Both the position numbers and the translations under genes were made by a program. 64,000 nt of DNA. Source: the human T2T-CHM13v2.0 reference genome, Homo sapiens. The stretch lies in NCBI RefSeq assembly GCF_009914755.1, contig NC_060935.1. One strand, written 5' to 3'. The notes under the pieces are model-generated. The model did not search any database. It was not told where the DNA came from and worked only from the letters and a program-made list of their open reading frames with translations. This document shows positions 1 to 64,000 of the stretch, in pieces (the stretch's first letter is position 1; each line of letters starts with the position of its first letter).

Positions 1-640
1 TTTTATCATGAAGGATTGTTGAATCTCTCAATTTTTTTCTGTGTCTTTGAGAGGAAACGATGGTTTTTGTCTTTCAGTCGGCTGATGTGATGTATCATGT
101 TTATTGATTTGTGTATGTCAAAACATCTTTGCATCCCTGGAATAAATTCCACATGATCATGGTGTCTTATTTTTTGATGTGCTGTTGGATTCAGTTTGCA
201 AGTACTTTGTTAAGTATTTTTGCATCTATGTTTATCAGGGATATTGATCTGTAGTTTTCGGATTTTGGTGTTATGCTAATGCTGGCCTCATAGAATGAGT
301 TAGGGAGAATTCTCTCCTCTTCAATTCTTTGAAATAGTTTGAGGAGAGTGATGTTAGTTCTTTGTAAGCTTGGTAGAAATCAGCAGTGAAGCCATCCATT
401 CCTGAGATTTTCCTTGTTAGAAGACTTTTTGTTACTAATTCAATCTCATTACTCCTTATTGGTATGTTCCGGTTTTCTAAGTCTTCCTGATTCAATTTTA
501 GTAGGCTGCACGTGCCCAGAAATTTATCCGTTTCTTCTTGGTCTTCCAACTTCTTACTGTATAGTTGTTCATGACAGTCTCATGACCTTTTGTATTTCCG
601 TAGCATCCATTGTAATGTCTATTTTTCTTTTATTTTTTCC
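1..640 (-). mobile_element. Old L1 ORF2 fragment (region upstream of and into the RT N-terminus)
   Basis: ORF 271..549 ([16 protein letters not shown]..) is decayed L1 ORF2p. Confidence 0.85.
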
Positions 641-643
641 CCC

Positions 644-1430
<787 letters not shown>

Positions 1431-1879
1431 ATTAAAAACTTTCCATGCAGATATCCTTTCTTCTCAGTGATTTTCTTAAAGTTATCTGGGAACTCATCTG
1501 CTGCCTCTTGGGTGACAGAAGCAGGTTCTCCTGTTACCCTGACATTTTTAAAGCCAACCTCTTTCTAAAATTACCAAACCATCCTTTGCTGGCATTAAAT
1601 TCTCCAGCTTTAGACTCTTCACCTTCCTTTTACTTTACATTGTCAAAATATAAATCAAAATACCAATCAAAAGCAAATGACTGCTTTTCTCAAATCATAT
1701 TATAGTCTATAAGTATGCCCTTCTTATAGCAATCCTGCACCGACATAAAAGCTGCATTTTCAATATGAGATAAAAAGGTATTTCACAAAAAGTGCAAGAT
1801 GTTCACACCTACTGCTATAGCTGCAATAACAGCTTCATTAATTTTCTTTTTTAAAAAATAATAGTCCTTACAACAGATT

Positions 1880-2593
1880 GAAATGGCAGACAAATGTGGC
1901 TGTAGACCTCATTTATAGTTCATATCAAGCAATTTACCTCTTATTACAATGTCATGACTTTTCTCTGCTTCTTGGGAGCATTTCCAGCATCACTAGTAGC
2001 ATTTTGTATGAGTCTCGTGGTGTTATTCAAGGTTTATGGTATTGCACCAAATACAATGAAAAGTATGGAAGAACCATAAGAGATCACTTTTTACTGCAAT
2101 ACACAATGCACATACAGAGATGATTAAGTATCACACAGTGTTTTAAGTGGATCCTTGTAACACTTGAATTCACAATAGCAACAGGAGGTGGCTACAAAAT
2201 TATTACAGTAGTACAGTATGTACTACATTAAACTGTATGCAGTTATAATTTAATACTGCACCTTTATGTTTGTTTACATTCCTCTTGATTAGGAATCGCA
2301 CCATGTTCAGTCTGTGTTTATGTAAGTCTTGATAAATTTTAACTTTTTATAATATATTTGTGTATTTTATGGTAGTAAGCTATAAAATAGACTAGTATTT
2401 ATATATATATTTTGCATTCATGACATACCTTTTTCTTAGTTTTTTTCCAGATTTCTAGGCTGCATGGTTCATCTGCAAGTTTTTTCAAATTGCTGCAAAA
2501 CTCTAAAAAAATTTCCAATATATTTATTTTTTAAAATTCACATATGAGTGGACCCATACAGTTCAAACCCATGTTGTTCAAGGGTCAGCTGTA
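1880..2593. mobile_element. Tigger3-like TcMar DNA transposon relic
   Basis: Terminus gtggacccatacagttcaaacccatgttgttcaagggtcagctgta. Confidence 0.75.
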
Positions 2594-2669
2594 CCTGAGA
2601 TTTAAGTAGGGATCGCTATGTATTTAATGAATAAACAAACATTGTCTTCTCCCTGAAATATGGTGCTTA

Positions 2670-3380
2670 GTTTCAAAACTGAATTCGTCATCTTTCCTCA
2701 CATATTCTCCTCCTCCTCCTGAATTCACAAAACAAACTGTACTACTATTCACCCAGCTGACCAACCTAATCGCCCTAGATTCTGCTACTTCTCCTCCTTT
2801 CCACACATGCTCTCTTTTTACATTTCCAGGCTCAAGGTCTCATTTTTCACCTTTGATTCTTTAGTCTCTCATGTCTGCTAACACTTATCTCTTACAGTCA
2901 TCCCCTTTTTTCCTACTCCCCACTGCTAATTCCCTGGTTCTAGGCCCCCTTACATCTGGATAATTACAACAGTATTTCAAATGGTCTCTCTCCATCTCCA
3001 TCACACATTGATCATGGTACTCTCTTCTCAAAATCCTGCAATACTTTCTCAGTTCTTACTAAGAAAGCAATTGATGGTCTCACTTATAAGAGGGAGCTGA
3101 ACAATGAAAACACAAGCACCTTTGTCTGTACTATTTTTCCTTGGCTGAGGGTTCTTCACTTCTATCTCTGCATATCCAAATTCTATTCAATCTTCAATAA
3201 AGATGAAGACTTTTGAATGCCACAGGACATAATCTCTCTCACCACTGAATACCTACAAGCACTTTTATAACATTTGTAACATTGTTTTTCTCTTAAACTT
3301 ATTGGTATATTACTTGTTTTCTCTGAGGAAAGATTATCTGCTTCATCAGTGGTACTCACATAGGTGGCTAGCACATACAA
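2670..3380 (+). mobile_element. L2 relic
   Basis: Pyrimidine-rich L2 3' motifs (aaactgaattc.tcatcttt, ggataattacaacag..tggtctc). Confidence 0.55.
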
Positions 3381-4506
3381 GATATTCAATAAAACTATCC
3401 TAAGAGAACTGTGGGTTTTAATACACCCTATACACGTCTGAATATTAATGTATTTTATGCAGTACCTGAACTACATGTACAAAGACTATACACTATGAAG
3501 GACTGAACTATATTTGCCTGTAGAAATTTATGACAGCAACTCAGTGATTTAAATAATTTTCACTTCTCAATTTAATAATATTTCAGTCCTTCATCTATTA
3601 GAAATGGCAAACAGGATTTCCAAATCCCACATTTCTAAATTTCTTCCAAATCTATCTTTGGAGTTATTTTTCCTGTATTGAGTTCACTTTTCTATCACCA
3701 TGGAAACCAATTACAATTAGTGTTGTTAGGATCTTTAAAAATACAACTCTATTCAGCAAGTCTTCAAATGTTCAGAAAAGTTCTTTCTCCATATGGAGAA
3801 TGGAAATCAGTAGCATAGAGCAGGGTAAAAATATACCACCCACCCACAGAAGAAACCATTCACCAAAGCCTAATCAACGGATTGCAAATGGAACACGGAA
3901 AGAGTTCTTTTCTTTTATTCATCTTTTGTAGTTCTATAATGGCTGCAATTTCATGTGTCATACCTATGGGGTTTGTAAACAAGTTTTCTTTCACCTCACA
4001 GCCTGTGTAGCAGACGTGGAGACACAAAAAAATGATTTCTGTTGTATAATATTATGTGGTCCACCCACCCTACCTTCAACCTCCTAATATTTGACACTGA
4101 AAATACTACTTTAAAACTACTGAGTTCAGGACGCCAAGAGGAAGAATAATTCTACAGCAGAATTACATCTTACATGGTTAATAAGTGAAATAAGTTCTAA
4201 TTCCAGCACATAAGGCGAAAATCAATAAAAGGCAAAATTACCCTTCAGATTTACCAGGAAAAAGCTAGAGACCTACAAGCATCTTAACAGACCTAAGAGT
4301 TTTTCTTCCCAGAATGGGAATAGAGCACTGTTTTCTCAGCTGAGTATCTGATAAAGTAACCGATGTGCTCATCTTTAAACACTAGAATCACCATCAGTTC
4401 ACTGTGATGCCCATCATATGAAGAATACATGGAAAATGAGACCAAATAACACGACAGCAGAATCACAGCCCTCATCTTACTGATGCTCACTCAAGAACAT
4501 ATACTT

Positions 4507-5115
4507 GTCAGGAAACTGCTTCATACATATTTTCACATTTCAGCATGGTCAGGGCTTTCTAAGCAAAGAGCACTGGCACCTGGGCTAAGGGACTGAACTT
4601 AACCCAGTAACCCTAAAGATGGAGCCCTCTAGAGATAAAAGTTTTCTCTCTCCCCCAAGCCATGTTTACATTCCAGAGTGTTTGTGAAATACAGATCCTT
4701 GCTTCTTTTTCCCAGAGATTTTGTTTACATTTCAGAGCAAAGGTCTCTCTCTCTCTCCATCTCGAGAAAGGAGAATGGGCAGGAATGCCAGCTATCCTGT
4801 ATAAGCTTCAAGTTTCATAAGTGCAGAGTTCTCTTGTGGTACCAAATCCCACTTGTAAACACAGGATATCTCTGGTTGTCACCATATCACTTTATGGAGA
4901 ACCAGGGCCTAGGGAACCAACATAAGTTACTTTTCAAGTAAACAAGGGCTTAATTTCTGGTCCAGAGACTTGATGTTTCTGCTGGGGGAAAGGGAGGCTA
5001 CAGAGAGACAGAGAAAGAGAGAGTGAGAATGTGTGTAGTGTGTCTGTAGTTGTGGGAAGCCAACTTGTTAGCTTACTAGTAGGAAAACATCTCAGACTCT
5101 TCACAGTTTCAGACT
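4507..5115 (+). mobile_element. ERV1-class solo LTR, MER34/MER39-like
   Basis: Starts tgtcagga and ends ccaacttgttagctt..aaacatctcagactcttcacagtttcaga. Confidence 0.55.
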
Positions 5116-7229
5116 CAACAATACTATAAGTAAACTGCCTGTAAATTATGGCTGACTCCACTATAGATATATTTTTTCACAGTCCAACCACTTTTACACA
5201 TCTAATTCTTGGACTGAATAATCTCAAACGAGATACAGTGAAAATCCAGTACTTAGATGACAGTGGAACTGATGACTCACTATCTGAACATTTCATTTCA
5301 AATTCTCTCCTGAAAGGACAATGATTTCCTTGTATAAGAGGGAGTATACTGCAGAACATGCAGAAAAGTAAGGCTAAGATTTTTATTTCTTTTGAGGAAA
5401 ACTAAACTTTGTGGCCAGGGTGAGAATAAAATTAGCATGGGTTTTATTTCAAATGATTACACATGTAGTAACAGTACTTCTGTATAAGATTTTTTTAAAC
5501 TGAAAATATGTACAAGTTAATTTTTCAAACTGCAAGTGTCTTAACAAAATGGGGAGAGATAACCTTTTCATTAATTTATTTTTATTAATGATGAAGGCTT
5601 AACTGATAGGAAGTACTCAGGTGAAGTCAGTATCCACTGCCTCAATCCTGACAACACTGTCCTTGGGTCATCAGGACAAGTATGACTTCCCACATTTTAA
5701 AGATGATTATTTGACTTTACCTAAGTGCTTCCCTAGAACTTCTGCCTTTCTCTAAAGCCCTTTAAAATGTACTGCACAATTATTATGTCATTTAATTCCC
5801 ATAATACTTTATGATATAGTTAGAATAGATATATTTGTTTCTATTTTACAAATGAGGAAACTGACGACCAGAGACATTAAGAATTTACTTAAGATCACAA
5901 TGGAAATTACTTAAGGTTACACTGCAGTATTATGTATCATACTTTTTAACCTTCAACTACATTAAAGATGCGAGATACTCTAGAACCATCATTTACTCCT
6001 TTTTGTTAAAGTATTAGTTGAGTCAGTCTATTCTTTTCTAGCAATACAAAAGAACATGCAGAATGGCTCTAGTGTCAGGCCGCCTTGATTCAAATACAGT
6101 CCACAAAACGGTTTAAGAACTTGAGTAAGTTCTTAAACTCTTTTTACCTAAATTTCTGTACCTGAAATTGTTGTGGAGCGTAATTGAGACAATGTGGAAA
6201 CAGTATTTGATATAATGCCTGGCTCAGACAAAACATTCAATAAATATTGGCTTGTATTTTTATTGTAATTCTGATTACTACTTTTTAAATGAAACTTCAG
6301 GCTTTTAAAATTGTTTGCATTATTACCCCTCAATATTCCTACACTCAGGTCAAACTTTACTACTTCTTTCCGCCTTCCCAGCATCAAGGCAGAAATGCAT
6401 GTAATGATAGAAAGCCATGACAGCATTTTCAAGTCCCTTGCAGGCAGCTTGCATATAGAAAGCTCGAGACACAGATATTAAATTCATACTTTTCCTATTC
6501 CTTATTTATACAAAAACCTGAACTCTACCATTCAGGTTAATTTAACTTAATGTTTTGTATGAAATTGGATAAAAAGAAACACATCAAGTGATAACTTCAG
6601 ATAACCAGATGATAAAGAAAATACAAATCAAACATATCCTTTTCCCCCCCTACACACTAGATGGCGGTACAACACAAAGCACAGCAGGAACAGCGCTGCC
6701 TCAAACTCATCATTTCTTTGCGTGTTACAAGAGATTCCCCCCGCTTCTTACTGAAAAATATTTTGTGAAATGTGAATTAACCTTTGTTTTTGGACTGCAG
6801 AATAATACAACAGGGAAAATAAGTGCAGTAACAATAAATTTGCAGAATTTTAAACTACATGTGGCTTTACTTAAAACAAAAAGCCCCTTCTAGTAATTAT
6901 TTTTTTGTGAAATTTAAATTTCTCTAAACTAAACATAAGACATTTATGAATCAAAACCTGTAGAATTTGGCCAAACTACTATTCACAGGAAAATATCCAA
7001 ACTTAAATGCACTTACTAAAAAGTAATACCTAAAAACAAATGAATCATTAACAATACCTGTTGCATTCTATTTCTCTAAAGCAGAGATTAAGTAGTATAT
7101 GTTGTGTAATATTAATATTTGACAAAGTTGGTTTATGACGAAGCTAGTTTTTGAGAGGCAAATCCTAGTAGGCAATACGCATTATTCTCAACTCTTTTCT
7201 GGAAAAAAAAATATAAGAAAAACTAAACT

Positions 7230-7850
7230 TTCAATTCAAGAAACAAAAGGAAAGTTTATGCTTAGAAATTAATGGTATGAAAAATACAGAAAAAAAAATT
7301 TGGTTGATCAGTAAAACCATAAGCTGGTTCCTTGATAAGACCAAGATTTAATAATATCTTGTGTACAACTTATAACCCATGAATTTAAAAAGCTAAATTA
7401 AATGAACAATTTTTAAGAAAATATAAATGATAAAAATTGATCTAAGGAGATACAAAAGAACCTAATGAGCAATAATCAAATCATAAGTTGAAATGGTAAG
7501 TAAAGATGGTAAAGATTAAGTCCCCAGTTGGGAACCAGTTTCAAAAGGTTTTAACAGGAAAATTCTACTAACCCTTCAAAGAACAGGTAATTCCCATTTA
7601 CACAAACTATTCCAGTGCATTTATTTAAAAGGGGTGGAGAATGGGATAGGGGAGCAGAAATTCCCCAGACTTAGGCTAGTGGGACAAGTATAGCACACAG
7701 GTTAACTTCACCAACAAACACAGATGCAGAAATTATAAAATCTTAGTAGAGTGTAAAAAAGGAATTTGTTTTTAAATATATATATAACTCAGCATAATGT
7801 GTCTCAGGAATATAAAGATGTTTCAACAAGCTACTTCTATTACATGAGCA
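7230..7850 (+). mobile_element. Ancient L1M ORF2 relic
   Basis: Motifs aagctggttccttga, aattctactaaccttcaaagaacagg. Confidence 0.6.
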
Positions 7851-8379
7851 ATTATCTGTACTAATTTTTACAGATATTAATAGCTTATTCAAGCTCCATG
7901 GAAGTAGACTAAAATAAGAATATGGCATGGTACAACCTATCCTCCCCCGTGCTGTTATATCTCTGTTCCTCTCCACCTTATCACAACCTCAATCAGAACT
8001 CATAGTTCATCTACAATTTCTTAGCTTGAAGGAACATTAGCTGTCACCTAGTATTCTAGGGTATCTAGGAACCGTACTTCCTTTTCAGTGTGAAGATAAG
8101 GAAAGCAAGACCAAGGCTAACTGCACCAGCTGGTCATACCCATTCTACACCACACCAGCACCTTTCTCCTCAGCATATTATCTCTCCTATACTACACATT
8201 ACAACTGAATGTACCAAATTGAGACTTAAACAGGATGGTTACATAATTTGTTTTATAATAAATACTCATAAGGAATATATATTCTTATCATATAAGAACA
8301 AATTTAAAATGATTAATAAAAACAAAATAGTAAAACAGCATTTTAAAAACCAATTGTATCTCTTCTTCAAATATAAACT

Positions 8380-9310
8380 CATTCATCCATTCATCTCATT
8401 CATCTATTATTCATTAAACAAATATTTATTGAGTAGTTTTTATGTGTCAATCACTGTTCTAGATGTTGAGGGGAAGAAAATAAATAATAAAATATTTAGC
8501 ATGCCGAATGGTGTTAAGTGGTATGGAGGGAAATAAAACAAAGAGAGGGAGATGAGGAATGCTGGTGACTATAGTTGCAATCTTATGTAAGGAAGGTGCA
8601 GTCTGGGAAGATAGCACTGGAGCCAGTACTTTTAAAAGAGGAGGTAGCAAGGTGTGTGGCTGTCCTAGAGGAGCATTTTAAGTAAAGGAAACAAAAAGTA
8701 CCAAGGCCCTGAGAAGGGGGTGAGCATACTGGCAGAAAACAAAGAGGCTACTGTGGCTGGATCACCCTGTCTGAGGGGAAGAGAAGAAAGATGAGGTCGG
8801 AAAGGTAAGGGTACACTCTGTAAATCCTTGTAGAGAAGTTTCAGAAATCTGGCTTTTACTCTGAATAAGATGAAAACTAACTGGAGAGTTTTTAAAAAGT
8901 GACATGATTGGACTTACATTTGAAAAGAATCATTCTTGCTGCTGTGCCAAATATAGAAGGCTATTGAAATAATCCTCCCCAAAAGACAATGCTTTAGTGT
9001 AAGGTGATAGCAGAGAAGCAGGTGGGCATGGTTAGATCCTGGATTTATTTTAAAGATGGAGCCAAAAAATCTGCTGATGGACTGGATGTGAGGACTGACA
9101 GAAAGAAAGATGCCCAAGATGCTCCACGGTTCTTGGCTGGCCTCGGGAACTGAAAGGATAGAGTTGCTATTTACCAAGATGGGAAGTCAGCAGAAAGAGC
9201 AGGTCTGAAAGACTGTTCTTGGCACGCTGCAATGATTGAGGTGTTATTAGGCATCCAAGTGAAGATGCAGGGAAGTCAGTTGGATATACAAGGCTGGAAT
9301 TCAAAGAAGA
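8380..9310 (-). mobile_element. L2 3' portion
   Basis: cattcatt..aaacaaatatttattgag tail followed by purine-rich L2 body. Confidence 0.75.
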
Positions 9311-12300
9311 GATCATAAAATTGTCCTTTGTACATTACATATCATTATATGGTAATGATAGTACTGACCCAGTAAAAGTACTGACATGTCTAAATTGTTT
9401 TTTAAGCAACTGTGTCTTTCAGACTAAATAAAATTGATCATTGGAATTTCTAACATATAGGATTAAAAATAACTATTTCATTCCAGAACTAAAAGCCAGA
9501 AAGTTAAAGATTATTTTGTCTGGATTTTTAAAATGTAGAAGACGTTAACATCTCTGTCATACTAGGATATGATGGCCAACTGCAATTATAAACTTTCAAG
9601 ATCTGAAGAGAAGAAAGAGCTATAAACATAAAGACAATGAATCTGTAAATCTAAGAGAAATTTCTAAGATCAGAGTGAAAAAGAGAAGGTATGTCACTGC
9701 AGAATGTCCCAGAATTGGTACATATTAAAAAGCAACAACCAAGTTGGCCAATTGACAGTATGAATAACCTACTGATTTATACTAGAGCTGCCCAGCATAC
9801 AACTGATGATCTATTATTGACACATTTTACTAAGTTTTCTTACTTGTTTTCTCTTCAGAACATATTCCAATCTTATATTGAAAATAAAGGATTCATTTCC
9901 CATAAACACGTTTAGAATCAAATGTGCTAATTTTTACCTATGTAAAAAGCAAGATGTTTATAAAATGATAAAGAATAAGAACTGAGACATAGGAACTTTA
10001 TTTTAACTGCCTGTAGCAGATAGAACATAGGATTGTTTAGAGGTTAATATGATTGTTTTTTTTTTCTTTAAATGGCATTCAATCAGTCCATCAAAATGTA
10101 AAACCTTATACTAGCCAAAGAGAGAACAGCAACCCAAGATAAAAAACATAAGCATGTAAGTCAAGCCAGGATGCTATTATAGTTCTTTTGCTACACAACT
10201 TAGTTAATGGAAACTAATGTTTTCCTCCTGATGGTATCTAACATGGGTTGAATTCAACCAGAAGCAGAAGGCAAGCAAAACTGGTAGATGTGATATGTAG
10301 AGGCCAGTCTCCAAAGACACAGAACAGAGGCAGGACAAAACTGGGCAGGAGAGCTGTGCCAAGTAGAGGACCATAAACACAGAAAGAAGATTCTGGTGTG
10401 GACTGGCAAGGTGCAGCTGGGCTGGTTTCCTTTGAACCACCCCTATCTTCCATACTCCAGGCCTCCTGGTCAATCAATACAATCCTGAAACATCTCACTC
10501 ATACACCTCATACAAGCAGGGTCACAAACTGAGTTAGTATCACATCTTTTTTTCCTTCTTCTGCCTGAGTAATGGAATTCTACAGGGTTGAAGTAAGTGC
10601 AATGGGGAAAGTGAAACATGGTGTGTAATCTAAAATGAAGATTACAGGTCTGTTCATTGGTAAAAGTCTACCAAATGTGTTCTCCCATAAAAATTAGACA
10701 CAGTCCTCCAATTAAGAGGACTGGACTCTAATAACCAGCATTTAACAAAATCTCAGGAGAGCCAAACGCAGCTGAATAACAACTGTCTATTCCCTACCCA
10801 CATCTTCAATGCAGCCATTATAAACTCTTTAAATATAAAAAAATAAAAGTTTAGAACTATGATACTATTTAGCACAACCTCATTCACCTCATAAAGGAAA
10901 TAAAACCAAAGAGGCTAAGCTACTTGCCCAAGGTCATAAATTTCCTAAGAAGCAAAAAGAAAATTAGAATCTATGTTTGTGAACTAAGGCCAGTGCTTTT
11001 TCTATTTCATTATACAATGTTTACCATTAACAGTTTTGTTTTTATTTTAAATCAGATGCTTTAGAGATTTCCTAACCTTTCATATAATGTTAACATTTAA
11101 ATATTCTTTGGACTGTTTTTAGATCTCTAGCCTCCTATTTCTTTTCAATTTGCTAAAACTCCTCACAATGTTTACTGCCCCCAAAAGAGTTCATTCAACC
11201 TTGTAAAGATTAAAAAAAAAAGCAAAATAAATTAAGTAGAAAATAATTTACCTAAATTGCAAGCTGAGTAAACTAAATCACTCAAACAGATATATCAAAT
11301 GCTTAACAGTCACAAAATGAAAAATGTACTCATTACTGTTTTCTTAATCAGTTCTTCCTGACCTAAGAAATTTATCATGTTAACTGCAATCTCAAGGATA
11401 TACACACTAATGGAACAAAATATCCTTTGTTTGATGTCACAGCATTATAAATCTCTAGTGCTATTTTAAACTGTCAATTTATTTGAAATAGAAATGTCCT
11501 TCACTTTCATAAATCCTATAGATCAAATTCATCTCACTTGTTTATGAAATAAAATTACAAAAAGTAGCACACTGTGACACAAATCAGTCATGTCTCAGGA
11601 GTTTTCTTCTGGAGAGACAGTGGTTAGGGCAAGGACAGGAAGTGGACTACCTCTACATGTTGTGTGTAGAAATCAAGACTTTTTTTTCTATTAGCCTAAT
11701 TTGAAAGACAATGTAAAGGGTGGCTTTTGTTCCCCTGGGGAAATATAATTTTTTAAATAACCACAATCTAGCTATTTTTTAGGTTTTTAATAGTTTTTTC
11801 ACATTAATACATATATAATGTACAAAGGACATTAAGCTGCCAATGATATAAGAGCAAAGTATGTAGGTTGATGTCAAGTTAGATTCAATAATTTGTATGT
11901 GAATGAAAAGGCAGTAACAGTAAAAACATTTCTGAAAAAGAAGAATAAAGTGAGAACACTTTAATCTACCAAGTATCAAAGCTCACAACAATTAATTAAG
12001 ACAAGTTTACATAATTTCAGAATAGAAAGTCACTACACAAAGCCATGGACATATGGACATGATACAGGAAAACGGAGGGGGACAGGACTGATTTTCCTTA
12101 ACTGATACATGTTAGTGTGATGGTTACTTTCATATGTCAACGTGACATCAAGTATTTGTCAATAGAAGAGAAGAAAGATTTTACCTCAACCAATAAGACA
12201 TCAATTAAAAAAAAAACTACTTCAAAGTGTCATCTATTAGATACAGATATATAGATAAGCATCTAGATATAAAGGTAAATGTGTAAATCTTAATTCAAGA

Positions 12301-12322
12301 TGTAAGAAATATTTCAGTATAC

Positions 12323-12407
12323 CTGTATGCTGCCGAACTCAACATTCTCATAATGGAAATGCGCACATTCAGCCATCTTCGGAAAGTGACCTTTAGTGAA
12401 GGGTAAC
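12323..12407 (-). CDS. ARHGAP32: ARHGAP32 coding exon (85 nt, phase 2 to phase 0): LPFTKGHFPKMAECAHFHYENVEFGSIQ
   Basis: Long pyrimidine tract, acceptor gtgtttcag|G and donor CAG|gtatac. The peptide is visible in ORF 12314..12550 and precedes the PX domain. Confidence 0.95.
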
Positions 12408-12764
12408 CTGAAACACATGAAATAAATAAGAAACGAGATAGTGAAACAGTAAAAATTACTAAGTTTAAGGGAAAAATACAGTGGATTTAAGAGCTCATGC
12501 AAGCAAAAATATTTCGTAAGCACATGCGCATGAGCCACACATATCCGCACAAATCCTCTTAAAAATACACTGAGTCAGATGAGTATTACATTTAGTGTAC
12601 AGATCAAAACCCAAAATAAAAAAAGCATCACCGTTATCTCCTAATTTTGACCCGAATCAATGTCCATAGAAAAACTGCTATTTTCGGCAAATGTTATGGA
12701 AACTGTGGACAGCCAGCTTCTAACCAGAAGCATTCCCAACACAAAGTAGAAAACCAGATTTTAC

Positions 12765-12806
12765 CTGTGAATGTTGTCACAGCCCATCAGTCCTGGAGTG
12801 GTGGAC
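12765..12806 (-). CDS. ARHGAP32: ARHGAP32 42-nt symmetric (phase 2/2) cassette exon: STTPGLMGCDNIH(R)
   Basis: Acceptor cattctgcgttcag|G and donor CAG|gtaaaa. Length is a multiple of 3, there is no stop, and it is in frame between the flanking exons. Confidence 0.85.
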
Positions 12807-12921
12807 CTGAACGCAGAATGAACATTTTTATCCTTGTCTTTCCTCTACTTACACATGAAGCATAACTATCTAACTCTACTAAGTGAAAAGATGGTTTTCC
12901 TCTTTAAAACTGATTACTTTT

Positions 12922-13278
12922 CAGGTACACGATGAATAGTCCTTGTTCAAAATGGCACAGAGACCAGAAGAGTTTTGGATTTCAGATTTTTTCAGATTTT
13001 GGAATATTTGCATATATCTATGGGATATCTTGGGGCTGGGACCCAAGTCTAAACACAAAATTCATTTATATTTCAAATACATTTTATACAGAGCCTGAAG
13101 GTAATGTTATACAACATTTTAAATAATTTTGTGCATGAAACAAAATTTTAACTGTGAACACTCATGTAAGGTCAGGTGTGAAATTTCCCATTTGTGCTGC
13201 CATGTTGGCACTCAAAAAGTTTCACATTTTGGAGCACTTTGGATTTCATAGCTTCAGATTAGAGATGCTCAACCTGTA
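12922..13278. mobile_element. Tigger4/MER46-like DNA transposon relic
   Basis: ttttggatttcagattttttcagattttggaatatttgc; terminus gatgctcaacctgta. Confidence 0.75.
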
Positions 13279-13680
13279 TTTCACTTAACAGTCAACTCTT
13301 GGCATCTACTTCATGCTCCTCAAAGGCAAACCCGAAATCTAATAATCTCATAACTCAAACAATAAAGCTGATATTTCTGAATGAATGAGAGCATGCACTA
13401 AGGGTACCAAGAATGACATGGTTAGACTGTTCCTATCAAACAACTGTAAAATAACAGAAAATGACATAAGTTGCTTCAAGAACAAAAATAAAGTATATTT
13501 TAGAGGAGTGGATAATCTATAGGCCTATTCCACTGACTGCTGAGTCATAATTTAAGGATTAGCAGTTGCACAGTAACAGCATATTTTTGTAAAAAGTCTA
13601 AATAAAAGTTTTAAGAGAATTGAAGAACTGATTTCCATTCGTAGGAATTCATTTAGAATCCACTGTAAAGTTATACTCAC

Positions 13681-13772
13681 TTTTTCACATGCTTAACCTT
13701 CATACTGGCTGTACTGCCACACGTCTTAAGAGTAAGATCTCCAGGAATCTCTGGAACATCTGCGCCTCTTGC
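13681..13772 (-). CDS. ARHGAP32: ARHGAP32 coding exon (92 nt, phase 0 to phase 2): ARGADVPEIPGDLTLKTCGSTASMKVKHVK(K)
   Basis: Acceptor ttgtctttattttttaag|GCA and donor AA|gtgagt. It continues the peptide of the 53809-53917 exon in frame. Confidence 0.95.
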
Positions 13773-15044
13773 CTTAAAAAATAAAGACAAAATATTTATG
13801 GCTATTACTTTAGTATTACACTTTTTTAAAAAGCAGGTTATAATTTATGTTAATAGTTCTGCTGACTTTTTACCTACAAAATATATCTTGGTTTAATAAT
13901 CTTAAAATTACTGAGTTTTAATTATTAAGAATATAAATTATTCACCTGATTTAAATATTCAGCTTTACTGTATAAGGGAAATTTTTCTGTGAGAATAAGA
14001 ATTTTCATGCTTTTGTAATCAAATTTCAAAACCAGCTATTATATACCTCAATACGAATTAAAATTTCCCCTGGAAGTTGTTGGAATAAAATAACCTTTGT
14101 TAAAATAATTAATAAACATTAAAATGCTAATATAAAAAAAGAAATTAGGAGATTAAAACATGTATTTCTCACACCAAAATCTGAACATGACATGTATATA
14201 ATACTTCCAAATTACTCCTTAGTCTGTCACAGTTTTCATAGTGGTGAATTCTTAACTTCAGTGATACAATCAAGTATATCATTTTTTAAAAAACAAAATG
14301 AAAAATCAAAAAGTTCTTAACACTCTGGACAAAATAAAAGTCAAGTCCAAATATCTATTTTAAAAATAAATTTGTGCTATAATACCTATGACTTATAATT
14401 TTAAAAAAACTTAAGTTGAATTATGATAGCCCATGCCACATGATTCAATAGGGGCGAATAATGTGAGATAAGCAGTTAAAGTAAGTTGGGAGGAGAATCA
14501 CAACCTTAACTTTTGCAATGTTTTCTTGTGAGAAAACAAAAAAGCCAGACAGTTTACATACTTTTTTTTTTAAATAGGACTTTTCAAAGATATGAGGTAA
14601 CAATGCATGAACTTATGAGAATTAAACCTTGTTACATCATCACAGTGTGCTGGGTTCAATTTTCCTTTTTGAGGGTTTTTTTTTTCTTAGCAAATTTAAC
14701 TATTTATAAGGGTTGGTATTTCATGATCAAGACTTCTTAGATATATTTTTACTCCTTCTTAGAGGTCTCCCAAAGAAAACAGAGTATTACTAGATTCTTT
14801 AGTAATGAAACAGAACTCATTCCATCTTGCGGCTACCACACGGATTCAATGAAACTTTTTATAAATATGAGGTAACATCTTGTCTTATTTTTCCTCTATC
14901 TTGAAACAAAGTTACTTCATAATCCTAGGTATTATTTCATCAGTACTCATCATCATTCAATTATACCCTATCATACTAGAAAAAAATTTTAAGACTAAAA
15001 TAAAAAGTATATTTTTAAAAAGGGAAAATGAGATAATATCCTAG

Positions 15045-15243
15045 AAAAAGCGTTGACAAACTTCTTAAAGAGCCAGGCGGTAAATATTTTAGGTTTGTGG
15101 GCCACATTATCTTTGCCACTATTCAATTCTGCTATTGCAGTGTAAAAGTAGCTACTTATAAATGACCAAACACAGCCATGTTCCAATAAAACTTGATATG
15201 CAAAAACAGGCATCCAACAAGGTAAAGTTCGCAAACCCCTGTC
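15045..15243. mobile_element. MER58A (hAT-Charlie) relic
   Basis: gtaaatattttaggtttgtgggcca...gttccaataaaactt...gcaaacccctg. Confidence 0.75.
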
Positions 15244-17449
15244 CTACAAAGTTGATGCCACAGTGAAATAAGTTATCATTCAGTTTTTATACTGTGTTGC
15301 CTAAACTGCCTCATCTTCAAGAAGGTATTTAAAAAGCTTGGAGACACCATCTTTCTAGTCTGCATTTCACTTTCATTTAATATATTCACTAATTCAATAG
15401 TTTTCATTTTCTTTCACTTATAGAAAAGAGAAAAACACTGACAAAGAAAGATACCTTATAATGAACAGATACATGAAAAGGTGGGTACAAAGAGACAACA
15501 GCACTCTAGACTCTAATAAAGACGGCAAAACAACCACGTACATGATATATCAGACTAATTATAATATCCTAGATGAATATAGTATTGAGTATTAAGAATT
15601 GAGTGAACAATATATTTCTAAGGACAAAAAAGGAAATACAGTATTCTCCAGTTGGTCATTCAACTGAAAGTACTTTTTCATGCAATATTCTGCGACAACC
15701 TGGATCACCTGGTTTTGCCATTAAAAAAAAGTGAAAGTGTGACAATACTCTTTCAACTTTTATGATGTTTGTGCACCAAAATTTACTTAACAGGTTCGCC
15801 AAGCTTAGATTCTTACTAAAATTTCTAATAAAGTGGTTTTTCACTACTCTGTATTGTTCATAAATTGACTTAAAAATATAAAAGAATAAAAAAGAATCCA
15901 CTAGACTGAGTTAATAAATGGTGATGACTTTATTTGGTAGACTGGAAATTGAAACGTTAGCTTTCTTTTGAAAACAAGCTCTTTGTGCTAGCTGGGGAGG
16001 CCACTGTTCCTAAATACATCTCAAGAGAAAACGAGAAAACCTGCCCAGCCTATAATCCGAATGAGGGAGGAACATCATGTACCACACACCTCTGCAACCA
16101 CAACTGACTGGACTGTAGATGGAAACATGACCCAAAGGTAAATCCACAGGCTATGCAAAAGGGCCTGACGGGAAAACCTCTGCCTAAAAAGACAAAATGA
16201 TAATAATTAGGCCAGTGAACCAAACAACGGTCCAAAAAGCTTCAGAGGATTCAAGAAAATATGTTTGAACCAATAGTTCAACTAGTCTGTGCCCATGTAT
16301 GTTCTGTCCAGCAATATTTTCCTAGAGCACAGAAAAGTTCCAGGAATATCCTAGCCTCTCAGTATATTTTTGTGAATGAACAAATACAATACACTTTAAC
16401 ATAACAAGGTTTTGTCATTTACTCTTTCAAGATGAAGCCAGTAGAACTGAAAGGAAAATACTGTACTATTATTCAATCACCTGATGAACTAATATTTTCA
16501 CCTACATATTTTAAAAATAAAACAAATTATCTTAAATTTCTATTGAGAGCACATAGCTTGAGTTACTTATTCTGTTGCTCCAAACCAAAGATTAAGAAAG
16601 TTCTTTTTTAGAAAATAGTTCATTAACTGATATTTATTCATAAAAATAACAAGTTTTCCTATTTTTCATGTTATAATTATCACTTAATTATGCTTCTAAA
16701 ATAAGAGTTTATAATATCATCAACACAGTAACAGCATCATTCATCAACAGAACATTCAAAAGACCTCAAAAGGCAACTGAACATATGTTCATAAAAGCAC
16801 GCACCATTTACATTTAAACTCTCTATGTGTCTATCTCTAGCAATTAACTGGCTTCCTGGAAAATTAGACAAAAACATTAAGGAAATTAATGGATTCAATA
16901 ACAATTTTTATTTCCTCACTCTTCCCTACTTGTTTACACTATATAATTCAACATGTTCATTATCCCTGCCTATACAACCCTGTCCCCAAAATCCAATTCA
17001 AATCCACCTAGTCTGTTTAATCCTATACCGATAATTTTGCCAAATGCTGATACTTTCCTTCATCAATCTTTCAAAGGATTTATCCTGTATACAGTATATT
17101 GGGGCATTTCATTATATTTTTATTCATCTTTTAATGCAAATTGCCATGTAGTGTTCTCTAATAAAAGACTTTTCCATTCATCAAGAGGATAAATTCCTTG
17201 AGCATGAAGCCAATGGAATAACATGTGTACATATTTTACTAGTATTTGACATCCACAATCCCCATTAAAACACTAAAATTTAGCAGCCTTCAAGGAAAAC
17301 AAAGAAACTGAGTATTGTTAACTACCCTAGAAAAGCACATAAAGATTTTATCTCTGATTTTTAATTCCCCTAGATGACATTATTATCTATGAAAGTCTAC
17401 AGTTAACAAAGTCATTTTAATAGCTCTAATTTTATGATTAAAAATATTT

Positions 17450-18550
17450 CCCTCCCCTCCCCCTCCCCCTCCCTCTCCCCGGTCTCCCTCTGATGCCACC
17501 AAAGTTGTGAAAGCCGAGGCTGGACTGTACTGCCGCCATCTCGGCTCACTGCAACCTCCCTGCCTGATTCTCCTGCCTCAGCCTGCAGAGTGCCTGGGAT
17601 TGCAGGCCCGCACCGCCACACCTGACTGGTTTTTGCATTTTTTGGTGGAGACGGGGTTTCGCCGTGTTGGCCGGGCTGGTCTCCAGCTCCTGACCGCAAG
17701 TGATCTGCCTGCCTCGGCCTCCCGAGGTGCCGGGATTGCAGACGGAGTCTCGCTCACTCAGTGCTCAATGTTGCCCAGGCTGGAGTGCAGTGGCGTGATC
17801 TCGGCTCGCTACAACCTCCACCTCCCAGCTGCCTGCCTTGGCCTCCCAAAGTGCCAAGACTGCAGCCTCTGCCTGGCCGCCACCCCGTCTGGGAAGTGAA
17901 GAGCGTCTCTGCCTGGCCGCCCATCGTCTGGGATGTGGGGAGCGCCTCTGCCCCGCCGCCCCGTCTGGGATGTGAAGGGCGCCTCTGCCCGGCCGCGACC
18001 CCGTCTGGGAACTGAGGAGTGTCTCTGCCCGGCCGCCCCGTCTGAGAAGTGAGGAGCCCCTCCGCCCGGCAGCCGCACCGTCTGGGAAGTGAGGAGCCCC
18101 TCCACCCGGCAGCTGCCCCGTCTGGGAAGTGAGGAGCCCCTCCACCCGGCAGCTGCCCCGTCTGGGAAGTGAGGACCCCCTCCGCCCGGCAGCTGCCCCG
18201 TCTGGGAAGTGAGGAGCCCCTCCGCCCGGCAGCCGCCCCGTCTGGGAAGTGAGGAGCCCCTCCGCCCGGCAGCCGCCCAGTCCGGGAGGGAGGTAGGGGG
18301 CAGCCCCCGCCCAGCCACTGCCCCGTCTGGGAGGTGGGGGGCGCCTCTGCCCGGCCGCCCCGTCTGGGAAGTGAGGAGCCCCTCTGCCCGGCCGCCACCT
18401 GTCTGGGAGGTGTACCCAACAGCTCATTGAGAACGGGCCATGATGACGACGGCGGTTTTGTCAAATAGAAAAGGGGGAAATATGGGGAAAAGAAAGAGAG
18501 ATCAGATTGTTACTGTGTCTGTGTAGAAAGAAGTAGACATGGGAGACTCC
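17450..18550 (+). mobile_element. SVA retrotransposon (older, SVA_B-like), antisense to the host gene, 3'-truncated in SINE-R
   Basis: Degenerate CCCTCC head, Alu-like region, GC-rich VNTR of about 40-bp units (about 17870-18410), and SINE-R start (cccaacagctcattgagaacgggcc...ggagactcc). Confidence 0.93.
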
Positions 18551-18929
18551 AAAAATATATATATATATTTTACCCTTACTGTTTGAAGCACACTGCTAAA
18601 TGATCTTCCAGAGGGCCTGATCTAATTCACACTGCTACCAAGTATGCACAAGAGTGCCTATTTTCTGACAACCTCACAAACATTAAATATTATTCAATCT
18701 TTACTTTTTTCATTCTGATAGTTACTTCTTCACCTTTCTTTTATAATTAACAAAAGAGTTGAACATAACTTCACATTTTGGTTGGTATGTAGTTATTGGT
18801 ATGTGTAATACTGTTTTCAACTTATATTCTCTATCTTCAAGATTTTTTAAAAATTAAGTTAAAGCTAGTCATATTTGTATGACATAATATGCCAACATAG
18901 TTAATAGCTTTCCATTAAAATTATAAACC

Positions 18930-20190
18930 TCGAAATTGGAGGCCTTACTTAGACCTTCTAATTTCAAGACTTATTATAAAGCAATACTAAGTAAGACAAA
19001 GTGCCACTGGAGTTAAGGATAAACAAATGAATGAAATATAATGCAATCCAAAAAAGGCCCACACGTATACGATAAAAGTTTATTTATGACACAGGAGCCA
19101 ATGCAATTCAAAAGAACAGCATTGTCAATCAATCAGAACAGTACAGTTTTTAAAAGTATGCAAAAATTAAGAATAAAACTTCAATCTTCTCTTAAATAAT
19201 ATACAAAAATTAATTCAGGATGGAAATTCATTCATTATGAAAAATAAATATTCTAAAAATAAACACAATAATAAATCTGAGGTAAGTAGCAAGAAGCAAA
19301 AAAAACTCATAAGCAAAAAAAATTAATACATTCAACGACATCAAAATTACAAACAAGGAAGTTATACTCAACATATATAAAGAAATCCTTGTAACAAAAT
19401 AACTAATAATCCAATTTTTAAACTTGCAAAAAAAAAACCTCAACAGTTATTTCACAGAACAGAATACTAATAGCCAATAATCAAGCTACTCAGTGTCATT
19501 ATTCATCAAGAAAAAGCAAAATAAAATCACAATGAAGTAACAGTGCACACCTGCCAAAAAGCCCAAATTAAAAATAAAGTAGAATAGGGTACCAGTGTTG
19601 GCAAAGATGCATTGGTGGTTAGAGTATACAACAGCATAGCCATTTGGGAAATTGTATGATAATTAATTGGTAATTCCTACTAAGCATACTCCATGATCCT
19701 ATGACTACACTCCCAAATATGTATCCCCCTAAATTATTTCACATGTACAACAAAAACTTGTACATAAATATTAACAGAAGCTTATTCATAACCACTAAAA
19801 ATAGAAACATTACAAATACACAAAGAGCAGAATCAGTGAATAAATTATGGCATATATATATATGCAATGGAATTCTGTGATCGAAAAATAATTATTAATA
19901 TATTAAACAACATGAATAAATCTAACAGTTGTTATAGTACATGAAAGAAGACAGAAGAAAAAAATCTTGCTGTCTTATTACATTTATATGAAGTTCAAGA
20001 ATAGGTAAAATTATTCATAGAAATAAGTGTTACAACTGGCTGGTGAGAAATACGAAAAAACCTTACCAAGAACTGTTTTATATCTCGGTGTGGGTGGTGG
20101 TTTCACAGAAGTATACAAGACATCAAATGGACAAACATTAGTGCATTTTACTCACTTATGTGTGTGTGTGTTAAACTTCAATTAAAAATT
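18930..20190 (+). mobile_element. Ancient L1M 3' ORF2/3' UTR relic
   Basis: ggaggccttactt..cttctaatttcaagacttattataaagc and later 3' UTR motifs. Confidence 0.65.
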
Positions 20191-20451
20191 AACAGTAAAA
20201 AGGTCAAGAGGAATTTTTATAGAACTTTAGCTGGTTCTACATTCGTCTGGAATAGTTATGATAACTACGGAAACAATGAGAAATGAGAGAATAATAATAT
20301 TCCATAGAACTGAAAAAGAATGATGTCTTTCACACTCATTTTATAATACCAGTTAACCACAGATATCAAAACCACCCAAAGAAAACAGGACAAGCAGCCT
20401 TGGAGAGCCAGAGAATGTGGGCAAAGTCTCCAATAAAAAACCACCCAAAAC

Positions 20452-20618
20452 CACTTTTAAGCAACCAGATCTCGTAAGAACTCGCTCACTATGACGAAAA
20501 CGGCAAGGGGGAAATCCTTCCCCATGATCCCATCACCTCCCACCAGGCCCCTCCTCCAACTTTGGGAATTATAATTTGACATGAGATTTGGATGGGCCCA
20601 CAAATCCAAACCACATCA
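20452..20618 (-). mobile_element. MST (MaLR) LTR, terminal part only
   Basis: cacttttaagcaaccagatctcgtaagaactc...caaatccaaaccacatca. Confidence 0.85.
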
Positions 20619-20805
20619 CCAGGTGAGTGGTGGTATGGGTACTTAAGAGCCTGAGTGAAAACCCATTTTTGAGTAGAGAAACAATAAAGGAAGACCCTAC
20701 TGTATAAAGTCTGTGGGGATAACCCTTGGTATTATTTTCTCTCTCTTCTTGCATTACTTAGACCTGACAGCAGCCCAAATCAGGAAAAATAGTGCAAGAC
20801 AAGAC

Positions 20806-20962
20806 TTTTTTGTTTTTAATTTTTATTTTTAAGTTCTGGGGTACATGTGCAGGATGTGCAGGTTTGTTAGAGGTAAACATCTGCCATGGTGGTTTGCTGC
20901 ACCTGTCAACCCATCACCTAGGTGTTAAGCCTAGCATGCATGAGCTATTTTTCCTAATGCTC
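20806..20962 (-). mobile_element. Short 5'-truncated L1PA 3' end
   Basis: T-rich tail then ggggtacatgtgcaggatgtgcagg. Direct repeat agtgcaaga at 20791-20799 and 20963-20971. Confidence 0.85.
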
Positions 20963-21075
20963 AGTGCAAGAGTTTTAAAACTCTTAAAGAATTTCATCTT
21001 TCTCATGAAAGAAAACAAGAAAAGCAGTCTTGGAGAGCCAGAGAATGTGGGCAAAGTCCCCAATAAAAAACGGCA

Positions 21076-21371
21076 GGCTGGGCGCAGTAGCTCATGCCTG
21101 TAATCCCAAGACTTTGGGAGGCCAAGGCAAGAAGATCGCTTGAATCCAGCAGTTTGAGGCCAGCCTGGGCAACAGAGGGAGACCCCATCTCTACAGAAAT
21201 ATTTAAATGTTAGCCAGGCATGGTGGCATGTGCCTGTAGTTGCAGCTACTCAGTGGGCTGAGGTGGGAGAATTGCTTGAGCCTAAGGTTAAGGCTGCAGA
21301 AAGCCATGATTATGCCACTGCACTCCAGCCTGAGCAACAGAGCAAGATCAGGGGGAGAAAAAAAAAAAAAA
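21076..21371 (+). mobile_element. AluJ
   Basis: Full dimer with J-type motifs (cttgagccta.ggttaaggctgcag) and a poly-A tail. Confidence 0.9.
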
Positions 21372-21835
21372 GCAGGATAAGACCACAGTGATCCCCATGA
21401 AACTGAACTGATGTTGAAAACACCACCTATAAAAATCTAGATGAAACTTCAATCTGAACCCAGCCAGGCTGCTGTCTAATAAAGCACAAATCAACACTCT
21501 CCAGAGGATTTCAATAAGGAGTCAGAGTCTCACAGCATAATATTCAGAATGTCCATGACATAATTAAAAATTACTAGCTATATCAAAAACCAGACAAATA
21601 TGAGCTATTTCCATAGGAAAATACAACCTAGAAATGTCAAATCTGAAATGAAACAGATTGGACTAATCAGACAAAGACTTTAAAACAGGTATTATAAACA
21701 CACTGCATTAGATATTGGAACCAATGGAAAGACTGAAATTCTCTTACAAAAAGAAAATAAAAACTATAAAAAACCCAAATATAAATTTTAGAACAGAGAA
21801 ATGTAGCATCCCAAATAAAAAATACTGGCTTAGCT

Positions 21836-22020
21836 TAATAAAATACCCTGAGACTGGGTAATTTACAAAGAAAAGGGGTTTAGTTGGTTCACGATTCCAC
21901 AGGCTGTGTAGGAAGCATGACTGGCGAGGCCTCAGGAAACTTACAATCACAGCGGAAGGCAAAGAGGAAGGAGGCACGTCTTACATGTTTAGAGCCGGTG
22001 GAAGAGTAAGCAGGGGGAAG
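21836..22020 (-). mobile_element. MST (MaLR) LTR fragment complementary to the 20452-20618 piece
   Basis: ctgagactgggtaatttacaaagaaaagg...ctcaggaaacttacaatc...gggggaag. Confidence 0.85.
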
Positions 22021-23526
22021 AGTGAGCAGGAGGAAGAGTGACAGAGAAAAGAGTCAGTGAACCTGATAACAGACAAAAAATCATGCAATCTGAAGAAAAG
22101 ATAGTTAATTTTTTTAAAAGACTGACAAAATATGAACAGACCTATAGATAGCTAACGGACAATATCAAAAGCTCTAACACTCATGTCTTCGAAGTCTCTG
22201 AAGATGAGAAAAAACACAATAATACAGGAAAAAAGTGAAATTTCTGAAAACAATACAAATTTATTGAAAGATATATATTTACAGATTCAAGATCACAGAA
22301 AACAAAACAAGTAACATCAAAGAAAACTACAAACCAAAACATCATAATCAAGCTGTTGAAAACCAAATATAAAGGAAGTATTCTGAGAGCATCCAGAAAC
22401 AAAAAAGATACATTATGTATTGGTATGGAGTAATAAGGATTTAAATGACTGTGGATTTCTCATCAGAAACCAGAAGACAGTGGAGCAACGTCTATACAAT
22501 TCGGAAAGAACTCTCAACCCAGAAATCTGCATCAAGTGACAATATCCTTCAGAAATGATGTAAAAATAAGAACATACTAAGATAAGAGAAAACTAAGAGA
22601 ATTTGTCACCAGTAGATAGGCTCTAAAAGAAATGCTAAAAGAAGCTCTTCAGGGAGAAGGAAAATAACTCAGGTTAACTGAAATTTGGCCCTTCCGGCAT
22701 GAAGAGAGAACAACAGAAATGGTGAATAATTAGGCAAATATAACAGATTATTAATCTCCACTTACATGCTTTAAAATATATGTGCCAGTTGAAAGCACAA
22801 ATTATAAAACTGTCTGATGAAAGTTTATGTGATCTATATAAAAACTTTAACATAACGATGGTAGATAAGGGAACCTCGATGGTGGTAGGATTTCTACATT
22901 CTACTTGAAGTATAAAATAATAATTTTAAGTATAATATGAAAAGTTTAGTAAATTGGAACCAAGAGTATGTAAAAAAGATAAAAACACTACGATCAAACA
23001 GATCATCCCAAGACTGTAGGGGAGAAAATAATCATATAGTCATCTCTGAGGCAGTAAAAACATCTGAAAAAATTCCAAACCCTGTTCATTAAAAAAAAAG
23101 AGAGCGAGAACATCCTTAATGTGATTTTTGAAAAAGTATCCAGAAAGAAACTAAAGGTCTATAGTACTTAATGATGAAATATTTAAAGTTTCAAATTTGG
23201 TACCAAGAACAAGAGAAGGATGTATGTACCACATCTATTCATCATTATTCTGGAGTGCCTCACCAGCGTAATCAGGAAAGTAAAAGAAATAAAAGACTGT
23301 GCACATGTGAAATTTGAAGAATTCACAAACTCAGAATTAATCAAAGAATGTATCAAGGTCTCTAGGCATAAAGTAAATACACAAAAATTAACTAGATTTG
23401 AAACATATTAGCAATAAACATGCAGAATATAAAATTTTAAAACCAATTTTAAAATTCCAACTATAATAGCATTGAAGAAAACATCAAATACCTAGGAACA
23501 TTTCTAATAAAAAATGTGAAAGACCT

Positions 23527-23885
23527 TGCTATGTTCTGAACATCTGTGTTCCATCAAAATGTGTATATTAAAACCTAACGCCCAAGGTGAGGGTAGTAAG
23601 AGGTCAGGCCTTTGGGAAGTGATTACATCATGATGGCTGTGCCCTCATGAATGGAATTAGTGCCCTTATAAAAGAGGCATGAGCTGTGGGAGCCTGTTTT
23701 GTCTTCCACCATGTGAGAACACATAAAAGGTGCCACATCTAAGAAAGAAACCCTCACCAGACACTGAATCTGCTGGATTGATCTTAGACTTCCCAGCCTC
23801 CAAAACTATGAGCAATAAATTTCTATTGTTTATAAATTACCAAGTCTAAGGTATTCTGTTATAGCAGCCAGAACACATTGAGACA
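23527..23885 (+). mobile_element. MaLR solo LTR (MSTD/MLT1A-like)
   Basis: tgctatg...ccctcatgaatggaattagtgcccttataaaagagg...gttatagcagcc..gagaca. Confidence 0.8.
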
Positions 23886-24364
23886 GAACTCTACACTAAA
23901 AACTACAAACATTGTTCAAAAATTAAAGACAATCTAAATAGATATATTATACATGCACATGTGCCTCATTTGCATAGATTAGAAGATACAATAATGTCAA
24001 GGCATCAATTCTTCCCCAATATTATCTGTAGACTTATCTGCAGAAATTGGGAAACTAATTCTAAAAATGTATATAGAAATGCAAAAGACACAGAAGTACC
24101 AAGATAAGAAGGGCAAAGCTGGAAGACACTACTTATCAGATATCAAGTTTTACTGTAAAAGTATAATAACTAAGACAGTGTGGTATCTGGTCTAAGTCTA
24201 GAAAAATGGACCAAAAGATCACAATAGAGAATTCAGACAGCAGCCAACAATATGGTTATCTGACTCATGACAAAGGCACCACCGCAATTAAGTCAGAAAA
24301 AAGATGGCCATTTCAATAACTGTACTAAGTCAATCTGATTTCTATATGAATAAAAATGAACGCT

Positions 24365-24738
<374 letters not shown>

Positions 24739-27700
24739 TTAACATGTTCTTCTATAAAGTACCTTCATGACATTGGGATAGGCGAAGATTTCTTAAAAGG
24801 ACACACACGGAAAAAACAATTATTCCGACACCCTACCGAATTTAATAAAGTGGACTTCACTAAATCTAAGCATTTCTGATTACCAAATGATAAAATTAAG
24901 CATTCAAAAAGATAAGTCAGAGTCTAAAAGAAGAAATTGGAAGATATGTCTCAGATAAATGACTAGTGCCCATAATAGATAAAGAACTTCTAAACATTAA
25001 CCTAAAAAAAGACAACCTAACAGAAAAAAAAGGCAAAACTTGAATGAGCACATTACAAAAGAGGATATCTCAAGGGTCAATAAGAATATGAAATGGTGCC
25101 AAACATAAATAATCATCATAGAAATAAGGCCCACGTAAGATTCTATTACACACAGAACCCTGGCACAAAAACTACATATTGCAGGATTTCATGTATAAAA
25201 ACAACGATTACCTTTGGTGGGAAAGATAATGACTGAGAGGTACTCAAGAGAGATTTCTGAATTTCAGGAAAAGTTCTATGTTTAAATCTGGGTGGTGATC
25301 ACATAAGAAGAAAACATAAGCAAAAAGTCATAAAGCTGTAAGATAAGGTTTGTGACTTCTCTGTATGTAAGATATACCTAAATAACAAAGTAAATAAAAT
25401 TAAATGGGAAAAACAGACAATAGCAAGGAAGTGGAAAATTATAGGCTAATCTCATTAAACACAAATGCAAAAAACATAAGCTAAATAGAATAATAAATCA
25501 AATCTATCATTGTGTTAAAAACATACATCATAAGTGAATTAAATTTGTTTCAAGAATGCAAAGATGGCTTAATAGAACATCTATTAAGTCTTTAATTAAA
25601 ATTAAAATGAGGAAAAAGCATTAGATTATTGCAATAGATAACAGAAAAATTGTCTGATAAAACTCAACACCCATTCATGATAAGAACTACCTAGCAAGAC
25701 TTCTGGTGCAGAGTAGTAGATTGAAAACATATTTACCTCTGCTCTTTCTTGTATCTTACCAAACTAACACTGATTTTTTTAAACCATTTTCTTCTTATAC
25801 TGACAAAAGTACAAAATGCCATATGCATCCATAAGTATAAGGTTATTCTCTGCAGGACTGTTTCTAGTAACTAAAGGGTGAGAACAACCTAGATGTCTAT
25901 CAATAAGAAAACAGTTTAATACACTATATTGCATCCACACAATGGAATAGTCTTAGCTATAAAAGGAATGAGGAATACTTCAATTTATTGCTATGAAGTA
26001 GTCTTCAGTATATATGAACTGAAAAAAAAAAGCATGGTACAAAAACAGGTTACCTTCTAACTAAAAGACTGTAAATATAAAAATATATATATGTGTTTTC
26101 TTACACTTAAAAAAAATGGGAAGATAAACTAAAAACTAATTTAGATGCTTACCTAGGAGGGAACAAAGAGATAGGGATGGAAGATTTTTCTGAATGTCTC
26201 AGTTTTGTAGTTCAGATTTTGGGGTCATGTAAGTGTTATAAGTATTTGTAAAATTAAATTAAATTAAATTAAAATGGGATGAAAGGGCAATCCCTAAGAT
26301 CAAAAAACAAATAAAACAAATGAACTTAATTATAAGTTGGTACCTTAAGCACACAGAGAACAATTACCTCAAATGACAGTGAAGAAAAGTACTAATAATA
26401 TATTCCTAGTGGGATATGTCCTAGAGATGAAAGGAAACAAACTGTTTGGGAATAGTGACATTATCGTTCTGAAACTATTAAAAGAAGACGATTAAAGCAA
26501 ACAAATAGTTGTTAATGTCACTAAAAACTAAGGTTTTAATCATAAGAGATACAAATATAAAATCGAAGAAATTAAGGAGAAACCCATATTCATTTCTTTT
26601 TTGAGGGTGTGTGTCTGTGTGTTTAAATAAGGCAGCTAGACTGACAGTGGACAGTCACATGCAGATGATGTATTAAATCTTGATTATGGCACAGCATATA
26701 GTGTTTTATGATACACGTGTGTAAGATTATAAAATGAGAATTCAATACTAATACAGTTAAATTTGAAGCTGATTAAATACTAAAGAATGTTCAGTGTCAA
26801 TTACTGTACATTAACATGCAGCAGGAAGGAGGTAGAATATCACAGGGCTTTTTTATTCTTTTCTTAACATTTTAATAAAAGCACATTAAAATATATGACA
26901 TACATTTATCAAATTTATAGATAAAAGAAAACTGAAATGGACATTCACAAACTGAGTGACAGAATTCAAAGAGATTTTTAAAAGCTGCCAAGACAAACCA
27001 AATGAATGTGAAGTTTATCAATAATAAAAACTGAAGCCCTGAATTTAAATTCAAAATTCAATTATATAAGTATGGGGATGGGGAGCAAACTGTTTGACAA
27101 GAATTCATGTAACAAGATCTGAGATCTATAGTTTACCACAAGCTTAATATAAGCCACAAGTATACCCTTACTGGTAAAAGAAAAAAAAAAAAAACAATGC
27201 CGTCTTAAAAAGTAGAGCATCTCTAACAAGGGAAATATTTGTATCCCTATAATCTGAACCAGTTAAACCACATAGAGAACAGTTCATCCATTTCAGGAAA
27301 ATACAATTTGATATGGAAAACTTGCAAAACTAGGAATTAGCAATGTTTTATTCTGTCTACTTCACTGTTTCCTAATCCAAAAAAATATTCTACCATTCCT
27401 CCACTGTACAGACCCTTTAAAGAATCTTTCAAATAGCTTGTTATCTTGGTCCCATATTCAAAGTGCTAATATTGACTGGGTAACTGTAAACTGACTTAAA
27501 AGTAGTTTAACACACTGTGTTCTGATACAGAACCACAAAGCTGGCTACTTCTACATTCAGCCCCACCACAAGCCCATCCTCTCCATATTATTTATGTGTC
27601 TAACCCTTTCAAAACACTATAAACTCCATACTGACAGGTATTAACAGAACACCAATGAGTATTACCAATTTTTAACTAAGAAAACAAAATAGCGTATTGA

Positions 27701-28340
27701 GAGATGTTCAACATAATCACAGAGTTGAAAGATAACTCATTTAGACATTCCACTGTAAAGAGGAAACTGAGACCAAGAAAGAAGAGATTTGCATAGTGTG
27801 TTAATCACAGAATTTGAACTGGATTTTTATCACAAAACCTACCATGTCTAAAACAGGCATATAAAAAGTTCAGAAACAATGAAGTTTTAAAAATAAAAAA
27901 TTAGAACAATGAGAAATAGCTTTCCTCTTATCAAAATTTTATATTTTAAAACTTTCTAAGACTGAAAACAATGGCACAAAAGTCGCTAAACATTACTTAT
28001 TAGAATATGAATTAATAAAACCCTTTTGGCAAGTAATTTGGGAATCTCCATATTAATTAGTTAAGTAATTCCCTATAAAATAATAGTAAAAAGAAAAAGC
28101 AAAACTCATCATAAAGGTATTAATCTAAATGAAAAATATATAACAAAACTCAGTCTTATTAATTAAACAGCAATAATATGTCCTATTACTGTATAGTCAT
28201 TAAATATGTTTATCAACATTTTCATTTAACATCAACAACAACAGATTATATATATGCTTCCCCTGCCCAATCGATTTTATGGTATATTAGTGAAATTAAA
28301 ATTTCTAAAATATCTGTAATTTCCATTGACAAATGTCAAT

Positions 28341-28706
28341 TGATATCGTTTGACTGTGTCCCCACCCAAATCTGATCTTGAATTGTAACTCCCACAATTC
28401 CCACATGTCATGGGAGGGACCCAGTGGGAGGTAATTAATTGAATCATAGGGGGCGGGTCTTTCTTGTGCTGTTCTCGTTATAATGAGTAAGTCTCACGAG
28501 ATCTGACAGTTTTATAAAGAGTTCTCCCGCACAAGCTCTCTCTCTTTGCCTGCCGCCATCCATGTTAAGACATGACTTGCTCCTCCTTGCCTTCCGCCAT
28601 GATTGTGAGGCCTCCCCAGCCATGTGGAACTGTAAGTCCATTAAACCTCTTTTTCTTCCCAGTCTCGAATATGTCTTTATCAGCAGCATGAAAACAAACT
28701 AATATA
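28341..28706 (+). mobile_element. THE1 solo LTR
   Basis: tgatat...actaatata flanked by the 5-bp TSD tcaat (28336-28340 and 28707-28711). Confidence 0.9.
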
Positions 28707-28765
28707 TCAATGTTATCACGTTAAATATATTATGAAGTATAAATACCAGAGAAAACATGTAAGAC

Positions 28766-29345
28766 TGTGGTAGGCAAAATTCTAAAGAGGGTCTCCCTTG
28801 CCCCCCAAGATTCCCACCCCATGGTTGTTCAATCAATCTAGGTACTGCTGAGAATAGAGGGTGCAAATGTAATTAAAATCCCAGGTCAGTCGATCTTAAA
28901 ATATAAAAATTATCTGGATAGGCCTAATCTAATCACATGAGCACTTCAAAAGTAGAGTTTTCTCCAGCTGGTAGCAGAAGGGAAAGTCAAAGATTTGAAG
29001 CACCAAGTACCACCCCTGGCTTTGAAGCCTGAGGGGGTCACATGAGAGGGAATTCATGCAGCCCCTAAAAGTTATGCCACCACACCTCCCACAATGACAG
29101 CCAGCAAGGAAACAGGGACCTCAGATCTACAACCATAAGGAACTGGATTCTGCCAACAGAATCTGCAGATGAGAACCCAGCCCAGCCAATACTTTGATTT
29201 CCGCTTTAGGAGACCCTGAGCAGAGAACCCAGTTAAGCCTGCCCAGACTTCTAACATGCAGAACTGTGAGATAATAAATGGGTATTCTTTTAAGCCCTTA
29301 AGCTTGTGATAATTTCTTATACATATTCAACAAAAAACAAATACT
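28766..29345 (+). mobile_element. MLT1 (MaLR) solo LTR
   Basis: tgtggtaggcaaaattctaa...gccagcaaggaaacagggacctcag...gaactgtgagataataaatg. Confidence 0.8.
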
Positions 29346-30163
29346 AACAACATCTAAGACCTTAGGAATTTCTGAGTGCTCTCAGATTTTATATGCTCCT
29401 TTATCTCTCATGGAAGTAAAACTCTTTCCCAGGACTTGGGATGTAAAGCCTCAGAAGCTTTTGCCTCCCAGCACTCCCAGGACCCCATTGAATGCAATGA
29501 CTTCAGTACCATCCCAAACCACCTTCTTAAGGCTTCCTCAAAGGAGTAAGCTATGCACTTGAAGGCAAATCCTAGAGGAAGGAGCAAATTCTGCAGGTGA
29601 GATAGGTAACTGGAGGGAGGTACACAGATCTGACACAGTTCAATAACCAGCTCTCCTATCTCCCTGGCAATCTTGCATTTTAAGTGTGAAGTCTACAATC
29701 TGTTCCACATCCCATTCTGCAGTTCTCAAGACAACACTCTTTCCCCCTAAAGGGAGGAAAATTTAATTCCTTTCCCTTTCCATGGCAACGTTTTTTAATT
29801 CCCCCTTCCAAGGTGTCTACCACTGTGTCCACTAGCCAGTCTTTTTCAGAGATATTTTCCTTCCAGTGAAACTGCCAATTCCTTTACCTATGGCAACTCC
29901 CATAATATACAATAGGGAATATGAAGTTTCACCTGCACTGCACAGCACCTTAATAATCAGGTAGAATGCTTATGTTTAAATGGAAAAGCAAGGAAATATA
30001 AAATTGTATATTGTCCATAATTATTTTAAAAATCATATTCCCAGACATGATGGGAAAGGAGAATATATCCCAAAGCAATATTCTTTGAAACTAACCATTT
30101 GAAGACATTTGTATAAGGAAAAATGTGCTTATACGGATGTTCTGTTAAAAAACTCTCAGCATT

Positions 30164-30593
30164 GCCATAAAAAAGGATGAGTTCATGTCCTTTGTAGCGA
30201 CATGGATGAAGCTGGAAACCATGATTCTGAGCAAACTATTGCAAGGGACAGAAAACCAAACACTGCATGTTCTCACTTATAGGTGGGAATTGAACAATGA
30301 GAACACATAGACACAAGGCAGGGAACATCAGACACCGGGGCCTGTCATGGGGTAGGGGGATGGGGAAGGGACAGCATTAGGAGAAATACCTAATGTAAAT
30401 GACGAGTTAATGGGTCCAGCAAACCAACACAGCACATGTATACCTATGTAACAAACCTGCACGTTGTGCACATGTACCCTAGAACTTAAAGTATAATTAA
30501 AAAAAAAAAAGAAAGAAAAAATGGTTAAGATGGTAAATACTATGTGTATTTTATTACAATTAAAAATAAAATATATAAAATCAAAAAAAAAAA
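30164..30593 (+). mobile_element. 5'-truncated L1PA 3' end carrying a short 3' transduction
   Basis: L1PA 3' UTR, poly-A, about 60 nt of foreign sequence, second poly-A. 18-bp TSD aaaaaactctc(a/t)gcattg. Confidence 0.85.
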
Positions 30594-31944
30594 CTCTCTG
30601 CATTGTAAAAAGCCTATACCAAAATAATCTCACCACCATGGGAAATAGGATTATAGGAAAGCCTCTTTTTTTTTTCTTTTCACTTTTCTGTATGTTTTAT
30701 TTTTACAAGGGAAAGGGCAAAAGAGATAAAGGGAAAGAAAAAGGAAAGAGAGAAAGAGAAAGTCACAAGCTAGCTTCTTCCTCCTCTGCGTATTACTTAC
30801 AGCAACCATTTGCAAATGTAAAACAACCTGTCATAAATCAATGAGATTAGATAATCTATATAACTACAATGTGCAAAGCTAGGCATTCATATTTATGGTC
30901 AGGAAAGAACAAGAATAAAAATGCTTCTATGAAGAAATTTGCCCATGTTATAGTAGTAAAAAAGATTTTTTTGTTAATCACTGAACCAAATTATGAGTTA
31001 TCTGATATAAGCTATCTGAACAGTAGTGGAGACCCCTCTCAAGGCAGAAAAAGAGAGGAAGAAATACCCCGGCTCTTCCCCTCTTTCCGCCCTCCTGTCT
31101 TCCACGTGTGCTTCCCATTTGCCAAACCGAGCCAAAAGCCTGCTGGCAAAGGAGCCTGAGAAATGTTATTTGCCAGGATCGGCCTCCTACAGTAGAGAAC
31201 AGAGCAGACAGAAGGTAGGATGTCCCAACTCCAGATCTATGACATTAATTACTGAACAGTACAGACATAATTACATATACAGTACAGGTTCATTTACATA
31301 AAACGCTCTCATACTTTGACAAGGCACCGTAGTCAAATAACATACATATGTATATTTATATACATGAGATCAACTGAATAAACAAGGTTTCAATACTAAA
31401 TTTGTACTGTCATGAAAGGCAAACTACTAATCAAAATGAGTAGTTAATAATTAAGAACAATAAAACATCTGAAATTGCCATGGAAAATCAGAAATAATAT
31501 CACCCAATACACATTCATAAAGGACATCAAAATGCAATCAGTGTTAAGTATATGCTGCTATCAAAGTGGACCAGGATTGCTCTTTTTCTTAAAGGAAAAA
31601 AAAAAACCACTAAAATATGCATGGGGAAAGTATAATAAGACTTGATCAAAGTGTTCTTTCTGTATAAGGCTAACAAAAAGCATCTGAAAATAATTCTGAG
31701 GAAAAAGTGACTTTTTGCCACTTTTCACTTTTTTTAACAGATTCAAATTTTATTTATTGTATTATCTTTATCATTTGTAGTCAGAATTTGACAGAGGTCA
31801 CAGAAGCTTTAGATTAATGTTATAAATATTTCTTGAAATGGTGACAAAAATATCATTTCTGCTTAAAATATAGTGATGAAGGGGAAAAAAATTTGGCCTC
31901 TTAAATAGAAAAAAAAATAGCAGCTGTCTATATGCTGGTAAAAC

Positions 31945-31947
<3 letters not shown>

Positions 31948-31992
<45 letters not shown>
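31948..31992. repeat. Pure (TA)n microsatellite, about 22 units
   Basis: Directly visible. Confidence 0.98.
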
Positions 31993-31994
<2 letters not shown>

Positions 31995-32192
31995 CAACTG
32001 AATAAACGAGATTTTGATACAAAATTTGTGCTGTCAAGAAAGGCAAACAGGACTGCCAGTTTCCTGCAGTTTAACCATAAGAAACACACATAATGAATTT
32101 CTGAAATGACATGTTTTAGAAGATTTTACCATTGGTCTAAGTATTGTCCCCTTTCTTAAAAAGAACAGAGACAATGTAGGGGAAATCCAATA

Positions 32193-32898
32193 AGTAGTCC
32201 TCCTTTATCTGTTATTTCACTTTTCACAGTTTCAGTTACCCATGGTCAACCTCGGTCAAAAAATACTAAATGGAAAATTCCTGAAAAAAACAATGTATAA
32301 GTTTTAAACTGCATGCAGTTCTGAGTAATGTGATGAAATCTCACACAGTCCCGCACCGCCCCACTCCGTCCTGCCTGGAACATGAATCATTCCTTTGTCC
32401 AGTGCATCTACACTGTGGACTACCCGCCGGTGACTCACTTGGGAGTCATCTCAGTGACCAGACCAACTCTCATGGTATTGCAGTGCTTGTATTCAACTCA
32501 CGCTTCTTTGACTTAATAATAGCCCCAAAGCACAAGAGGAGTGATGCTGCCAACATGGATATGACAAAGAGGAGCTGGAAAGTGCTTCTGTAAGTGAAAA
32601 GGTGAAGTTCTCAACTTAATAAGGAAAGAAAAGAAATCATACACTGAGGCTGCTGAGATCTACAGGAAGAATGAACCTTCTATCCATGAAACTGTGAACA
32701 GTATATCATTATAACTGTTCTGTTTTATATTAGTTATTGTAAATCTCTTACTGTGCCTAATTTATAAATTAAAGTTTATCAAGTACATATGTACTAGAAA
32801 AACCACAGTATATATAGTGTTCATTACTATCTGCAGTTTCAGGCATCCACTGGGGGTCTTGGAACATATTCCCCTTGGATGGAAGGAAACTATTGTAC
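32193..32898. mobile_element. MER44/Tigger7-family DNA transposon relic
   Basis: agtagtcctcctttatctg..ttcagttacccatggtcaac...ggcatccactgggggtcttggaac. Confidence 0.8.
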
Positions 32899-34292
32899 CA
32901 TCAGAAAGATAGATTTATTAAAACTGTGTTATATTATTTTGAACAACAATGTTACTAAAGTGATTCTTAAAAAATAAGTATGTCACAAGGAATTCAAATA
33001 ACTGAGTTACATGTGTGAATATCCGCAAAAGAATTTTGATATAACAAAATAGACTTAATGCTAAAAACAAACTACAATTTTCTTTACTTATTCAAAATTG
33101 TTGCAGGTCCTTAGAAAAATCATCACTGTACAGTACTAAGGAAAAAAATAATTAGGCTTTTACATGTTTATATATTGTGAGTTCAGGTATGAGTCTCCAC
33201 AGAATATGGCAATAATTATTTAAAATACACAGACACTTTCTAAATCGAATCTGTGAATGCTGTTTAGTGGTTTCTCTCAAAATTCTTTTCAGCGTTATGC
33301 ACCTCATCAGACTTGATAACAGCCTAGCAATTTTACTAAAAAAACACTTCACATATAAGAAAACTCAAGAGCTCTGAACTAAAAATAGTGCTAAATGGGG
33401 AATATTTCCTAATGTCTTAATATCTGGGCACCACAGACCAGGCTCAGGAACACATCCTCCCATGTGTTATCTAGCACCACCAATGTGGAAGTGCTAAAAA
33501 CCAGAAACAGGAATCAAAGAAGGTGACAGGTAAATTTCAGTAGCTGGTAATTCACAAACACAGAAATAGCCATCAAATAAGCCCCAAGGGTAAATTGTAT
33601 CACTATTCTTATTCAATTCTCTATTTTGAGTGGGAACAACAGGATGAGAAGACTGAAGGAAAAAACATGATTTCTGAAAGTGATTATAAAACTAGCTCTT
33701 CTGCAGCAAGGGTGTTGCCTTAAACTTCACTTCTAGAAAATATCTCCTCAGAGAGCCAATTAACCACAGGGAAAAATTATTCGGAGGCGATATTTAAAAT
33801 AATTTGGAAAAAACTATTAGAAAGCACCATTAGCATAATAATCACAACTCCTCTGCTAGGCAACAGCTGGTTAATCAACCTAAAATTAACACATTTACAT
33901 ATTAGCAAAGCTTTTAAATGTTATACTTTTCTATAACTGAGATTCATCCTTTCCTTCATCTCAGTCCCTTATCATTAAAGATACTCCTAAATTCAGAAGG
34001 CTCGCTAAAAATACAGGGTTCCAACAATGTATATAATTTTACCAGACATTTTATACAAAGGTTCCTATGAAACTCTAAGAACTTTACCTTTACAGGTACT
34101 TTATTATGGTAAGTTATTGTCAGTCTTCAGCGCTGCTAGAAAATGATACTGATCTCTTTCTACACTTGAATTCTGTGTACATTAGATTTACTAGTAAAAA
34201 TGTGCATGCAATATTTAAAGATATATTATAAATATAAATGATATAAATTCTGGGAAAAGAGTATGAATAGAAGAAGGGTAGAAGACCCTTCT

Positions 34293-34843
34293 TATATATA
34301 TATATATATATAATCAACTGAATAAACGAGATTTTGATACAAAATTTGTGCTGTCAAGAAAGGCAAACAGGACTGCCAGTTTCCTGCAGTTTAACCATAA
34401 GAAACACACATAATGAATTTCTGAAATGACATGTTTTAGAAGATTTTACCATTGGTCTAAGTATTGTCCCCTTTCTTAAAAAGAACAGAGACAATGTAGG
34501 GGAAATCCAATAAGTAGTCCTCCTTTATCTGTTATTTCACTTTTCACAGTTTCAGTTACCCATGGTCAACCTCGGTCAAAAAATACTAAATGGAAAATTC
34601 CTGAAAAAAACAATGTATAAGTTTTAAACTGCATGCAGTTCTGAGTAATGTGATGAAATCTCACACAGTCCCGCACCGCCCCACTCCGTCCCGCCTGGAA
34701 CATGAATCATTCCTTTGTCCAGTGCATCTACACTGTGGACTACCCGCCGGTGACTCACTTGGGAGTCATCTCAGTGACCAGACCAACTTTCATGGTATTG
34801 CAGTGCTTGTATTCAACTCACGCTTCTTTGACTTAATAATAGC
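34293..34843 (+). repeat. Dispersed direct duplicate of 31973-32523 (offset 2320 bp)
   Basis: Identical except for 2 substitutions seen (32372/34692 and 32469/34789). Confidence 0.97.
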
Positions 34844-35319
34844 GTCACAAACTAGATGTTTATTTTGAAACTAAAAGACCACAAACTAGATGTTTATTTT
34901 GAAAAATTTCTAATAAAGGAAGAAATAGCAAGATCCTAGACCACCATGACACTCCAAGTAAGACCTAGAAGAACCATTGTCCCTCCACCTGCATGTTTCA
35001 TGTAGTTTTTTCCTTGAATATCTTGTAAGTTTTAAAAATTTTTTGAAAGGCTATACAACAAATCATATCAGTAAAAGCAACATCCAGATCACCTAACAAC
35101 TTAAAGAGCATGCTTGAAATATAGTTTTCAGTTTAATGATTAACAATAGTCACATGCTTAAGCATTGGTTCAACAATTCAAACGGTTATAGGCCTTACGT
35201 TATGAAACTGCCAATTGTTAAAATTTTGACCTACAAAATTATCAATTTCATAGACTCCAACTATCAGAGTTCTCAGTAACGTATTAAATAACTTCAATAA
35301 TTAATACCACTTGATTCAT

Positions 35320-35377
35320 GCCAGAGAAGTCACAGAATCTTTAGCCAGAGAAGTCATAGAATCTTTAGCCAGAGAAG
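35320..35377. repeat. 24-bp tandem repeat, 2.4 copies
   Basis: gccagagaagtca(c/t)agaatcttta twice, plus gccagagaag. Confidence 0.95.
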
Positions 35378-35734
35378 ACGTACCACGGGAGAGGATAGGA
35401 TAGAGACAGACTTAACAGTTGTTTACTGAAGAGCTCCAAACAAACTGGCAAAAATTCAAAACCTGGGCTTTGCATATTAATCAATGGTTACATTTGTGAT
35501 GGTTCACAAAGCAACATAACATAAAACATTCCGCTTTTAAAGACTGAGATGATAAACATCACTAGGTCCTCTGAATTAAAATTCACTCATAAATCAAAAT
35601 AAACAGTTAAACATCACACAGGAATAAAAGAGCTAAGGATACTGATTTAAAAAACATTTGCAAATACTTTTTCTTTTATTCAAATTGAAAATGTTTTTAC
35701 AAGTTGATGGGTTAAAAAGAACCAGTCTAAATTT

Positions 35735-35968
35735 CACCTTATCTATGATTTCAGTTATCCACAGTCAACTGCAGTCCAAAAATGTAAAATGAAAAATTCC
35801 AGAAATAATTCATAAGCTTTAAACTGTGTGCCATTTCGAATAGTGCAATGAAATCTTGCAGTATTATGCTCTGTCTTGGCCAGGACATGAATCATCACCA
35901 GCATATCCACATTGTATATGCTACACATACATTAGTATATACAGGGTTCAGTACTCTCCGTGGTTTCT
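35735..35968. mobile_element. MER44A-like relic
   Basis: ttcagttatccacagtcaactgcagtccaaaa..aaaattccagaaataa. Confidence 0.7.
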
Positions 35969-37559
35969 TTCTCTTCATAATTTTAATATCTTATTTTCTG
36001 AAAGAGCCTAATATTTAATTGATAAACAATCTCACTGTAAACTGTAAATATTTTACTTTTAGTAATTCAGAAAAACTATAGCATTTTATTAGATTTCTTG
36101 AAATACTGAATCTAGTTACAGATTTATGAAGAGTACATAACCATAAATTACAAAAGGATAGAGCCCCATTTTAGGTTTTTACCATTGTTTTGATTTTTAA
36201 ATGACTATAATAAATATAAAACTCCTTAAATTTTTAAGTTCCAAAATTTCCAGCTCCTTTTTAGATATGTTTATTAAAAAACTAATATTCTGATGTCATA
36301 ACACAAATCAATAAAAATGTAATACTTAAGCCCTTTTATCTCTGAAGTAATTTAAAAAATTAACCAAATGGAATTGAGTGTAAATACTCCATAAAGGGCT
36401 CCCTAAATAAAAAATTTCACTCTCAAAGTTATATTTCACTTAGATTATTATTGAGAAAAAAGGGTCCCTAACTTACTTATTGCTTAAAATCAGTATGATT
36501 TTTGAGAGAAATGGTAGTAAAATTGTGGCTCTAATCTCATTTATACTGTTTTCATCATTCACTACACACTTTTGCAACCTAGCATTGCACTTATTTATTC
36601 AGAGTGATGCTTTATTTTTTTAAATAGAAGAAAGATTATGGCACCTGCCCTCAAGGAGCTTACACATAAAGAAATTAATAAGAGTATAAAATAAGAATAT
36701 AATGAGATGTTAAAATGTATTATATAAATAGTATTTTCCATAAGTGCTTAGACAATTCACTGTGGATTCCAGAAGTGAAATCAGTAATTTCATATGTATA
36801 CAGCATATGACATTTTAATACAGAGTAAACAGACCATCACATGAAATACTAATGTCACCTTTGTTCCATTCAGTAAATTCAATACAGATTTACTGAAGAT
36901 TTAAAAATTGTAGGAAAAGTAGGGGATTGAAAAAGAGGCAAAAAAAGTTACTGAATGTTCTTTCCCTGGAATGCTGGCACCTCTGAGGATTGCCTGATTC
37001 CATAGGCGTATGGGATTTTGTTTGTCTTTTGATTCAGCTATTTTACAACTCTGCAGAGATGGAACTTGCCTTATAGAAAAATGAGAGTAATACAGATCAT
37101 TCCTATCCACAGAAATGCAAACTGTACCCAGTGAAACAGAACAGTTTTGCCAGATTTACATCCATATGCATGCATTTTAGAATGGTTGCTCTATAAGAGT
37201 ATGGTAATTTTTGAATTCTCCTTTGAACCACTTTTAACAACTGACTTGTTCTTTCATTAATAATGAGTTAAATATCTTTGGCTTGTGCTCATTCTATATT
37301 TCTATGAGAGTCATGATTATATCCTCTTTTAAACTTTATCCTTCAATAAAATGAAAACAAGATGACCCCTACCCTTCCTCAAAGAGCTCACAACCTAGTA
37401 GGGAGACAAAGACATTACTATTCAACTAGATTAATACAATAAGGAAAGCATCATGATACAGATAGGAACAGCATACTATAAGAAGTGAAATAAAACTATT
37501 TCCCATCTGAAACTTTTAGGAAAGCCTTACATCTTAAGTTACTTACATGAATAGACTTA

Positions 37560-40500
37560 GGGACAAGATAGATGGTGGATAGCAGACAATGCTAACGTGT
37601 AGCTCCCACTTGGACAGACAGAACAGTGTGTGGAGAACACCATGATCTTTACCATGATCTTTTGCTCCAAGAACCACCAAAGAAATGTATCAGGAAAATC
37701 AAAAGAATTCAAAGATCTTTGAATGAAGCAGCATGCCACTGCAAATTGCACAGGACAGGCAAAAAACTGAGTTCCCAAAGTATGAGAGGGAGAAAACCTG
37801 CCTCTGAACACACAACCCCACTGGAGAATCCATAAATCCAGATTACAGGAAAATGATTTAAACTTACCTAGAGCTTAAACAAATTTAAGGACTCATGAAA
37901 AACATAAAAGTGGAAACAGCAGTGAGAGGAAGTGACTTGCATGTACTCCCAGTCTCCAGCTCAAGCCCAGGGAAGCCATCCCCAACTATACCTCACAGGG
38001 GCCTTCAGGGAAGGCAGGCAGCAGAATTAGGGAGGGATCACAGGACAGAGAAAGCTTCCTACTGAAATAAGTAGTAATTCTGACTGGGCGTGAATTTCCT
38101 TGAGCAGAATCTGGGAGGCAAACAGGAATTGCTTCAGATACAAACGTAGGAGCCACTGGTGACAGACAGGGAGGGGCAAGGTGGGAAAGCCATGCTTGCT
38201 TTCTCAGCAGGAAAGCTCACAGCCTGGGGCAAGTTCTGAGTGGGGCACTGCAGGAGCCAGGCCAGCCTCACCAACTATGAGGGAGTTGGGTAAGGCCTCT
38301 TGCTACAGCTATCACCCATTTCCCTGAGAAACTATATAGAACAACAGAGGCAACCAAAAGCCCCTCTGGAACATAACCCCATTGGCCTGAGAACCACCCC
38401 CTCAATCCCCTACAGTGGCCACAGCAAGCCTCACCCAAGGAAAGTCTAAGCTTGGACCCACCTAAACCAGCCCCAACCTGATGGTATTTCTCTATTTTCC
38501 ATGGTTGCCAAACACAAAAGATAGAAACTCTTGGGGGCTTTATGGCCCCATCCATCACCTGACAAACTAAAATCCTTATCCTGGCCAATGCAGGGCAAGC
38601 ACAGATCCCCCTACTACTACTATAGCTGATGCTCTTTTGAAAATGCCACCCACAGGCTGGAGGCCAATCTACTTGGGCCATAACAGCAACTTATGACAGA
38701 ATAATCTTGCTGCCAGGAAGAAGAAGACAATAGCTAATTCCACTGCCCACAACATCCTGGCTAACCAATGGTCCTTAGTCTCTCCATTTGACAACTTTAC
38801 TGCTAGCATAACCAGCATTCGAGAAAGCCAGCACACTAAACGTATCTACAACCAAGGACTGGGTCTACCTCACTCCCCTGCCACCTCCATCCAAGCAAGT
38901 GCTGGCATCCATGCCTGGGAGACCTGAAGACAGATCACATCACAGGACTCTTTGCAGACATTCCCTAGCACCAGCGCAGAGCCTGGTAGTCCTGCTGGGT
39001 GGCTAGACCCAGAAGAGAAATAAGATTCACTGCAGTCCAGCTCTTAGGAAGCCCCATCCTCAAGAAAAGGGGGAGAGCACCACATCAAGGGATCACCCCA
39101 TGGGACAAGGAAATCTGAACATTAAGACTTGAGTTCCACACCTTTCCACTTAAACAGACTACCAAAATGAGAAGGAACCAGAAAAGTAATTCTGGGAATA
39201 TGACACAACAGGATTCTACACTACCACCAAAAGATCACACCAGCTCCCTAACAATGGATCTGTACCTAGAAGAACTCTCTGATTTGCCAGAAGAAAAAAA
39301 AAATATCAGAAGGTTGATTGTAAAGCTAATCAAGAAGACACCAGAAAAATGTGAAAACCAATGTAAAGAAATTTTTTTAGAAAATACAGGATATAGATAG
39401 GAAATTCTCCAGAGAAATAGGTATCATAAAGAAAAAACAATCACAAATTCTGGAAATGAAAGACACACTTACAGAAATACAAAACACCCTGAGAAGTTTC
39501 AACAATATATGAGAACAAGGAGAAGAAAGAAGTTCAGAGCTTGAAGAAAATTAACCCAAATTAACTTTTGGCTTTCAAATTAACCCAATCTGACAAAGAC
39601 AAAAAAAAAAAAAAAGAATAAAAAAATGAACAGAGCCTCCAAGAAATTAGGGATTATGTTAAATGGCCAAACCTAAGAAAAATAGGTGTTCCTGAGGAAG
39701 AAAAGAAATCTAAAGTTTAGAAAACTTATTTGTAGGGTTAATTGAGGAAAACTTCCTTGGCCTTCCTAGAGATCTAGACATCTAAATACAAAAAGCTCAA
39801 AGAACACCTGAAATATTCACCGCAAAAAAATCACCTGCACACACAGTCATCAGGTTATCTAAATCCCTCATAGTTGGTGAGGCTGGCCTGGCTCCTGCAG
39901 TGCCCCACTCAGAACTTAAGACGAAAGAAAGAATCTTAAGAGCTGTGAGATAAAAGCATCAAATAAGCTACAAAAGAAAACCTATCAGATTACCAGCAGA
40001 TTTGTCAGAAGAAACCCTGTAAATCAGAAGAGACTGGGTTCCCATCTTTAGCCCCCTTAAACAAAATATTTGTCAGCCATGAATTTTATCTCCAGCAAAA
40101 CTAAGCCTCATAAAAGAAGGAGAGATAAAGTCTTTTTCAGACAAAAAAATCCTGAAGCAATTTGCCACTACTAAGCCAGCACTACAAGAAATGCTAAACA
40201 GAGTTCTAGATCTTGAAACAAAACACTGAAAGACACCAAAATAGAACCTCCTTAAAGCATAAATTTCACAGGGCCCATAAGACAATAACATAATGAAAAA
40301 CAACATATTAAGGCAACAATTAGCATGATGAATAGAACAATACCTCACATCTCAATACTAACAGTGAATGTAAATGGCCTAAATGCTCACTTAAAAGACA
40401 GAGAATGGCAGAATGAATTAAAAAAAAAAAAAAAAATTCCACCAACCGATTATTTGCTGTCTTCAAGAGACTCCCCTAAGGTGACGACTCAACAAAACTT

Positions 40501-43500
40501 AAGGTAAAGGGGTGGGAAAAGATATTCCACACAGATGGAAACCAAATGCAAGGAGGAGTAGCAATTTTTACACCAGAAAAAAACAGACTTTAAAGCAAAA
40601 ACAGTAGAAAAAAGACAAAGAGGGACATTATATAATGATAAAAGGATCAATCTAACAAGAAAATATCACAATCCTAAATATATACGCACTTAACACGAGG
40701 TCTCCCAAATTTATAAAACAATTACTACTAGACCTAAGAAATGAGATAGATGGCAACACAATAATAGTGGGGAAATTCAATATTCCACTGACAGTACTAC
40801 AAAGTACAGAAAGTCAACAAAGAAACAATAGACTTAAAACTAAACCCTAGAACAAATGGATTTAACAGATATTTACTGGACAGTCTACCCAACAACTGCA
40901 GAATATATATTCTTTTCATCAGTACATGGAACATTCTCCAAGATAGACCAATGATAGGTCACATGTCTCTATAAATTTAAGAAAAATCTAAATTATATCA
41001 AGTATCCTCTCAGACCACAGTAAAACAAAGCTGGAAATTAACTCGAAAAGGAACACCCAAAACTGTAAAAACACACGAAAATTAAATAATCTGCTCTTCA
41101 ATGATCTTTGAGACAACAATGAAATCAACATGGAAATTTAAAAATTCTTTGAGCTGAATGATAATACTGACATAACTTGTCAAAGACTCTGGTATACAGC
41201 AAAAACGGTGCAAAGAGAAAAGTTCATAGCATTAAATGCCCATATCAAAAAGGCTAAGAGTGAAAACAGACTATCTAAGGTCACACCTCAAGGAAACAGA
41301 GAAACACGAACAAACCAAACCCAAACTCAGCAGAAGAAAAGAAATAACCCATATCAGAGCTGAACTAAATGAAGTGGAAACAACAACAACAAAACCACAC
41401 AAAAGATAAATGAAGCCAAAAGCTGGTTCTTTGAAAGAACAAACAAAATTGATAGACCATTAGCAAGATTAACCGAGAAAAGAGGAGGCAAGATCCAAAT
41501 AAGGTCTATTAGAAACAGGAGATAATACAACTGATAACACAGAAATACTAAAGATTATCCAAGGCTACTATTAACACCTTTATGTGCACAAACTAGAAAA
41601 CCTAGAGGAGATGGATAACTTCCTGGAAATATACAACCCTCCTAGATTAAACCAGGAAGAATCAGAAACTCTGTACACACCAAGTAGTCTGTTCAGAGTT
41701 CAACAAGTAGTGAGATTCAAACAGTAATTTTTAAAATGCCAACAAAAGAAGTACAGGACCAGATGTTTTCACAGCTGAATTCTATAAGACACTGAAAGAA
41801 GAATTGGTACCAATCTTAGTGAAACTATTCCAAAAGACAGAGAAAGAGGAAATCCTTCCTAAGTCATTCTATGAAGCCAACATCACCCAAATACCAAAAC
41901 CAGGAAAGGACATAACAAAAAAAGAAAACTACAGACCAGTATCCCTGAGGAACACAGATACAAAAATCCTCAACAAAATACTAGCTAACCAAATCCAAAA
42001 GAATATCAAAAATATGATACAGCATGACCAAGTGGGTTTCACAGCAGGAATGCACAGATGGTTGAACACATCTAAATCAATAAATGTGATACACCACATA
42101 CACAAAATTTATAAGAAAAAATCATATGATCATCTCAACAGACACAGAACTAGCATTTGACAAAATCCAGTATCCCTTTATGATTAAAACCCTCAGCAAA
42201 ACTGGAATAAAAGGGGCATACCTCAAGGTAATAAAAGCCAACTATGATAAATCCACAACCAACATTATACTGAATAGGGACAAGCTGAAAGCATTGCCCC
42301 TGAGAACTGGCACAAGACAAGGATGCCCACTTTCACCACTTCTATTTAACATAGTGCTACAAGTCCTGGCCGGAACAATCAGACAAGATAATGAAATAAA
42401 GGTGTCCGAATCAGTAAAGAGGAAGTCAAACTGTCGCTGTTTGCTGATGATATGATCATATACCTAGAAAACCCTAATGACTCATCTAAAAAAGCTCCCA
42501 GATCTGATAAATAGATTCAGTAAAGTTTCAGAAAACAAAATTAATATACATAAATCTGTAGCACTGCTGTACAACAACAGCAACGAAGCTGAGAATCAAA
42601 TCAAGAACTCAATCCCTTTTACAACAGCTGCCAAAAAAAAAAAATTAGGAATATACCTAACCAAGGAGATGAACTATCTCTACAAGGAAAACTGCAAAAC
42701 ACTGCTGAAAAAAATCACTGATGACACAAACAAATGGAAACACATCCCATGTTCGTGGATGGGTAGAATCAATATTGTGAAAATGACCATACTGCCAAAA
42801 GCAGTCTACAGATTCAATGCAATTCCCATCAAAATACCAGCATCATTCTTCACAAAACTACAAAAAACAATTCTAAAATTTATATGGAACCAAAAAAGAG
42901 CCCACATAGACAAAGAAAGACTAAGCAAAAAGAACAAACATGGAGGCATCACATTACTCAACTGCAAACTATACTACAAGGTTATAGTTACAGAAACAGT
43001 ATGGTACTGGTATTTAAAAAAAGGCATGTAGACCAATGGAACAGAATAAAGAACCCAGAAATAAAGCCAAATACTTATGGCCAACTGATCTTGGATAAAG
43101 CAAACAAAAACATAAATTGGGTAAGGGATACCTATTCAACAAATGGTGCTGGGATAATTGGCAAGCCAAATGTAGAAGAATGAAACTGGATCCTCATCTC
43201 TCACCATATACAAACATCAAGTCAAGATGGATCAGACTTAAATCTAAGACCTAAAACCATAAAAATTTAGAAGATAATATCAGAAAAACTCTTCTAGACA
43301 TTGGCTTAGGCAAAGAGTTCAAGACCAAGAACCCAAAAGCAAATGCAACAAAAACAAAAATTAATAGGCAGGACCTAATTAAACTAAAAAGCTTCCCTAC
43401 AGCAAGAGAAATAATCACCAGAGAAAATAGACAACTAACAGAATGGGTGAAAATATTCACAAATTATGCATCTGACAAAGAGCTAATATCCAGAATTCAC

Positions 43501-44386
43501 AAAGAACTCCAACAAATCAGCAAGAAAAAAAAAAATCCCATCACAAAGTAGGCAAAGAACATAAATAGGCAGTTCTCAAAAGAAGATAGACAAATGGCCA
43601 ACAAACACATGAAAAAATGCTCCACATTACTAATTATCAGGGAAATACAAATTAAAATTACAATGAGATAACTTCTTACTTCTGCAGCAATAGCCATAAT
43701 TTAAAAATCAAAAAATAATAGATGTTGGCATGGATGTGGTGAAAAGGGAACACGTTTACATTGCTGATGGGAATGTAAACTAGTACAACCGCTATGGAAA
43801 ATGGTATGGAGATTCCCTAAAGAACTGAAGGCAGAACTACCATATGATCCAGCAATTCCACCTCTGGATCTCTACCCAGAAGAAAAGAAGTCATTATATG
43901 AAAAAGACACTTGCATGCACATGTTTATTGCAGCACAATTTGCAACAGCAAAAATATGGAAACAGCCTAACTGGCCCTTGACCAACAAGTGGATAAAGAA
44001 AATGTGGTATATATACACTACAGAATACTACTCAGCCACAAAAAGGAATGAAATAATGGCATCCGTAGCAACCTGGATGGGTTTGGAGACCATTATTTTA
44101 AGTGAAGTAACTCAGGAATGGAAAACCAAATACCGTTATGTTCTTACTTATAAGTGGGAGCTAAGCTATGAGGACACAAAGGCATAAGACTGATATAATG
44201 GACTTTGGCACTCGAGGGGAAGGGTGGGAGGTGAGTGAGGAACAAAAGACTATACATCGGGTACAATGTACACTGCTAGGGTGACAGGTGCACCAAAATC
44301 TCAGAAAACAACCACTAAAGAACTTACCCATGTAATTAAAAGCCACCTGTTCCCCAAAAACTACTGAAATAACATTTAAAAAAAAA
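37560..44386 (+). mobile_element. Full-length decayed L1PB (L1PB1-like 3' UTR)
   Basis: Long 5' UTR, ORF1 start near 39167, ORF2 fragments 40325-44187, 3' UTR gggagctaagctatgagg...ccacctgttccccaaaaac and A-tail. Many stops and frameshifts. Confidence 0.9.
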
Positions 44387-44419
44387 TTGTATGATAAAGA
44401 AGGAGTTGAAAATCAAGAG

Positions 44420-45260
44420 TCAATCCAGTCCATCACCTATTTTGTATAGCCCTTGAGCTAAAAGTAGTTTTTACATTTATAAATGTTTGGGGAGAAAAGT
44501 CAAAAAACAATGACTACTGACATTTGAAAACTAAATGGAATTCAAACATTGGTATACATAAATAAAGTTTTATTGGAACACTGTCACACTCATTTGTTAT
44601 GTATTATTTCCAGCTGTTTTCACAATAGAATGGCAGAGGTGAATAGCTGCAAAAAGACCACATGTGGCTCTCCCATCAATCCCCACTGCTACGTGGCACA
44701 CTATACAGTATCAAATTACAACTGAACAGCATTTCAATTTCCACGTGTATTATCATACCACATTTTTTAAAATTACCAATACATATACATAGGAATAAAA
44801 ATAAGAAAAGAAGAAAGAGGTGGACTTTGAGTGTCATACTTTTAAGGCACAGGTGAATATCTATTATTTTGTTATCAAATTAGATCACAAAACATTGTGT
44901 TTATCATACAATGACACCACAGCTGTGCTAAAATAATGGAATATACATTGACACTACCAAACTATGCACTCATTACAATATTCTCAACTCACAGGAAAGT
45001 AACACTCTGAAAAATTAGAAAATTCTAAAACTGAGTACATCACCACACAGAATTTCTTCATAAAAAATAACAAGATTGCAACCTAAGTACATTTCCTAGT
45101 AGTTCATTTATCAGCAAGCAAGGAAAGTCATTTACCAATGGTGAGTTTATCAAATCACATTTGATTGCAGCAGTAAAAGAAATGTGTCAAAAAAAAAAAA
45201 ACAAATTGGTTTAAATCTACTGGTGAGAATAGTTGCTTAAAGAGTTGATTGAGGACACTG
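44420..45260 (+). mobile_element. hAT-Charlie (Cheshire-like) transposon, left part
   Basis: MER58B-like terminus followed by decayed transposase-like sequence (ggtgagtttatcaaatc..attgcagcag). Confidence 0.65.
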
Positions 45261-48200
45261 GGAGGTGGCTGGCAAGATGGCCAAATAGGAACAGCTCCAG
45301 TTTGCAGCTCCCAGCGAGATCAATGCAGAAGGCGGGTGATCTCTGCATTTACAACTGCAGGACTCGACCCATCTCATTGGGACTGATTAGACAGTGAGTG
45401 CAGCCCATGGAAGGCGAGCCAAAGCAGAGTGGGGCGTTGCCTCACCTGGGAAGGGCAAGGGGTCAGGGAACTCCCTCTCCTAGCCAAGGGAAGATGTGAG
45501 GGACTGTGCCGTGAGAAGACTGTGCCGTGAGAAACGGTGCATTCTGATCCAAATACTACGCTTTTCACATGGTCTTCACAACCTGCAGACCAGGAGATTC
45601 CCTCAGGTGATTACACCACCAGGACCCTGGTTTCAAGCACAAAATTGGGCAGCCATTTGGGCAGACACCGAGCTAGCTGCAGGAGTATTTTTTTCATACC
45701 CCAGTGGCGCCTGGAATGCCAACAAGACAGAACCATTTACTCCCCTGGAAAGGGGGCTAAAGCCAGGCAGCCAAGTGGTCTAGCTCAGCCAATCCCACCC
45801 CCAAGGAGCCCAGCAAGCTAAGATCCACTGCCTTGAAATTCTTGCTGCCAGCACAGCAGTCTGAAGTCGACCTGGGATGCTCGAGCTTGGTAGGGGGAGA
45901 GTCGTCCACCATTACCGAGGCTTGAACAGGCAATTTTCCCCTCACAATGTAAACAAAGCCCCTGGGAAGTTGGGACAGTGCAGAGCCAACCACAGAGCCA
46001 CAAAGCCACTGTAGCCAGACTGCCTCTCTAGGCAGGACATGTCTGTAAGAAAGGCAGCAGCCCCAGTCAGGGGCTTGTAGATGAAACTCCCATCTCCCTG
46101 GGACAGAGTACCTGTGAGAAGGTGGGGCTGTGGGTGCAGCTTCATCAGACCTAAACGTTCCTGCCTGCCAACTCTGAAGAGAGCAATGGATCTCCCAGCA
46201 CAGCGCTGGAGCTCTGCTAAGGGACAGACTGCCCCCTCAAGTGGGTCCCTGAACCCCATGCCTCCTGACTGGGAAACATCTCCCAGCAGTAGTCAACAGA
46301 CACCTCATGCAAGAGAGCTCCAGCTGGCATCTGGCGGGTGCCCCTCTGGGACGAAGCTTCCAGAGAAAGGAACACACAGCAAACTTTGCTGTTCTGCAGT
46401 CTCTGCTGGTGATACCCAGGCAAACAGGGTCTGGAGTGGACATACAGAAAACTCCAGCAAACCTGCAGCAGAGGGGCCTCACTATTAGAAGGAAAACTAA
46501 CAAACAGAAAGGAATAGCATCAACATTAACAAAAAGGACGTACACACATAAACCCCACCCAAAGTTACCAACATCAAACACCAAAGGTAGATAAATCCAT
46601 GAAGATGAGGAAAAACCAGAGCAAAAAGGCTGAAAATTCCAAAACCAGAACACCTCTTCTCCTCCAAGGGATCACAACTCCTTGCCAGCAAGGGAAGAAA
46701 ACCAGACAGAGAATGAGTCTGACGAATTGACAGAAGCAGGCTTCAGAAGGTGGGTAATAACAAACTCCTCCAGGCTAAAGGAGCATGTTGTAACCCAATG
46801 CAAGGAAGCTAAGAACTTTGAAAAAAGCTTAAAGGAATTGCTAACTAGAATAACCAGTTTAGAGGATAACATAAATTACTTGATGGAGCCGAGAAACACA
46901 GCACGAGAACATCGTGAAGCTTACTCAAGTATCAATAGCCAAATTGATCAAGCAGAAGAAAAGATACCAGAGATTGAAGATCAACATAATGAAATAAAGC
47001 GTGAAGACAAGATTAGAGAAAAAAGAATGAAAAGGAACAAACAAAGCCTCCAAGAAATATGGGACTATGTGAAAAGACCAAATCTATCTTTGGCTGGTGT
47101 ACCTGAAAGTGACGAGGAGAATGGAATCAAGCTGAAAAACACTCTTCAAGATATTATCCAGGAGAACTTCCCCAACCTAGCAAAACAGGCCAACATTCAG
47201 ATTCAGGAAATACAGAGAACACCACAAAGATACTCCTTGAGAAAAACAACCCCAAGACACATAATTGTCAGATACACCAAGGTTGAAATAAAGGAAAAAA
47301 TGTTAAGGGCAGCCAGAGAGAAAGATCAGGTTACCCACAAAGGGAAGCCCATCAGACTGACAGCAGAGCTCTGCAGAAACCGTACAAGCCAGAAGAGAGT
47401 AGGGGGCCAATATTCAACATTCTAAAAAGAATTTTCAACCCAGAATTTCATATCCAGCCAAACTAAGCTTCATAAGCAAAGGAGAAATAAAATCCTTTAC
47501 AGACAAGCAAATGCTGAGAAATTTTGTCACCACCAGGCCTGTCTTACAAGAACTCCTTAAGGAAGCACTACATATGGAAAGGAAAAACCGGTAGCAGCCA
47601 CTACAAAAACATACCAAATTGTAAAGACCATCAACACTATGAATAAACTGCATCAACTAACGGGCAAAATAACCAGCTAGCATCATAATGACAGGATCAA
47701 TTTCGCACATAACAATATTAACCTTAAATGTAAATGGGCTAAATGCCCCAATTAAAAGACACAGACTGGCAAACTGGATAAAGAGTCAAGACTCATCGGG
47801 GTGCTGAATTCAGGAGATTCATCTCACATGCGCACATAGGCTCAAAATAAAGGGAAGGAGGAAGATTTACCAAGCAAATGGAAGGCAAAAAAAAAAAAAA
47901 AGCAGAGAATGCAATCCTAGTCTCTGATAAAACAGACTGTAAACCACAGAGATCAAAAAAGACAAGAGCTAAAGGGATCAATGTAACAAGAAGAAGCTAA
48001 CTATCCTAAATATACATGCACCCAATACAGGAGCACTCAGATGCATAGAGCAAGTTTTTAGAGACCTACAAAGAGACTTAGACTCCCACACAATAACAGT
48101 GGGAGACTTTAACACTCCACTGTCAATATTAGACAGATCAACAAGACAGAAAATTAACAAGGATATTCAGGACTTGAACCCAGCTCTGGATGAAACAGAC

Positions 48201-51200
48201 CTAATAGACATTTACAGAACTCTCCACTCCCAAATCAACAGACTATACATTCTTCTCAGCACCATATCGCATGTATTCTAAAACTGACCACATAATTGGA
48301 AGTAAAACACTCCTCAGCAAATGCAAAAGAATGGAAATCATAACAGTCTCCCAAACAATAGGCAATCAAAATAAAATTCAGGATTAAGAAACTCACTCAA
48401 AACCGCACAACTACATGGAAACTGAACAATCTGCACCTGAATGACTACTGGGTAAATAATGCAATTAAGGCAGAAATAAATAAGTTCTTTGAAATCAACG
48501 AGAACAAAGACACAACATACCAGAATTTCTGGGACAAGTGAAAGCAGTGTTTAGAGGGAAATTTATTGCATTAATGACCACAGGAGAAAGTGGGAAAGAT
48601 CTAAAATTGGTACCCTATCATCACAGTTAAAAGAACTAGAGAAGCAAGAGCAAACAAATTCAAGAGCTAACAGAAGACAAGAAATAACTAAGGAGCAGAA
48701 CTGAAGGAGACAGAGACATGAAAAACCCTTAAAAAAAATCAGTGAATCCAGGAGCTAGTTTCTTGAAAAGATTAACAAAATGGATAGACTGCTAGCCAGA
48801 TTAATGAAGAAGAAAAGAGAGAAGAATAAAATAGACACAATAAAAAATGATGAAGGGGATATTAGCACTGATCCCACAGAAATACAAACTACAATCAGAG
48901 AATACTGTAAACACCTCTACACAAATAAACTAGAAAATCTAGAAGAAATGGATAAATTCCTGGACACATACACCTTCCCAAACTAGGAAGACACCTTCCT
49001 AAACTAGGAAGAAGTCGAATCCCTGAACAGACCAATAACAAGTTCTGAAATTGAGGCAGTAATTAATAGCCTACCTACCAAAAAAAAAAGCCCAGGATCA
49101 GACGGATTCACAGCCAAATTCTACTAGAGGTACAAAGAGAAGCTGGTACCATTCCTTCTGAAACTACTCCAAACAACTGAAAAAGAGGGACTCGTCCCTA
49201 ACTCATTTCATGAGGCCAACATCATCCTGATACCAAAACCTGGCAGAGACACAACAAAAAAACAAAATTTCAGGCCAATATCCCTGATGAACATCAATGT
49301 GAAAATCCTCAATAAAATACTGGCACACCAAATCCAGGAGCACATTAAAAAGCTTATCCACCACAATCAAGTCAGCTTCAACCCTGGGATACAAGGCTGG
49401 TTCAACATATGAAAATCAATAAGCATAATCCATCATAACAGAACCAATAACAAAACAGAACCAATGACATAAACAGAACTAATGACAAAAACCACAATTA
49501 TCTCAATAGATGCAGAAAATCCCTTTGATAAAATTCAACACTGCTTCATGCTAAAAACTCTCAATAAACTAGGTATTCATGGAATGTATCTCAAAATAAT
49601 AAGAGCTATTTATGACAAACCCACAGCCAATATCATACTGAAAGGGCAAAAGCTGGAAGCATTCCCATTGAAAATCAGCACAAGACAAGGATGCCCTCTC
49701 TCACCACTCCTATTCAACATAGTACTAGATGTTCTGGCCAGGGAAATCAGGCAAGGGAAAGAAATAAAGGGTATTCAAATAGGAAGAGAGGAAGTCAAAT
49801 TGTCTCTGTTTGCAGATGACGTGATTGTATATTTAAAAAACCCCATCGTCTCAACCCAAAATCTCCTTAAGCTGATCAGCAACTTCAGCAAAGTCTCAGG
49901 ATACAAAATTAATGTGCAAAAATCACAAGCATTCCTATACACCAATAATAGACAAACAGAGAGCCAAATCATGAGTGAACTCCCACTCACAATGGCTAAA
50001 AGAGAATAAAATACCTAGGATGATAAAATACCTAGGATGATGATACCTATGAGAATAAAATACCTACAATGAGAATAAAATACTTACAAGGGATATGAAG
50101 GACCTCTTCAAGGAGAACTACAAACCACTGCTCAATGAAATAAGAGAGGACACAAACAAATAGAAAGATATTCCATGCTCATGGATAGGAAGAATCAATA
50201 TTGTGAAAATGGCCATACTGCCCAAGGTAATTTATAGATTCAATGCTATCCTCATCAAGCCACCATTGACTTTCTTCACAGAATTAGAAAAAACTACTTT
50301 AAATTTCATATGGAACCAAAAAAGAGCCTGCATAGCCAAGACAATCCTAAGCAAAAAGAACAAAGCTGGAGGCATCACGCTACCTGACTTCAAACTACAC
50401 AAGGCTACAGTAACCAAAACAGCATGGTACTGGTGCCAAAACAGATATATAGACCAATGGTACAGAACAGAAGCCTTAGAAATAACGCCACACATCTACG
50501 ACCCTCTGATCTTTGACAAACCTGACAAAAACAAGCTATGGGGAAAGGATTCCTTATTTAATAAATAGTGTTACGAAAACTGGATACCCATATGCAGAAA
50601 ATTGAAACTGGACCCCTTCTTACACCTTATACAAATATTAACTCAAAATGAATTAAAGACTTAAACATAAGACCTAAAACCATAAAAACCCTAGAAGAAA
50701 ACCTAGGCAATACCATTCAGGACATAGGCATGGGCAAAGACTTCATGACTAAAACACCAAAAGCAATAGCAAAAAAAAAGCCAAAATTGACAAATGGAAT
50801 CTAATTAAACTAAAGACCTTCTCCACAGCAAAAGAAACTATCATCAGAGTGAACAGGCAACCTACAGAATGGGAGAAAATTTTTGCAATCTATCCATCTG
50901 ACAAAGGGCTAATATCCAGAATCTACAAGGAACTTAAACAAATTTACAAGAAAAAAAAAACCATCAAAAAGTTAGCAAAGTATATGAACAGACACTTCTC
51001 AAAAGAAGACATTTATGTGGCCAACAAACATGAAAAAAGCTCATCAATACTAGTCATCAGAGACATGCAAATCAAAACCACAATGAGATACCACCTCACA
51101 CTAGTTAGAATGGTGATCATTAAAGTCAGGAAACAACAGATGCTGGAGAGGATGTGGAGAAACAGGAACACTTTTACACTGTTGGTGGGAGTGTAAATTA

Positions 51201-51795
51201 GTTCAGCCATTGTGGAAGACAGTGCGGCGATTCCTCAAGGATCTAGAACCAGAAATACCATTTGACCCAGCAATCCCATTACTAGGTATATACCCAAAGT
51301 ATTATAAATCATTCTACTATAAAGACAAATGCACACGTATGCTTACTTCAACACTGTTCACAACAGCAAAGACTTGGAACCAACCCAAATGCCCATCAAT
51401 GATAGACTGGATAAAGAAAATGTGGCACATATACACCATGGAATACTATGCAGCCATAAAAAAAGATGAGTTCTTGTCCTTTGCAGGGACATGGATGATG
51501 CTAGAAACCATCATTCTCAGCAAACTAACACAGGAACAGAAAACCAAACACTGCATGTTCTCACTCACAAGTGTGAGTTGAACAATGAGAACACATGGAC
51601 ACAGTGAGTGGAACATCACACACCGGGGCCTGTCAGGGGGTGGGGGCTAGGGGAAGGATAGCATTAGGAGAAATACCTAATGAAGGTGACAGGTGGATGG
51701 GTGCAGCAAACCACCATGGCACATGTATACCTATGTAATAAACCTGCATGTTCTGCACATGTACTCCGGAACTTAAAAGTATAATAATAAAAAAA
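45261..51795 (+). mobile_element. Full-length decayed L1PA (L1PA7-like)
   Basis: 5' UTR ggtggctggcaagatggcc, ORF1 remnant 46682..47425, ORF2 fragments 47687-51581, 3' UTR and A-tail. Direct repeat ttgaggaca(c/t)tgg on both sides. Confidence 0.92.
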
Positions 51796-51831
51796 TCTAA
51801 AATAAATTACACATAATAATATTTTTAAAAT

Positions 51832-52830
51832 GTTGAGGACATTGGAAGCAAATCAATAGTCACTTAAAAAACAAGGCAAATGATTTCAGTGGTTTTCCTT
51901 GACTCTTGGTAAGTCAAAAAATGGAACCAATATTGCTATTGTTGTTGAGGAGTCAATGTTGAGTGTGAAATGACTGAAGAATTAGCTCCTATGAACAGTC
52001 AGCATGGGACAACTACAGGCAAGAATATTCTCACATAACTTGAGCAAACATTAATTCAGTAAAACCTGAAGTGGAATCTACTAAGATACATTATAACCAA
52101 TTTTGGTAAAAATATGTGTGGAATACAAAAAGGCTTTAGATATACATATTTTTGACATTTATTACGGAACACTAAATGACTTTGCTAATCAGTTTTTACT
52201 GCAGACTTGATGATATTTCTTGGTGAACTTAATGTACAATTACAAGAGAAAACATAGCTTATATATAAGAAACACTGACGATAAAGTCATCTTAATGACA
52301 ACTAGTATTCTGAGAATCACAAGTAATCACAAGCTACTGTCCATGCATCCCAAATTATCAAATATTAAAACAAGAAGGGAGATTTCCATTCCCATACAAA
52401 TGTGTAGTGAATATTTTTTTCTGAGCTCAAACTACAGGTCCAGTAGGGTTTTTCAGATCACATGAAAATGCAAAGTAAATTTCCATACTGCAAATTCCAT
52501 TTAACTGTGCAACTGAGAACTTCCACCTAATCTTTAATTGGAATTGATTAACTGACAATAACATGCTAAAAGGCAAATATCAAGAAGAGAATCTAACAGA
52601 ATTCTATAAATGCCTTCCTAGTGACAAATATGTTCAATTAAAATGTTTGTGAATTTATGTCAGTATTTGCTGTGCCTGAGTGAAAGACATTTTCAAAAAT
52701 GAAGTAAGTAAAATATCATTACAGATCAGCACTGATAGATGAATGTTTCCATTTTATTTTGACAGAGAACACTGACTCTTAACCACAGTTAAGTAAAATG
52801 TCCTCTCCCACAAAAGAAGAATTTCTTCAT
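51832..52830 (+). mobile_element. hAT-Charlie (Cheshire-like) transposon, right part
   Basis: Continues the transposase-like sequence after the L1 (aaaaacaaggcaaatgattt, actgaagaattagc, gggacaactacaggc). Confidence 0.65.
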
Positions 52831-52879
52831 TCTTATTAATAGATCTGTTACAAAAAGTTTTAATAAACTAAATGAGTAT

Positions 52880-53705
52880 CTCAAATGTATTACGTGAAAA
52901 ACTACACTGCTGATTTTTCCACCTATCCCCCAACAAAAACTGCTTTTCCAGCATCTCAGTACTATAAATTCCATTCTTCAGGTTGACGAAGCCAAAAAAC
53001 TTGAAGCCATTCTTAATATATCTTCATCTCATACTCTTATTACCCATTCATTGACAACAGCTGTCTTTATCAGTAAAACTATAGCATCTAACCAATTCTC
53101 ACCATATGTGCTATCATCCTGGTTCAAGCTACCATCACTATTTACCTACTAATTATAACACACAGATTCTCTTTACTTCTTTTGCCTCCTCCTACTCACA
53201 GTAACCTGAGACTTCTTTAACATTTTAAGTCAGATTGTGTCACTGCTCAGCCAAAAATCCTCCAATGGTTTCCCATCTCACTAAGCATAAAAAGCAAAAG
53301 TCTTCATCAATAAAGTACAAGAAACTGCACGATCTGCTTTCCACCCACCCAAACCACTTCTCTGACCTCATTTCTTTCTCATCCAGTTTCAGCCACACTA
53401 TCCTATTTGTGTTTCTTCCGACTTGTTCTCTAATCCTATGCCACAGCCTGTAACTTGTTCTTCCATTGCCTAAAATGATGTGTTTCCAGATAAACACACT
53501 ACTCACTCCCTCACCTCCTTCAGGTCTTTGATCAAACCTCATCTTCCCACAGAGGCCATCTGTGACTACCCTATATAATTAGCACCTATCCTTTCACACT
53601 GTATTTTTACCACTCTGTAACCCTATTACTCTGCCCACAGACTCTACGACAGTGCCAAGTATACAGTATTCACTCAATAAATATTTCCTGAATAAATGAA
53701 CAAAG
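52880..53705 (+). mobile_element. L2 3' portion
   Basis: Ends cactcaataaatatttcctgaataaatgaa. Confidence 0.75.
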
Positions 53706-53808
53706 CAACAAAATTTTTTGTGTAATGTGTCCTCAGTTCCTTTTCCTTATATAAGTGCTATATATACATATATATGTATATATGAACAATTGTATAAAAC
53801 TGATTTAC

Positions 53809-53917
53809 CATTGCGCTAAGAGTTTCTTCCCAATCAGGCCGCTCTCGAGGGTGTACATTTCTATGTAGCTCTGGAACAAAATCATCTTCTTCAGAATGTA
53901 CTGAGGACTTCATCTTC
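53809..53917 (-). CDS. ARHGAP32: ARHGAP32 internal coding exon (109 nt, phase 2 to phase 0): (R)KMKSSVHSEEDDFVPELHRNVHPRERPDWEETLSAM
   Basis: Acceptor ...gatctctag|G and donor ATG|gtaaat on the minus strand. The peptide matches the recalled N-terminal region of PX-RICS/ARHGAP32, and the phase fits the next exon. Confidence 0.95.
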
Positions 53918-56709
53918 CTAGAGATCAAAACACGAAAGATTCTGATAAGAATTTCCAATTCTATGAAAGCCTTCCAATGATCACAATTGAAAGAGCAGAA
54001 AAACTACATGTCAGATTTGAAGTTTAGCTAAAAGAGCTTAACTGAATAGCAGTGATCCTTTATTTCTACTCTGGCTTTCAGAGGTCTCTCCTAATGTACC
54101 AAACACCTGCTTTTATTCCAGAAGATAAAATAAGGTTTACAGCTAGTTAACCTTTATGGTCCATGGTTATTATATAAAAACTGATTTTTATCAGTTCAAC
54201 ACAATTTGAACCTTGAAAAGATTTGCAACAGCAATTAGTTACTCTGAATCAATATTTACAGAACTGTGCTAAGCATTAGTATCATTTCAGAATAAAGAAA
54301 AGATATGGTATTTCTGGTTCCAATCAATGGAGCAGAGTGCAGCAAATAAGCATTTTCAATGAGAACAACTATGAATGTTGGGCAAAACATATAAAACAGC
54401 TTGTCTGAAGGCAACAGAAAGCAACCAATACAGATGGGACATCCAGGGCTACAAGCTTTGAGATAAGGAAAGCCCAATCAAGCAATTTCCACATTTAATC
54501 CTTCTTTCTGTATAAGATAACTTTTCAAATCAATCATGGGAAATAGAGCCCAAGATAATAACTGTAATCTTAGTGGGATGAGAAGGCAGAGGTTGGAGGC
54601 TGGGATTACCAAAGTAGGGAGGAATTCAGGATGCAAAATGCCCCCAAAAAAGACCTAAAGAGAAAGAGCCCAGAAATCTACAGCAAAATTCACCTCAAAT
54701 TATTAACTGAGTCCTAAGCTTACAAATATGTAGGACAGGATGCCAAGAAACCCAAAACAAACCAAGTAAAGAGGCAAGTAGACATTTTGGCAGCCCATCA
54801 ATGGTGAGGAGATGGGCTGGCAAGCAAGCACTGCCAAGATGGAGGAGCACTGAAAAACCCCTGAGCTCTTATGTGTGACTCTAAAAAAGCCATGCCTTAA
54901 GAGTATGGACAAAATAGCAATAGAAAAATTCTAACAAAGCCCCAAACCAAGCCTTGACAGAATCAGAAGTACGAGAAGAAAAATTAACTGTCTTTGGAGG
55001 AAAAAACATTCTCCAGACTCTCTGCAAATCTTTCGTTCACATTATCTAGTATCCAGTAAATATTATGAGGCATGCTTAAAAAAACAAGAACTAGTGAAAA
55101 TTGAGAAAAAAAATAGTCAAACCAGAAAGACTCACATTTCATTCAGATCTTAGCATTATCAGAAAGAGACTTTAAAATGGCATTTGTGATTTTCTGCCTA
55201 TGATGCAGAAAGCTGTAAAGAGCATCACCCCTAGCCTAGTAATAATAAAAAAAAAAATAGATAATCTGAAAATCTTAACTTTTCTAGGACACAACAGAAA
55301 ACTGAGGTCTCAGGGCAACCAACTAGTTTAAACACTATGGAAACACAAGCCTCTCTGAGATTAGATGGATGACAAGCAGTTACTTTTCTGAACACAGTAT
55401 GGGGAGAAGAGGAATACATAAGAAGAATTTAGTTAAATTTTTATCAAATTGCTAAAAACATTTATGATTTATATGTTCAATTGAATGAAAGTAAAAAATA
55501 AGAGAGAAATGATGAATTTCAACAGAGAATTGGAAGCCATAAAATCAAATGTTCATTTTAAAACTGAAAAATACAGTATCTGAAATTAAGAACTAACCAG
55601 ATACATTTAGTAGAACAATAAACATAGCTAAAGAGAGGGTTAGTGAACTAGAAGATAGTTTAGTAGAAAATATCCACATTGAAGAACACAGAGAAAAAAA
55701 GGAACAGAAAATACACAAAATAGTATAAAGGATGAGAGACTTGGTTTAAAAAAAAAGATCTCAAATATGTCTAAATTGATGACAGAGATAAGGGAGATAA
55801 TTTTTTAAAACAAGAGAATGTGACAAAAGCAATATTTGAAAACAAATGCTAAAAGTTTTCAAAACTGATGAAATCATCAAACTAAAGATTCAAAGAAATT
55901 CTATAAACCTCAAGCAGAATTTTTAAAAATTAAAACCATAGGTAAATTACAGTCAAACTGCTAAAAACCAAACACAAAGAGAAATCCTTAAAAGCAGCCA
56001 GAGAATTTTTTAAAGTTGACTTCCAATAAGCAATAATTACAATGGGAGAAGACATTTCAATGGAAAAGAGAAAATAATGAAATTAACCTTCAGTGTGCTA
56101 AAAGGAAAAAATATTTCCAACCTAGAATCTTCTGCCTCACCAAAGTAACCATTTTGAAAGCAGGTAAAACAAATTATTTACAAATGAAAGCTGAAAAAAA
56201 CTACCACCAAGAGACTGCAATAAAAGAAATAGTAAAGAGAATTCCTAATTGAAGAAAACTGATTCCAAAACTACAAAAACACATGAAAAGAATAAAGCAC
56301 AAAAGTGGGGAAATATAAGTAAATACTGTATAAACATAAAAATAACGTCTTATGAAGTTAACAATATATACACATTAAAAACACAAAGGATAAGAAATGT
56401 ACATTCAGTCAAACAGTTTAGGATTTCTCTATTGGTTGAGAAGTGAGAAAAGCTCTATTTTATGGAATACTGTATGTAAGTCAAATATATGTTGCAGTCT
56501 CTATAGTGAACACTAGAAGAACGAGAAATAAATGTATAACTAAAAAGCTGATAGAGGAAAAGATTTTTGAAAAATAAAACATACATATTAATCTAAGAGA
56601 AGGCAGGAAATAAAGAATAAGAGAAGAAATAATAAAACAAGGCAAATAAAAACAAATATTAAAATGGTAAACTTAAATTCAAGCACATTAATAATTTGGA
56701 AAGCAAACA

Positions 56710-57385
56710 GACTAGCTGGGAAAGATACGGAGAAATCACACCCCTCATTCATTATTAGAAGGAATGTAAAATGGCACAGCCACTGTGGAAAAGACTGGCA
56801 GTTTCTCAAAATGTTAAAACAGAGAATTACCAAATGACCAAGCAATTCTATCCTGGTATTTAATCAAGAGAAATAAAAACACGTCTACCAAGAACTTGTA
56901 CATGAATATTCATAGCAATATTATTCATAATAGCCAAAAAGTAGGGACAATCAAAATGCCCAGCAACTGAAGGATAAATAAGCAAAATGCACTAGGTACA
57001 CATAATAAAATATTATTCAGTCATTAAAAAAGAATGAAGTGCTGATTCATGCTACCACAGGGATAAACATTGAAAACATTATGCTAAATAAAATAAGTCA
57101 GAGGCAAAAGACCACAAATCATATAATTCTCTATATATGAAATTTTCAGAATAGTCAAGCCCATAGAGACAAAAATTATATTAGTTGTTTCCAGAGGCTG
57201 AGGAGATGGAAACATGGAGAGTTCTACTAATAGGTGAGGGATTTCAGGTGAGGGATTTCTTTCTCAAATGTTCTAGAATTAGATAACAGTGGTTTTCGTA
57301 TAACTTCATGAATATATTAAAAACCACTGAATTGTACACTTTAAAAGTGAATCACATGGCATGTGAATTCTTTTAGTTAAAAAAA
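56710..57385 (+). mobile_element. L1MB-like 3' end
   Basis: tgctgattcatgctaccacagggataaac..., aaaaccactgaattgtacactttaaaa. Confidence 0.75.
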
Positions 57386-57452
57386 GTAAATGGACTTAAA
57401 GATCCCTATTAAAATACAAAGACTATAAGCAGGGATTTAAAAACCAACAACT

Positions 57453-57745
57453 GCTGGGTGCAGTGGCTCACACCTATAATCCTAGCACTTCAAGAGGCCA
57501 AGGTGGGCATATTACTTGTGCCCAGAAGTTCAAGACCAGACTGGGCAAGACAGTTGGACCCCATCTGTAAAAAAAAATACAAAAATTAGCCAGGTGAAAT
57601 GGTATACACCTGTGGTCCCAGCTTCTCCACAGGCTGAGGTGAGAAGATCACCTGAGCCCAGGATGTCGAGGCTGCAGTGAGCCATGTTCACACCACTGTA
57701 CTCCAGCCTGGGTGACAGAAAAGCAACTTGTCTCAAAATAAAAAG
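57453..57745 (+). mobile_element. AluJ
   Basis: Diverged dimer with cctgagcccagga.gtcgaggctgcag. Confidence 0.88.
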
Positions 57746-58838
57746 CAATAACTATATCCTAAGAGACATACTTTAAATATAACAACACCAAAAGGTAGAA
57801 AATGGAAGGATTACAAAAACTGATACCATGTAAACACTAGCCAAAGAAGGCTAGCGTAGCTATATTACATCAGGCAAAGTAGACCTTAAGCACAAGGTAT
57901 TACTAGAAATAAAGGGAGACGTTTCATAAAAGCATCAAATTAACAGGTTAACACAATTTATATGCAATAAGTTGTAAACAAAATTTGTATGCAAAAAATA
58001 ACAGCTTCAAAATACATAAAGTTGAAAGAACTAAAAAACAGATAAATCCACTATCACCGTTGTAGATTTTAGCAAATCCCTCTCAATGGCTGATAGAATA
58101 AGCAGACAAAACTGTAAGTATATGACTTGAACAATTCAATTTTCCAATGTGAACTAACACAGAACACTAAACCCAACAACTACAAAACTCATTTTTTCTT
58201 TCACATTCTTTTCAAGCATATATGAAACATTTACAAATAGACTAAATGCTAGAAGACAAAGTCTCAACAAATTAAAAAAATTTAAATCATGAATCACGTT
58301 TTATAACCACCGCAGAACTGCACTAAAAAGCAATGACTGAAAGATAACTAGAAATTCCTCTAAATGTTTGGAAATAAAGAAACACAATACTCAATAACTC
58401 ATAAATCAAACATAAAAATCACAATGGAAATTAGAAAGTCTTTTTATGTGAATGATAATGAAAATACAATAGATGAAAATGTGTGGGATACAACTAAAGA
58501 GGTATTTAGCAAAATTCATAGCTCTAAATGCATGTTACTGGAAATTAGACAAGTTGAAAAATTACTACTTCTAAGCTTCTATCACAAGAAGCTAGAAAAA
58601 GAATAGTAAATTAATTCAAGGAAAGTATTTAAAAATGTTTAAATAACAAATCAATAAAATAGAAAGTAAATGCATAAAAAAGAAAACAAAGCCAAAGGTT
58701 GATTCTTTAAAAGATTAATAAAATGAACAATCCCTAGAATAAGTCTGACCAATAAAAAAATGGAGAATCTACAATATAGATAATAAAAAGGGAGCCATAA
58801 ACAGAAAGCCTGTGAACATTAAAAAGATTCTAAGGCTG

Positions 58839-59142
58839 GGCTGGGCATGGTGGCTCAAGGCTGTAATCCCAGCACTTTGGGAGGCTGAGGCGGGTGGATC
58901 ACGAGGTCAGGAGATCAAGACCATCCTGCCTAATACGGTGAAACCCCGTCTCTACTAAAACTACAAAAAATTAGCTGGGCGTGGTGGCGGGCGCCTATAG
59001 TCCCAGCTACTCAGGAGGCTGAGGCAGGAGAATGGCGTGAACCCGGGAGGTGAAGCTTTGCAGTGAGCTGAGATCGCACCACTGCACTCCAGCCTGGGCC
59101 ACAGAGTGAGACTCTGTCTCAAAAAAAAAAAAAAAAAAAAAA
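58839..59142 (+). mobile_element. AluY
   Basis: Y diagnostics and A22 tail. TSD-like aaaaagatt(c/g)t(a/g)aggc. Confidence 0.92.
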
Positions 59143-59677
59143 GATTGTGAGGCCATTATGAACATTTTCACTGCAATGCAGTTGAGAATTTAGTTGAAAT
59201 GAACAAATCCTCTGAGGAACCCAATTCACCAAACCTGAAACAATAAACAAAAAGATTTGTACAGTCCTACAGCTATTAAACAAAATTAATCTGTAAGGAA
59301 ACTCCAAGCCCAAATGAATCCATTGAACTCTTTTAAACATACAAGCCAAAGATAATAAAAATTGTATAAACATTCTTCCAAAGTATAAAAATAAAAGGAA
59401 CACTTCCCAATCCATCCAATAAGGCCAAGCCAGAGTTTAGAGCAAAAGCTAGACATTACTAGAAGAGAAAATTATAGGTTGATATAATGAACACAGTTAT
59501 AAAACTCCTAAACAAAATATAAAATCAAACCCAGTAATATACAAAAACCCAGTAATATACAAAAAGGATAGTGACCGAATGAGTTTTAATTCAAAATGCA
59601 AATTGATTAAACGTTCTAAAATCAAGCCCTATAATTGATCACACTACACTATTAAAGGGAAATATATATATATAATT

Positions 59678-62600
59678 TCTTTCTTTTTAATTTCTTCAAA
59701 AAAAAAAAAAAACGGGATACATATGCAGAATGCGCAGGTTTGTTACATAGGTATACATGTGCCATGGTGGTTTGTGGCATCTATTGACTCGTCCTCTACT
59801 TTCCGTCCCCTCCCCTCACCCTCCACCCCACAACTGGCCCCGATCTGTGTTGTTCCCCTCTCTGTGTCCACCTGTTCTCAGTGTTCAACTCCCAATTATG
59901 GATGACAACATGCAGTGTTTGGTTTTCTGTTCCTGTGTTAGCTTGCTGAGGATGATGGCTTCCAGCTCTGTCCATGTCCCTGAAAAGGACATGATCTCAT
60001 TCCTTTTTATGGCTTCATAGTATTCCATGGTGCATATGTACCACATTTTCTTTATCCAGTCTGTCACTGATGGCCATTTGGGTTGGTTCCATGTCTCTGC
60101 TGTTGTAAACAGTGCTGCAATAAACATATGTGTGCAAGTGCCTTTATAGTAGAATGATTTATATTCCTTTGGGTAATGGAATTGCTAGGTCAAATGGTAT
60201 TTCTGGTTCCAGATCGTTGAGGAATTGCCATAGTGTCTTCCACAAGGGTTGAACTAATTTACATTCCCACCAACAGTGTAAAAGTGTTTGTATTTCTCCA
60301 CAGCCTCGCCAGCATCTATTGTTTCCTGACTTTTTAATAATCGCCATCCTGACTGGCGTGAGATGGTGTCTCACTGTGGTTTTGATTTGCATTTCTCTGA
60401 TGATCAGTTATGTTGAGCTTCTTTTCATGTTTGTTGGCCACAGAAATGTCTTCCTTTGAGAGGTGTCTGTTCATATCCTTTGCCAACTTTTTGATGGGGT
60501 TATTTATCTTTATCTTGTAAATATGTTCGAAGTTCCTTGTAAATGCTGGATATTAGACCTTTGTCAGAAGGGTAGATTGCAAAAATTTTCTCCCATTCTA
60601 CAGGTTGCCTGTTCACTCTGATGATAAGTTTCTTTGGCTGTGGAGATGGTATTTTGTTTAATTAGATCCCATTTGTCAATTTTGGCTCTTATTGCAATTG
60701 CTTTTGGCATTTTTGTTATGAAGACTTTGCCCATGCCTATGTCCTGAATGGTAATGCCTAGGTTTTCTTCTAGGGTTTTTATGGTTTGGGGTTTTACATT
60801 TAAGTCTTTAATCCATCCTGAGTTAATTTTTGTATAAGGTGAAAGGAAGGGGTCCAGGTTCAGTTTTCTGTATATGGCTAGCCAGTTTTCCCAGCACCAT
60901 TTACTGAATAGGAGATCTCTTTCCCATTGTTTGTTTTTGTCAGGTTTGTCAAAGATCAGAGGGTTGTAGATGTGTGGTGTTATTTCCGAGGTCTCTGTTC
61001 TGCTCCATTGGTCTATATGTCTGTTTTGGTACCAGTACCCTGCTGTTTTGGTTACGGTAGCGTTGTAGTATAGTTTGAAGTCAGGTAGCGTGATGCCTCC
61101 AGCTTTGTTCTTTTTGCTTAGGATTGTCTTGGCTATATGGGGTCTTCTTTGATTTCATATGAAATTCAAAATAGTTTTTTCTAATTCTGTAAGAATGTCA
61201 ATGGTAGCTTGATGGGAATAGCACTGAATCTATAAATTACTTCAGGCAGTATGGCCATTTTCACAATACTGATTCTTCCCAACCATGAAGAAGGAATGTT
61301 TTTCTATTTGTTTGTGTCATCTCTTATTTCCTTGAGCAGTGGTTTGTAGTTCTCCTTGAAGAGGCCCTTCACATCCCCTGTTAACAGTATTCCTAGGTAT
61401 TTTATTCTCTTTGTAGCAATTATGAATGTGAGTTCATTCATGATTTGGCTCTCTGCTTGCCTATTGTTGACAAAAAGGAATGCTTGGGATTTTTACACAT
61501 TGATTTTGTATCCTGAGACTGCTGAAGCTGCTTATCAGTTCAAGGAGTTTTTGGGCTGAGATGACTGGGTTTTCTAAATATAAAATCATGTCATCTGCAA
61601 ACAGAGACAACTTGACTTCCTCTCTTCCTACCTGAATAACCTTTATTTCTTTCTCTTGCCTGACTTCCCTGGCCAGAACTTCCAATACTATGTTGAATAG
61701 GAGTGGTGAGAGAGGGCACCCTTGTCTTGTACTGGTTTTCAAAGTGAATGTTTCCATCTTTTCTCCATTCAATATGATATTGGCTGTGGGTTTGTTATAA
61801 ATAGCTCTTATTGTTTTGAAATATGTTCCATCAATATCTAGCTTATTGAGAGTTTTTAACGTGAAGGGATGTTGAATTTTATCAAAGGCCTTTTCTGCAT
61901 CTGTTGAGATAATCATGTGGTTTTGTCTTTGGTTCTGAAGTCTACAGAACTCTCTACCCCAAATCAACAGAATATACATTCTTCTCAGTGCCACATGGCA
62001 CTTATTCTAAAAACGAACACATAATTGGAAGTAAAACACTCCTCAACAAATGCAAAAGAACTAACTTCACAACAAACAATCTCTCAGACCACAGTGCAAT
62101 CACATTAGAACTCAAGATTAAGAAACTCACTCAAAAGCACACAATTTCATGGAAATTGAACAACCTGCTCCTGAATGACTCCTGGGGAAATAAAGAAATT
62201 AAGGCAGAAATCAGGAAGTTCTTTGAAACAAATGAGAACAAATAGAGACAACATACTAGAATCTCTGGGACACAGCTAAAGCAGTGTTAAGAGGGAAATG
62301 TATAGCACTAAATGCCCACATCAGAAAGCAAGAAAGATCTCAAATGGACACCCGAACATCACAATTAAAAGAGCTAAAGGCAAGAGCAAACTAATCCAAA
62401 AGCTAGCAAAGCACAAGAAATAACTAAGATCAGAGAAGAAATGAAGGAGATAGAGACATGAAAAACCCTCCAAAAAGAAAAAAAAAAAAATCAACAAATC
62501 CAGGGGCTGTTTTTTTGAAAAAACAAACAAACAAACAAACAAACAAAAAACCACTAGCTAGACTAACAAAGAAGAGAGAGAAGAATCAAACAGACACAAT

Positions 62601-63184
62601 AAAAAATGTTTAGGGACACCACTGACCCCACAGAAATACAAACTACCATCAGAGAATACTATAAACATCTCTACACAAATAAACTAGAAAATCTAGAAGA
62701 AACGGATAAATTCCTGGATGCATGCACCCTACCAAGACTAAATTAGGAAGAAGCTGAATCCCTGAATAGACCAATAACAAGTTCTGAAATTGAGGCAGTA
62801 ATTAATAGACCAACCAAAAAAAAAAAAAAGAAAAGCCCAGGACCAGACGGATTCACAGCCAAATTTTACCAGAGGTACAAAGAGGAGCTGGTACCATTCC
62901 TTCTGAAACCACTCCAAACAATTAAAAAGGAGGGACTCCTCCCTAACTCATTTTATGAAGCCAGCATCATCCTGATACCAAAACCAGAAAGAAACACAAC
63001 CAAAAAAGAAAACTTCAGGCCAATACCTCTGATGAACATCGATGCAAAAATCCTCAATAAAATACTGGAAAATTGAATCCAGCAGCACATCAAAGAGCTT
63101 ATCCACCACGATCAAGTCGGCTTCATTCCTGGGATGCAAGTCTGGTTCAACATATGCAAATCAATAAATGTAATCCATCACATA
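59678..63184 (-). mobile_element. 5'-truncated, 5'-inverted (twin-primed) L1PA, L1PA8A-like
   Basis: 3' half on the minus strand 59678-61937 and an inverted ORF2 segment on the plus strand 61938-63184. The two pieces abut in L1 coordinates (ccatcacata|aa|cagaaccaaagac). Confidence 0.9.
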
Positions 63185-63418
63185 TGATTTCAATAGGTGA
63201 AATTTAATACCTATTCATAAATTCTTTAAAATATTTTAATGAAAATTATTGAAAAACACAAATACAGCTAAGCATCACACTTAACATTGAAATACTAAAT
63301 GATTTCCCACTGAGATCATGAACAAATCAAGAATGTTGTCTTCTATTCAACACTGTACTTGAGGTCTTATTCACTTGGGGAAAAAAAGCAAGAAAAAATG
63401 TAAAAATTGGAAAAGAAA

Positions 63419-64000
63419 GAGGAGCCAAGATGGCCAAATAGGAACAGCTCCGGTCCACAGCTCCCAGCGTGAGCGACGCAGAAGACGGGTGATTTCTGCA
63501 TTTCCATCTGAGGTACCAGGTTCATCTCACTAGGGAGTGCCAGACAGTGGGCACAGGACAGTGGGTGCGCGCACCGTGCACAAGCCAAAGCAGGGCGAGG
63601 CATTGCCTCACTCGGGAAGCGCAGAGGGTCAGGGAGTTCCCTTTCCTAGTCAAAGAAAGGGGTGACAGACGGCACCTGGAAAATCGGTTCACTCCCACCC
63701 AAATACTGCGCTTTTCCGACGGGCCTAAAAAATGGCGCACCAGGACATTATATCCCGCACATGGCTCGGAGGGTCCTACGCCCACGGAGTCTCGCTGATT
63801 GCTAGCACAGCAGTCTGAGATCAAACTGCTAGGCGGCAGCAAGGCTCGGGGAGGGGCGCCCACCATTGCCCAGGCTTGCTTAGGTAAACAAAGCAGCCAG
63901 AAAGCTCGAACTGGGTAGAGCCCACCACAGCTCAAGGAGGCCTGCCTGCCTCTGTAGGCTCCACCTCTGGGGGCAGGGCACAGACAAATAAAAAGACAGC
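63419..64000 (+). mobile_element. Young L1 (L1PA2/L1PA3-like) 5' UTR, running off the window
   Basis: gaggagccaagatggcc...cagcgtgagcgacgcagaagacggg; many CpGs retained. Confidence 0.95.
63419..64000. promoter_or_regulatory. L1 bidirectional promoter: sense promoter with YY1 site, and antisense promoter facing ARHGAP32 sense
   Basis: YY1 core aagatggcc at 63427-63435, SOX-type aacaaag at 63887-63893, RUNX motif accaca at 63924-63929. Activity is inferred from L1 family knowledge. Confidence 0.65.
63522..63866 (-). CDS. L1 ORF0 (antisense ORF), open for 114 codons
   Basis: ATG in gcaATGg context; MVGAPPRALLPPSSLISDCCASNQRDSVGVGPSEP... matches ORF0p. Translation is unproven. Confidence 0.7.
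   Translation of the reverse strand: MVGAPPRALLPPSSLISDCCASNQRDSVGVGPSEPCAGYNVLVRHFLGPSEKRSIWVGVNRFSRCRLSPLSLTRKGNSLTLCASRVRQCLALLWLVHGARTHCPVPTVWHSLVR

What the first reader, a model, noticed from the sequence alone, without database searches (positions are those of the whole stretch)
53809..63866. Predicted in-frame L1 ORF0-ARHGAP32 fusion driven by an intronic L1 antisense promoter
Seen: a young CpG-rich L1 5' UTR starts at 63419 on the plus strand, so its antisense promoter points along ARHGAP32 sense, about 9.8 kb upstream of the acceptor at 53917. ORF0 is open from a strong-context ATG at 63866. The donor at ORF0 +106 (63761) reads CAT|gtgcgg rather than CAG|gt. It is therefore weakened, and it is phase 1, which would be out of frame. 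The donor at +191 (63676) is intact, CAG|gtgccg, and falls after 63 codons plus AG, which is phase 2. The next ARHGAP32 exon is phase 2 (G AAG ATG). Splicing 63676 to 53917 gives MVGAPP...VGVNRFS-R-KMKSSVHSEEDD..., which continues through all downstream exons. Established: primate L1 antisense promoters make chimeric transcripts, and ORF0 uses two donors at these offsets to fuse to host exons. Inference: this locus could make a lineage-specific PX-RICS isoform whose native N-terminal exon is replaced by 63 aa of ORF0p. Loss of the out-of-frame donor would favour the productive splice.
Basis: partly seen in the sequence, partly recalled or inferred. Interest (0 to 1): 0.85.

Follow-up and report, generated by a model that had tools for sequence, protein, structure and literature searches.

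The report
Intronic L1PA3 with untested fusion potential
An ordinary, full-length but dead L1 retrotransposon sits backwards in an ARHGAP32 intron, and its antisense ORF0 could on paper splice in frame to the next exon, but nothing found here shows that this transcript is made.

Summary
The donor-2 fusion frame stays open through all four ARHGAP32 exons in the window.

None of this is special to the locus. The element is a 6.03-kb L1PA3 with a target-site duplication and a broken ORF2. An open ORF0 running to a phase-2 GT donor occurs in 19 of 29 close copies. The "weakened" donor 1 is an inherited sub-lineage variant: 114 exact genomic copies against 468 of the CAG form. The "intact" donor 2 is only family-typical and weak at +4 to +6. 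Frame compatibility has a 1-in-3 chance.

I found no expression evidence. The supplied RefSeq table shows no exon in the L1. ARHGAP32 is absent from two L1-chimera catalogues. The element read about 99% methylated in the one cell line listed.

Verdict: an ordinary intronic L1 carrying a legitimate but untested prediction of a known kind. RNA data could not be queried.

The parts
63419..64000 (+). First 582 nt of the 5'UTR of a full-length L1PA3. The element runs on to about window coordinate 69448, outside the window. It lies antisense to ARHGAP32.
   Evidence: 39 other genomic copies at 94-95% identity; about 6.03 kb, ORF1 open, ORF2 interrupted; ends and duplication; listed as a full-length L1PA3 in ARHGAP32 in a published table. 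The match rests on length (6,026 nt) and a constant 35.5-kb coordinate offset.
63402..63418 (+). 5' copy of the 17-nt target-site duplication. The 3' copy lies outside the window, after the poly(A) tail.
   Evidence: the same 17-mer sits immediately before 63419 and after the short A-run at the 3' end.
63524..63866 (-). Unspliced antisense ORF0, 114 codons here. The stop codon begins at 63524.
   Evidence: The ATG context is GGCAATGG.
63676..63866 (-). ORF0 segment up to donor 2 (63 codons plus AG). This is the putative first exon of the proposed chimera, counted from the ATG.
   Evidence: Family-typical in 19 of 29 copies.
63753..63763 (-). Donor 1, CAT|GTGCGG. Phase 1, and out of frame with exon 53917. 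The T at -1 is an inherited sub-lineage variant.
   Evidence: 114 against 468 exact 26-mers genome-wide.
63668..63678 (-). Donor 2, CAG|GTGCCG. Phase 2, and in frame with exon 53917. It is family-typical but off consensus at +4 to +6.
   Evidence: 18 of 29 identical; rough score.
53809..53917 (-). ARHGAP32 coding exon of 109 nt with incoming phase 2. The acceptor reads tctctag|G and the donor ATG|GTAAAT.
   Evidence: and the hub's RefSeq table.
59715..63184 (.). An older L1 inside the proposed 9,758-nt intron. 59715-61937 is in minus orientation (sense to the gene; L1 positions about 3743-6001). 61941-63184 is in plus orientation (positions about 2521-3740). The layout is that of a 5'-inverted insertion.
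   Evidence: 84% and 83% identity to the L1PA3.

Best explanation
This is an ordinary fixed, full-length, retrotransposition-dead L1PA3. It inserted antisense into an ARHGAP32 intron about 9.8 kb upstream of a coding exon. It carries the family's standard antisense ORF0 with its two GT donors. The phase-2 donor happens to match the phase of the next host exon, which has a 1-in-3 chance. The element is most likely kept methylated and silent in most tissues. If its antisense promoter ever fires, the output is expected to be rare and heterogeneous: weak donors at 63761 and 63676, other GT sites, and many cryptic acceptors in the intervening old L1. A defined ORF0-PX-RICS protein isoform is not expected.

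Shown: the anatomy, its family-typical nature, the inherited status of the donor-1 variant, and absence from the catalogues checked. Inferred: silence or low output.
For: - Anatomy.
- Family-typical ORF0: 28 of 29 close copies keep the ATG. 19 of 29 keep the ATG, an open frame, 191 nt and a GT donor together.
- Donor 1 CAT|GT is shared by 3 of 29 close copies. Its 26-mer has 114 exact genomic copies, against 468 for the CAG form.
- Donor 2 has C, C, G at +4 to +6. On a recalled-frequency matrix it scores -0.13 bits. Five other GT sites between 63741 and 63517 score from -0.55 to 1.53, four of them above donor 2.
- A crude polypyrimidine score ranks the true acceptor 23rd of 540 AGs in the proposed intron. 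Several better-looking sites lie in the old L1 piece at 61941-63184.
- The hub's RefSeq table lists exons of the selected transcript and of other transcripts (1 of 14 shown in full). None lies between 53920 and 64000.
- ARHGAP32 is absent from all 10 uncut supplementary files of Criscione 2016 (PMC4908685: 988 genes, 2,015 ESTs). ARHGAP15, ARHGAP25 and ARHGAP28 are present there.
- ARHGAP32 is absent from the 3 supplementary files of Pinson 2022 (PMC9396940), which covers brain and glioma L1 chimeras.
- Full-text searches for ARHGAP32 + LINE-1 + chimeric transcript, and for ARHGAP32 + L1PA, each found 0 papers.
- The Lanciano 2024 (PMC10879037) table row for this element lists one cell line, MRC5, with the value 0.993.
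Against: - Absence from catalogues is weak evidence. ESTs are shallow (609 of 988 genes rest on one EST, section read).
- The methylation value covers one fibroblast line only. I did not see the column headings, so reading 0.993 as a methylated fraction is inferred from the paper's topic.
- The native pre-mRNA crosses the same 9.8 kb and still finds the 53917 acceptor. Decoy acceptors therefore do not dominate there, and an antisense-promoter transcript with a working donor would probably reach it too.
- Reviews state that ORF0 chimeras commonly arise from L1PA1-L1PA8 when the promoter is hypomethylated (passages seen). L1PA3 falls within that range.
- ARHGAP32 chromatin is open in brain (recalled, not tested).
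- The ATG context is strong, and no upstream ATG competes up to 64183.
Confidence: 0.75

Rival explanations
1. A real but minor chimeric transcript. In hypomethylated settings (early embryo, pluripotent cells, placenta, some tumours, perhaps neurons) the L1PA3 antisense promoter fires. Part of its output uses donor 2 and the 53917 acceptor. The result is a low-abundance in-frame ORF0-ARHGAP32 mRNA with no demonstrated function.
For: The whole path is open in sequence. The ORF0 ATG is the first AUG in a strong context. The class is established: reviews report two ORF0 donors and fusion to downstream exons (passages seen). The EST survey attributes 626 of 2,015 L1-antisense ESTs to primate-specific pre-Ta subfamilies, and most chimeras are sense to the host gene and bypass its first exons (section read). 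The native transcript shows that the 53917 acceptor is reachable across this intron.
Against: No transcript, EST or annotated exon supports it (hub table). The element read 0.993 in MRC5. Donor 2 is weak, and donor 1 and other GT sites compete. Donor 1 products hit a stop at the junction.
Confidence: 0.2
2. A selected, lineage-specific protein isoform. Hominids use this L1 as an alternative promoter and first coding exon to make a PX-RICS variant whose N-terminus is 63 aa of ORF0p. Weakening of the out-of-frame donor would be an adaptive step.
For: Only the in-frame geometry and the T at donor 1 position -1.
Against: The donor-1 variant is shared by at least 114 L1 copies genome-wide, so it was not selected at this locus. 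The ORF0 segment differs from the commonest state of its relatives at the same general rate as the rest of the 5'UTR, 25 of 582 positions overall, and shows no sign of locus-specific conservation. The in-frame chance is 1 in 3. No expression evidence was found.
Confidence: 0.03
3. Alternative promoter without an ORF0 fusion. Antisense transcripts use donor 1 or other GT sites, are out of frame with ORF0, and are either degraded or translated from the in-frame ATG inside exon 53809-53917 (the M of KMKSS). That would give an N-terminally truncated protein.
For: Donor 1 and several other GT sites score at or above donor 2 on the rough matrix. The donor-1 product ends at the junction. An in-frame ATG lies 5 nt into the exon.
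Against: There is the same lack of any transcript evidence. Reinitiation after a 35-codon ORF is inefficient (general knowledge).
Confidence: 0.05

Closest known systems
L1 ORF0 and ORF0-host exon fusions (Denli et al. 2015, Cell 163:583). The paper is not held. It is known here only through review passages seen.
   Same: An antisense ORF in a primate L1 5'UTR, a strong-context ATG, two internal GT donors, and the potential to splice to a downstream host exon. All of these sequence features are present here.
   Different: No transcript or peptide evidence exists for this locus. Here the unspliced ORF0 runs 114 codons, against the roughly 70 aa the review gives. Donor 1 carries T at -1. The exact published donor offsets could not be checked in print.
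L1 antisense-promoter chimeric transcripts (LCTs), for example the 988 EST-supported genes of Criscione et al. 2016 (PMC4908685)
   Same: An intronic L1 antisense to the gene, with its promoter pointing along gene sense and lying downstream of the gene's own TSS. It would bypass the first exons, which is the typical geometry described in the section read.
   Different: ARHGAP32 is not in that catalogue, nor in the brain/glioma catalogue of Pinson et al. 2022.
Full-length L1PA3 elements catalogued by locus (Lanciano et al. 2024, PMC10879037, supplementary file 4)
   Same: This element appears there as chr11:129173931-129179956:+:L1PA3, full-length, in ARHGAP32. Its length and its spacing to the neighbouring L1PA7 row match the window.
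   Different: Nothing differs. It is that element.

Membership tests
Full-length primate L1 (L1PA3) | About 6 kb with a 5'UTR, ORF1, ORF2, 3'UTR, poly(A) tail and flanking target-site duplication | tested here: met
   ORF1 is open and ORF2 is present but interrupted; 17-nt duplication, short A-run, length about 6.03 kb.
Full-length primate L1 (L1PA3) | Subfamily assignment by diagnostic positions | not tested
   No repeat library was on hand. The L1PA3 label is taken from the published table row. Consistent with it: 94-95% identity to the nearest copies, and 25 of 582 positions differ from their commonest state.
ORF0-bearing L1 5'UTR | An antisense ATG in a strong context at about L1 position 450, with an open frame | tested here: met
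   ATG at 63866, which is L1 position 448 counted from 63419, in the context GGCAATGG, open for 114 codons.
ORF0-bearing L1 5'UTR | Two internal splice donors | tested here: inconclusive
   Both GT dinucleotides are present. Donor 1 has T at -1. Donor 2 is off consensus at +4 to +6. Actual use was not testable.
L1 antisense-promoter chimeric transcript (LCT) | Transcription start inside the L1 5'UTR on the antisense strand | not testable with these tools
   No CAGE, RACE or RNA-seq access.
L1 antisense-promoter chimeric transcript (LCT) | An observed splice junction from L1 antisense sequence to a host exon | tested here: not met
   ARHGAP32 is absent from the supplementary files of two catalogues. 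The supplied RefSeq table shows no exon in the L1. This is a literature check only, not a read-level test.
ORF0-host fusion protein | Reading frame continuous from ORF0 into the host coding sequence | tested here: met
   the donor 2 to 53917 frame is open through all four window exons. The donor 1 product hits a stop.
ORF0-host fusion protein | Translation or peptide evidence | not testable with these tools
   No Ribo-seq or proteomics access.

The most novel reading that the evidence does not exclude
In some hypomethylated or developmental context in great apes, this L1PA3 antisense promoter yields a translated in-frame ORF0-PX-RICS fusion. The native N-terminal segment of a neuronal Rho-GAP would be replaced by 63 retrotransposon-derived residues, with a measurable effect on localisation or regulation.
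Probability: 0.06. Interest if true: 0.45.

Novelty: already known. Interest (0 to 1): 0.15.

Why it matters
If the fusion were real, it would be one more example of a primate-specific retrotransposon supplying a promoter and coding N-terminus to a neuronal signalling gene. That would be of some interest for ARHGAP32 biology, but it is not a new principle.

As it stands, the value of this check is negative. In-frame ORF0-to-exon geometry is what chance and family-typical L1 sequence give. The apparent 'loss' of the competing donor is an inherited subfamily variant. Such sequence-only predictions need read-level evidence before they rank highly.

Tried and rejected
- **Primary papers.** Denli 2015 and Speek 2001 are not held. 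The published donor offsets and promoter limits rest on review passages and on recall.
- **Supplements of two more locus-level L1 expression studies** (PMC12791003, PMC10619931). They may bear on whether this L1 is expressed in iPSC or neurons.
- **Poly(A) hexamers on the transcribed strand of the proposed intron.** There are 13, against 11.8 in mononucleotide shuffles. That is no enrichment, so it gives no argument for premature termination.
- **Crude acceptor ranking** and **a donor matrix built from recalled frequencies**. Both are rough and serve only for ordering. Neither can decide splice choice.
- **Locating the ATG-bearing upstream exon.** The stretch at the annotated TSS holds no ATG-started frame that reaches a phase-2 AG|GT donor. 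I did not locate the coding first exon in the roughly 105 kb upstream.
- **Shared ancestry of the CAT copies.** Among the 29 close copies no column other than 63761 sets the CAT copies apart. The genome-wide counts settled that question instead.
- **A fifth literature search** listed no paper that names ARHGAP32 among its top 15 rows.
Full report
**Observation**

- An ATG lies at 63866 in the context GGCAATGG.
- A GT follows 106 nt from the A of the ATG (last exon base 63761, CAT|GTGCGG, phase 1).
- A second GT follows 191 nt from the A (last exon base 63676, CAG|GTGCCG, phase 2).
- The ARHGAP32 exon 53917-53809 is preceded by tctctag and begins G AAG ATG.

Joining 63866-63676 to that exon gives ...VGVNRFS-R-KMKSSVHSEEDD.... 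The frame stays open through the other three annotated exons in the window. The donor-1 join gives a stop at the junction. Unspliced, ORF0 runs 114 codons to a stop at 63524.

**What the element is**

The window's own genome can be searched. The 582-nt 5'UTR piece gave 4,912 first-look candidates, and the 39 other copies that were scored are 94-95% identical.

I fetched the 7 kb beyond the window. The element is full length at about 6.03 kb. ORF1 is open and ORF2 is interrupted, so it cannot retrotranspose. It ends in a short A-run, and a 17-nt target-site duplication flanks it.

A published locus table lists a full-length L1PA3 on the plus strand in ARHGAP32 at hg38 chr11:129173931-129179956 (6,026 nt). 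It also lists a full-length L1PA7 18,157 nt below it. The window holds two full-length plus-strand L1s whose starts lie 18,146 nt apart (63419 and 45273). The T2T-to-hg38 offsets are 35,488 and 35,499. The identification is therefore secure, and I take the subfamily label L1PA3 from that table. I did not test diagnostic positions.

CpG observed/expected is 0.53 (26 CpG in 582 nt). The copy differs from the commonest state of 29 relatives at 25 of 582 positions. This is a moderately young element, not a very young one.

**Is anything locus-specific?**

I aligned the antisense strand of the window with the 29 fetched copies.
- ATG: 28 of 29 keep it.
- Donor 1: 26 of 29 have G at -1. 18 of 29 read CAG|GTGCGGG, and 3 of 29 read CAT|GTGCGGG like the window.
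- Donor 2: 18 of 29 read CAG|GTGCCG exactly like the window, and 5 read CAG|GTGCCA. One has lost the GT.
- An ATG, an open frame, 191 nt and a GT donor occur together in 19 of 29.

The open ORF0 and its phase-2 donor are thus what the family carries, not a property of this copy.

The T at donor 1 looked like a possible local change, so I counted the exact 26-mer around it in the whole genome. There are 114 copies with the window's form and 468 with the G form, taken from stored locus L003. That is 114 of 582 exact matches. A transversion present in more than a hundred dispersed copies is a source-lineage variant inherited at insertion. It is not a loss at this locus, and it cannot be read as favouring a productive ARHGAP32 splice.

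Agreement between the phase of donor 2 and the next exon has a prior of 1 in 3. With two donors of different phase, two of the three possible exon phases are served by one donor or the other.

**Splice-site quality and the path**

Donor 2 departs from the MAG|GTRAGT consensus at +4, +5 and +6. I built a log-odds matrix from recalled approximate human donor frequencies, so it is good for ordering only. Scores in bits are:

| Site | Score |
|---|---|
| Donor 2 | -0.13 |
| Donor 1 as it stands | 0.58 |
| Donor 1, family form | 3.9 |
| The four real exon donors in the window | 0.8 to 5.1 |
| Five other GT sites between 63741 and 63517 | -0.55 to 1.53 |

'Intact' is therefore true only relative to the family.

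The proposed intron is 9,758 nt. It contains an older L1 with an inverted 5' part. 59715-61937 lies in the gene's sense orientation and 61941-63184 in the opposite one, at 83-84% identity to the L1PA3. Poly(A) hexamers on the transcribed strand number 13, against 11.8 in shuffles, so they give no special termination signal.

A crude polypyrimidine score places the true acceptor 23rd of 540 AG sites. Several better-looking sites fall in the old L1 piece. This is weak evidence.

No ATG lies upstream of the ORF0 ATG on this strand until 64183, and that one gives 'M-stop'. ORF0 would therefore be the first AUG of an antisense-promoter transcript.

**Expression evidence**

None could be obtained directly, because no RNA-seq, CAGE or long-read resource is on hand. 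The indirect evidence is as follows.
- The RefSeq table supplied with the finding lists the exons of the selected transcript and of other transcripts. None lies between 53920 and 64000.
- Criscione et al. 2016 (PMC4908685) is the EST catalogue of 988 genes with L1-antisense chimeras. I read the abstract and the first part of the Results, and searched all 10 supplementary files, none of them cut. ARHGAP32, RICS and GRIT do not occur there. ARHGAP15, ARHGAP25 and ARHGAP28 do.
- Pinson et al. 2022 (PMC9396940) covers L1 chimeras in brain and glioma. I searched its 3 supplementary files and ARHGAP32 is absent. Of the main text I saw only the search listing.
- Lanciano et al. 2024 (PMC10879037): I saw two passages of supplementary file 4, which was cut when stored. 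The row for this L1PA3 lists one cell line, MRC5, with the value 0.993. I read this as about 99% methylated, by inference, because I did not see the column headings.
- Full-text searches for ARHGAP32 with LINE-1 and 'chimeric transcript', and for ARHGAP32 with L1PA, each returned 0 papers. A looser search listed nothing relevant in its 15 rows.

Against reading too much into this: the EST survey itself notes that 609 of 988 genes rest on a single EST. One fibroblast line says little about embryo, brain or tumours.

**Known biology**

Review passages seen state four things. [quoted passage not shown] It has two splice donors. [quoted passage not shown] Such chimeras arise commonly from L1PA1-L1PA8 when the antisense promoter is hypomethylated.

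The primary papers (Denli 2015, Speek 2001) are not held. The exact published donor offsets and promoter limits are recalled, not checked.

**Verdict**

Its most distinctive argument, the loss of the competing donor, is removed by the genome-wide counts.

My estimates, which overlap and so do not sum to one:
- About 75%: an ordinary, essentially silent intronic L1PA3 whose in-frame geometry is chance.
- About 20%: a rare chimeric transcript occurs in hypomethylated cells.
- A few percent: a functional lineage-specific isoform.

Interest is low. A query of public junction and CAGE data would settle the matter quickly.

Noticed in passing
window 45273-51795 (+): A second full-length L1, also antisense to ARHGAP32, lies in the next intron. 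It matches the L1PA7 row of the published table, hg38 chr11:129155774-129162305. That row carries 12 cell lines, and two of its values are low (0.39 and 0.002), so this older element may be unmethylated somewhere. Its antisense strand keeps an ORF0-like ATG near 45912. Its promoter would face exons 16183 and 13772.
   Followed up: partly
window 59715-63184: An older L1 in two abutting pieces of opposite orientation: L1 positions about 3743-6001 on minus and about 2521-3740 on plus. This is the layout expected of a 5'-inverted (twin-priming-type) insertion. On the minus strand its 3' end is followed by a T-run, not an A-run.
   Followed up: partly
window 53862 and 53919 (hub's table: exons of other transcripts 53809-53862 and 53809-53919): Neither alternative exon start is preceded by an AG acceptor; 53864-53863 is AT and 53921-53920 is CT. 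They look like transcript 5' ends or 5'-incomplete models, not spliced exons. The two extra bases at 53919-53918 are AG. Any upstream exon ending in AG would also supply AG, and that includes the ORF0 donor-2 exon. The model therefore cannot tell the two origins apart.
   Followed up: no
L032 (G000:C11:129313000-129315600), minus strand below the annotated TSS: The first about 470 nt after the ARHGAP32 TSS are extremely GC- and CpG-rich, hold no ATG, and are followed by a good donor-like site (CTCG|GTAAGG). The first exon therefore seems non-coding, and the start codon must lie in a further upstream exon that I did not locate.
   Followed up: partly
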